A stretch of 64,000 nt of DNA from an uncultured Pseudomonadota bacterium (lineage in GTDB: Bacteria; Pseudomonadota; Gammaproteobacteria; Steroidobacterales; Steroidobacteraceae). Below, one piece after another: positions 1 through 64,000 of the stretch (within the stretch, counting starts at the first letter, position 1; each line of letters begins with the position of its first letter). The stretch is from positions 36,286-100,285 of the forward strand of contig CAWHWV010000008.1 of NCBI GenBank assembly GCA_963833085.1, read 5' to 3'. Made by a program: the position numbers and the translations under genes. Under the pieces are notes generated by a model. That model ran no database searches, was not told the DNA's origin, and saw only the letters and a list, made by a program, of their open reading frames with translations.

Positions 1-18117: not shown

Positions 18118-20238
18118 TCAGGGAGCCAGGAGGCGGGAGGCGCGGCTCAAGGCGGCCCTGAGCCCGGTGGAGGAGATTGCCGCATCGCCGACGAGCCGTT
18201 CGGCGAGCTCGACGGCCGGCTGCGGCTGACAGCAGTAGTATCCCTGCCATTGATCGCAGTCGAGGGCGCGGATGCGCTCCAGCTGCTCCGCTGTCTCCAC
18301 TCCCTCGGCGACCACCTGCAGGCCCACGCTGTGGGCGAGCGAGACGATGGCGCGCACGATCGACTCATCCGTCGGGCTCGTGGGCAGATCCCTGATGAAG
18401 CTGCGATCGATCTTCAGCTTGTCGATAGGCAGCCGCCGTAAGTAGCTCAGGCTCGAGTAGCCGGTGCCGAAATCGTCGATGGCGATGGTGATGCCCATGG
18501 AGCGCAGCAGCTTCAGCACGGTCGCCGATTTCTCCGGATCGATCATCAGCGCGCTCTCGGTCAGCTCGATTTCCAGGCTGCGCGGATCAATCCCCGCGGC
18601 ATTCACCGCCGAGACGATGGTCTCCAGCGCATCCTGGCAGCGAAACTGCATCATCGAGAGATTGACGGCGATCTTGAAGTTGATGCCGGATTCCGCGAGC
18701 CAGATACGCGCCTGACGGCAGGCTTCTCTCAGCACCCAGGCATCCAGCGGCACGATGAGTCCGGTTTGCTCGGCGAGCGGGATGAAGGAGCTCGGCGCGA
18801 TGAGTCCTTTCTGCGGGTGGCGCCAGCGCAGCAACGCCTCCACCGAGAGAATCCGGCCGGTGCGGGTCGAGATCTGCGGCTGGTAGTGGACCTCGAACTC
18901 GCGCGCCGCCAGCGCACGCCGCAGGTCGTTCTCGAGCGCGAGACGCTCCTGCATCGAGTCCGACATGCTCGGGTCGAAGAAGAGGACACGCCCGCCGCCA
19001 TGCCGTTTGGAGCTGACGAGCGCGGCCTCGGCATGCGCGAGCAGATCATCGCCGCGACGCGCGTCGTCGGGGAATACGCTCACCCCAATGCTGATGCGAA
19101 CACGGATCTCCTCACCATTCACCAGGAACGGCTGCTCGAGAGCCGCCAGCATCCCGCTGGTGATCGCGTGCGCCTCCATGCGCGCGGTCATGCTGTCGAT
19201 GAGGAGCCCGAAAGAGTCACCCCCGACGCGCGCCAGCGTGTGAGGAAGCGGCACCGCGGACTCGAGGCGATGCGCGATCTCCACCAGCACGCCATCGCCG
19301 ACGCCGTGACCCAGAGACTGGTTGATGGAGCTGAACCGATCGAGGTCGATGGCGGCCACGGCGATCGTTCGCCCCGGGTGATGCCGCTCGGCGAGCGATC
19401 TCGCCAGCCGCTCCTTGAGGAGATTGCGGTTGGGGAGCCCCGTGAGCGGATCGTGGGTGGCAATGTGATGCAGGCGGGCGTGGGCTTCCGCCAGATCGTG
19501 CCGGCTGCGGCTCGTGTGGTCCTCGAGCTTCTGTTGGAAGGTCGCTGTCAGCTGCCTGACGATGAGCGCGGCGGCGGCGAGCGCGGCGATCGTAACGGCC
19601 AGAAGGCGTCTGCTGACGAGGGTCGCGGTGCAGCAGCGGGCGCCGAGAATCTGCCATTGCGAGGGTATTCCCGCGCCGAGCCCGAGAACGGCAAGCGCGA
19701 TCAGCACCGCGAGCAGCACGCGCGTCCGCCTCGAGACCCGCAAGGCGTGGTGGCGGCCGAATGCCAGCCACAGGCCGCTCGCGAAGGCGCCGAACGCGAG
19801 GCTCAGGCAACCGGCAGTCCATGCCGCGGCCGCAGGTGAGCCGAGAAGCCCACCGCTGGCCTGGGCGATCGACCACTGTATGCCCCAGAGTGCCACCGAG
19901 AAGCTGAAGGCGCTGCCGACGATGGCGGGCAGGTCAGGATCGCGGCGCGCGATGAAGGCCAGGGCGCAGAGTTGGCCCGAGCACGCAATCGCGAGCGGCG
20001 TGAGGCCGCCGGCAAATCCCGCGAAGGGCCAGCCGTGAGGGCCGAGTGCTAGCGCTTCGAGCACGCATGCAGACCAGATTCCCACGCCGAGGGCCAGGGT
20101 ATTGCCCGCAATCCGGACGGCCGTGCCCGGCGGCCGCGCGCTCGAAACCCAGACGGCGGCTGGCAGACAGCCGTAGCAGGCGAGGAGCGTGACACCGGTG
20201 GCAAATGCGGCGATGACGGGATCGACAGGGTGCGTCAC
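18118..20238 (-). CDS. membrane sensor GGDEF/EAL protein (degenerate GGDSF, intact EAL)
   Basis: About seven N-terminal TM helices. The GGDEF domain reads RVGGDSFGL (19210-19224). The EAL domain carries VEALLRW, EIELTES and DDFGTGYSSLSYL. Confidence 0.9.
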   Translation of the reverse strand: MTHPVDPVIAAFATGVTLLACYGCLPAAVWVSSARPPGTAVRIAGNTLALGVGIWSACVLEALALGPHGWPFAGFAGGLTPLAIACSGQLCALAFIARRDPDLPAIVGSAFSFSVALWGIQWSIAQASGGLLGSPAAAAWTAGCLSLAFGAFASGLWLAFGRHHALRVSRRTRVLLAVLIALAVLGLGAGIPSQWQILGARCCTATLVSRRLLAVTIAALAAAALIVRQLTATFQQKLEDHTSRSRHDLAEAHARLHHIATHDPLTGLPNRNLLKERLARSLAERHHPGRTIAVAAIDLDRFSSINQSLGHGVGDGVLVEIAHRLESAVPLPHTLARVGGDSFGLLIDSMTARMEAHAITSGMLAALEQPFLVNGEEIRVRISIGVSVFPDDARRGDDLLAHAEAALVSSKRHGGGRVLFFDPSMSDSMQERLALENDLRRALAAREFEVHYQPQISTRTGRILSVEALLRWRHPQKGLIAPSSFIPLAEQTGLIVPLDAWVLREACRQARIWLAESGINFKIAVNLSMMQFRCQDALETIVSAVNAAGIDPRSLEIELTESALMIDPEKSATVLKLLRSMGITIAIDDFGTGYSSLSYLRRLPIDKLKIDRSFIRDLPTSPTDESIVRAIVSLAHSVGLQVVAEGVETAEQLERIRALDCDQWQGYYCCQPQPAVELAERLVGDAAISSTGLRAALSRASRLLAP

Positions 20239-20376
20239 GGCAGGCGAGGGTTACCGCTTCGGGTCGGATGTAATCCGCTACCATAGCGATTCGGGCGCGC
20301 GCCGCGAATTGAGGATTGTCGGTATCGCCGCCGGGGAGAGTGTGTATGAGCGCCGCCGGGCGGTCCACCGTGGGAG

Positions 20377-21027
20377 TCAGGCCTCGATGATGCGGTTACG
20401 GATGGCGTAGCGCACCAGCTCCGCGAGCGAGCCGAATCCGCCCTTGCGCATTATGTTGCTGCGATGGGTCTCGGCGGTCTTGACGCTGATCCCGAGCGCC
20501 GTCGCCACCTCCTTGTTGCTCTTGCCTTCGGCGAGGAGTTGCACGATCTCGCGCTCGCGAGCGGAGAACCCGCCAGAGCCGGGCTCCTCGGCCGCGGATG
20601 GATTACGCAGATAGCCGTCGAGAACCATCCTGCCGAATTTGGGGGTGAAGAACGAGCCATCCGCGAGCAGCGTCTCGAGCGCCGCCATCAGGATGCGGCC
20701 GGCATCCGACTTGAGGACATAGCCCTGCGCGCCGGCGGCGATCACCTCGCGCACGAGTTGCTCCGACTCGTGGACGGTCAGGATCAGGATGCGTGCCTCG
20801 GGCCATGAAGCCAGGATTCGGCTCGCCGCGGCAAGTCCGTTGAGCTCGGGCATGGTCAGATCGAGCACAATGAGGTCGGGCTTGAGGTCCAAGGCAAGCG
20901 TCACGGCATCTCGTCCGTTCGTCGCCTCCGCCACCACCTGCCAGCCGGGGCGCTGCGAGATCTGCGCCGCGATGCCGCGCCTCACGACCTCGTGGTCATC
21001 CGCGATGAGAATTCGAACCTGGGTCAC
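20377..21027 (-). CDS. response regulator, NarL/LuxR family
   Basis: The GTG start at 21027 overlaps the kinase stop (GTGA). Sequence: VTQVRILIADDHEVVRRG...DLIVLDLTMPE...REREIVQLLAEGKSNKEVATALGISVKT. Confidence 0.9.
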   Translation of the reverse strand: MTQVRILIADDHEVVRRGIAAQISQRPGWQVVAEATNGRDAVTLALDLKPDLIVLDLTMPELNGLAAASRILASWPEARILILTVHESEQLVREVIAAGAQGYVLKSDAGRILMAALETLLADGSFFTPKFGRMVLDGYLRNPSAAEEPGSGGFSAREREIVQLLAEGKSNKEVATALGISVKTAETHRSNIMRKGGFGSLAELVRYAIRNRIIEA

Positions 21028-23093
21028 GAGGCAAGCCTTGCGGCGTTCTGAGCCGAGTTGGCTCGGCCGGAGAGCGGTATGCACGCGCGGACCAGCGTCC
21101 CGCCGGCAGTCGATTCGACGTCGAACGTGCCCCCGAGCTGACGGATGCGCTCGCGCATGCCGGCGACACCGACTCCGGCAAACCGTCCCGAGGACGCCGG
21201 ATCGCTGCCCTCGGCGGCCGGCATGCCACGCCCGGCATCCTCGATCTCGAGGACGAGACTCCCGGGCTCCGCCCGCAGCCGCACTGCAACCCAGGGACTC
21301 GAGGAATGGCGCTGCACGTTGGTGAGCGCCTCCTGCGCCACCCGGAAGAGGGCGAGCTCCTCCTCGGGCGCGACCCCGTGCAGCTGCTCGGGCAGCTCCA
21401 ACCTGACTTCGAGCCCGCTGCGCGCCCGCAGGCCGTCGGCCAACCAACGCAACGCGCTCGAGAGCCCGAGCTCATCGAGGAGCGGCGGATGCAGGAGGTA
21501 AGAGGCGGTCCGAATCTCGGCCGAGCACTGCCGCGCCAGGCGTACGCACTGCTCGAGCTGCTCGCGGGCCTCGGGGGAGAGCTTCGCCGCCTCCCGCCCG
21601 AGCTGTGCGAGATCGATCTCGAGTGCCGCGAGCGACTGGCCGGTGGAGTCGTGCAGGTCGCGGCCGATGCGCCGCCGCTCCTCGTCCTGCAACTGCAGCA
21701 GCTCGGCGGTGACTCGCCGCAACTCCTCCTCCGCACGCTTGCGTGCGGTCACATCGTGAACGAGTGCAAGTGCGAGGGTGGTGCCTTCGGTGCTGAGGCT
21801 CGAGAGATCGACCTCCGCGGGGAAGCTCTTGCCGTCATTCGCGCGCTTGTGCATCCACTCGAAGGTGATGCCGCCCTCGCGCGCCGCGGTGAGAATCCGC
21901 TCCCGCGCCAGCTCCTCCGAGGGGCGCCCATTCGGCTGCAATTCAGGAGAGAGCGCCCAGGGTGTGAGCCCGATGGCGGCGCCCTGACTCTCGAGCCCGA
22001 ACATGACTGCCGCGGTGCGATTGGCGTCCACGAACCGATCGCCTTCGAGCAGGAATACGCCGAACCGCGCGCTGTCGACCAGGGTGTTGTAGTCGCGTTC
22101 CCGGGTGCGCAGCGCACTCATATAGTGATTGAGGACCGCGGTGAGGATGAGAATGAGTGCGCTGAAAGCGGCCGTAGCCGCGATCTGCTGGGCGCGCCGG
22201 ACTCGCCAACCCGCCAGGACCCTGTCCTGGGACTGACCGGCTACCACGAAGACGGGATAGTCTCTCAGGGGAAAGTAGGCGGAGATCATGGTCTTGCGGG
22301 TGAACTCGCCCTGGCCCTGGGCGATGCCGCCGCGTTGTCCGGTCGCGACGCCCTGCTGGAAGAGCGCGCTGTGCGCGACACTGCGGCCGTTGTAGCGGTT
22401 CTCGACACTCGCGAGGATGGTGCCGTCGTATCCGACCAGCCCCTGCTCACTCACCACGCTTCCGAACCGTTGCTTGAGTTGCTCGAGGCCGGCAAAGCTG
22501 ATCAGGGCACCTGCCCAACCACTCGAGCTCGCACCCGTCTGTACGCGCCGCGCGACCGGGACGACCCAGCCGGCAGAATCTTCCGGATCGCGCATGGGGG
22601 CGCCTACCCACACGTCATCGGCGCTGGCCAAGCCCGCCAGGTAGCCCGGAGCGCTCGTGCCATCGAGCACGCGCGTGCGGCTCGCGAGCACGAAATGACC
22701 CGCGTCCACCAGGAACAGGGAGCGCACATATGTGCCGCCGGTGAGGTGACGCTGCAGCGCCCCGCCAACCGCGCCCCCGGAAAGGCGATCGAGCCCTCCA
22801 GCGGCACGGACCTCACTCAGCGCGGCGCGCGCGGCCCCCATGCCATCATCGAGCATCGCCAGAGCGGCACTGGTCAGTGCCGCCGTCACCCCGCGCAGGC
22901 CTTCCGCCTCATCCTGCATCACCTGCATGTAGTCGGCGTGGATTCTGAGCGCGGCGAACGCGCTGCCGGCGGCCACCGCCACGGCAGCATAGGCAAGGAG
23001 CGCCCAGCTGATGGCCAGGGGGACTCCCAACGGGGCAAACGGTCCGCGTGCCTCCGCCCGAGGCTGGGACCGAATGGATCGCCGGAGCAGCAT
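21024..23093 (-). CDS. sensor histidine kinase (periplasmic sensor, PAS, HisKA_3, HATPase)
   Basis: RIGRDLHDSTGQSLAAL (H-box of the NarX type) and ALTNVQRHS...IEDAGRGM...GVGVAGMRERIRQLGG. The start is ambiguous between 23093 and 23171. Confidence 0.85.
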   Translation of the reverse strand: MLLRRSIRSQPRAEARGPFAPLGVPLAISWALLAYAAVAVAAGSAFAALRIHADYMQVMQDEAEGLRGVTAALTSAALAMLDDGMGAARAALSEVRAAGGLDRLSGGAVGGALQRHLTGGTYVRSLFLVDAGHFVLASRTRVLDGTSAPGYLAGLASADDVWVGAPMRDPEDSAGWVVPVARRVQTGASSSGWAGALISFAGLEQLKQRFGSVVSEQGLVGYDGTILASVENRYNGRSVAHSALFQQGVATGQRGGIAQGQGEFTRKTMISAYFPLRDYPVFVVAGQSQDRVLAGWRVRRAQQIAATAAFSALILILTAVLNHYMSALRTRERDYNTLVDSARFGVFLLEGDRFVDANRTAAVMFGLESQGAAIGLTPWALSPELQPNGRPSEELARERILTAAREGGITFEWMHKRANDGKSFPAEVDLSSLSTEGTTLALALVHDVTARKRAEEELRRVTAELLQLQDEERRRIGRDLHDSTGQSLAALEIDLAQLGREAAKLSPEAREQLEQCVRLARQCSAEIRTASYLLHPPLLDELGLSSALRWLADGLRARSGLEVRLELPEQLHGVAPEEELALFRVAQEALTNVQRHSSSPWVAVRLRAEPGSLVLEIEDAGRGMPAAEGSDPASSGRFAGVGVAGMRERIRQLGGTFDVESTAGGTLVRACIPLSGRANSAQNAARLAS

Positions 23094-23327
23094 GAGTGCG
23101 CGCCCCCGACTGGTGCGAAGTTCTGACCCGCCGGCGCCATTGTGCGCCAACTTCCCCCGCCGCTCCAGCACGCCCGCGCGCGCGGAAGTGCTCCGGGGTC
23201 ACGTTCCGAGAAGGGGAAGTGCTACCGTGCGCACAGTTCGAGCGGCTGCCGATGGCGGCCGCGGCGGCCTCTCTGGGAAACTGCGCGATGGTTGCGACCG
23301 CTCCTGTTGCGGTATTCGGGGTGAGGT

Positions 23328-23900
23328 ATGGTTGCCGGCATCATCTTCCTGTTGCTCCTGGTCCTGCTGATCGGGTACATCGTCACGATCTACAACAACC
23401 TGGTGCGCACCCGCAACGAGGTCAAGCTCGCCTGGTCCAACATCGACGTGCTGCTGGTGCAGCGGCACGATGAGCTGCCGAAGCTCGTCGACGTCTGCAA
23501 GCGCTACATGCAGCACGAGCAGGAGACGCTCGAGCGCGTCACCCAGGCACGATCCCAGGTGGACACGGCGCGTCACTCCGGCGATGTCGGCTCGGTGAGC
23601 GCGGCGGAAGGAGCCATGCGCGGCAGCCTCGCCAATCTCTACGCCGTTGCGGAGCGCTATCCGGATCTCAAGGCCGACACGATGTTCCGCAATCTCTCGG
23701 CGCGCGTCAGCGCGCTCGAGACCGCGATCGCCGACCGTCGTGAGATCTACAACGATGCCGCCAACGCGCAGAATGTCCGGATCGAGACATTCCCCGATGC
23801 GATGGTCGCCGGCTTCTTCAATTTCGCCCCGGAGCGGTTGCTCAAGTTCGATGCCGCGCAGAAGGCCGACGTCGATGTCGGCCTCGCGTTCAGTAAATGA
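23328..23900 (+). CDS. LemA family protein
   Basis: An N-terminal TM, then YNNLVRTRNEVKLAWSNIDVLLVQRHDELPKLV...YPDLKAD...YNDAANAQNVRIETFP. Confidence 0.9.
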   Translation: MVAGIIFLLLLVLLIGYIVTIYNNLVRTRNEVKLAWSNIDVLLVQRHDELPKLVDVCKRYMQHEQETLERVTQARSQVDTARHSGDVGSVSAAEGAMRGSLANLYAVAERYPDLKADTMFRNLSARVSALETAIADRREIYNDAANAQNVRIETFPDAMVAGFFNFAPERLLKFDAAQKADVDVGLAFSK

Positions 23901-24794
23901 CATCGCAGGCAGTCGACCCTCACTTCCTCGTGCTTGCGCTGCTGCTGGCCGCGGGCACCGTCTACGCCGTCTATTGGGTTTTCAAGAGCCTGCGCCGTGA
24001 CCGGTTCGCGGCCGATACGCCCCTGGCGCACATCCGCTCGGCCGCACAGGGCTACGTGCACCTGGAGGGCAGGGCGGGACCGCCTCCCGAAGGGCCCATC
24101 ACCGCTCCCTTGAGTGGCTTGCCCTGCGTCTGGTGGGACTACAAGATCGAGCACCGCACGACGAACGGCAACAACAGCAAATCATGGCGCGTAGTCGACA
24201 GCGCCAGCAGCGTGGCGCCATTTTCCCTGAGCGATGGGGACGGCGAGTGTCTGGTCGGACCGGTCGGCGCCGCCGTGACACCGACATCGCACGAAACATG
24301 GTACGGCGACACGCCGCGGCCCCCTTGCCTGCCGGGCCTCGAGGGTAGAGGCTGGCGCCCTGAATGCGACTACCGCTATACGGAGCGAGTGATCGGCGCG
24401 GGTACGCACCTGACCGTGCTGGGGGAGCTGCGCTCCCGCTCGGTCGTCGAATCGATCGAGCGCGAGGTCGGCAAGGTCGTGGTCGAGTGGAAGCACGATC
24501 AGGCGGGACTGCTCGCGCGATTCGATCGCAACCATGACGGCCAGCTCGACGCCGAGGAATGGGAAGCGGCGCGTGCCGCCGCCAGGCAGCAGGTCGAGGC
24601 GAGTCTCGGCCTCTACGGAGGCGCGGGAGAGCGTCGTCGGGCAGACCACCCACGGCGAGCCATTCCTCATCACTCCGCTCGACGGCAAACGCCTCGTCAC
24701 ACACGAGAAGCACCGCGCCGCGCTGGCGCTGGCCGCCAGTGTCGCGCTGGCACTCCTCACCGCGTGGGCGGCGCAGAGGGCCATGCTGCGGTGA
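23897..24794 (+). pseudogene. GIDE-domain membrane protein (usual LemA partner) with a frameshift
   Basis: The N-terminal part (TM, then AAQGYVHLEGRA...APLSGLPCVWWDYKIE) is in the 23897 frame. The expected C-terminus (GEPFLITPLDGKRL plus a TM, ...AAQRAMLR) is in the 24534 frame. The switch lies roughly between 24560 and 24640. 898 nt is 3n+1. Confidence 0.7.
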
Positions 24795-25147
24795 GGCGGG
24801 CGCGCGCGGGTCTTCTCCTGTTGCTGGCCGTCGATCTGCTGCTCGCCGGCTGCGCCCTGCTCGACGATACGCCGCCCAAGCGCTATCCCTCCGAAATCGT
24901 TGCGAGCTACGTCGGCGGACCCCTGCTCGACCTCGAGATGAAGTGGAGCGCGCCCTGGGACATCGCCAGTGAGGGCCACGGTCAGAAGGCCACGTGGCAA
25001 TTCGACGGATATAACTTCGCCGGCTGCACCGTCACGGTACACACCGACGCCGCGGGGATCATCAGGAAGGTAGCGTGGACGCCTGGCTGTGGTCCCAAGG
25101 GAACGGGAACCGTAGCGGGCAGCGATCCGGATCGCCCTGAAGGTTGA
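24791..25147 (+). CDS. small lipoprotein
   Basis: The GTG at 24791 overlaps the GIDE stop (GTGA). The N-terminus VRRARAGLLLLLAVDLLLAGC is a lipobox. Confidence 0.5.
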   Translation: MRRARAGLLLLLAVDLLLAGCALLDDTPPKRYPSEIVASYVGGPLLDLEMKWSAPWDIASEGHGQKATWQFDGYNFAGCTVTVHTDAAGIIRKVAWTPGCGPKGTGTVAGSDPDRPEG

Positions 25148-25183
25148 GGTCCAAGGGGCGAATTACGCCCCCGGACGCCGACG

Positions 25184-25843
25184 TTACTTCGGCTGCGGCG
25201 TGAGCCGCAGATAGGGTCGCAGCGCCTTCCAGCCCGCGGGGAATTTCGCCTTCGCCTCTGCATCGGGGATGGAGGTCGGGATGATGACGTCATCGCCGCG
25301 CTTCCAGTTGACCGGCGTCGCCACGTTGTGCTTCGCGCTCAACTGGATGGCGTCCAGCGCTCTCAGCACCTCGTCGAAATTCCGGCCCACACTCATCGGG
25401 TAGGTGAGGGTGAGCTTGATCTTCTTGTCGGGACCGACGATGAACACCGAGCGCACGGTGGCATTGTCGGCCGGTGTGCGCCCCTTGGCCTCGCCGGCGG
25501 TCTCCGCGGGCAGCATGTCATAGAGCTTCGCGATCTTGAGCTCGGGGTCGCCGATCATCGGGTAGTAGACCGGCGCGCCCTGGGTCTCCTCGATGTCCTT
25601 CGACCAGCGCTGGTGATCCTCGACCGGATCGACGCTGAGACCTACGATCTTGGTGTTGCGCGCCTCGAACTCGGGCTTCAGTCGCGCCATGTAGCCGAGC
25701 TCGGTGGTGCACACCGGGGTGAAGTCCTTGGGATGGGAGAAAAGGATCGCCCAGCCATTGCCGATCCACTCGTGAAAGTTGATCTGTCCCTGGGTCGTAT
25801 CGGCCGTGAAGTTGGGAGCCTGGTCGCCGATTCTCAATGACAT
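25184..25843 (-). CDS. 1-Cys peroxiredoxin (Prx6-like)
   Basis: MSLRIGDQAPNFTADTTQGQINFHEWIGNGWAILFSHPKDFTPVCTTELG... Confidence 0.95.
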   Translation of the reverse strand: MSLRIGDQAPNFTADTTQGQINFHEWIGNGWAILFSHPKDFTPVCTTELGYMARLKPEFEARNTKIVGLSVDPVEDHQRWSKDIEETQGAPVYYPMIGDPELKIAKLYDMLPAETAGEAKGRTPADNATVRSVFIVGPDKKIKLTLTYPMSVGRNFDEVLRALDAIQLSAKHNVATPVNWKRGDDVIIPTSIPDAEAKAKFPAGWKALRPYLRLTPQPK

Positions 25844-26017
25844 GGGAAGCCTCCGGGACGTTGATCTTTGGATGCCGCGCTATTCTAGTCCCGCCGCGAC
25901 GCAGCGCGAGCACGAGCGAGGAATGTGAGTATACCGGGCAGGCATGAGGAAATCCGCCCGGACAACAAGCAGGGGCGCTCCCCGAACGACGGGCGAGCGC
26001 CCCGAAGGTGCGCGAAA

Positions 26018-26392
26018 TCAGCTCTTGGCGTTGAAGGAAGCGCACCAGCCACCGGCGTTCACCGAGTAGCCGGCAAAGATCTGGCAGCCGCCGAAGCCGG
26101 AGCTGGCGCCGGAGGTGCCCTGGAAGAAGCGGCACAGCCCGCAGTGCTCACCGGCCTTGTAGGTCGGGAACTTGGACTGGTCGACGTTCTTCGCGGTCGA
26201 TTGATAGCCGAGCGACTTGGCAAGCGGGTCGCTCTCGGAAAGATGCGGCAGATTCTCGCCCGCGGCGCGGGCGGCGGGAGGCTTGAGCCCGACGAGCGCG
26301 GCCGAGGCCGCCACGGCGGCGCCCGCGAGGAAGGAGCGGCGCGACTGATCGGGCTTGTTCTTGGGCAGGGACACGGCTGAGCACCTCCGCAC
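26018..26392 (-). CDS. high-potential iron-sulfur protein (HiPIP) with a Tat signal
   Basis: SRRSFLAGAAVAASA twin-arginine motif and the Cys pattern CGLC...C...WC near the C-terminus. The exact start is uncertain. Confidence 0.85.
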   Translation of the reverse strand: MRRCSAVSLPKNKPDQSRRSFLAGAAVAASAALVGLKPPAARAAGENLPHLSESDPLAKSLGYQSTAKNVDQSKFPTYKAGEHCGLCRFFQGTSGASSGFGGCQIFAGYSVNAGGWCASFNAKS

Positions 26393-26512
26393 TATTTTTT
26401 CCAGAAGCCCGAGTATCGGCGATGCGGTGCCGCGCTGGCAACTCCGCCCCGCCGATCACCCCGGGGCTCCTTGGCCTTCAGCGGGTCCGAAGCTTGCTCG
26501 GCAGGGGCACCT

Positions 26513-27400
26513 ATGGGCCACGTCATCGCCTGCGTCGACGCACACGTACATCTGCACTCGTGCTACGACCCCGACGAGCTGCTGCAGAACGCCTACGACA
26601 ATCTCGCTGCAGCGAGTAACGGCGTCGATCGTGCGGCACGCAAAGCCTTCTTCCTGTTGCTTGCGGAGTGTCGGGCAGACGACTGCTTCGGCGCGCTGCG
26701 AGCGCTTGCGGACGGGCTGGCGGCATCGAACGGCGCTTCGGACCTGAACCTGCGGCGGTGGGCTATCGCGGCAACGGAGGAGACCATCAGTGTCGTCGCT
26801 CGGCGTGCGCAGCAGGAGCTCTTCATCGTCGCTGGCAGGCAGGTGGCGTGCCGGGAGGGCCTGGAAGTGCTGGTTCTCGGTACCACGCACCGCTTCGAAG
26901 ACGGATGGCCGATCCGCGAGATCCTGCGTGAGTCCGAGGCGTTGGGAGTGCCGCGGGTCATCCCATGGGGGCCCGGCAAATGGTTCTTCCGTCGCGGCCG
27001 GCTTCTGAATGAGCTGGAAGAGGGCATGACGTTCTTTCCGACATTCGAGTCTCTGCCGAGCTCCGAGCAGACCTTCTATACCGCGGTTCGCGCGGTCGAT
27101 GCCTACACCGGCAAGCCCGTCTGGGAGCATCGCGAGCGCGAGCGGACGGGCGATTCGACTGTATCGGGGCTGCTGAGTACGCGTGGCGGCCTGATTTTTG
27201 CGGCCGCGGACGGCGAGTTCTTCGCACTGGATGCACGCTCCGGCCAGACGCTCTGGACCGTAGGCGCCGGAGGGACGACGTACGCCGCTCCGGTCACCTT
27301 CTCTGTGGGCGGTCAGCAGTTCGTGTCGGTGGTGATCGGGCGCTCACTGCTGACCTTCGCGTTGCCGCAGACGCCCGCCGACGGCACGCACCCACACTGA
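26513..27400 (+). CDS. chimeric ORF: an HxH-motif hydrolase-like N-terminal part fused to the C-terminal blades of a PQQ-dependent dehydrogenase
   Basis: The N-terminus reads MGHVIACVDAHVHLH.... From about 27071 the ORF reads AVDAYTGKPVWE...LSTRGGLIFAAADGEFFALDARSGQTLW...YAAPVTFSVGGQQFVSVVIG, which is typical of the last beta-propeller blades of a PQQ-ADH. Confidence 0.5.
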   Translation: MGHVIACVDAHVHLHSCYDPDELLQNAYDNLAAASNGVDRAARKAFFLLLAECRADDCFGALRALADGLAASNGASDLNLRRWAIAATEETISVVARRAQQELFIVAGRQVACREGLEVLVLGTTHRFEDGWPIREILRESEALGVPRVIPWGPGKWFFRRGRLLNELEEGMTFFPTFESLPSSEQTFYTAVRAVDAYTGKPVWEHRERERTGDSTVSGLLSTRGGLIFAAADGEFFALDARSGQTLWTVGAGGTTYAAPVTFSVGGQQFVSVVIGRSLLTFALPQTPADGTHPH

Positions 27401-27411
27401 GCCTCACTTCG

Positions 27412-27564
27412 TCACGCTCGCCTCAGGAACGAGATCAGCGCGAGGATCAGGAAGATGACGAAGATGACCTTGGCGATCCAGGCGGCAGTGGCTGCCAGAC
27501 CCCAGAAGCCAAGGATCCCCGCCACGATGGCGATGATGAGAAATACAACGGCGTAGTACAGCAT
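27412..27564 (-). CDS. DUF1328/UPF0391 (YtjA-like) small membrane protein
   Basis: Translated by hand, because it falls below the 60-aa ORF-track cutoff: [50 protein letters not shown]. An AGGAG lies upstream of the ATG. Confidence 0.75.
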
Positions 27565-27807
27565 CCGAGGGGCTCCTGTGAGTGTGAGAGCTTAGGCGCA
27601 ACTTTTGGTCCCGGGCCCGGGCAGGCGCCGGGATCGCACCGCTCGCTGCGCTCGAGACCGGCACAAGCTGCTTTTGGTGTCGAACAGCGAGAGCGTGGGC
27701 GAGGCCGATCGGGGATCCACTCGCGCAGCGCTTCCTGCCGGCGGCCCTCGAAACACACGTGTTGGTATGTTTGAAACGCCGGCGGCGACGCGGCGTGGCG
27801 AGCCGCG

Positions 27808-28098
27808 TTACACCTGTTGACCCGCCCCCAACAGACTCTCCCTGATGTCCGCGAGTTGTTTCGTGATCGCGGCGTGCTCCGCGTCGGGCAGGACGAGCTG
27901 CGCCAGCAGCTCCACCGCCCCTTGATAGGTGAGACTGGCACCATCGAGGTGCCGGCGTTTCTTGTCGCCATTTGCCAACGCCGCGGCGGCATGAAGATGC
28001 CAGCGCACGACGGTCAGTTGCGCCTTGAGATTTTCGATGGTCTTGAATTTCTCCACTGAGTGATCTCGTATATCCCAAACACACCCGTGCACACGCAC
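27808..28098 (-). CDS. hypothetical small protein
   Basis: The ORF has an unbiased composition (VEKFKTIENLKAQLTVVRWHLHAAAALANGDKKRRH...). No family recognised and the start is uncertain. Confidence 0.3.
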   Translation of the reverse strand: MRVHGCVWDIRDHSVEKFKTIENLKAQLTVVRWHLHAAAALANGDKKRRHLDGASLTYQGAVELLAQLVLPDAEHAAITKQLADIRESLLGAGQQV

Positions 28099-28199
28099 GA
28101 TCCGTGCCGCTGCGGCCCGACGAAACTGAACGAAGTGTGAACGAGTTATGTCGGCGTGGATTCCGCGGCAACTGTCGCGTCTGTGAACGGCGACGCGCG

Positions 28200-29042
28200 C
28201 TACCAGCGGTACGCAACTGAAAGGTCGAAAGAAGCCTGCGTCTTGCGCTCCACCAGCGGGCTGTTGCCGGCGCTGCCCAGGAGCTTACTCACGGAAAGAT
28301 CGGTGTTGCCGAGGAGGTGAGTCGTGAAGAAGCGCGTCGCGCTGAAACCAAACCCCGCCGACTCCAGCCCACCACGGGCGGCGTAGACCGGGTAGCCGGA
28401 ATCCAGAGACTGCAATTCACTGATGCCATAACCTGTCTGTAGGTGTTTGCGGTCGGCAATCGTCACCGATGGCCCGGCAAACATCACGAGTCGGCGCGAG
28501 CTGCCGGGAAGCGGTGTATAGACTTCGAGGTCGCCCACGAGCCCCGCGGAGCCGCCGGCGATCTTTCTGATGTCGGCACGCAAGATGATGGGCAGACGCC
28601 TCGATATCACGTAGGAGCTCGAAAGCTTGAAGAAGGGCGCCCGTGGAATGTCCCCGAGACCACGCAGCGCGCTGATGTCCCACTCTTCGCGGCGCCCAAG
28701 GTCGACACCTACGGTGAGCGAGACGCGATAGTGCTTTCCTTGCAGGAAATCGACGCCGAGCCCTTCTCCGGTAGAGAAGAAGACCCGGTCGCGGTATCTG
28801 ATGTTGATGACAGGTCCCTCGGAGGCGCGATACCGGTTCGCACCGCTATAGACAGGCTGCACGGAGGCGGCGAGCCCCAGGATTCTGTCCCACTCAGGGA
28901 CTTCCTGTTCGAACAGCCGCTCGAGCTCGATGCCGCCGGGATACTGCCACTCCTGCGTGGGAGAGGGTGTCTGAGCGCAAGCTATGCGCGCGCCGCAAGC
29001 CATGACCCCCGCGAGGAGGCACGGCGCCAGTATCTTCAGCAA
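28200..29042 (-). CDS. MipA/OmpV family outer-membrane protein
   Basis: A signal peptide, then GLAASVQPVYSGANRYRASEGPVINIRYRDRVFFSTGEGLGVDF and a C-terminal ...LSVAYRW. Confidence 0.85.
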   Translation of the reverse strand: MLKILAPCLLAGVMACGARIACAQTPSPTQEWQYPGGIELERLFEQEVPEWDRILGLAASVQPVYSGANRYRASEGPVINIRYRDRVFFSTGEGLGVDFLQGKHYRVSLTVGVDLGRREEWDISALRGLGDIPRAPFFKLSSSYVISRRLPIILRADIRKIAGGSAGLVGDLEVYTPLPGSSRRLVMFAGPSVTIADRKHLQTGYGISELQSLDSGYPVYAARGGLESAGFGFSATRFFTTHLLGNTDLSVSKLLGSAGNSPLVERKTQASFDLSVAYRW

Positions 29043-29111
29043 CAGCAGAGCTCCATGCCCCTCAACGGCAGAGCCAGGGTGCTTGTTCCCGAAGCGGAGG
29101 CTCGACCGGGA

Positions 29112-29831
29112 TCAGCCGGCGTCGTGAAAAATGACGCCCAGCGTATGTCGCCGCCCGGAGCGCACGCGGCTGACGCCGTGACGGAGGTTGACCCGGTAAT
29201 CGCCCCGCGTGCCGTGCACGGGCCGATGACGGACCGCGAACACGATGGCATCGCCTTGCGCGAGAGGCACCACCTCCGCGCGCGACTGCATCCGTGGTCG
29301 CTGCTCCGTGAGCACGAATTCCCCGCCCGTGAAGTCGCGACCCGGCTGCGAGAGAAGCACCGTCAGCTGCAGAGGGAACACCCATTCGCCATAGAGGTCC
29401 TGATGCAGGCAGTTGTAGTCCTCAGGTCCGTACTGCAGCAGCAGCGGCGTCGGCTTCACCTGTCCCGCGGCGTGACAGCGCTCGAGGAACGCCTCGAGAG
29501 TTGCCGGGTAGTGCTGCTCTGCGCCCAGGCGCCGACTCCATTCATTCGCGACGGGTGCGAGCTGCGGATAGAGCGCGGTGCGCAGGCCGGCGATGAGCGG
29601 GGGCAGGGGATAGGAGAACTACTTGTATTCCCCTTGTCCGAAGCCGTGTCGGCTCATCACGACGCGGCTGCGGAAGCGGTTGTCGTCCGCATAAAGGTCA
29701 GTCAACTCCTGGCAGACGGTTCGAGCGAGAAGGCTCGGCAACACCGCGCAGCCGCGCGCGTCCAAATGCGTAGACACTTCAGACCAATCTATGGCTGAAA
29801 TAATTTGTCTATTCATGGACTTATACGGCAT
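29112..29831 (-). pseudogene. 2OG-Fe(II) oxygenase (prolyl-4-hydroxylase-like) interrupted by an in-frame TAG
   Basis: The ORFs 29831..29619 (...SRHGFGQGEYK*) and 29459..29112 ([30 protein letters not shown]...) are in the same frame. The stretch between them translates cleanly ([20 protein letters not shown]...). The single TAG at 29619-29621 sits where I expect Tyr (GEYKYFSYP). Confidence 0.75.
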
Positions 29832-29880
29832 TCTTGAAGTATACTACCGTACCGTCGGCCGCACTCGCCATTTCCGGCTG

Positions 29881-31476
29881 CTACGATTCCTTATGGGGCA
29901 TCGGCGGCCCGGGTCGCGGAGTCGAGTACCGTATCGTGGACACGAGATGCTCCGACTGAAGGATCTTGTCCGCAGCGCTCTTGCCGACGGAGATGTACCA
30001 GTGGATCCGCTCCTCGCGAGCGTAGGGAAGCAGCGTCGCGGGGTCGACGACGATTCGAGCATCGATCGAGGCGGCGTAGTCCATGTAGCGATACTCCGGA
30101 GAGGAGCCGCCCATATCGGCTAGTAGATTGTTGACAGTCGTCTGATCGGGCGTGGCGTGAATCACGATCTCGACGCACCTCTTTTCCCCTGCACCGGTGG
30201 TACACGGCACCATGCGCGTGAAGGCGAACTCGATCCGTTGCGGAACGGCGAACAGTGGCGCGCCGGGAAGCAACAGGGGAACTGACATCTCGTACCAAAC
30301 ACCCTGCTCGAGCGTCGCACCGACCCACATTGCGGTCTGCACCTGGTGGTTCTCGGCCGTTTCCGCCTCGAGGATTCCGGGCGAGACGGCTTCGGCTGCC
30401 GTCGCCAGAGCATCTTTCGTGACGGCGGCCCCGTCATGGCCCAAGGGCTCGCCGGCGCGGATGAGCGCCGCTGTCCTGGCGGTGAGCCGAGCCGCAAAGG
30501 ACTTCGAGTCCGTGACGCCGTCGAAACCTCCTGTGGCGCTCACTTTGAAGTCCACCGCCGCCAGCGGAGCGGGTGAAAACGCGAGCTGCGGCAACTTCGT
30601 CCTTTGCTTGATCGGCCAGACTCCTGGCTCATAGGCGGTCAGGCGGTGCGCGTAGGAAACCGTCCAGCCGCCACCCTGGCCGGCAGTGATACGGCCCTCG
30701 AAAGCCGCGGCCGCCCGGCTGTAGGCAATCTGGCCGTTGCTCGAGCATACGCGGCGACGATCGAGCGTGATCCGCGCATCGGTCGGATGCCATTCAAACT
30801 TGAAGGTTGCGCGGCGCTGCGGGAAGTCGCGCATGAGGCTGGCGACCTGAGCCGACCCGGCCGGCTCACCGTGCCAGGTCAGAAGCAGCCGGCAGTTCTC
30901 GCGAGCATCCTCGCGGAAGCCGAACTCCCGGTCCATGCGCAAAGTCGTCTCGAGAGCCGCGCGCGCCGCAGCCTTATCGCCGAGCTGGCGCAGAGTGACG
31001 GCCGAGTCGAACTGCATGACGACCATCGAGTGATAGTCGAATTCGATGCGATAGAGCGTGACGGCGCGGCGCGCCGCCTCGAGGGCCGCCAACAGCTCAT
31101 CCCGACGATCCATCTTGCCGAGGCAGGCGGCTCGCGCGAGATGCTGCCGGTACTCGAGGTCGGCCAGGAGCGCCCAGCCGTCGGGAAACATGACTCGCGT
31201 CTTGGGATTAGCGGCGACGCTCCCGATCTGCTCCTGTGCGAGAGTCAGGCGATCGCCGCAAGTGGAGCCGGGGACTCCGCTCAGAAGATACCCGGCGTAA
31301 GCGAGCTGCCCATCGAGGGAGGCCGGTGATGCCGGATCGGCCCGGCTCATGCGGCTGATGGTTGCCTCAAAACTGCTCGCCGGGGATGCCTGCGCTGGCG
31401 GCCGTGATCTCAACTCCGAGCAGGAGCAGGCGAGGAAACTGGCCGCGGCGCAAAAAAGAAGGAGTCGCCTATTCAT
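29881..31476 (-). CDS. hypothetical lipoprotein (531 aa)
   Basis: MNRRLLLFCAAASFLACSC is a lipobox. The N-terminal third is helical-repeat-like. No family recognised. Confidence 0.6.
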   Translation of the reverse strand: MNRRLLLFCAAASFLACSCSELRSRPPAQASPASSFEATISRMSRADPASPASLDGQLAYAGYLLSGVPGSTCGDRLTLAQEQIGSVAANPKTRVMFPDGWALLADLEYRQHLARAACLGKMDRRDELLAALEAARRAVTLYRIEFDYHSMVVMQFDSAVTLRQLGDKAAARAALETTLRMDREFGFREDARENCRLLLTWHGEPAGSAQVASLMRDFPQRRATFKFEWHPTDARITLDRRRVCSSNGQIAYSRAAAAFEGRITAGQGGGWTVSYAHRLTAYEPGVWPIKQRTKLPQLAFSPAPLAAVDFKVSATGGFDGVTDSKSFAARLTARTAALIRAGEPLGHDGAAVTKDALATAAEAVSPGILEAETAENHQVQTAMWVGATLEQGVWYEMSVPLLLPGAPLFAVPQRIEFAFTRMVPCTTGAGEKRCVEIVIHATPDQTTVNNLLADMGGSSPEYRYMDYAASIDARIVVDPATLLPYAREERIHWYISVGKSAADKILQSEHLVSTIRYSTPRPGPPMPHKES

Positions 31477-31524
31477 CCGTCATGGACGGACATTTCGGCA
31501 TGCGAAGACACCAGGCAGTGCTCG

Positions 31525-32199
31525 TCAGCCAGCAGGCCCGAGCTGCACCTTGATCGGCGCCTCCTTGATCGGCCCCAGGCAGTGAACGGGTGTGTTATCG
31601 CCGGACGCCTCTGCGGGCACGGCCTTTAGAAAGTTGCAGTCCAGAAACCAGCCGCGGTCATATCCAAATTCCTGAGTGTTTTTGGAGTAGTACCCGCGAT
31701 GGTGCGGGTGCTTCCACGGCCCGTGCATTCGGCCCACGGTGCCCACACGGTCGACGCGCAACGCCTTGGCGGCACTGCCCGTCCGTGGTCCAAGCGACAG
31801 GGTGATCTGCCCGCCGTGCCCGCCGCGGAGCGCTGCGTCATCACGAGCCAGGCCGGCGGACTCGGAACCCACGATGCGGTAATCGCCGTGCGCGATGTAC
31901 CCGTGCTGACCCATGTAACTCCCATGGGCGACGTAACCGCCGTGAGGCATGTAGGCCGCGCGAGCGACAGAGCCTCCAAAGCCGCCGCCTCTGCCGCCGC
32001 CCCCTACGAAATGGCCGCCTCCAAAGCCGCCACCCCCGGCGTGCCCGCCACCGCCGCCACCGTGACCTCCACCACCGCCGCCTCCGGAGCCGCCGCCGCC
32101 TGAGGGAGTGGTCGTACCAGGCGTAGCGCCCGCAACGGGTGCGGCGATGAGAGCGGCAATGCCGAGGATGGCAGTGAGGGCGATCAAGCGAGTACGCAT
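31525..32199 (-). CDS. secreted Gly/His-rich protein
   Basis: A signal peptide, a long (G)n-H tract, repeated HG-Y units (PHGGYVAHGSYMGQHGYIAHGDY), then an ordinary C-terminal domain. Confidence 0.55.
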   Translation of the reverse strand: MRTRLIALTAILGIAALIAAPVAGATPGTTTPSGGGGSGGGGGGGHGGGGGGHAGGGGFGGGHFVGGGGRGGGFGGSVARAAYMPHGGYVAHGSYMGQHGYIAHGDYRIVGSESAGLARDDAALRGGHGGQITLSLGPRTGSAAKALRVDRVGTVGRMHGPWKHPHHRGYYSKNTQEFGYDRGWFLDCNFLKAVPAEASGDNTPVHCLGPIKEAPIKVQLGPAG

Positions 32200-32299
32200 G
32201 GGTCTGTCTCCGAAAGGACGACGCTGCGCGAGCTACACGCCGCCATGCTAAACCCGGGGTTGCCGGGTGTCATTAACAATTGATTAATGTTTGTTTAGC

Positions 32300-32890
32300 C
32301 TACGGCAAGGAACCCGGTACTTCGTCCCGCCGGTCATGCATGTGCTTGAAAAGGTCGCCCTTGGGGGGCTCGAAGTGGCATCGCGGAATGGGGAACGTCA
32401 GTACGATGAAGCAGTTGTCGCCCAGGTCGATGATGCCCTGCTCGAGTCGCTTGACGCGATCGATCCGCGCCTCATCCCATCCATCCCATTCGTGAGGCGG
32501 TGCTTGCTCCGCCGGCATTGCGGGAAAACCGAATCGTACTTTGGGCACGACTGCGCGCGTCAGCCCTTTTCTCACCTCCTGTTGTATCGCCCCTTCCCAG
32601 TCGAACGCTGATCGTGATGCGTGCTTTTGCGACTCGGAGGGGGTGATCGGCGGAGCCACGGGATGCTCAGCCACCAACCCAAGCTTGCGATGCTCACTGG
32701 GGTGCCGGGCAGGGGGCGCTTCGCGCTTCGGACGAGCAGCGGCCAGAATCATTGCGAAGATCGTCGGCGCGCTCGTGGCAATCCGTACGGAAGGGTGCCG
32801 TTGGCTCAGCGTCAGATAGACGGCCGCTTGCAGCAGCACTGCTGCGGCGGCAGCGATTGCTCGCTCGGAATGACGACGCCAAATGATCAT
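32300..32890 (-). CDS. hypothetical single-pass membrane protein
   Basis: 196 aa with an N-terminal TM (AIAAAAAVLLQAAVYLTL). No family recognised. Confidence 0.45.
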   Translation of the reverse strand: MIIWRRHSERAIAAAAAVLLQAAVYLTLSQRHPSVRIATSAPTIFAMILAAARPKREAPPARHPSEHRKLGLVAEHPVAPPITPSESQKHASRSAFDWEGAIQQEVRKGLTRAVVPKVRFGFPAMPAEQAPPHEWDGWDEARIDRVKRLEQGIIDLGDNCFIVLTFPIPRCHFEPPKGDLFKHMHDRRDEVPGSLP

Positions 32891-32953
32891 CGCTATCCAA
32901 AGATGGGCTTCGTCTTTGGACGGGCGGATGGGAAGGCGGTTCCGTAGCTCCTG

Positions 32954-33601
32954 CTATAGCGCCTTTCGCATTGTCAGATTCAAGCGCATTCGACGGACGG
33001 CGGGGTGGGACCCATCTGCCACTGGAGCGACTCCATGGTAGGCAAGGCGGTTCGTTCCGCCCCAGACCAATACATCACCATGCGCCAACGGCAGGCGATG
33101 CGCCCGGTCGGAGCGTTTCAAACCGCCAAACAGGAAAGTTGCCTCGAGTCCCAGCGATACCGAAACGATCGGCGCTGAAAAGTCGCGCTCATCCCGGTCC
33201 TGGTGCAGCGACATGCGCGCGCCAGGCTCATACCGGTTGATGAGACAGACGTCCGGCCGGAAGCCGCCGAATCCAGCCTCTGCCGCGGCGAGCTCCGCAA
33301 GGCGGCCAAAGGACTCCGGTAGCGGCGGCCACGGCCGCTCCGTCTCAGGATCGAGCCGATCGTAACGATAGCCCTTGCGGTCCGTGACCCAGCCGACCTC
33401 GCCGCAGTTGGTCATGGCGGCCGACATCCGTTGTCCGCCGGGTGTGAGCATGTGCCGGAAGGGTGCCGCGGTCGTGACCTGGTTGATCGCGGCCAGCAAT
33501 TCCTTCTCGTACGGCAGGGCGAAGCCTGGAAGGTAGATCAGCCCCAGCTTGGCCGCCCGATCCGCTCCGGAGGCGTCGAAAAGATCGTTGGCGAGGCTCA
33601 A
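32954..33601 (-). CDS. alkB: alpha-ketoglutarate-dependent DNA dioxygenase AlkB
   Basis: LINRYEPGARMSLHQDRDERDFSAPIVSVSLG...GDVLVWGGTNRLAYHGV. It has a TTG start that overlaps the upstream gene's stop. Confidence 0.9.
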   Translation of the reverse strand: MSLANDLFDASGADRAAKLGLIYLPGFALPYEKELLAAINQVTTAAPFRHMLTPGGQRMSAAMTNCGEVGWVTDRKGYRYDRLDPETERPWPPLPESFGRLAELAAAEAGFGGFRPDVCLINRYEPGARMSLHQDRDERDFSAPIVSVSLGLEATFLFGGLKRSDRAHRLPLAHGDVLVWGGTNRLAYHGVAPVADGSHPAVRRMRLNLTMRKAL

Positions 33602-33861
33602 TTCTGCGAGCGAACCGCGAATCCGAATTTGATCTCCGCCGGCAGCAGCCTCACCACCAGATGGACGAGGATGGGGACGAGAACAAGATCATCGAAGATC
33701 CCCACAAAAGGCAGCGCGAAATTGACCGGATCGAGCGCATAGAGGCCGAGAACCACGGCGACAGGCCACAGCCAGATCGGCCGTCGTTGATGCCGCAGCG
33801 CGAACCAGAGCAGGCGAAGGTCGCTCGCCACCAGCCGCCAGAGCCTGAACAGTCGAAACAT
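33598..33861 (-). CDS. YkvA/DUF1232 family membrane protein
   Basis: MFRLFRLWRLVASDLRLLWFALRHQRRPIWLWPVAVVLGLYALDPVNFALPFVGIFDDLVLVP. Confidence 0.8.
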   Translation of the reverse strand: MFRLFRLWRLVASDLRLLWFALRHQRRPIWLWPVAVVLGLYALDPVNFALPFVGIFDDLVLVPILVHLVVRLLPAEIKFGFAVRSQN

Positions 33862-33922
33862 GGGGGTCCCCCCGCATGTAGAGGCACCCATGATGTGACG
33901 GCGGCGCTCGCGGAATCAAGCC

Positions 33923-35737
33923 TCAGTGCACGTGCGGGTCCACCCGATAGAGATGACCACCCACTGACAGATCCTTCCAGGCCGGCACCGCGGTGGTCAC
34001 GCCTCCGCCCGAAAGCGCCTTGAGTAGCATGGGCCACGGCACCGGCATTCCGTCAGGGTTGAGCATCCCGACGTATTGCCAATGTCCTCCGCGGTTCTGA
34101 TAGACGGGCCCGCCGTTCACGGACAGAAGAACGAATTCATCGGCGCCGTCCCCCTGAAGATCGATGAAGACTCCGGCAGTCGTTTGCGCCACGTTCTCCG
34201 TTCCGACCCACGGGCGGAAGCGGTACCAGTCCGCCGCCAAGCGATGGGTCAGATCCGCATCGAGAGTGCGTCCAGCAGGATAAAGCGGCAGTCTGGCGAC
34301 AACCGCCTGGGAACTGGCCATGGGCCGGGGCTGGATCACCGCACCGGAATAGCGGGGCTTCAAGGCCTGAGCGGCGAGATCGCGGATCTGAGGTGCATCC
34401 GGAGCGCCTTGTAGGGCGCGCAGGCGTTCCAACTCCCTTCGGCCGTAATTGCCGCAGAAACGCCCGAGATAGTCGAACGGCGATTCACTCGGTAGAAACG
34501 GCGACTCATTCGGCCGACCGTGCGCCAGCGCGGTGTAGCGACCGCCCACAATCAGGGTGTATTGGCTGATTGCCGCCAGACGGTACGGTGACAGTAGCGG
34601 TGTCAGGGCGAGCCCGATGACGACAATCAGGGCGACGGCCGCGATCACGTTCACACGTGATGCCATTGAGAGCCACGGGCCCCGGCGGAATGCCGCAATC
34701 GAGTAGCCCACGGAGTAAACCAGCGCCGCGGCCGCAACAATGAAACCCCAGACTCGTCCCACGGTAAGGCCAAAATGGCTGCTGCGCACGATCAACGCAT
34801 ACAGCGCCGTGGCTGTTATAACGACGGTCAAAGGCACGGCAAACCGCAGCGTCTGCGCAATCCAGCGCGGATATGGGCGCTCCACCGTGCCGTCCCTATA
34901 GGCCGCGTTGAGGAAAAGCACGATCACGGCCACGAGCCACAGGAGCCACTCGGCGCCAATGGCGCGCCGGCCCGAAGAGACGAGACCCGGCAATTTCGTC
35001 AGCAGGGCGAACGTGAAGAGGATGAGCAACGCGCCGGCTACCGTCGCGAGCCACTTGAGCACGTTGAGGATCTGCTCGAGGACCGCGGAGACCAGCGCGT
35101 CGATCGAGCCGATCAGGTGTAGAGCGCACCCGAAGACAATCGCCGTCACGGGGTAGGCGAATATCGGTTTGTCGAACAATGTCCTGAAGAAATCCATCCC
35201 GAGCATGTGGAACAGGGACTGCCACAGGAAAAGGAGCAGCCAGAAGAGTCCGGTGAACAGTGCCGCCTCGGCCAGGGTGATGACGTCGCGCCAGGCGAAG
35301 GCGAACAACCGTTGATAATCGGGTTTCCACAGACCCGCAGCTACCCGGTTCTGAAGGAAAGGCAACGTCAGCAGCCACCAGACAAGGAGTACAAAGGCCA
35401 GAGGGAAGCACTCCCCGATTTCCGCGAAGTTCTGCGCATCGACATCAGCAACCGCACTACCGTAGTGCCAACCGAAGTAAAAGACTGCGCCGGCGAGGAG
35501 AGCGGTCAGAACCCATGCGGAGGTCCGTCCGGCGTACTCCACCATCAGTTGGACTGTGGTCGGAACCAGAAACGCCACTGCGTACAGCGAGACGATCCAG
35601 GCAAGATGCGTCGCCGGCCACCGGTGCGCCTCGATGGCCCAGTGAAGGGCGTAGAGCGACCAACCCTGAATGACCGCCGCGATCAGGATCAGAGGCAAAC
35701 CCGCCCGCCATGCGAGTGATTGCGGCATCGGTTCCAT
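33923..35737 (-). CDS. large polytopic membrane protein (DUF4153-like) with a soluble C-terminal domain
   Basis: 604 aa with about 12 TM helices, followed by a roughly 200-aa soluble tail (…GDGADEFVLLSVNGGPVYQN…). The family assignment is tentative. Confidence 0.65.
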   Translation of the reverse strand: MEPMPQSLAWRAGLPLILIAAVIQGWSLYALHWAIEAHRWPATHLAWIVSLYAVAFLVPTTVQLMVEYAGRTSAWVLTALLAGAVFYFGWHYGSAVADVDAQNFAEIGECFPLAFVLLVWWLLTLPFLQNRVAAGLWKPDYQRLFAFAWRDVITLAEAALFTGLFWLLLFLWQSLFHMLGMDFFRTLFDKPIFAYPVTAIVFGCALHLIGSIDALVSAVLEQILNVLKWLATVAGALLILFTFALLTKLPGLVSSGRRAIGAEWLLWLVAVIVLFLNAAYRDGTVERPYPRWIAQTLRFAVPLTVVITATALYALIVRSSHFGLTVGRVWGFIVAAAALVYSVGYSIAAFRRGPWLSMASRVNVIAAVALIVVIGLALTPLLSPYRLAAISQYTLIVGGRYTALAHGRPNESPFLPSESPFDYLGRFCGNYGRRELERLRALQGAPDAPQIRDLAAQALKPRYSGAVIQPRPMASSQAVVARLPLYPAGRTLDADLTHRLAADWYRFRPWVGTENVAQTTAGVFIDLQGDGADEFVLLSVNGGPVYQNRGGHWQYVGMLNPDGMPVPWPMLLKALSGGGVTTAVPAWKDLSVGGHLYRVDPHVH

Positions 35738-35802
35738 TGACAGACCCCTTGAATTTATACGTATAAAAGTATTTTATACGGATAGCAGTATAGGTCGGTG
35801 GG

Positions 35803-36174
35803 TTGCGAGTGACGACCATGCAGTTCCCGATCCTGTTTCTGAACCGGCGACTTGCGATCGGCCTGGCGGCAATCACCGTGGCAGCAGCCACTCCTACCGC
35901 TGCCCATGCGGATCCCCATCCCGCCACCACGCTCGTCTGCACCAACCCAGTGAGCCATGTGAGCTGGCAGATCCGCATCGATTTTGCCAAAAGCAGTGTG
36001 GATGCCAACCCGGCCAGCATCAGCGACGCGAAGATCTCGTGGCACGACCGGACGGATGGCGGCAACTACACGTTGGACCGCAAGTCAGGGGATCTCACCG
36101 TTGTCATCGCGTCCAGCACCGGCGGCTACTTCCTCCACGACCGGTGCGCGCTGCAGCCACTGAATGATGGTTGA
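35803..36174 (+). CDS. hypothetical secreted protein
   Basis: Has a signal peptide (…LAIGLAAITVAAATPTAAHA). It overlaps the start of the PP2C/kinase gene by 11 nt. Confidence 0.5.
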   Translation: MRVTTMQFPILFLNRRLAIGLAAITVAAATPTAAHADPHPATTLVCTNPVSHVSWQIRIDFAKSSVDANPASISDAKISWHDRTDGGNYTLDRKSGDLTVVIASSTGGYFLHDRCALQPLNDG

Positions 36175-37877
36175 GCGCGCTTCAGGCATCAAAGCGAGCG
36201 TCGGATTCTTTTCGGCCTCCGGGCCGCGTAGTGCCAACGAGGATTTCGCGGGTGCCGTATTCGGAGCGGACCTGCCGCAGCCACGTCGGGACATCGTCGC
36301 AGCCATCGCCGACGGAATTGGCAGCGCCAAGGGAGGCCGTGTCGCCGCCGAGACCGCAGTCCGAGGGTTTCTCGACGGTATCTGTGAGCTGCCCGAAACG
36401 ACCGAGGTTCGACGATCGGCAGCCCAGGTATTGAATGCGCTCGGCGCCTGGATGCACTCTCAGAGTCAGCGGGATCCGGACCTGGCGGGCATGGGGTGCA
36501 CCTTCACGGGCCTGGTATTGCGTGGTCGCATCGCACACGTGCTGCACGCCGGCGACACGCGCGCCTATCGGCTATCCGGCAGCCGCTTGAGTTGCCTCAC
36601 GACGGATCATGTCCGCGTCGACGGCAGCGGGCGGCCGTCGAGCCGCCTTTACCGCGCACTGGGTGTCGAGCCGGAGATACGCCTGGAGTACATCGCTCAG
36701 CCGATGGCGAGACACGACCGATTTCTGCTGTCCAGCGATGGCGTGCACGGATGGCTGACGGACGAGAGCATCGCCGATCATCCTGCGCGAGCGCTCCGCA
36801 CCTGCCGATACCGCCAAAGCGCTGGTCGCAGCCGCGCTCGACTCAGGCGGCACGGACAACTGTACCGCTCTGGTGCTGGATGTTTCCGAGCTCCCGACGG
36901 CCGCGTCGGCTGATATCGACGCCACCATCATGCAGCTGCCCATTGCCCCGGTGCCGATGGGCGGGGAGACGATCGACGGTTTCGCGCTCAAAGCCCTGCT
37001 GTCGGAAGGCCGGTATACGCGCCTGTTCGCCGCCACGGACGAGGTCGAAGGCGGCGATGTCGCCCTCAAATTCCCCAAGCCCAGGGTTGCGGAGGTAGAT
37101 GCCTACAGGAGGGCGTTCCTCCGCGAGGCCTGGGTGGGAACACGAGTCGAGAGCCCCTGGCTCGGCCGCATCATCGAGCTGCCGCAAGGGCGGCAGACCT
37201 GCCTCTATACGGTCATGCCGCTCTATCAAGGCGAGCTGCTCGAGACGCGAATCGCCCGCCGACCGTCACTCGGTCTGGAGGAAGGCCGTCACATCGCCAT
37301 CAAGTTGGCCCGCGCCGCGGCGGCCCTGCACCGCAGCGGCATCATCCATCGCGACATCAAGCCCGACAACGTGATTCTCGAAGGCGACGGCTCTCTGAAA
37401 CTCATCGATTTGGGCGTCGTGCGCGTGCCTGGGCTGGAGGACTCTCCAGCCGATGACGTTCCGGGTACGCGCGCGTACATGGCGCCCGAGATGCTGGCCG
37501 GTGAAGCCGGGAACGAGGTCACCGATATTTATGCCCTCGCCGTCACGATGTTTCGCGCCTTCACCGGCGAATTCCCCTATGGCAACACGGACGCCACTGC
37601 CGCACCGACCCGGACGCGGCCGCAGGAGCTCTGCGCGCTGCGGCCAGATCTGCCTTCGTGGCTCCAGGACACGCTGTCGCGAGCGATTGCGGTCGATGCC
37701 GCGCACCGCTTTCGCGACATGAGCGAATTCGCGCTGGAGATGGAGGCGGGACCGGCGCGCGCGCCGAACGCCCCGCGGCGGCCCCTGACCGCCTACGAGC
37801 GGGCGCCGCTTCTCTTCTGGAAGTGCCTGGCGGCGCTGCTTGCGTTGGCGCTGATTCTGTTATTGGTGTGGCGTTGA
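36164..37877 (+). pseudogene. bifunctional PP2C phosphatase / Ser-Thr protein kinase with a frameshift
   Basis: The PP2C part (…NEDFAGAV…AIADGIGSAKGG…LLSSDGVHGWLTDESIAD) is in the 36164 frame. From about 36775-36783 the sensible continuation (IILRERSAPADTAKALVAAALDSGGTDNCTALVLDV…) and the kinase (HRDIKPDNVIL, DLGV, GTRAYMAPE) are in the 36873 frame. 1714 nt is 3n+1. Confidence 0.8.
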
Positions 37878-37898
37878 GTATCACTCACGGAGTCAGCC

Positions 37899-38246
37899 TT
37901 ACGCAGCCATCTCGTGCCGAGTCGCGGCGCTCCGGTGTGCTTCGGCGGCGGCATGGGCCAGTGCTTCGTGCGCCCCCGGCATTTGCAGGGCCCGTGCGCG
38001 CCTCATCCAGCGCCAGACGCGGTAGCGCTGTTCCCGACTTCGCCCGTGAGTGCTCCATTGCACGTCCGTCGCGTAGCGGTCGCCGCCGGCGTCGAAGCCG
38101 CGCTTTGTGGTAGTCAGCATGTCGATGCTCGCGATGCCCGCAGAGATAAGCTCCGACATCAGGCCGATGTAGCACAAGCCGACAGTCGGGCTATGCGGCG
38201 CAAAAGGCCGCACGGACACGCGCAGTGGCGGCAGGTCAGGAACCAA
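37899..38246 (-). CDS. hypothetical protein
   Basis: An ORF only, with a possible start at MSELISAGIASIDML. No family recognised. Confidence 0.3.
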   Translation of the reverse strand: MVPDLPPLRVSVRPFAPHSPTVGLCYIGLMSELISAGIASIDMLTTTKRGFDAGGDRYATDVQWSTHGRSREQRYRVWRWMRRARALQMPGAHEALAHAAAEAHRSAATRHEMAA

Positions 38247-38336
38247 TACGTAATCTCTGACGGCTCACAAGCTCACCCCCCTCACACGCGGAGTCGCTCG
38301 CCGGCCCCAGCACCGGCGAGCCCCCGCTGCGACCCG

Positions 38337-39656
38337 CTATTCTCCCTCTGCTCCGATCGCGTAGGCCGTCTCACCATGAACCGCGTCGTCGCCCACCTTC
38401 AGCATCGCATCGTCCATACGCAGCGGCGTGAAGAGAGAGATGACTTTGAGGATGATGAACGTGGCAACGAGGTTGTACACAATGATGAACGCCGCGCCAT
38501 AAATCTGCAGCACGAACTGATGGAAGTTGCCGTACGCCCATCCGGTGACGCTGACTCCGGGCGCATCCTTGCCCGTGCCGATGTACTCGAGCATCTTGGG
38601 GTTGGCGAGAATACCCGTCAGGAGGCCTCCCATGAGGCCGGCACAGCCGTGCGTGGAGAATACGCTCAGCGTATCGTCGACCTTCTGCATGAGCTTCGTC
38701 TTCTGAAGCTTGTTCATGGCGAGCCACGGAATGATGCCCGCGCAGACGCCGATGATGATGGCACCCAAGCCATCCACATAACCTGCGGCGGGGGTAATCG
38801 CCACCAGGCCCGCGATCATGCCGTTGACTGCACCGAGGACGGATGGCTTGCCGTAGGCCAACTTATCCAGCAACGTCCAGATGACCAGGCCGACTGCAGT
38901 GGCCACATTGGTGTTCAACACTGCCGCGCCCGCATCCGCATTGGCGAAGTACGGGTCGCCGCCGTTGAAGCCGTTCCAGCCCAGCCACAGGATCCCGGCA
39001 CCGATCAGTGTGACCAGGAGACTATTGGGCGGAAAATGCTCGCGATCCTGCTGCAGACGTGGGCCGACCATCGCCGCGGCGACGAAGCCCGAAACGCCCG
39101 CCGCAAGGTGAATGACGTAGCCGCCGGAGAAGTCCGCCACACCCATGGTGGCGAGCCAGCCGCCGCCCCACAGGCTGAACGCACCGACGGTATAGACCAG
39201 GGTCATCCAGACAGGGCAGAAGATCACCCACGCCTTGAAGCTCATGCGCCCCAGCACGGAACCGCCGAGAATGATGACGGTGATGGCGGCGAATACGAAT
39301 TGGAAGAAAACGAGGGTCGCCATCGGGAAGGCGAGGGCTGGCATCCCCGCAGCCGCGGCCGGAATGGTCGCCTGACCGGTGGTGAAGACGGCCGACGTTG
39401 CCAGGCCCGGCTTGCCCAGGAACGAGAACCACTGCGGGCCGAACGACATGTTGTAGTCGAAGAGGACCCATACGATGAGCACGGATGCGAAGGCATAGAG
39501 CGTCATGAAAGCCGAATTGATCGCCCATTTCTTCTTGACGATGCCCCCATAGAGGACCATTAGACCGGGGATGCTCTGCAGGCCGACGAAAGTCGCAGCG
39601 GCCAACTGCCAGGCGTTGTCGCCGGTGTCTAACCATTGGGGTGACGGAACTAACAT
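38337..39656 (-). CDS. amt: ammonium transporter
   Basis: 439 aa from the ATG at 39656: MLVPSPQWLDTGDNAWQLAAATFVGLQSIPGLMVLYGG…DFSGGYVIHLAAG…HGCAGLMGGLLTG. The 629-aa track ORF carries an implausible Arg/Pro-rich extension. Confidence 0.95.
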   Translation of the reverse strand: MLVPSPQWLDTGDNAWQLAAATFVGLQSIPGLMVLYGGIVKKKWAINSAFMTLYAFASVLIVWVLFDYNMSFGPQWFSFLGKPGLATSAVFTTGQATIPAAAAGMPALAFPMATLVFFQFVFAAITVIILGGSVLGRMSFKAWVIFCPVWMTLVYTVGAFSLWGGGWLATMGVADFSGGYVIHLAAGVSGFVAAAMVGPRLQQDREHFPPNSLLVTLIGAGILWLGWNGFNGGDPYFANADAGAAVLNTNVATAVGLVIWTLLDKLAYGKPSVLGAVNGMIAGLVAITPAAGYVDGLGAIIIGVCAGIIPWLAMNKLQKTKLMQKVDDTLSVFSTHGCAGLMGGLLTGILANPKMLEYIGTGKDAPGVSVTGWAYGNFHQFVLQIYGAAFIIVYNLVATFIILKVISLFTPLRMDDAMLKVGDDAVHGETAYAIGAEGE

Positions 39657-39780
39657 CTGTATCCCCCTTCCAGGATCATGGTGGTTGTTACTGTTGATGA
39701 TCTGGTCGCATAGGCTCGGGCGCCGGCAGGCACGCGCGAGTGGTCGTCCGTGGAACCGGCGCCCGCGCCACCCAACAGCC

Positions 39781-39796
39781 TGCAACGTGCATGCCA
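39781..39796 (-). promoter_or_regulatory. sigma-54 type -24/-12 promoter upstream of amt
   Basis: The minus strand reads TGGCAT-GCACG-TTGCA (consensus TGGCAC-N5-TTGCW). It lies about 125-140 nt upstream of the amt ATG. Confidence 0.55.
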
Positions 39797-39883
39797 TTCG
39801 TAAGTAACTGAATTTGGGGCGAGGCAATCCGGTTCCGCACCGTTTTGGGCCGCCGCACCCCGCCGCGCGCACGCAAATGGTGC

Positions 39884-42871
39884 ATGGGCTGGTATGCTTG
39901 GTCTGTTCGGGACGCAACCCTATTCGCGAGACCATTGGCTTCCGTGCTTCGCGCTCGGCTCTATCGCTCTGCCTGCAGGGGATCCGTCCTGCTGTTCGCG
40001 TTCCTGGCATATCCGCCGTGCGCCCTCGCCATCGGCCAGCCGCGATACATCGGGGCGACGGCCGTACCGGGCGCGTTTGCTCTGGCGCAGAACGGAACCA
40101 CGGCGAGGCTGTACATAGACGCTGAGGACGATTGGGGCGTGATACATGCGGCGCGCGAATTGCAGGCCGATATCCGACGCGTGACCGGGCTGACGGCGCC
40201 GCTGGCAGAGAACGGGACATTGCCACCGGGTAACGTCGTGCTTCTCGGGACCATCGGCAAGAGTCGCATCATCGACCGGCTGATACGCGAACACATCATC
40301 AACGTCTCCTCCATCCAAGGCAGATGGGAATCGACGCTGACGCAGGTGGTGGACCATCCACTCCCGGGCATTACGCGGGCTCTGGTCATTGCAGGCAGTG
40401 ATCGGCGGGGGACGATCTACGGGATCTACGACCTGTCGCAGGACATAGGTGTCTCGCCCTGGTACTGGTGGGCCGACGTACCGGTACTCCACCGCGATGC
40501 GCTCTACGCAGAGCCTGGTCGGTGGGTGGTCGGGCCGCCAGCGGTGAAGTATCGGGGAATCTTTCTCAATGACGAAGCGCCGGCGCTCACAGGATGGGTG
40601 AACGAGAAGTACGGCGGGTTCAATCATCTCTTCTATACGCGGGTGTTCGACCTGCTGCTGCGGCTGCGGGCGAACTATCTGTGGCCGGCGATGTGGGACA
40701 GCGCCTTTGCGGCCGATGACCCACTGAACGCCAAGCTGGCCAACGACTATGGGATCGTGATGGGAACTTCGCACGAGGAGCCCATGATGTGCGCGGAGAA
40801 GGAGTGGAAGCCGAGCTATGGGCCCTGGAATTACGTGACGAACCGCAGGCGCATCGATGAGTTCTGGCGGCACTGCATGGAGCGCGATGAGAACGACGAA
40901 GAAGTCGTGACGCTGGGTATGCGCGGCCACAACGACACGCCGATGTCAGCGGGCGACAACATCGCGCTCATGGAAAAAATCGTTTCCGACCAGCGCAGGA
41001 TCCTGCAGCAGACGGTGAATCCCGACCTGCGCAAGGTGCCGCAGGTGTGGGCGCTCTACAAAGAAGTACAGACGTACTACGAAAAGGGAATGCGCGTTCC
41101 GGACGACGTGACGCTGCTATGGAGCGACGACAATTGGGGTGACCTGCGGCGCCTGCCGACGCCGGCAGAGCGGAAGCGAAGCGGCGGGGCAGGCATCTAC
41201 TATCACTTCGACTACGTGGGTGGACCACGCTCATACAAGTGGCTGAATACGAATTACCTGCCGAAGATCTGGCAGCAGATGAATCTCGCGTGGAAGTACG
41301 GCGCGACGCGCATCTGGGTGGTGAACGTGGGCGATCTCAAGCCCATGGAGTTCCCGATCTCGTTCTTCCTGGACATGGCGTGGAATCCGGCACGGTTCAA
41401 CCCCGACGATCTGCAGCAATACACGGAGGAGTGGGCCTCTCAGCAGTTCGGGTCGGAGCATGCGGCAGAGATCGCGCATCTGCTGACGGCATATACGAAG
41501 TACAACGGACGGCGCAAGCCGGAACTGCTCGCCCCCGACACCTTCAGTCTGGTCGACTTCGATGAGGCGCAGCGCGTTTATGACGAATGGCAGTCGCTGA
41601 CGCAGGAGGCGGAGAAGGTCAACCAGGAATTGCCCGTGGCTTATGGAGATGCGTACTTCGAGCTGGTGCTGTATCCGCTAGAGGCCTCGGCAATAGTGAA
41701 TGAGCTTTACATCACTGGCGGCGAGAATGCGCTGGATGCGACGCAAGGACGCGTGAGCACGAACGCACTGGCAGAAAAGGCGCGCAAGCTATTTGCGGAA
41801 GACGCGGCACTGACGTACCAGTACAACCACGCGCTGGCGCAGGGAAAGTGGGACCACATGATGGACCAGACTCACATCGGCTACACGTACTGGAACGAGC
41901 CGCCGGTGAACGCGATGCCAGCGGTAACGTGGGTGCAGCCGCTGGCGGGCGGGCACATGGCAGTAGCGGTGCCGGAGTCAGCGTCCGCCTCGGATGGGCG
42001 GTCTCCACCGCTGCAGTTACCGTCATTCGACGACTTCAATCGGCAGACGCGCCCCATCGATATCTTCAATCGGGGCGACCAGCCATTCGAGTGGACGGCG
42101 ACGACGGACCGGCAGTGGATCGAGCTCGGTACGAGCTCCGGCAGCGTAAGCGACGACCAGCGCGTGCAGGTGAGTATCGACTGGGCGAAGGTGCCGATCG
42201 GCCACAGCGAGGGCGATATCGTGATCCGGCAGCAGGGCGGTACGGCGGTGCCGGTGCACGTGACGGTCCTCAAACCGGCCACGCCAACGCGAGAGGGGCT
42301 CGACGGATTTGTGGAGGCGAACCATTACGTTTCCATCAATGCCGCGCATTTCACCGCTGCGACGATGGCGAGCGGTACACGATGGGTGAACATTCCCGAC
42401 TACGGCGAGACCCTCTCGGGAATGACCATCCTCCCAGTCACTGCGGCAAGCTTGCCGCCGCTGAAAGCTGCACCGACACTGGAATACAGGATGTATCTCT
42501 TCGACAGCGGCAAGGTGAGCGTGCAGGCAATCCTCGCGCCGACTCTTGGCTTTGTGCCGGGCCGTGGCTTGCGCTATGCAGTCTCCTTCGACGATCAGGC
42601 GCCGGTGATCGTCGACGCTTTGGCGGATGACTCACAGCAGGCGTGGGCGCGGGCGGTGAGTGACGGCGTGCGCAAGATGACGACGATGCTGCAGGTGGCT
42701 TCGCCGGGCTACCATACACTGAAGTTCCGGATGATCGATCCCGGCATCGTTCTGGAAAAGCTGGTGCTGGGATTTGGAGAGACTCCCTCGAGTTATCTCG
42801 GACCGCCCGAAAGCTACTACCACATCACTTCCTCCATTTCCTCCCACTCCATTTCGTCTCAGGACAAATAA
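39884..42871 (+). CDS. glycoside hydrolase family 115 (xylan alpha-glucuronidase-like)
   Basis: …AGSDRRGTIYGIYDLSQDIGVSPWYWWADVP…YRGIFLNDE…GMRG…, about 1000 aa. The start is ambiguous (TTG at 39845 or ATG at 39884). Confidence 0.85.
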   Translation: MGWYAWSVRDATLFARPLASVLRARLYRSACRGSVLLFAFLAYPPCALAIGQPRYIGATAVPGAFALAQNGTTARLYIDAEDDWGVIHAARELQADIRRVTGLTAPLAENGTLPPGNVVLLGTIGKSRIIDRLIREHIINVSSIQGRWESTLTQVVDHPLPGITRALVIAGSDRRGTIYGIYDLSQDIGVSPWYWWADVPVLHRDALYAEPGRWVVGPPAVKYRGIFLNDEAPALTGWVNEKYGGFNHLFYTRVFDLLLRLRANYLWPAMWDSAFAADDPLNAKLANDYGIVMGTSHEEPMMCAEKEWKPSYGPWNYVTNRRRIDEFWRHCMERDENDEEVVTLGMRGHNDTPMSAGDNIALMEKIVSDQRRILQQTVNPDLRKVPQVWALYKEVQTYYEKGMRVPDDVTLLWSDDNWGDLRRLPTPAERKRSGGAGIYYHFDYVGGPRSYKWLNTNYLPKIWQQMNLAWKYGATRIWVVNVGDLKPMEFPISFFLDMAWNPARFNPDDLQQYTEEWASQQFGSEHAAEIAHLLTAYTKYNGRRKPELLAPDTFSLVDFDEAQRVYDEWQSLTQEAEKVNQELPVAYGDAYFELVLYPLEASAIVNELYITGGENALDATQGRVSTNALAEKARKLFAEDAALTYQYNHALAQGKWDHMMDQTHIGYTYWNEPPVNAMPAVTWVQPLAGGHMAVAVPESASASDGRSPPLQLPSFDDFNRQTRPIDIFNRGDQPFEWTATTDRQWIELGTSSGSVSDDQRVQVSIDWAKVPIGHSEGDIVIRQQGGTAVPVHVTVLKPATPTREGLDGFVEANHYVSINAAHFTAATMASGTRWVNIPDYGETLSGMTILPVTAASLPPLKAAPTLEYRMYLFDSGKVSVQAILAPTLGFVPGRGLRYAVSFDDQAPVIVDALADDSQQAWARAVSDGVRKMTTMLQVASPGYHTLKFRMIDPGIVLEKLVLGFGETPSSYLGPPESYYHITSSISSHSISSQDK

Positions 42872-42873
42872 CA

Positions 42874-43662
42874 ATGCGTAAGCGACGGCTGATACCGATG
42901 GCGGCGCTCGTGGCGCTCTGCATTCCTTTCGCAGCCATGGCCCAGAACTCTCCCGTGCCGCAGAAGCAAGCAGCGCCGGTAGAGCTGACCGTGGCGCCGT
43001 GGCAGTCCGGCGACTATTGGGCCAACTTCGACCAGCAGTTGCTGGTGGACTTCGCCAACCTTGCTCGCTACCGCGCGGAGGACCTCCAATTGGGATCGAA
43101 AGGCACCCACCGGGTCGTATTCATCGGTGACTCGATCACCGAGGCATGGAAGCTGGAGACATCCTTCCCAGGCAGGCCCTACGTCAATCGCGGCATCAGC
43201 GGACAGACTTCCTCGCAGATTCTCCTGCGCTTCCGCCAGGATGCCATCGATCTCCACCCCAGCGTGGTGGTGATCCTGGCCGGTACCAACGACATTGCCG
43301 GCAACACCGGTCCCACGACGTTGGCCCAGATCGAAGGCAACCTCGAATCGATGGCCCAGCTCGGCAGAGCTAATCACATCGCAGTGGTCCTGTGCTCGGT
43401 ACCGCCGTCCGTACGCTACTGGTGGCACCCGCAGCTGGAGAATCCGGCGCCCCGCATCGCCGCGCTGAACAAATGGCTGCAGGCGTACGCCGCGAGAGAG
43501 CAGTACCCCTACGTGAACTATTACGCGGCGATGAAGGATGCTGCGGGCGGATTCAAGCACGGCCTGAGTGCCGACGGTGTGCATCCCGCGCCAGCCGGCT
43601 ACGCAGTGATGGCACCGCTAGCCCAAGCCGGGATCGACGAGGCCCTCAAACAGGCCCGCTGA
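42874..43662 (+). CDS. SGNH/GDSL hydrolase (esterase)
   Basis: A signal peptide, then VVFIGDSITEAW, GISGQTS, LAGTNDI and DGVHP blocks. Confidence 0.85.
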   Translation: MRKRRLIPMAALVALCIPFAAMAQNSPVPQKQAAPVELTVAPWQSGDYWANFDQQLLVDFANLARYRAEDLQLGSKGTHRVVFIGDSITEAWKLETSFPGRPYVNRGISGQTSSQILLRFRQDAIDLHPSVVVILAGTNDIAGNTGPTTLAQIEGNLESMAQLGRANHIAVVLCSVPPSVRYWWHPQLENPAPRIAALNKWLQAYAAREQYPYVNYYAAMKDAAGGFKHGLSADGVHPAPAGYAVMAPLAQAGIDEALKQAR

Positions 43663-43674
43663 CCCCGGCGCTGT

Positions 43675-44346
43675 TCAAAAGAACGTCCAGCTCACCCCGA
43701 CCGACAGCAGGTCAGGATCGCCGCCGCTCTCGTTACCAGTCGCGTTCACGCGCTCGTACTCCAGGCGCCACGCCACGTGGCCGAAGTTCACTTGAGTGCC
43801 GACTCCATACGCAAAGTCCCAGTCCGACGCTGCACCGGCTGAGCTACCGGGGAATGGAGAACATGTGTTCAGGTCACATGCGATCGGCGTGTCGAAGTTC
43901 CACGATTTGTGCAACCGAGCGCCACCAGCCTTCAGATATAGATCCCACCAGGGCCGCAGCGGTATATATCCTACAGCGAAGGCAACGGGCGCATCGGCCG
44001 ACTCATGAAGTCGCGATTCGTCGTTCGACGGGCCCACCTCCGGCGTGTACTCGTAGCGGTGCGCGCTGCCAAAGTCCAGGTATCCGATCTCTGCCCCGAG
44101 GTACGGCAACGGGCGGATGCCCAGGAACGCGTCCCAGCCCTCGGTGCCACGTACCATGCCCACGCCACCGGTATCCACCATTGAATCCTGCCGGATAGTC
44201 GACAGCCCGAGGCCCGCGCCCACGTACACCCCGAGGGGATTGCTCTGCGTAGGACCCTCCTGCGCACTCGCGGAATGCGCGGAGAGGAAGAGAGAGCCTC
44301 CGGCGATGAGGCACCACCCAAAAAACCTTGCCGACTTCGCTGTCAT
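43675..44346 (-). CDS. outer-membrane beta-barrel protein (OmpA-like 8-strand/porin family)
   Basis: The ATG at 44346 gives a signal peptide (…LFLSAHSASA). Also GVYVGAGLGLS and a C-terminal …LLSVGVSWTFF. Confidence 0.8.
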   Translation of the reverse strand: MTAKSARFFGWCLIAGGSLFLSAHSASAQEGPTQSNPLGVYVGAGLGLSTIRQDSMVDTGGVGMVRGTEGWDAFLGIRPLPYLGAEIGYLDFGSAHRYEYTPEVGPSNDESRLHESADAPVAFAVGYIPLRPWWDLYLKAGGARLHKSWNFDTPIACDLNTCSPFPGSSAGAASDWDFAYGVGTQVNFGHVAWRLEYERVNATGNESGGDPDLLSVGVSWTFF

Positions 44347-44733
44347 GTACCCTGCTCCTGAAAGGAGGACCTTTTTGCGCAGAACGCTGCTGTGCCGTGC
44401 CGGTTGACCGCGATTTCGCCTGGACGCGAAGACGTGAACGCAAGCGTCCGCAATATACGTCTCTAATGCGTGCGAAATTGTTATATCCCACTTGACAACG
44501 AGACCTTGATCGGTAAACTGCGCAGCCCTTATGCATCCCAACACACACAATTCACGCCAAGTCACCCGTAATGCGGGCAAATGGCCCAGCAGCATTGGAT
44601 ATCGCCTCAGACGCGATGCGCTGCCGTGCGCGCTCGGGTCGTGTGCGTTCGGATCGGATCGCATGGTTTCGGATTAGCCCTCCAACAAGCTCGGAGGGCT
44701 GATTCAGGCAGCCCTCCGGGACTCTCGACATAA

Positions 44734-44776
44734 CGAGGCCCCGGTCGGCGCTGCCCATCGGGGCCTCGTCGTTTTT
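44734..44776 (+). terminator. intrinsic terminator-like hairpin with a T-run and no obvious upstream gene
   Basis: CGAGGCCCCG-(15 nt)-CGGGGCCTCG followed by TCGTTTTT. Confidence 0.4.
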
Positions 44777-44939
44777 GCGGCCGGCGCCCCGGCAGAATTC
44801 GACGCAGCGCGTTGGCGCTGGGTCGTACAGAGGTCGAGACGGAAGCCGTGTCAGCGGAGCGGGCTCTTGGGTCCCGCCTGGCGCGCTTGCGCTGTGATTT
44901 GCGCTCGCGTGTACCGCACGGTCATTCGGTCTCAACCAC

Positions 44940-45015
44940 AGCAAGTTAGCTCAGTGGTTAGAGCAACGGTCCTATAAACCGTCTGTCGCGGGTTCGACTC
45001 CCGTACTTGTTACCA
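44940..45015 (+). tRNA. tRNA-Ile-like, anticodon UAU, with C at position 33 (atypical)
   Basis: A clean cloverleaf: acceptor AGCAAGT/ACTTGTT, A73, encoded CCA, D arm GCTC-AGTGGTTA-GAGC, anticodon stem ACGGT/ACCGT, loop CCTATAA, T arm GCGGG-TTCGACT-CCCGT. Confidence 0.7.
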
Positions 45016-45354
45016 GCACCTGGTAAGTGCTCAAGTGATGACAGCGGGGCTTCGGCCTCGCATCGAGGTGCCCCGGTGACCTCATCGCAGGAAGCGACAC
45101 GCTTCGGTATCGAGGCGGCGTACAGGAGGAAGCGCGGGCCACAACGCACAGACTGCCTCGAGCAGTTGGGGTGCGCGGCGCCCGAAGCGCTGATCGCGCT
45201 CGGTCGGCATGGTTCTCGCCCGGGGGGCGGAGGACTGTTGCCGTGAGCGGCAGACGGCGTGGGCGGCGCCGCGACCCCCTCCGCCCGCGGTCCGGGCGTG
45301 GGTCGCACCTCGACCTATTTTTGATGTGACTGGATGATGAGAGGAGAAGAAAAC

Positions 45355-46503
45355 ATGTTCGCAATGAAGAGCATCACCATCGCCCAGCACGAGCGTGGCC
45401 TCCTGTTCCGCAACCGGAGCTTCGAGGCTGTTCTCGAGCCGGGCATACACCGGATCTTCGACCCGCTGAAGCGGACGGAGGTGCAGGTTTACGATCTGAC
45501 CGTGCCGGAGTTCGAGCACGCGCGCGTCGACTTCCTCCTGGAGGAAGCGCCTGAGATCGTGGACAAGTACTTTACCGTCGTGCAGATCGGCAGCTCCGAG
45601 GTCGGCGTTGTGTACAAGATCGGGAAGGTGTCCGGCGTGCTCGCGCCGGGCGCCCGACAGCTCTACTGGCGCGGCCCGATCGAAGTGCGAGTCGATCGGC
45701 AGGACATTTCGCGGGAGTTCGAGCTTCCGAAGAGCCTGGCGAAGCTTCTGGTGCGTGCGAAGCAGCCGCTGGCCACCGCTGTGGCCGAAGCTGTAACCGC
45801 GTCTGAGGTACCCGATACGGCGATCGGCCTACTGATCGTCGACGGAGAGCTCATGCAGGTTCTGCAGCCGGGTCTGCACGCCTTCTGGAAGTACCAGCGG
45901 GCGCTGAAGATCGAGCTGGTGGATCGGCGTGTGCAGGCAATGGAGGTTGCGGGACAGGAGATCCTGACTCGCGACAAGGTGAGCCTGCGGGTGAACCTCA
46001 CGGCGCTCTGGCACGTGCTGGATGCCGTGAAGGCGCGCTCGGCCCTCACCAACTTCGTGGAGTTCCTCTACAAGGAGCTGCAGTTCGCGCTGCGTGAGAC
46101 GGTAGGCTCGCGGACCCTCGATGAGCTGCTTGGCGACAAGGGCGCACTCGATCGCGAGATCGGGGGTGCCGTGCGTCCCAAGGTCGAGGAACATGGACTG
46201 GCCGTGCACTCCGTCGGCGTCAAGGATGTGATCCTGCCGGGTGAGATGAAGACCATTCTCAACCAGGTGGTCGAGGCGGAGAAGGTGGCTCAGGCTAACC
46301 TGATCCGCCGCCGCGAGGAGACCGCAGCGACTCGCTCGCTGCTCAACACCGCGCGGCTCATGGATGAGAACCCAACGCTGCTGCGGATGAAGGAGCTGGA
46401 GACGCTGGAAAAGGTTACCGAGAAGATCGACAAGCTCACGGTCTTCGGCGGCCTCGACGGCGTGCTGAAGGACATGGTGCGGATCCAGGTGCCGGGCGCC
46501 TGA
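45355..46503 (+). CDS. SPFH/Band 7 (slipin-like) domain protein
   Basis: A GAGGAGAA RBS precedes the start. Sequence: MFAMKSITIAQHERGLLFRN…EILTRDKVSLRVN…GVKDVILPGEMK…AQANLIRRREETAATRSL. Confidence 0.85.
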   Translation: MFAMKSITIAQHERGLLFRNRSFEAVLEPGIHRIFDPLKRTEVQVYDLTVPEFEHARVDFLLEEAPEIVDKYFTVVQIGSSEVGVVYKIGKVSGVLAPGARQLYWRGPIEVRVDRQDISREFELPKSLAKLLVRAKQPLATAVAEAVTASEVPDTAIGLLIVDGELMQVLQPGLHAFWKYQRALKIELVDRRVQAMEVAGQEILTRDKVSLRVNLTALWHVLDAVKARSALTNFVEFLYKELQFALRETVGSRTLDELLGDKGALDREIGGAVRPKVEEHGLAVHSVGVKDVILPGEMKTILNQVVEAEKVAQANLIRRREETAATRSLLNTARLMDENPTLLRMKELETLEKVTEKIDKLTVFGGLDGVLKDMVRIQVPGA

Positions 46504-46652
46504 GCCGCATCGGTGGCTTCCCGGCGGGCCCTGAAAACCTCAGGGCACGCCGGGCTTTTCTGCGTGCGATCGCACGCTGTTGCCTGGACGCAGCCCAGCG
46601 CATCGTGAGAGCCTTAAGGGAGTAGGGGGCTGCATCCGCCGCGGATCGAACA

Positions 46653-48158
46653 ATGTCCTTCTGGTCGCGCAAGACGATCGAAATGTGTACTGCCGAGGCG
46701 AACGGTGAGGCGGGTCCGCGCCTGCGCCGCTCACTCGGGGTGGTCGGTCTCACGGCTTTCGGCGTGGGATCCACGATCGGGGCGGGCATTTTTTCCCTGA
46801 CCGGTGACGTCGCGGCTCACCAGGCCGGACCGGCCGTCTCACTCGCCTTCGTGGTCGCGAGTGTCGCCTGCTTCTTCGCAGGACTCTGCTATGCCGAGTT
46901 CGCTGCGATGGTGCCAATCTCCGGCAGCGCCTATTCCTACGCCTTCGTCACTCTCGGCGAGGGAGTAGCCTGGATCATCGGCTGGAGCCTCGTACTCGAA
47001 TGGCTGTTTTCCGCTTCCGTGGTTGCAGTCAGCTGGTCCGGCTATACGAGCGCTGCGCTCGCGGATCTGGGGTTTCCCCTGCCAGCAGTCCTGATCCATT
47101 CTCCGTTCGCCATGAACGCCGCCGGCCATTTGACGCTGAGCGGCGCCTGGATCGACTTGCCGGCGATCTTCGTGGTGGCGGTCTGCACTGCGTTGGCTCT
47201 TGCAGGGACCCGGACGTCGCTGGGCACCAACACCGCGATCGTCGTGGCAAAGGTGATCGCGCTCGTGCTGCTCATCGTGATCGGCGCCCGGTACGTGCAT
47301 CCGGAGAATTGGCGACCGTTCATCCCGCGGAACACGGCAGGCTTCGGTCACTTCGGGTGGTCGGGAGTCGCCCGAGCGGCAGGCACGCTGTTCTTCGCCT
47401 ACATCGGATTCGACGGAGTATCGACACTGGCGGAAGAGGCCCGCAACCCGCAACGAACCGTGCCGTGGAGTCTATTCGCGTCGCTGGTCATCTGTACGGT
47501 GCTGTACGTCAGCGTGAGCGTCGTGGTCACTGGTCTCGCCCCTTACAGCGCACTAGGCGTGTCCGATCCACTCTACTTCGCGCTTTCCAGAGCAGGGGCG
47601 TCCCTCGGCTACCTTCGAGGTCTGGTGGCAGTCGTCGCCATTGCCGGGCTGCTCTCGGTGGTGTTGGCGAGCATCGTCGGGCAGGTCCGGATCTTCTTCT
47701 CCATGGCTCGTGACGGACTCTTGCCTCCGGCCTTCGGCCGCCTCAGCGGCTCGGGCGGCATTCCTTACCTGGCCACCATCATCACCGGTATCGCCGCCAC
47801 GGTCATGGCCGGCCTGGTGCCGCTCGAGCTGCTCGGGGAGCTGATCTCGATCGGGACGCTGCTCGCGTTTGCGATGGTGTGTGCCGGCGTGGTGATCCTG
47901 CGTCGCATCGCCCCCGAGGCTCGTAGGCCGTTCCGCACTCCGTGGGTGCCAGTGGTCCCAGCGCTGGGGGTTCTCAGTTGTGTGGCACTGATGCTGAGCC
48001 TCCCGGCCGGGACCTGGATTCGACTCGTAATATGGGTTGCCCTGGGCCTTGCGATCTACGGACTCTATGGCCGACGCAAGTCCAGGGTCAGCGCAGCTCT
48101 TGCTCGCAAAACTGCCGAATCCGCGCACACGCCGTATCGATCGTCGCTTCCTCCGTAG
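46653..48158 (+). CDS. amino acid permease (APC superfamily, cationic amino-acid transporter-like)
   Basis: LGVVGLTAFGVGSTIGAGIFSLTG…, about 12-14 TM helices, 501 aa. Confidence 0.9.
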   Translation: MSFWSRKTIEMCTAEANGEAGPRLRRSLGVVGLTAFGVGSTIGAGIFSLTGDVAAHQAGPAVSLAFVVASVACFFAGLCYAEFAAMVPISGSAYSYAFVTLGEGVAWIIGWSLVLEWLFSASVVAVSWSGYTSAALADLGFPLPAVLIHSPFAMNAAGHLTLSGAWIDLPAIFVVAVCTALALAGTRTSLGTNTAIVVAKVIALVLLIVIGARYVHPENWRPFIPRNTAGFGHFGWSGVARAAGTLFFAYIGFDGVSTLAEEARNPQRTVPWSLFASLVICTVLYVSVSVVVTGLAPYSALGVSDPLYFALSRAGASLGYLRGLVAVVAIAGLLSVVLASIVGQVRIFFSMARDGLLPPAFGRLSGSGGIPYLATIITGIAATVMAGLVPLELLGELISIGTLLAFAMVCAGVVILRRIAPEARRPFRTPWVPVVPALGVLSCVALMLSLPAGTWIRLVIWVALGLAIYGLYGRRKSRVSAALARKTAESAHTPYRSSLPP

Positions 48159-49251
48159 CGAAGCAGATACGCACGAACTGACGGGTACGGTGTCCGAACG
48201 CGGCTCCATCCATCACCGATACCCGCTGCCGCTCGTACAGCGCGCGCATGAATTCAGACGCGGACAAGCCAATATCCGACACATCTACCAACATAAACAT
48301 GCCGGCGTCCGGGACGGTGGGTCGGATGCCGGGAATGCCGCGAAGTCCCGTCAGCATCCGGTCGCGCCGAGTGTTGCAGAGCTCGCGGATTCGATGCTCC
48401 GCCTCAGCGGCCACTGACAGTGCCGCAATAGCAGCCTCCTGTATAAAGCCCGGCAGCCCGAAGAGCATGCACATGGCCAGTGCCTCGGCGTGCCTCACAA
48501 GATCTCGTGGACCGACGAGCCATCCCGCCCGCAATCCCGGCAATGAGTGGGACTTCGAGAGACTACCGAGGGTGACCACGCGCTCGGGCAGCGTTGCGGC
48601 AAGGCTCGGAGCACGGCCGCCGGGCGCGAGTCCCGCGTACACCTCATCGGAGATCAACCACAGGTCGTGCCGCCGGGCGATCTCCGCGATGGCGCCCAAC
48701 TCGGCCTGATTGATGATCACGCCACTCGGGTTAGAGGGAGTAGTCCACAGGATGACACGCGTCCGGGGCGATACCAGGGACTCGAGCACGCCGATGTCGG
48801 GACGAAACCCCGCACCGGTTGCGGCCCGAATCATCCGTGCTCCGGAAACCTCGATCGTGGCCGGATAGGTCGCATACATCGGATCAAATGTGATGACCTC
48901 GTCGCCCGGGCCCGCGAGGCACATCGAAGCGACGAATAACGCATTCTGCGCACCCGCGAGATACACCACATTCTCGTGCGATACCGCTTGCCCGGTGCGC
49001 GCCCGGTGCGCTTTTGCGATCGCCTCCAGCAGCGGGCGGCGGCCGGATGCCGGCGTGTAGCGCAGATCCCCCGCGCGCAGCCGTTCGATGGCCCGATCGA
49101 CCACCCCGGGAGGGGGTTCGAGATCGGGATCCCCAATACTCAGTACGATGACGTCTTCGCCGCGGGCGCGCGCGGCAGCGGCCTGATAATGGGTGACCCA
49201 CGCGTCGGAGCCATCACCGCTGATGCGATCGACGAGCGAAGAGAATCTCAT
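48088..49251 (-). CDS. class I/II PLP-dependent aminotransferase, AruH (arginine:pyruvate transaminase)-like
   Basis: MRFSSLVDRISGDGSDAW…LSIGDPD…LAGAQNAL…LSKSHSLPGLRAGW. It resembles AruH as far as I recall that sequence. An alternative start lies at 49269. Confidence 0.85.
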   Translation of the reverse strand: MRFSSLVDRISGDGSDAWVTHYQAAAARARGEDVIVLSIGDPDLEPPPGVVDRAIERLRAGDLRYTPASGRRPLLEAIAKAHRARTGQAVSHENVVYLAGAQNALFVASMCLAGPGDEVITFDPMYATYPATIEVSGARMIRAATGAGFRPDIGVLESLVSPRTRVILWTTPSNPSGVIINQAELGAIAEIARRHDLWLISDEVYAGLAPGGRAPSLAATLPERVVTLGSLSKSHSLPGLRAGWLVGPRDLVRHAEALAMCMLFGLPGFIQEAAIAALSVAAEAEHRIRELCNTRRDRMLTGLRGIPGIRPTVPDAGMFMLVDVSDIGLSASEFMRALYERQRVSVMDGAAFGHRTRQFVRICFATEEATIDTACARIRQFCEQELR

Positions 49252-49297
49252 AGTCCTCGAACTTTGCATTTTTATTTACGCGTGTCAATATAAAATC

Positions 49298-50899
49298 ATG
49301 AGCGCCACTTCGACGGTTGGTCGTTACGTTGTCGAGCTGCTTGCTGCCAACGGCATCGATGTAGTGTTCGGCATACCGGGCGTGCATACGCTCGAGTTGT
49401 ATCGCGGTCTGGCGCTCACCGGCATGCGCCACGTTCTCGTCAGGCACGAGCAGAATGCCGGCTTCGCCGCGGATGGCTATGCGCGTGTGACGGGCCGGCC
49501 CGCGGCAGCATTCGTCATTTCGGGTCCGGGAATGACGAACGCGCTGACGGCGGTGGCGCAAGCATATTCCGATTCCGTCCCAATGATCGTTGTGGCGAGC
49601 GCGCCAGTGCGCGCTTCATTGGGCAAGGGATGGGGTGTTCTTCACGAGGTGCCCGATCAGTTGGCACTCGCAGCCGGTGTCGCGGGGCTGGCGCGAGCCG
49701 CATATTCGGCTGAGGACGTTCGCGATCATCTCCGGGCGATGTTCGCTTCCTTCCGTACCGGCCGTGCACGGCCCGCGTACCTGCAGATTCCATTGGACTT
49801 GCTGGCCGAGCCCACGGATTTGAAGCCGGAGAGATTTGCCGACCCTGACTCTCGCCCCTTACCTCCACAAGGCGCGATCGAGCGCGCGGCTTCCGCGCTC
49901 GCGGCCGCGAGGCGGCCGCTCATCATTGCAGGAGGAGGTGCCCGCGAGGCCTCTGACCTGCTGCTACGACTCGTTGATGTGCTGGACGGATACTTCGTCT
50001 CGACAACGGCCGGCAAAGGGTTGCTGCCGGAAGATCATCCGGCCAACCTCGGCGCGTCACTCCCTTTCCGCGAGACTCAGGAGCTCGTCGCCACAGCCGA
50101 CGTGGTCGTCGCGGCGGGCACGGAGTTGTCCGAGACGGATTTCTATACCGGCACCCGCCTGCCGATGTCCGGGCGGCTGATCCGGATCGACCTCGATCCG
50201 ACGAAGCTCTCGGATCAATACGGCGCCGAGATCCCCGTTTGGGGCGATGCGCGCGCGAGCCTCGAGGGGATCGCGGCCGGCGTCAAGAAACGTCCTGGCT
50301 GGCGTACGGAGGCTGGCCCAGCGGCTGACCATCGGGCCAAAATCGAGCGGTCCCTAAACGCCCCCGCGCGCGCCCGTCTCAAGGCGTTGAAAGCGATCCG
50401 CGAGGGCGTACCCGCCGACGGCGTAGTCTTCAGCGATCAAACTCAGATCGCGTACCTTGGCAACTATGCCTACGCCGTGGACCGGCCCGGGTGCTGGTTC
50501 CATCCCTGTGGTTACGGTGCTCTGGGTTTTGCGCTGCCCGCCGCCATCGGTGCAAAGATCGCGCAACCCGAGCGGCCCGTCGTCGCGCTCTCCGGAGACT
50601 TCGGCCTGCAGTTTACGTTGCAGGACCTCATGACGGCCGTCGAATTGGAGCTAAGTTTGCCCGTCGTGGTCTGGAACAACGCCGCACTGGGACAGATCCG
50701 CGACGACATGCAGTCCGCCGGGATACCGCCGGTCGGTGTTGTAGCGCTCAATCCTGATTTCCCATCCGTGGCGCGAGCGTTCGGGGCCGAAGGCGTACGC
50801 GCAGCGAGCCCGGCAGCGCTGACCGAAGGCATACGCCGGGCATTAACCCGCAAGGGACCTACGCTCATAGAAGCGGTCGAGGCAGACTTCCTGGCGTAG
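49298..50899 (+). CDS. thiamine-pyrophosphate enzyme, 5-guanidino-2-oxopentanoate decarboxylase (AruI)-like
   Basis: MSATSTVGRYVVELLAANGIDVVFGIPGVHTLELYRGL…RHEQNAGFAADGYARV…SGPGMTN…GDFGLQF. Confidence 0.85.
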   Translation: MSATSTVGRYVVELLAANGIDVVFGIPGVHTLELYRGLALTGMRHVLVRHEQNAGFAADGYARVTGRPAAAFVISGPGMTNALTAVAQAYSDSVPMIVVASAPVRASLGKGWGVLHEVPDQLALAAGVAGLARAAYSAEDVRDHLRAMFASFRTGRARPAYLQIPLDLLAEPTDLKPERFADPDSRPLPPQGAIERAASALAAARRPLIIAGGGAREASDLLLRLVDVLDGYFVSTTAGKGLLPEDHPANLGASLPFRETQELVATADVVVAAGTELSETDFYTGTRLPMSGRLIRIDLDPTKLSDQYGAEIPVWGDARASLEGIAAGVKKRPGWRTEAGPAADHRAKIERSLNAPARARLKALKAIREGVPADGVVFSDQTQIAYLGNYAYAVDRPGCWFHPCGYGALGFALPAAIGAKIAQPERPVVALSGDFGLQFTLQDLMTAVELELSLPVVVWNNAALGQIRDDMQSAGIPPVGVVALNPDFPSVARAFGAEGVRAASPAALTEGIRRALTRKGPTLIEAVEADFLA

Positions 50900-50927
50900 G
50901 CCCGGCAGACAACGAGGCCACTGGCAG

Positions 50928-53525
50928 TCATGACCTGCGTGGGGAAACCATACCGCGTGCGTGAGCCGTTGCAACGGCTTCGGCCCGTGAGTGCACCCCC
51001 AGCTTTGCCAGCAGCGAGCATACGTGGTGTTCAACGGTCTTCGGTGAGCGGTGCAGCAACCGCGCGAGCTGCGGGTTCGTCAAGCCGCGCGCAAGCAGCT
51101 GTAGTACCTCCAGTTCCTTTGTCGTCAGGTTCGAGGGGTTTCCCAGCGTGGCCCTTCTCGGGCCGCGCGGAACACCGCGCGCACCGCGCTCTCGCAAGCG
51201 CTGGCGCACAAGTGCGGCGAGCGGCCCCGCCTCAAGTCCGAGCAGAATTGCGAGTGCCTCGCGCAGGGCATCTTCGCCTCCTTCCATCAAGGCAAGCGCG
51301 CGCTCATACGGTTGGCCAATGCGTTCCCACGCATCGGCCGCCGCCCGCCAGTCGCCGGCCAGCATCAATCGGTAGGGCTGCGCCGCCTCGCCCGCGAGCT
51401 CGGGGGGCCGGGCCCGCGACTGCCAGAATAACAACTCACCGTTGAGCCATGGTGTCGTGTGTCCAGCCACGTGCTCGAGTCCGACGGCGGCCTCGCGCGC
51501 GACGTCAGTGAGATTACCGCGATACCATGCCTGCTCGGCGCGTGCCGCGGCCACGCGTGCGATGCGGCTGGTTTCCCCTGTAGGCAGGGCGAGCCGCAGA
51601 GCCTCGTCCAACAGCTCGTCCGTGCCTTCTTCCCCGCGGCGCAGCCGCACCAGCGCCAGGGTGGTGATGACGGTCACGCGTTGAGTCACACCGCTGATCG
51701 ACGATCCGTGCAGCAGCTCGCCCGCCGAACGCGCCGCGTCCGTCCACCTCCCACGATCGAGCTCGCACACGGTGTAATAGGCCCGGATATAAGCGCTGTG
51801 CGAGAAAATTCCTCGCTCTTCGCAATACTCGACGCCCTCATGGAAGGCCCGTTCCGCCCGCGGGAAGTCGTGATTCAAGCCGGCATAGAACTGCAGGGTC
51901 CGATAAGCGCGTGCGCCATGATCCTCGAGCCCGTGCTCGAGAGCGAGCGAGAGACTCCTTTCGAGAGGCTCGTAGCCTGCGCGATCGCCCGTGCCGAGCA
52001 GCGCTCCACCGATCTGACAGAGCGCGTGCGACTCGGCCGCGTTATCGGCGAACTCGCGGGCGATCGCCAGCGCGCGCTGCCCGTACTCGAGCGCTTCCCG
52101 ATTCCATCCCCGATTGAGGGCCAGGAGAGACTTCGCCCCGTAGGCCATCGCCAGGTGGGTACCGCGCGGCAGCGTCTCAAGCAGCGCTATTGCACCCGCG
52201 ACAGACTCATCCGCGCCCGCTTTGTCGCCCACCGTACGATATTCCTGAGCAAGCAGTGTCAGGACGCGGGACTGCGCCTCGACATTGCCGACCTCGCGCC
52301 AGGCTGCGGCTGCGGCGGCGCCGGATGCGATCGCGTCCCGCGTCTGATTCGCAAGAGCGCTTTCCAACGCATGGCACTCGAGGAGCTCCGCCTGCGCAAT
52401 GTGCGTGAGCAGGGCTCCATGGCGCAGCGCGGTGCTCAAGTGTGCGGCCGCCTCCCGGTGGGCGCCGAGCCGCGCCGCTTGTCTGGCGGCGAGCGGCGCA
52501 TTTTCGAGAACCGCTGCCGCATCCCCAGCCAAAACGGCGTGATGCACCAGGCGGGCGGGGTCCGCGCCACGGCACCTGAGCGCATCGAGCACTCTGATGT
52601 GCATCGCCCGGACGCGCTCGGGCGCAATCGCGCTGAGTACCGCAAGCCGCGCAAGCTGATGGCGAAAGCCGATCGAGTCGCTCTGGATTTCGAGCAGGCC
52701 GCGAGCACCGGCTTCGTCGACGACCGCCAGGCAGATTCGCAGAACCGCATCTACGAGCCAAGCCTCGGTCCTGGTTGGCGAGATCGCGACGAGCTCGGCA
52801 AGCTCGCGGGTCGTGCCCGAGCAGCGTGCGAGTCGCGCCAGGACCGCATCGCGCACTGTTTCCGGGACCGGCGCGCCCGGGCTCGCAAGCACCTCGCGCA
52901 CGAAGAACGGATTGCCCCCGGTCGTCTCGTGCAGCAGACGAGCATCGCGTCCGCTCTCGCGCGCGAGCATCTCGACCGCCGCGAGGGACAGCGGCGCAAG
53001 CCGGAGCCGGATGACCTGCAGTCCCGTCAGCTCCCCGAGAGCCAGGCGCAGGGGATGCGCGGGGAAGAGCTCTTCGTCGCGATAGGTCGCGAGAAGGAGC
53101 GCACTGGTGCGCTGCATGCGTCGACCGATGAAGCGAAGGAAGTCGAGCGTCGCCTCGTCCGCCCAGTGAAGATCCTCGAGGACGAGGATGCTTGCGGTGC
53201 CGGCACGCCGTGAGACCTCATCGAGCAGAACGCGAAACAGCCGATCGCGCGATTCAGCCTCGTCGGTACCGGGCGCCCCGAGGCCGACGGTTTGCGCGGC
53301 AATCTCGTGCACCGGTGCGAGCGCCCGCGGCGTGGTGAGCGGATCGCACGCGCCCCACAGCACGCGCGCCTCGCGCCGGTGCTCCAGCGCGAACTGCTCC
53401 ACGAGCGAGCTCTTGCCGATGCCGGCTTCCCCAGCAATGAGGATCAGCTTGCCGGAACCCGCTCGGGCCTCCTGCAGGCACCGACTTAGCGTCTCAAGCT
53501 CGCTTTGGCGTTCGAGCAGCTGCAT
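50928..53525 (-). CDS. LuxR-family regulator with an N-terminal AAA/STAND ATPase (MalT/LAL-like)
   Basis: Walker A GEAGIGKSSL, a long TPR-like middle region, and a C-terminal LTTKELEVLQLLARGLTNPQLARLLHRSPKTVEHH. Confidence 0.85.
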   Translation of the reverse strand: MQLLERQSELETLSRCLQEARAGSGKLILIAGEAGIGKSSLVEQFALEHRREARVLWGACDPLTTPRALAPVHEIAAQTVGLGAPGTDEAESRDRLFRVLLDEVSRRAGTASILVLEDLHWADEATLDFLRFIGRRMQRTSALLLATYRDEELFPAHPLRLALGELTGLQVIRLRLAPLSLAAVEMLARESGRDARLLHETTGGNPFFVREVLASPGAPVPETVRDAVLARLARCSGTTRELAELVAISPTRTEAWLVDAVLRICLAVVDEAGARGLLEIQSDSIGFRHQLARLAVLSAIAPERVRAMHIRVLDALRCRGADPARLVHHAVLAGDAAAVLENAPLAARQAARLGAHREAAAHLSTALRHGALLTHIAQAELLECHALESALANQTRDAIASGAAAAAAWREVGNVEAQSRVLTLLAQEYRTVGDKAGADESVAGAIALLETLPRGTHLAMAYGAKSLLALNRGWNREALEYGQRALAIAREFADNAAESHALCQIGGALLGTGDRAGYEPLERSLSLALEHGLEDHGARAYRTLQFYAGLNHDFPRAERAFHEGVEYCEERGIFSHSAYIRAYYTVCELDRGRWTDAARSAGELLHGSSISGVTQRVTVITTLALVRLRRGEEGTDELLDEALRLALPTGETSRIARVAAARAEQAWYRGNLTDVAREAAVGLEHVAGHTTPWLNGELLFWQSRARPPELAGEAAQPYRLMLAGDWRAAADAWERIGQPYERALALMEGGEDALREALAILLGLEAGPLAALVRQRLRERGARGVPRGPRRATLGNPSNLTTKELEVLQLLARGLTNPQLARLLHRSPKTVEHHVCSLLAKLGVHSRAEAVATAHARGMVSPRRS

Positions 53526-53721
53526 ACGCGCCGATTATGCAACCGAGGCGCCCATCTAGACCAAGCCGATCGCCACCCGCATCTTGGGGGCCGGCTCGAA
53601 AAAATGGGGTGCGAGAAGTCGCAAGTTCGGGGTGCCTACCCGATTCGCGCGGCAGGTCGCGACAGTACCGTGCGCCAGCTGTTTCCGAACACTTCAACCC
53701 TGAACCACCAGGAGATATGCC

Positions 53722-54084
53722 ATGCGCTCCGCACTGATTGCTGCCATTCGGCTCCGACCATCGCCACATGCCCTGACGGTGCTCATTCAGCTCGCCGTCT
53801 TGTCCGCCCTGTCCGGCTGCACATTGCCCGTTGTCGCGCAGGTTCCAACGGTAACGCTCACCTACCGTACGGCGGATCTTGCCACCGAGCGAGGCGTCCG
53901 GGTTCTCTACCGCCGCATCGAGCGAGCCGCTCGCCAGGTATGTCCCGAATACGATCCACTTGACCTCCATGGAGACTCGCTCAGCCGGGTCTGTCAGGGG
54001 CGTGCGATCGCGGACGCCGTGCGCCAAATCGGCAACCCTCGGCTCGCAACCATCAATTCCGCCATGCGCTCACCCCAAGGCTAA
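53722..54084 (+). CDS. UrcA family protein
   Basis: A signal/lipobox-like N-terminus, then YRTADLATERGVRVLYRRIERAARQVC…CQGRAIADAV. Confidence 0.65.
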   Translation: MRSALIAAIRLRPSPHALTVLIQLAVLSALSGCTLPVVAQVPTVTLTYRTADLATERGVRVLYRRIERAARQVCPEYDPLDLHGDSLSRVCQGRAIADAVRQIGNPRLATINSAMRSPQG

Positions 54085-54209
54085 TCCGCGGTAGTGCGCA
54101 TTGAACGTCGCCGCCGCCATTTTTGAGGGTGGAGGTGCCGCTGTCTTCAAAAGGGATGCGGCGCAGCAGCCGAGGCCGACTTGCTGGCGCAGGCGTGCGT
54201 TGACGACAG

Positions 54210-54626
54210 TCAATCTCCGGGGACGTTGAATCGACTTCGCGGTATCTCGGCTATTGCTGAGATTTCAATCAGCAAGTCCGGATGATAAAGGCGAACGACT
54301 TGCACGGTCGTCGTCACGGGGTAGGGCTCCGAAAAGAACTCCCTGCGGATGTCTCCTGCTGCCATGAACTGCTCGATATCGGTCGCATATTGGGTCAGCG
54401 ACACAATATCTGACATTTCTCCCCCGATGGATGCCAACACAGCTTTAATGTTCTCGAGCGTCTTCCGTAGTTGGACTCGCATGTCACCCTTGCCGACGAC
54501 CTGGCCATCGCGATCAAGCGCAACCTGGCCCTTCAGATGAGCGAGCTGCCCTCCCTCGTGGATTTTGACCATGGAGAATGTGCCGAAGGGCTTCCATACC
54601 GTAGAGGGATTATAACTTTTGGCCAT
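54210..54626 (-). CDS. RidA/YjgF/L-PSP family protein
   Basis: 138 aa from the ATG at 54626 with its own AGGA RBS: MAKSYNPSTVWKPFGTFSMV…GDMRVQLRKTLENIKAVLAS…IVSLTQY…TTVQV…LIEISAIA. Confidence 0.8.
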   Translation of the reverse strand: MAKSYNPSTVWKPFGTFSMVKIHEGGQLAHLKGQVALDRDGQVVGKGDMRVQLRKTLENIKAVLASIGGEMSDIVSLTQYATDIEQFMAAGDIRREFFSEPYPVTTTVQVVRLYHPDLLIEISAIAEIPRSRFNVPGD

Positions 54627-54857
54627 TTCAGTCCTCGGACCTCTCCCGTCTAGGCGGCGGCGCACGTCGGCCAGGACATCGGCCGCGAGCCGGCCGCGAA
54701 TTCTATCGACATAGTAGGCTTTCACGCGGCGGTCGAGTTCAGCCTTTTGCTCCGCAGTGACAGGAAGCGCTTTGCGATCCTCAGCGATGCTATCCCATAG
54801 GTTTTCGACGAGCTTTATGCGCTCTTCGAGCGGTAACTGTTGCAAATTGGCGTTCAT
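54627..54857 (-). other. addiction-module antitoxin-component-like segment reading in frame into ridA with no stop codon
   Basis: MNANLQQLPLEERIKLVENLWDSIAEDRKALPVTAEQKAELDRRV… is the pattern of the small 'putative addiction module component' family. The ORF track shows one continuous 215-aa ORF (54857..54210). Confidence 0.5.
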
Positions 54858-54906
54858 CAGAATGTGCCGATTTCAATCCTAGATGAGGGGGAGCTCTAGC
54901 GCCGTG

Positions 54907-55062
54907 CGCAAGCTCTTCGCGAACGATCTCGCGCATTACCTTAGCAGTGAGAGGCCGGTCATCTTCCCTGAGTGATGCGCGCAGGGCCTCGTTGATGAGG
55001 GTCTGGTATCCCCGCCCAGCGGCTTCTGCTTTGGCACGGAACGAGTTGGGAACGGCGATGGA
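54907..55062 (-). pseudogene. CopG/RHH (BrnA-like) antitoxin remnant
   Basis: …SIAVPNSFRAKAEAAGRGYQTLINEALRASL… lies inside ORF 55230..54790. There is no convincing N-terminus or partner toxin, and its tail overlaps the next ORF. Confidence 0.3.
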
Positions 55063-55624
55063 CTCCTGTTGTACACCTATGGACTGTGGTCTGCCCGGGG
55101 CCGGACTCACAATAGCTGCATAAGCTACTGATATTGCAGGGATTGATCCGGCTCGATTCCTCAGCTTACCCCCGTTTTCGGCTGAGCCTGCCTCCGCCAT
55201 CCGAGGCGGCCCCCGCCGGTGGTGGAACACCGGCGAGGACCTACCACAACCAGCCTGGTTTGGAGGCCGATCATGGGTACTGCTACACGGCGAGATTCTA
55301 CTCGCCCGTCACGATCACGCTCTTCTCGGATGTCCTCGGCTGTCCGCAGACGGTCCATGCGGATTGCCGAGCCGGATTTCGATGGATTACTCGGCAGGTT
55401 CGCCGATGCGATCACGCTCGATTCGCGTCTCTCACCGGTCGCTCGATGCGCTCGAGGTCGCCTTCGAGGAGGAATTCGTGCTGCGGAGGGGACTCGCCGC
55501 GCTCGATGCCGTCTACAACGAACTCGATCTCGCCATTGTCGCCATCCACACGCGCACACCGCGTACCAAGGGCGCCCAACGCCGTTCATCGTCGACACGC
55601 CGAGGGCGTTCACTTGGGTAGTGC

Positions 55625-55650
55625 TCAGGAAATCTCAGGAGGTATCAGGA
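55625..55650. repeat. three direct TCAGGA repeats at exact 10-bp spacing
   Basis: TCAGGA occurs at 55625, 55635 and 55645. GTATC motifs recur just downstream. Confidence 0.6.
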
Positions 55651-55912
55651 GCGTTCACGCGGTATCAACGCGAACGGAGCATCCAAGAGTATCCAACAGC
55701 GTCAGTCACGTTTCTAAGCCTGACATCTGACCGCGTCTGAGCGCATCAGGTGACGGCCAGAAAGTGAAGTATTGGGGTAAATTCGGTACCAATAGAGGCT
55801 TCCATTTTCAATTCAACTGAATACACTCGGCTTACAGGTGAGTTGAGATTTACAACTTCCGCTCAGCCAAAGCCGCCACAGATCCACTTGTCTTCGCAGA
55901 GAGGTGTCTGCC

Positions 55913-56197
55913 ATGAACGATCGCGTGCTGTACTCCATCACTGAGGCCCGGGAGCTCCTGGGCAAGATGTCGCGGAACATGATCTACGACTTGCTGCGAA
56001 GCGGTGAGCTGCCGAGCGTGGTCATTGGGTGCCGGCGTTACATCTCCGCAGAGGCCATCTCCGAGCTCGTCAAGAAGTCGACGACGACACGGAGCCCAGC
56101 CATTGAGGCTCTACGCTCCCGACCGATTCAGCCGTCTCTGGGGCTTCTCCCGCCGCCACAGAGTGCTCGGTCGCGACGCCGAGTCAGTAACGGCTGA
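55913..56197 (+). CDS. excisionase-family / AlpA-like HTH DNA-binding protein
   Basis: MNDRVLYSITEARELLGKMSRNMIYDLLRSGELPSVVIGCRRYISAEAISELV. Confidence 0.7.
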   Translation: MNDRVLYSITEARELLGKMSRNMIYDLLRSGELPSVVIGCRRYISAEAISELVKKSTTTRSPAIEALRSRPIQPSLGLLPPPQSARSRRRVSNG

Positions 56198-56375
56198 CGA
56201 CCTGGCAGACGTTCTTATGAGCTGCGCAAAGGGGCATCACGCAATCGGACCGATGGGTTCGCCGGAGTGGGCGAGCCCTGGTCCCGGTTTGCCGTATGAT
56301 CGGTTCCTGCGCGCCGCAGCTCGCACGCGGAGCAGCGTTTTGGAGTTGGTGTTTTGTTGAGGGCAGGATAGCGAA

Positions 56376-56969
56376 GTGTCCGCGATGTGCTGCACGAGAG
56401 GATCGGCTCTCGTGACCAGCGACAGAGCCCGCTCACGATTGCCGACCATTACCGTGCGCCTCTCGCCGGAGGAGAAGCGGCGGTTCGCCGAGTTGGCGGC
56501 AAGCCGCGGGCTCTCGGAATGTGCACTGGCCGTAGTCACGCTCCGCGCATTGCTGGCGCCGGGCACATCCTCCGTACTCAATATCCCGAGCGCGTCGCGC
56601 CGTGAGGCAGCGACGGACCGGATCACCATACGTTTGCGGCCAGGGGATGGCGCAGCCCTCGAGGCCCGTGCGGCCCGGCGGCGGATGAAGACCTCCACCT
56701 ACCTTGCGGCGCTGGTGCGCTCCCATATCGCCGCCGATACGGTTCTCACGGCCGACGAGCTCGAGACCGTTAAGCAAGCCGTCGTCGTGCTTGCAGGGGT
56801 AGGGCGGGTCCTCTCCCGGATCGCCCGCTGTGGCAGCCAGGAAGGCTCTCTGTCGCCCGAGGTGCGCCAGGCCTTGGCACAGACCCGCTCCGTCGTTGCG
56901 GCTGTAGAGCAGCGCACAAGCGATTTGGCGCGGGCGGCACTTCGGAGCTGGGAGTCACGGTATGAGTAG
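56376..56969 (+). CDS. MobC-like relaxosome accessory protein (two RHH units)
   Basis: ITVRLSPEEKRRFAELAASRGLSE…, ITIRLRPGDGAALEARAARRRMKTSTYLAALVRSHI and …LAGVGRVLSRIAR. The start is uncertain. Confidence 0.65.
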   Translation: MSAMCCTRGSALVTSDRARSRLPTITVRLSPEEKRRFAELAASRGLSECALAVVTLRALLAPGTSSVLNIPSASRREAATDRITIRLRPGDGAALEARAARRRMKTSTYLAALVRSHIAADTVLTADELETVKQAVVVLAGVGRVLSRIARCGSQEGSLSPEVRQALAQTRSVVAAVEQRTSDLARAALRSWESRYE

Positions 56970-57991
56970 GCGACCGTTTCGTTTGCCGACTGATGAGCCT
57001 CCATTTCTCGAGGTGGCTAGTCTCGGCCGCTCGGGACCGCCTGGGACCACGCGGCTCAGCCCGGCGCAAATCGAACAAATCAGGCGGACCATGAGAAGGA
57101 CGCCGGAGGTGATGGTGAAGGTCACTGGCGGTGGAACGAATGCCGGCAGCCGTTGCCGCGCATTTCGCCTACATCAGCCGGAGGGGGAAGCTCGAGATCG
57201 AGACGGACGAGGGTGAACGGATTGCCGGCACAGATGCGCAGCGGACGTTTCTGGCAGCCTGGCACCTCGAGCTGTCCGCGGGGCAGTATCGTGGTCCTCG
57301 TGACCAGCGTGCTGACGCCCGGGAAGCCAAGCTGGTCCACAAAATTGTGCTGTCGATGCCGGCGCCGACCCCACCGGAGAAGGTGCTCGCTGCAGCCCGC
57401 GCGTTCGCCAGAGAGAAGTTCGGGGTCCGGCACCGCTATGCAATGGCGTTGCACACGGACCAGGCCCACCCTCACGTCCATCTTGTCGTGAAAGCCGAAG
57501 ACGAGTACGGAAGGCGCCTGCACATCGACAAGCCCATGCTGAGGGAATGGCGCGAGGACTTCGCGCGGACCATGAGAGAGCAGGGGATCGCCGCGAACGC
57601 GACACCACGCGTCATTCGCGGCCGGAACAAAGGCAAAGCGCGCGACGGAGCCTTCCGTGCTCAGCGCCGGGGGAAGTCGAGCGCGATCCGCGCAAAGGTA
57701 ACGATGATAGCGACCGAGCTGGCAAAGAACGGCCGCTTCAGCGAGCCGGCCCGAGCCAAACTCGTCGAAACACGAAAGGCCGTCGTCGCGAACTGGATGA
57801 AGATCGCGGACACGCTGGACCGACAAGGCGAGGTGATTCTCGCCGGAGACGTACGGTACTTCGCGAAGCACCTTCCGCCGGCTCTCACGGATACGGAGAG
57901 ATTGGCCGCGAAATTCGCTCAGCATTTGGCATCGTCTCGGGAAGCACCCCGAGCACGTCAGACTCCCGACGTCGATGCGCCCGTCCGATAA
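56962..57991 (+). pseudogene. MobA/VirD2-family relaxase with a frameshift
   Basis: The first frame gives …PEVMVKVTGGGTNAGS. From about 57140-57150 the sensible continuation AVAAHFAYISRRGKLEIETDEG…HTDQAHPHVHLVV is in the 57131 frame. 1030 nt is 3n+1. Confidence 0.75.
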
Positions 57992-58049
57992 CAGCGTGCG
58001 GCGTCGACCCGCAACACATACCAAGCCCTCGCCACCTCATAAAGACAAA

Positions 58050-58068
58050 CCCCGCCACTCGGGCGGGG
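58050..58068 (+). terminator. hairpin downstream of the relaxase (weak terminator)
   Basis: CCCCGCC-ACTCG-GGCGGGG followed by TTCGT. The U-tract is poor. Confidence 0.3.
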
Positions 58069-58301
58069 TTCGTACGCCGATCCTCTTGGTTATCCCACAC
58101 TTGATGCGGACCCTTGCGGGCGGGCAGTCGCGCTATCGGCTATTGCGGCACGGGAATCAATGTAATGCTGAAAGAATGGCAATTCAAGAGAAGAGCCTTG
58201 CGGTCCATTCTGCATCACACGTCAGGGTGCCAGAACTACTAGAGCCGCGCTGCGTGCACGAGATGTAAGCCAGGCTTGATTAGTCCACCCAACTTAGCTA
58301 A

Positions 58302-58977
<676 letters not shown>

Positions 58978-59303
58978 TCTTCGGGCTCACATAACTGGCG
59001 CGCTGGATCTGATCAAACAAAATGGCACAGAAGTTCTGCCATGAGAAAGCCCCGTCAAACTTCATACTGAAAATACGTGACAGATGCTGGAGTCAGTCTG
59101 CGCCGCATTGCAACATCGAGGATGGCGATGTACCAGAAGCTCATTTGTGTTCTGGTTCGCAGCTTTGAGCTCTCCCCTGTAGACATAACCCCACACGTGG
59201 GTGTAATAAGTAGCGCCTCGAGGGCGTATATTTGGCGTTGGGCAGAGGCCGGACGTGGACCGCAACTGGGGCAGGGCCGTTTAAAATAAGGAAGAGGGCG
59301 TAC

Positions 59304-60491
59304 GTGACTTTGATATCACCGGGAGGTCGGCTTCCGTGGCACTCAGCGCCACGGCGATGGGGACACAGATTGCACTCGCAATGTTCCTACATGGCAATGT
59401 TCCCACCCGCATTGCCGCATTTCCTCATCCGGTGGCTCACGGACCCTGGAGAGGTGGTTTACGACCCATTCAGCGGTCGCGGGACGGTCCTTCTTGAAGC
59501 CGGATTGCTTAAGCGAATCCCGATCGGTTCCGATGCCAATCCGCTGGCCTGGATTCTCAGCGCATCAAAAGCCTCGCCTCCAGACCGCAAAAGTGCCCTA
59601 AGGCGCATAGCTGAACTCGAAAAGACCAAGCCCCTCCGGGGCCTGAGCGACGTGCCAGCACACATCCGGCAGCTTTTTGACCCTGGAGTACTCGCACAAC
59701 TATTGGCGATTCGGAGAGATCTGCGGCCAGCGCGTACAGTAGACCGGTTTCTCCTCGCCACCCTTTGCGGAATTCTTCACGCCAATGCTCGGAAGGACGG
59801 CACACCTCGCGGCCTAACGGTAGCGATGCCGAACACTTTCTCCATGTCTCCGCGCTACGTTGCTAACTATATAAAGGACAAGAACCTGCGGCCACCGCAG
59901 GTCGACGTCGTGGAGGCTCTCGAAGGGCGCGTCAAGGATCTTCTGATGTCCGCCCCGATTCAAACCCACGGCGCTGCTTGGCTGGGCGACGCACGTGACA
60001 CGAGCTATTGGCCCCAGCGGACGCCTAAGGCATCACTAATACTCACATCCCCGCCTTACTTGCGCGTGATGAAATACGGGAAGATGAACTGGATTCGCGC
60101 TTGGTTGATTGGATCAGACCCTCATTTAATCGACGGAAGACTCTTCGCGTCCACCTCACTCCAGCGGTATATCGATTTCATGAGGCAAGTTCTCGTCGCT
60201 CTACGCAGAAAACTTCGTCCGGACGGCCGTATCTGTCTTGTGATTGGGGACGTGCGGGAACGTGAGGGCAATAGAAACCTGGCCGCCGCCGTTATTCGCC
60301 ATTGCTTGCCGCACACAGACCTACGAGTCCAAACCATACTCGCAGACCGCCTACCCGTTGAGCATAAAGTGAGCCGAATCTGGGGAGACACTAGGGGACA
60401 GGCGACAAGTATCGACCGCGTAATTGTCTTAGGCGGCCCCAAGGCGGGAGAGTTACCAGACGCACCCGCGATCGATTGGGCGACCGCATGA
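59304..60491 (+). CDS. DNA methyltransferase (N4-C or N6-A; motif I before motif IV)
   Basis: The GTG at 59304 follows an AGGAAGAGGG RBS. …MFPPALPHFLIRWLTDPGEVVYDPFSGRGTVLLEA is the AdoMet motif, and …LILTSPPYLRV is the catalytic (S/D)PPY motif about 200 aa later. Confidence 0.85.
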   Translation: MTLISPGGRLPWHSAPRRWGHRLHSQCSYMAMFPPALPHFLIRWLTDPGEVVYDPFSGRGTVLLEAGLLKRIPIGSDANPLAWILSASKASPPDRKSALRRIAELEKTKPLRGLSDVPAHIRQLFDPGVLAQLLAIRRDLRPARTVDRFLLATLCGILHANARKDGTPRGLTVAMPNTFSMSPRYVANYIKDKNLRPPQVDVVEALEGRVKDLLMSAPIQTHGAAWLGDARDTSYWPQRTPKASLILTSPPYLRVMKYGKMNWIRAWLIGSDPHLIDGRLFASTSLQRYIDFMRQVLVALRRKLRPDGRICLVIGDVREREGNRNLAAAVIRHCLPHTDLRVQTILADRLPVEHKVSRIWGDTRGQATSIDRVIVLGGPKAGELPDAPAIDWATA

Positions 60492-60507
60492 CGCAGGTAA
60501 ATTCCAG

Positions 60508-62439
60508 ATGAGCGATATTACCGAGAAGTTACGGGCCCTTGCTTCCACCAATATTTTTAAGGATGGCAGAGATCCTGAGACCTTCATAGGGAGGCCGTTC
60601 TACTTTGATTACGGGACTGTGAAGGTCCTTGTGAACGATAAGTGGAAACACCGAGCAGGAGGTATCCCTGCCGGGACGTTCTTGCTGTGCTCATATGACA
60701 GCGAAGCGGGCGTTGAGGAAATGGTTCTAGTGCGGGTACTTGGGCCGACAGCACTACCAACCGACTCCGACGTCGTCGCGTCTATGGTCGAGCATTACAA
60801 AGAAGACCAGCCGCCCGGCGGTTCCACAGGAAAGCCGCTCGATAGCTTCACTCGATATGAATTCATGTTTTCCGGATTAGAGTGCCGCGTCCTTGGTACG
60901 TACTATTATCAGAACGACAAAACAGTCTTCGGAGCGGACGTCGAGAACTTCTACAGCGCTCATAACTACTCCGTCTATAAGCCGAAAGGGAAAGTACTCG
61001 AATATATTGTGAATTTTCGCGAGGGAGACGGGATACCTGGTGGGCCGGATCAAGTTCGCCTTGGCAGCGTGAGATATAGTGCTTCTCGGCGTTTCGGCAT
61101 GGGCCCCGACGTTCCCATATACGTCTCACCCCTCGATTTCGTCGGAAAACGAACGGCGCTTTTCGGAATGACCCGAACGGGTAAGTCCAATTCGGTAAAA
61201 AAGATCATCGAGTCAGTAAAGGAGTTGTCTGCGAAGGACGTCAACGGTCCAGATGCGCGTCCCCTAAGGGCGGTTGGGCAAATCATCTTCGACATTAACG
61301 GGGAGTATGCGAACGCCAATCAGCAGGATGAGGGAACTGCAATATTCGAGATGTTTAAGGCGGAGACGACGCGCTACTCGTTACTTGAAAAGCCGGGTTT
61401 CCAGGTTATGAAATTGAATTTCTACCGAGATCTCGAAGCCGGCTTTGGACTCATTCAGAGCCTGCTTGCCGAAGAAACTGGTGATTACGTCAAGAGTTTC
61501 TTGGCGATTGAGCTGTCGGAGCCGGAGGAAGGCGACAAAGCAGTCGCGGTCAGGCGCAATCGGGTAATCGCTGCGTATAAGGCGATACTCTATCGGGCAG
61601 GCTTTGCACCGGATGGCCAGAAGGTCAAATTCGAAGGGAACAAGGACATCAATGCGATCGCTGGAGGGAAGGACCCTTCAAACGGGCTCACCTACGGAGA
61701 AGCCGCCGATTGGTTTTCTGCAATCTGGGACGCCTACGACGATGATCCGTACTTCGCAAATTATCGGCGAACAAAGGGGAAGGAGTGGGCCGACGAAGAT
61801 CTGAAAGCCGCCCTAAAGATGCTAACCAGAAAGACGAAACCAGGGGGAACCGCGAGCGTCTCCGGTTATACGAAGCTACGCAAATTCAAGGACTATCATT
61901 CGCCGACAAACGAATCGTCATTCGAGTCTGACATTGTAGGCAAGCTTCGAGCTGGCGCCATCGTTATTGTTGATTTGTCGCAGGGCGACCCACAATTACA
62001 GAGGACTTACTCTGAGCGAATCTGTCGCAGGATCTTTGGCGATGCCATGGAGCGGTTCATCGGCAATGAGGCGGCGAACTACATTCAGTTGTACTTCGAA
62101 GAAGCCCATAATCTCTTCCCGAAGAAGGACGACAAGGATCTGAGCCAAATCTACAACCGATTGGCCAAGGAGGGTGCGAAGTTGAGACTTGGACTCGTGT
62201 ACGCGACCCAGGAGGTAAGCTCGATCTCTAGCAACGTTCTGAAGAATACACAGAACTGGTTCGTTTCCCATCTAAACAATCAAGATGAACTCAAAGAGGT
62301 GCAGAAATTCTACGATTTCGAGGATTTCGTTGACAGTCTCCGACGCGCACCCGATCGTGGCTTCATCCGGATGAAGACCTATTCCAACGCCTTCATAGTG
62401 CCGGTTCAAATAGATCGGTTTCAAGCAAAGACGCTTTAG
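60508..62439 (+). CDS. HerA-like (DUF87/FtsK-HerA superfamily) ATPase
   Basis: An N-terminal barrel-like region (GRPFYFDYGTVKVLVND…MVLVRVLG), Walker A GMTRTGKS (61165-61188), Walker B/DEAH-like IQLYFEEAHNLFP, and LGLVYATQEVSSIS…NWFVSHLNNQDE. Confidence 0.8.
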   Translation: MSDITEKLRALASTNIFKDGRDPETFIGRPFYFDYGTVKVLVNDKWKHRAGGIPAGTFLLCSYDSEAGVEEMVLVRVLGPTALPTDSDVVASMVEHYKEDQPPGGSTGKPLDSFTRYEFMFSGLECRVLGTYYYQNDKTVFGADVENFYSAHNYSVYKPKGKVLEYIVNFREGDGIPGGPDQVRLGSVRYSASRRFGMGPDVPIYVSPLDFVGKRTALFGMTRTGKSNSVKKIIESVKELSAKDVNGPDARPLRAVGQIIFDINGEYANANQQDEGTAIFEMFKAETTRYSLLEKPGFQVMKLNFYRDLEAGFGLIQSLLAEETGDYVKSFLAIELSEPEEGDKAVAVRRNRVIAAYKAILYRAGFAPDGQKVKFEGNKDINAIAGGKDPSNGLTYGEAADWFSAIWDAYDDDPYFANYRRTKGKEWADEDLKAALKMLTRKTKPGGTASVSGYTKLRKFKDYHSPTNESSFESDIVGKLRAGAIVIVDLSQGDPQLQRTYSERICRRIFGDAMERFIGNEAANYIQLYFEEAHNLFPKKDDKDLSQIYNRLAKEGAKLRLGLVYATQEVSSISSNVLKNTQNWFVSHLNNQDELKEVQKFYDFEDFVDSLRRAPDRGFIRMKTYSNAFIVPVQIDRFQAKTL

Positions 62440-62440
62440 T

Positions 62441-63778
62441 ATGGGATATAGTCAGGTAAAGGGACGGAAGCCATTCGAACGTGCCAGCAAGATTGCCCAC
62501 GCCGAGATCCTGAACAATCCCGACGTGCGCGAGTTCGTCGCTCATTGCGTGCTCCCATCTGCGCCGGATCAAGGACACTTAGAAGCGTTGCAAAAGCGCG
62601 TCCCGGAGGCAGAGACTAGGATTCGATCCGTTATCGCTGTCGATGGCGGGATGACGGAAGTCCCGGTTCGAAAGGAGTTTCCAAGCGCGGCTTTTGCTTT
62701 TATGACCTTTGGGCCTCTTTGGCTAGAACTTCGAGACTTGCAGGAACTTGACCGACAGCCGTTCATCGGTCCCGAAGACATGGCCCGGTTGAAGAACCTC
62801 ACGCGGTACAGCTTTCCGGTGCCGGCAAAGTGCATCAGAGCGGGAGACGGCTCAAGCTTCAGTCACGGAGTCCGCAAAACAATCCACGAGTTTTTGACGA
62901 TAAGACACAAGGATCTTGGTCAGGCTCTTGCGTGGCTCCTATTCAGAGGCTGGCAGCCGCACTCGCAATCTCCCAGATGGGTTGTTCCCCAGTGTCCAAG
63001 TGCTGGTTGCGACGGAGTACAGATCACGTTTCAGGCTGGCGGGCCTACGGAAATTTCGTGCCCCGGTTGTGGTTCGCCAGCTTATCTGGCCGATGCCCTT
63101 CGTCTTTATGAGCGCATAGACGAAGAGCAGGGCGCGGGCGGCGTCATGGCATATCTGCTGTCAACGCTCGAGCAGCTTGTGCTAGTTCATATCATTCGCA
63201 CCGTTCTGCGAGTGAAACCCACTTTGCTACGGGAGGTACTGCTAATAAAGGACGGCCCTCTTGCTTTCTTTGGCGTCGTTGCGCCGCTTCGGAAGCCGAT
63301 GCAGGAGCTCATGAGTTATCTGTCAGACAAAGACAATGGGCGACCATCAATTTGTCTCGTCGGCCTAGAAAAGAGCGGAGCGTTCGTCGAACACGCAACC
63401 CTCATCGAACCAGCGCTCAAGCCAGGGCATTGCTTATTGCTCAGCAATGATTACATCTATAAGTACATCCAGCCAGGAGATCCCACCGGAAGTCCGTTCG
63501 GGCACAACACCTACTATGGCGCGAAGCTGATCTTCAAGAGCGCCCGTGGCGACGTATACGTGGCTACTATCCCCACAATACAGTCTTCCTCGAGCCCCCA
63601 GATGGCAGACTTGATGAACGGGCCGGAGGTCCTGCATGTGACTGGTGAATTGCGCTGCTCCATGTATGACCATGCGTTGGTCCCGGTCGTCCTTGCCAAC
63701 CGCTTGGTTTCCTTGGCGGATGTTCCGAGTTCCGAAATATTGGCACGTTTTGCCCGCTCGGCAGTCGCACCCGCTTAA
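62441..63778 (+). CDS. NurA-like nuclease with an inserted Cys4 zinc ribbon
   Basis: It starts 1 nt after the ATPase stop. It carries SVIAVDGGMTEV (the NurA 'DG[ST]' block), LLIKDGPLAFFG, VGLEKSGAFVEH and CPSAGC…CPGC (62993-63070). Confidence 0.55.
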   Translation: MGYSQVKGRKPFERASKIAHAEILNNPDVREFVAHCVLPSAPDQGHLEALQKRVPEAETRIRSVIAVDGGMTEVPVRKEFPSAAFAFMTFGPLWLELRDLQELDRQPFIGPEDMARLKNLTRYSFPVPAKCIRAGDGSSFSHGVRKTIHEFLTIRHKDLGQALAWLLFRGWQPHSQSPRWVVPQCPSAGCDGVQITFQAGGPTEISCPGCGSPAYLADALRLYERIDEEQGAGGVMAYLLSTLEQLVLVHIIRTVLRVKPTLLREVLLIKDGPLAFFGVVAPLRKPMQELMSYLSDKDNGRPSICLVGLEKSGAFVEHATLIEPALKPGHCLLLSNDYIYKYIQPGDPTGSPFGHNTYYGAKLIFKSARGDVYVATIPTIQSSSSPQMADLMNGPEVLHVTGELRCSMYDHALVPVVLANRLVSLADVPSSEILARFARSAVAPA

Positions 63779-63925
63779 TGACTGGAGTAAGCAACACTGT
63801 TTCCTCGCGGCCGAGTCACTGTGCACATTCGGGCACGTGGTCTGACAGCAGCCGGAGAGCCCACAAGAATCTGCAAAGCATCGAGGCAATAGCTTCAGCG
63901 ACTCAGTGAGCCCACGGAGACAGGA

Positions 63926-64000
63926 ATGAGTCCCTTTAAACAGGTATCCACCAAAAAGAAAGACTACCGTACGCCGCTTGAGCTGTTCCCGGATCTTCGC
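63926..64000 (+). CDS. 5' end of a further gene (truncated by the window edge)
   Basis: GGAGA lies 8 nt upstream of the ATG, giving MSPFKQVSTKKKDYRTPLELFPDLR…. It is on the same strand as the MTase-HerA-NurA genes. Confidence 0.3.
   Translation, partial: MSPFKQVSTKKKDYRTPLELFPDLR

Follow-up and report, generated by a model that had tools for sequence, protein, structure and literature searches.

Gene content and genomic setting

The window (the whole stretch of 64,000 nucleotides analyzed here) carries three forward-strand genes at positions 59304-63778, which encode an N6_N4 DNA methyltransferase (MTase), a HerA/DUF87 ATPase, and a NurA-type nuclease (Table 1). The MTase and ATPase genes are separated by 16 nt. 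The nuclease gene starts 1 nt past the stop of the ATPase gene, a spacing that makes translational coupling likely. The GC content of the cassette is 54.3%, about 9 points below the 63.8% of window positions 1-53500. It is located directly 3' of genes for a NikA-like protein and a MobA/VirD2 relaxase, with Phd antitoxin, PIN toxin, and HTH_17 genes also upstream, and a PDC-S28 gene and an M78 peptidase gene downstream. The cassette DNA is low-GC cargo of a mobile element or defense island. An earlier sequence-only reading had described the same two gaps, AT-richer DNA, a Phd-toxin module with mobilization genes, and a defense-island or mobile-element setting. The gaps are reproduced from the open reading frame (ORF) coordinates, the composition and neighboring genes agree with the rest, and every motif quoted for the three proteins was located.

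Table 1. Features of the cassette and its 3' neighbor, in window coordinates.
Feature	Position	Strand	Details
DNA methyltransferase	59304..60491	+	395 aa from GTG 59304; Pfam N6_N4_Mtase, PADLOC MTase_II
MTase motif I DPFSGRG	59463-59483	+	coordinates checked
MTase motif IV TSPPY	60045-60059	+	coordinates checked
HerA/FtsK-superfamily ATPase	60508..62439	+	643 aa; Pfam DUF87, PADLOC HerA, TdpA similarity
ATPase Walker A GMTRTGKS (K226)	61165-61188	+	coordinates checked
ATPase Walker B-like LYFEEAH	62089-62109	+	coordinates checked
ATPase C-terminal block VYATQE	62197-62214	+	coordinates checked
ATPase C-terminal block NWFVSHLNNQDE	62254-62289	+	coordinates checked
NurA-fold nuclease	62441..63778	+	445 aa; AF2 model and Foldseek, family Pfam matches
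Nuclease IAVDGG (D68)	62633-62650	+	coordinates checked
Four-cysteine zinc-ribbon-like insertion in nuclease	62993..63070	+	C185, C190, C207, C210 (CPSAGC...CPGC)
Nuclease KDGPL (D271)	63248-63262	+	coordinates checked
Nuclease EKSG (E310)	63368-63379	+	coordinates checked
Gene 4 start	63926..64000	+	neighbor outside the system; runs off the window; GGAGA ribosome-binding site

The MTase ORF spans positions 59232..60491, with alternative starts at TTG 59232 and ATG 59397. We consider GTG 59304 the best start because a ribosome-binding site, AAGGAAGAGG, lies 6 nt 5' of it and because homologs align from residue 10-12 of the resulting protein. The public gene call starts the MTase at ATG 59397. 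The assigned domain is confirmed by Pfam N6_N4_Mtase (E 8.8e-17, over the curated cut-off), which matches in two stretches whose order is permuted relative to the profile. PADLOC MTase_II (PDLC03325) matches the protein over its full length (E 1.2e-38). Motif I precedes motif IV by about 195 residues, the order of alpha-type enzymes. The window enzyme has the SPPY motif, which points to N4-cytosine as its target. This guess of the sequence-only reading is reasonable, as SPP[YF] occurs in both main MTase families found with this system, but it does not extend to the system in general, since the version in Vibrio prophages has a Dam-like DPPY.

The ATPase was correctly recognized as HerA/DUF87: it matches Pfam DUF87/HerA (E 2.9e-15, over cut-off) and PADLOC HerA models (down to E 1.9e-21), and has 3753 homologs at E <= 0.001. 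Among PDB sequences it matches TdpA best (8wet; E 2.6e-21 with the single sequence and 4.6e-19 with a profile). TdpA chains also occupy ranks 1-6 in a Foldseek search (E 9.3e-18) with a low-confidence model (pLDDT 63), at an identity of only about 19%. TdpA is thus the closest solved relative of the window ATPase by both sequence and fold.

Assignment of the third protein to NurA holds for its family and its predicted fold, but not at the Pfam threshold, where the window nuclease stays below the 21-bit cut-off (E 0.023, 14.6 bits). Pfam NurA is matched by 23 of 30 family members (best E 9.7e-8), and the RefSeq product name of the homologs is "DNA double-strand break repair nuclease NurA". A confident AlphaFold (AF2) model (pLDDT 82, pTM 0.83) retrieves TdpB first among PDB structures (8wfd_G, E 1.2e-8), then Deinococcus radiodurans NurA (7f6d_G, E 1.8e-5), with further matches to TM1739 (1zup), Sulfolobus solfataricus NurA (2ygk), and Pyrococcus furiosus NurA (3taz). 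Nothing besides NurA-type structures was found in the PDB at E <= 0.001. Judged from this model, TdpB is the closest solved relative of the nuclease, a link of fold alone (TM 0.48-0.58), with no sequence-level similarity detected between the two proteins. Residues D68, E244, D271, E310, and H318 are invariant in 40 homologs, down to 25% identity, and are candidate catalytic residues. The four cysteines of the insertion, where the model has short strands (residues 180-215), are kept in at least 97% of these homologs, including the Deferribacter and haloarchaeal copies. The insertion may be the part that reads DNA or its modification.

A fourth gene, starting at 63926 with a good ribosome-binding site, had been proposed as a possible member of the system. 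The start and its site are real, but the gene is not a member. It encodes an 871-aa DEAD/ResIII/Helicase_C_2 helicase by Pfam (full gene at L001:5607-8222, an identical contig), matched over its full length by PADLOC PDC-S28 (E 1.2e-105). It follows a 147-nt gap and is missing from all 122 other loci with the ATPase-nuclease pair (42 genome and 80 metagenome loci). We regard it as a separate, single-gene defense candidate outside the trio.

Conservation and spread of the trio

The trio is a conserved unit. In our genome scan, wherever the nuclease match is full-length and the upstream flank intact, the ATPase gene lies directly 5'. The same holds for 46 of 48 metagenome loci, the two misses being ORF-calling or frameshift cases. 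An MTase gene adjoins the pair in all 41 metagenome loci whose flanks are long enough to tell: it lies upstream in 37 and downstream in 4, of which 2 have it on the same strand and 2 on the opposite one. Among genome or plasmid loci the figure is about 27 of 34. The exception is a monophyletic Nostocales clade of 7 loci, in which the pair is accompanied by an HTH_3 regulator and no MTase was found within 10 kb; a linked MTase is thus not indispensable.

The MTase slot is occupied by three unrelated MTase families, in three gene orders. Alpha-type SPPY enzymes are found in Proteobacteria, Planctomycetes, Nitrospirota, Actinomycetota, Acidobacteriota, Gemmatimonadota, Deferribacter, and one haloarchaeon; beta-type SPPF enzymes in Bacillota, Patescibacteria, and Bacteroides; and Dam-like DPPY enzymes in Vibrio prophages. 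The nuclease tree follows MTase type. Together with the replacement of one MTase family by another, this suggests that the genes are coupled via a mark on DNA rather than via a fixed protein partner.

The distribution is patchy: its 918 clusters (50% identity) come from at least 12 phyla and, in addition, from Archaea. Neighbors of the pair in other loci include AbiEi/AbiEii, type III/ISP restriction genes, Schlafen-like helicases, and CBASS. The cassette is also carried by plasmids and by temperate Vibrio phages, where it occupies an int-xis cargo slot. The trio is therefore a horizontally transferred cassette of defense-island, plasmid, and prophage settings. One copy is interrupted by an IS element.

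A candidate methylation-gated defense module

We think it probable that the trio is a three-gene, ATP-dependent, methylation-gated HerA-NurA module for defense on mobile DNA, similar in logic to restriction-modification (R-M). The MTase would mark host DNA, probably as N4-methylcytosine given its SPPY motif. We infer that the HerA-type ATPase assembles into a ring-shaped translocase onto which a dimer of the NurA-type nuclease docks, as in TdpAB and archaeal HerA-NurA. This complex would thread DNA and degrade it processively, with methylation blocking either translocation or cleavage. Unmethylated phage or plasmid DNA would be shredded and self DNA spared, which may protect the host against phage. 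The R-M-like coupling of MTase and HerA-NurA that the sequence-only reading had proposed fits the data, since retention of the trio across phyla, with its MTase slot refilled by unrelated families, is as expected of genes linked by way of methylated DNA. The identity of the closest solved relatives, TdpA and TdpB, also counts in its favor. Several observations argue against it: the Nostocales clade keeps the pair without a nearby MTase, loss of the methylase is evidently tolerated in a Thermus operon of similar content, the Tdp mark lies on the backbone whereas the proposed mark would lie on the base, the nuclease is tied to TdpB by fold alone, the ATPase model is of low confidence, and the complex would have to load onto DNA that lacks free ends.

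The cassette could instead be a DNA export or donation module like that of Thermus ICEth1, in which DNA is exported from the donor by the ATPase and processed by the nuclease, the methylase having an accessory role. Both NurA and TdtA are required for transjugation in ICEth1, whose operon combines the same three kinds of domain, and the window cassette lies directly downstream of relaxase genes. We nevertheless find this unlikely. Most loci of the family have no conjugation genes nearby, but rather AbiE, restriction, CBASS, or helicase genes or an int-xis slot; no type IIG enzyme like Tth111II was seen with the trio here; and the closest solved relatives form a defense complex. Repeated swaps between MTase families, with an MTase always retained, also fit poorly with a dispensable methylase. 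A little less probable still is a guard or abortive infection system, in which the MTase acts as a sentinel (targeted, for example, by phage anti-restriction proteins or SAM depletion) whose inhibition sets HerA-NurA free, so that DNA is degraded without discrimination and the infected cell dies. The partners of HerA in Sir2-HerA and DUF4297-HerA, which are among the PDB matches of the ATPase, do work via abortive-type effectors, and the Nostocales pair persists under an HTH regulator. However, three unrelated MTase families, encoded on either strand and either side, speak against sensing through a specific protein-protein interface, and the idea reduces to methylation-dependent self-protection, overlapping the defense module that we favor.

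That the pair serves housekeeping double-strand-break repair, next to an orphan or ordinary type II MTase, is very improbable, even though by fold and family it belongs with the HerA-NurA enzymes of end resection and the RefSeq nuclease name agrees. No Mre11/Rad50 genes were found among the flanking genes scanned, MTase adjacency is near universal, and the patchy, horizontally transferred distribution extends to plasmids, prophages, and low-GC islands; the IS-disrupted copy implies that the pair is dispensable. Least credible of all is chance packing of a degraded R-M MTase beside a HerA-NurA pair. Defense islands do pack unrelated systems tightly, as gene 4 illustrates, but the adjacency recurs across many phyla and Archaea, the intergenic gaps are minimal, and nuclease phylogeny is congruent with MTase type. 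The co-occurrence counts effectively refute it.

Comparison with known systems

The trio has no name in PADLOC v2, and we found no named methylase-HerA-NurA system in the searchable literature. The HerA-NurA pairs of Archaea and Deinococcus (4d2i, 2ygk, 3taz, 7f6d, and 9x1l) share the two folds and the operonic pairing. They are, however, housekeeping pairs without a dedicated MTase, linked to Mre11-Rad50 in Archaea, and their similarity to the window proteins is far below that of TdpAB. Sir2-HerA (Nezha) and DUF4297-HerA likewise use a HerA-family ATPase as scaffold or motor of a defense complex. Models for "anti-phage HerA" in PADLOC and NCBIfam match the C-terminal region of the window ATPase, those of NCBIfam with 56 and 41 bits, far under the equivalog cut-offs of 800-850. 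The effector in those systems is Sir2 or DUF4297 rather than NurA, and they have no modification enzyme.

ATP-dependent R-M systems (Type I, III, and ISP, and CglI-type NTP-dependent type II) also combine an MTase with an NTP-driven translocating nuclease, and models of type II MTases derived from REBASE match the window enzyme. Their motor is an SF2 helicase rather than a ring-shaped HerA/FtsK ATPase, their nuclease is of the PD-(D/E)XK, HNH, or PLD type rather than RNase-H-like NurA, and the window cassette has no specificity subunit. The methylation-associated defense system (MADS) gives weak PADLOC matches to mad8 (3.4e-11) and mad2 (6.2e-5), with no mad model matching the window nuclease. 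MADS is an eight-gene operon (mad1-8), of which mad2-4 and mad6-8 are required, in contrast to the three genes here.

The sequence-only reading had known of no described system in which HerA-NurA is coupled to a dedicated MTase. As a statement on modification enzymes this does not stand: the architecture has precedents, one of the same operon content and one of the same logic. The former, ICEth1 of Thermus thermophilus HB27, is the sole experimentally studied operon of this architecture. It comprises Tth111II/TthHB27I, NurA-like TTC1878, TdtA (TTC1879), and methylase TTC1880, and was described as a "DNA secretion system", that is, DNA-donation machinery, in which methylase deletion had only minor effects (Blesa et al. 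2017, PMC5365140; PMC7767461). Co-transcribed on this mobile element are a nuclease resembling NurA, a hexameric ATPase of the HerA/FtsK family, and a pfam01555 (N4/N6) methylase of approximately 410 aa, the three domain types also present in the window. The gene order differs (nuclease-ATPase-methylase, preceded by the large type IIG restriction-methylation enzyme), and the operon is reported to act in DNA transfer on the donor side, with a nearly dispensable methylase, rather than in defense.

The TdpABC defense system (An et al., Nat Chem Biol 2025), of which TdpAB is the restriction half, couples the same machinery to phosphorothioation (PT). A single modification gene accompanies those of TdpA, a hexameric ATPase of HerA type, and TdpB, a nuclease with the NurA fold, and the window ATPase and nuclease match both subunits of the one TdpAB complex (8wet and 8wfd; a further TdpABC structure is 8y1k). 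TdpAB reportedly degrades unmodified DNA, and modification is reported to block both its translocation and its nuclease activity. The backbone modification is sensed by TdpAB in the motor channel. Citing papers present tdpABC as a PT-based R-M system whose modification is made by TdpC alone, and one of them places tdp in extremophilic bacteria, whereas the window family is widespread in mesophiles. TdpC forms PT on the backbone, while the window gene encodes an AdoMet-dependent N6_N4 methyltransferase, whose mark would be on the base. TdpB has 358 aa, against 445 aa with a conserved four-cysteine insertion in the window nuclease. On this comparison, the window cassette is most likely a methylation-based cousin of the phosphorothioate-sensing TdpAB machine.

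The cassette and its genomic setting

Three genes on one strand, encoding a DNA methyltransferase (MTase), a HerA/DUF87 ATPase, and a NurA-fold nuclease, form a compact cassette. The junctions read TGA-16 nt-ATG between MTase and ATPase and TAG-1 nt-ATG between ATPase and nuclease; from this layout, the latter two genes are almost certainly co-translated. The public gene call begins the MTase at ATG 59397. We prefer GTG 59304, as the sequence-only reading did, because AAGGAAGAGG lies 5' of this GTG and homologues start to align at residue 10-12 of the version that begins there. Promoter and terminator scans gave a result no better than shuffled sequence.

Features of the cassette and its surroundings (window positions; L001 is an identical contig that extends past the window end)
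Feature	Position	Strand	Source
tRNA-Ile, anticodon TAT	44940-45015		ARAGORN
215-aa ORF, antitoxin and RidA domains	54210-54857	-	
Phd/YefM antitoxin and PIN (VapC-like) toxin	58311-58977		
MTase ORF	59232/59304-60491	+	ORF scan
HerA/DUF87 ATPase ORF	60508-62439	+	ORF scan
NurA-fold nuclease ORF	62441-63778	+	ORF scan
Downstream helicase gene	63926-64000 (L001:5607-8222)	+	
481-aa M78 protein	L001:8328-9773	-	

The GC content of the cassette is 54.3%, against 63.8% for window positions 1-53500. Upstream genes encode an HTH_17 protein, a NikA-like protein, a MobA/VirD2 relaxase, and a Phd-PIN toxin-antitoxin pair. The mobile, defence-island setting originally proposed for this locus thus holds, and the cassette is cargo of a mobilisable island. 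The toxin-antitoxin pair lies directly upstream of the cassette; in the public gene call, its PIN gene starts at 58555 and overlaps the antitoxin stop by 11 nt. About 9 kb ahead of the GC drop is a tRNA-Ile with anticodon TAT. In most bacteria, AUA is read by a lysidine-modified CAT tRNA, so a TAT tRNA-Ile is unusual; it could mark an integration site. In a single ORF further along, residues 7-60 form an “unstable antitoxin” addiction-module domain and residues 93-204 a RidA/L-PSP endoribonuclease domain; this could be a fusion or a merged reading of two genes.

The gene that follows the nuclease had been considered a possible member of the system. It encodes an 871-aa DEAD/ResIII/Helicase_C_2 protein, which over its whole length matches PDC-S28, a single-gene candidate in PADLOC (E = 1.2e-105). 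The gene has its own ribosome-binding site after a 147-nt gap and is found beside the trio at none of the 122 other loci. It was rejected as a fourth component and is better regarded as a separate PDC-S28 candidate. The NCBI/ENA copy of the genome records it as 620-aa and 301-aa products, and it may be split or frameshifted there. About 4.4 kb past the window end is a gene for a 481-aa protein that ends in an M78 (ImmA/IrrE) peptidase domain and has weak matches to the PADLOC models CapP and RmrA. It is followed by three small ORFs with no assigned function, one with a faint Mrr_cat match; together, these genes may be more defence cargo.

Identity of the three proteins

All motifs quoted in the sequence-only reading were found in the three proteins, and their coordinates were verified. 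Profile searches agree with its assignment of the first gene: the MTase matches the Pfam N6_N4 DNA methyltransferase family (E = 8.8e-17) and, over its full length, one REBASE-derived type II MTase model (PADLOC PDLC03325, MTase_II; E = 1.2e-38). It carries the AdoMet-binding and catalytic (S/D/N)PP(Y/F) motifs general to restriction-modification (R-M), with motif I (DPFSGRG) about 195 residues ahead of motif IV (TSPPY), which is the alpha order.

The HerA/DUF87 call for the second protein also stands. The ATPase scores 57.4 bits against Pfam DUF87 (PF01935; curated cut-off 23.2 bits; E = 2.9e-15), and its Walker A (GMTRTGKS, residues 220-227) and Walker B-like (LYFEEAH, residues 528-534) motifs are invariant across 27 homologues. 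Its best PDB sequence match is TdpA (8wet), the ATPase of a phosphorothioate (PT) defence system, with E = 2.6e-21 for the single sequence and 4.6e-19 for a profile; the next-best match has E = 6.5e-9 and 4.3e-13, respectively. Since the AlphaFold model of the ATPase is poor (pLDDT 63, TM about 0.4), only its Foldseek rank order was used, which agrees with the sequence search. The best 50 of 87 matches to this model (E ≤ 0.001) are all HerA-type chains (E ≤ 7e-11). TdpA chains occupy ranks 1-6, ahead of the HerA of DUF4297-HerA, Thermococcus HerA-NurA, Sir2-HerA, and Sulfolobus HerA. A 156-aa TdpA fragment, rebuilt from the HMMER alignment and used as a query, returned 15 fragmentary proteins; the two contigs read carry truncated genes at contig ends or degraded loci.

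The nuclease scores 14.6 bits against Pfam NurA (PF09376), below the 21-bit cut-off, and has no PADLOC or NCBIfam match. Among 30 family members, 23 match Pfam NurA at E ≤ 0.1 (best E = 9.7e-8), and several homologues carry a precomputed PF09376 match. By sequence comparison, the nuclease heads a large, well-conserved family: a word-indexed search finds at least 1260 proteins at E ≤ 0.001, and an exhaustive profile search yields 918 clusters at 50% identity, of which 272 reach E ≤ 1e-30. Sequence-only PDB searches, with the single sequence or a 30-sequence profile, gave noise, so a structure model was needed to link the nuclease to NurA and TdpB. The AlphaFold model built from 30 homologues is confident (pLDDT 82, pTM 0.83). 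At E ≤ 0.001, its Foldseek matches in the PDB are five NurA-type structures (six chains; probability 0.97-1.00) and none besides. The top match is TdpB (8wfd_G; E = 1.2e-8, TM 0.48/0.58), and the others are Deinococcus NurA (7f6d_G), Thermotoga TM1739 (1zup), and the Sulfolobus and Pyrococcus NurA structures. Thus, the earlier NurA call is right at the level of an RNase-H-like NurA fold, despite the missed threshold for Pfam membership. In addition, the nuclease gene adjoins a HerA-family ATPase gene, with a single intervening nucleotide here and in adjacent position at essentially all loci.

Five nuclease residues (D68, E244, D271, E310, and H318) are invariant among 40 homologues down to about 25% identity. 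They sit in NurA-typical DG, DGxL, and EK blocks and, on this comparison of sequences, are candidate catalytic residues. Four cysteines (C185, C190, C207, and C210) are likewise invariant and lie in a zinc-ribbon-like insertion, a candidate reader of base methylation.

Conservation of the trio across genomes

We find that the trio is a conserved unit. A scan with one genome per species gave 42 loci, from Proteobacteria, Planctomycetota, Nitrospirota, Actinomycetota, Acidobacteriota, Gemmatimonadota, Bacillota, Bacteroidota, Cyanobacteriota, and Patescibacteria. Wherever the nuclease match in these genome loci spans the full length and the upstream flank is intact, the ATPase gene lies directly upstream of the nuclease gene. 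Across a further 80 metagenome loci, it is directly 5' of the nuclease gene in 46 of the 48 with enough room; the other two are ORF-calling or frameshift cases. An MTase gene adjoins the pair in all 41 metagenome loci with enough room (37 upstream, 2 downstream on the same strand, and 2 downstream on the opposite strand).

The MTase itself is variable. Nearer relatives carry an alpha-type SPPY enzyme immediately 5' of the pair, as in the window, while in Bacillota, Patescibacteria, and Bacteroides, the same slot holds a different N6_N4 MTase, about 330 aa long, with its motifs in beta order and SPPF as motif IV. On the neighbour-joining nuclease tree, alpha-MTase loci are basal and beta-MTase loci form a single clade. 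The association holds in distant nuclease homologues (25-27% identity): a haloarchaeal plasmid has the order DUF87, NurA-like gene, MTase, and a Deferribacter megaplasmid has MTase, DUF87, NurA. In the latter (D. desulfuricans pDF308, 4126-7924 of the locus), an IS200/IS605 tnpA-tnpB element interrupts the DUF87/HerA gene, and this copy is thus inactivated. An IMG/VR scan found no close relatives; a more sensitive tblastn search of GenBank phages recovered two temperate Vibrio prophages, with an integrase, HerA (two CDSs), a NurA-like gene, an opposite-strand Dam-like DPPY MTase, and an excisionase. With this DPPY enzyme, the MTase families seen beside the nuclease number three. In Vibrio phage 10N.286.54.E5_PE002 (PQ189353.1), the HerA CDSs, annotated as overlapping, the NurA-like gene, and the MTase occupy 1309-5751 of the locus, between integrase and excisionase; the nuclease gene is likewise present in the second phage (PQ189371).

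The sole exception to MTase linkage is a Nostocales clade of seven loci (Nostoc, Calothrix, and Tolypothrix; L013, L017, L018, L025, L027, L035, and L045), several of them plasmid-borne, which is nested within the beta clade. An 82-aa HTH_3 gene occupies the MTase slot in these loci, and no MTase motif was found within 10 kb. In one of them (L017), a CBASS operon (DncV-like cyclase and SAVED-HNH) directly follows the ATPase-nuclease pair.

The flanks of the other loci vary and are defence-flavoured, with AbiEi/AbiEii, ResIII, a Type ISP domain, extra MTases, Schlafen-type helicases, PLD and PD-(D/E)XK nucleases, and CBASS; there is no conserved fourth gene among the flanks examined. In five gut-derived loci from Clostridia and a Bacteroides MAG (L014, L016, L022, L023, and L024; about 5400-7020), an AbiEi-AbiEii pair lies directly 5' of the beta-type MTase, and this pair and the trio may travel as one block.

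Proposed methylation-gated restriction and its alternatives

On the best-supported reading, the cassette is an ATP-driven restriction system gated by methylation. The MTase would mark self DNA, and any DNA without the methyl mark would be threaded and degraded by a NurA dimer docked on a HerA ring. The strongest argument is the evolutionary pattern of the MTase. This gene is retained while its family is swapped, an indirect signal for R-M logic, against which the MTase-less Nostocales clade is a counter-signal. The MTase is kept almost everywhere, yet its family, side, and strand have changed several times, a pattern that fits coupling through methylated DNA and not through a fixed protein interface. 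A classical site-matched endonuclease would have to re-evolve its specificity with each MTase swap; thus, a “roadblock” mode, as in Tdp, fits better.

The most serious rival is DNA-donation machinery, as in the element ICEth1 of Thermus thermophilus. The published passages on ICEth1 describe a four-gene operon, headed by Tth111II/TthHB27I and continuing with a NurA-like nuclease (TTC1878), the HerA/FtsK ATPase TdtA (TTC1879), and a pfam01555 methylase (TTC1880), and report it as donor-side DNA-secretion machinery for “transjugation” (PMC5365140; PMC7767461). Its published architecture matches that of the cassette in joining a NurA-like gene, a HerA/FtsK ATPase gene, and a pfam01555 methylase gene in one operon, and the cassette in the window adjoins a relaxase gene. 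However, a Tth111II-like type IIG enzyme heads the ICEth1 operon, whereas the window has Phd-PIN upstream and no large type IIG gene. Transjugation requires NurA and TdtA, with the methylase nearly dispensable; the MTase of the present family is, by contrast, retained, and contexts across the family are broad, including non-conjugative, defence-island, and prophage settings. For the family at large, DNA donation is therefore less likely. Weaker still than this rival are a guard or abortive-infection variant of the system, a housekeeping repair role for its proteins, and mere chance adjacency of the genes.

Returning to methylation-gated restriction, we tentatively extend it to a large R-M-like class, as yet unnamed, of which the cassette would be the founding example; we give this proposal a little less than an even chance. 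The class, with 918 clusters at 50% identity spread over at least 12 bacterial phyla, Archaea, plasmids, and prophages, would combine a ring translocase and a NurA “shredder,” gated by base methylation from interchangeable MTases. Methyl marks would act as roadblocks to a processive motor and not as recognition-site protection, and TdpAB and the NurA-TdtA-methylase operon of Thermus would belong, as separate branches, to one modification-gated HerA-NurA superfamily.

Were the cassette to work in this way, it would add a mechanistically distinct form of R-M, in which host methyl marks halt a processive HerA-NurA shredder and no sequence-specific endonuclease is involved. The Tdp principle, that modification blocks a HerA-NurA motor, would be general and widely transferred, and not a thermophile curiosity bound to phosphorothioation. 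Free MTase swapping beside the same nuclease pair would be explained, hundreds of genes annotated “DUF87 protein” or “double-strand break repair nuclease NurA” would gain a function, and the Thermus ICEth1 transjugation operon would be due for re-examination. Such cassettes would also be barriers to transformation and phage therapy that current defence-finding tools miss, the nuclease having no PADLOC v2 model.

Comparison with known systems

PADLOC v2 assigns no system to the cassette. RefSeq names the products “DNA methyltransferase,” “DUF87 domain-containing protein,” and “double-strand break repair nuclease NurA.” Several named systems were considered and rejected. MADS is an eight-gene operon (mad1-8), compared with three genes here, and the matches are weak for mad2 and mad8 and absent for the nuclease. 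Sir2-HerA and DUF4297-HerA (Gao_Her, Nezha) have Sir2 or DUF4297 partners, whereas the partner here is NurA-like; against the NCBIfam HerA_antiphage equivalogs, the ATPase scores 56.1 and 40.7 bits, with cut-offs of 800 and 850. A Hachiman-type assignment was likewise rejected.

The closest comparison is with Tdp. As set out in the passages describing tdpABC, this is a phosphorothioate system in which TdpAB is the restriction half and TdpC the sole writer of the modification. On self DNA, the PT mark reportedly keeps TdpAB from translocating and from acting as a nuclease. In the PDB, TdpA ranks first among relatives of the ATPase and TdpB among those of the nuclease, although both are distant (19% and 16% identity); thus, the nearest characterised relatives of both proteins are the two subunits of a single machine. 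By analogy, the cassette probably works like Tdp. It is not a Tdp system, since its modification gene is an N6_N4 MTase and not the phosphorothioation gene TdpC; there is no second modification gene among the genes read at the locus.

The sequence-only reading knew of no described system that couples HerA-NurA to an MTase. In the full-text literature searched, no account of a defence system built from MTase, HerA, and NurA turned up. The concept, however, is not new: Tdp is the same machine with another modification, and ICEth1 has the same domain trio. The cassette makes a good and testable candidate, without being a categorical surprise.
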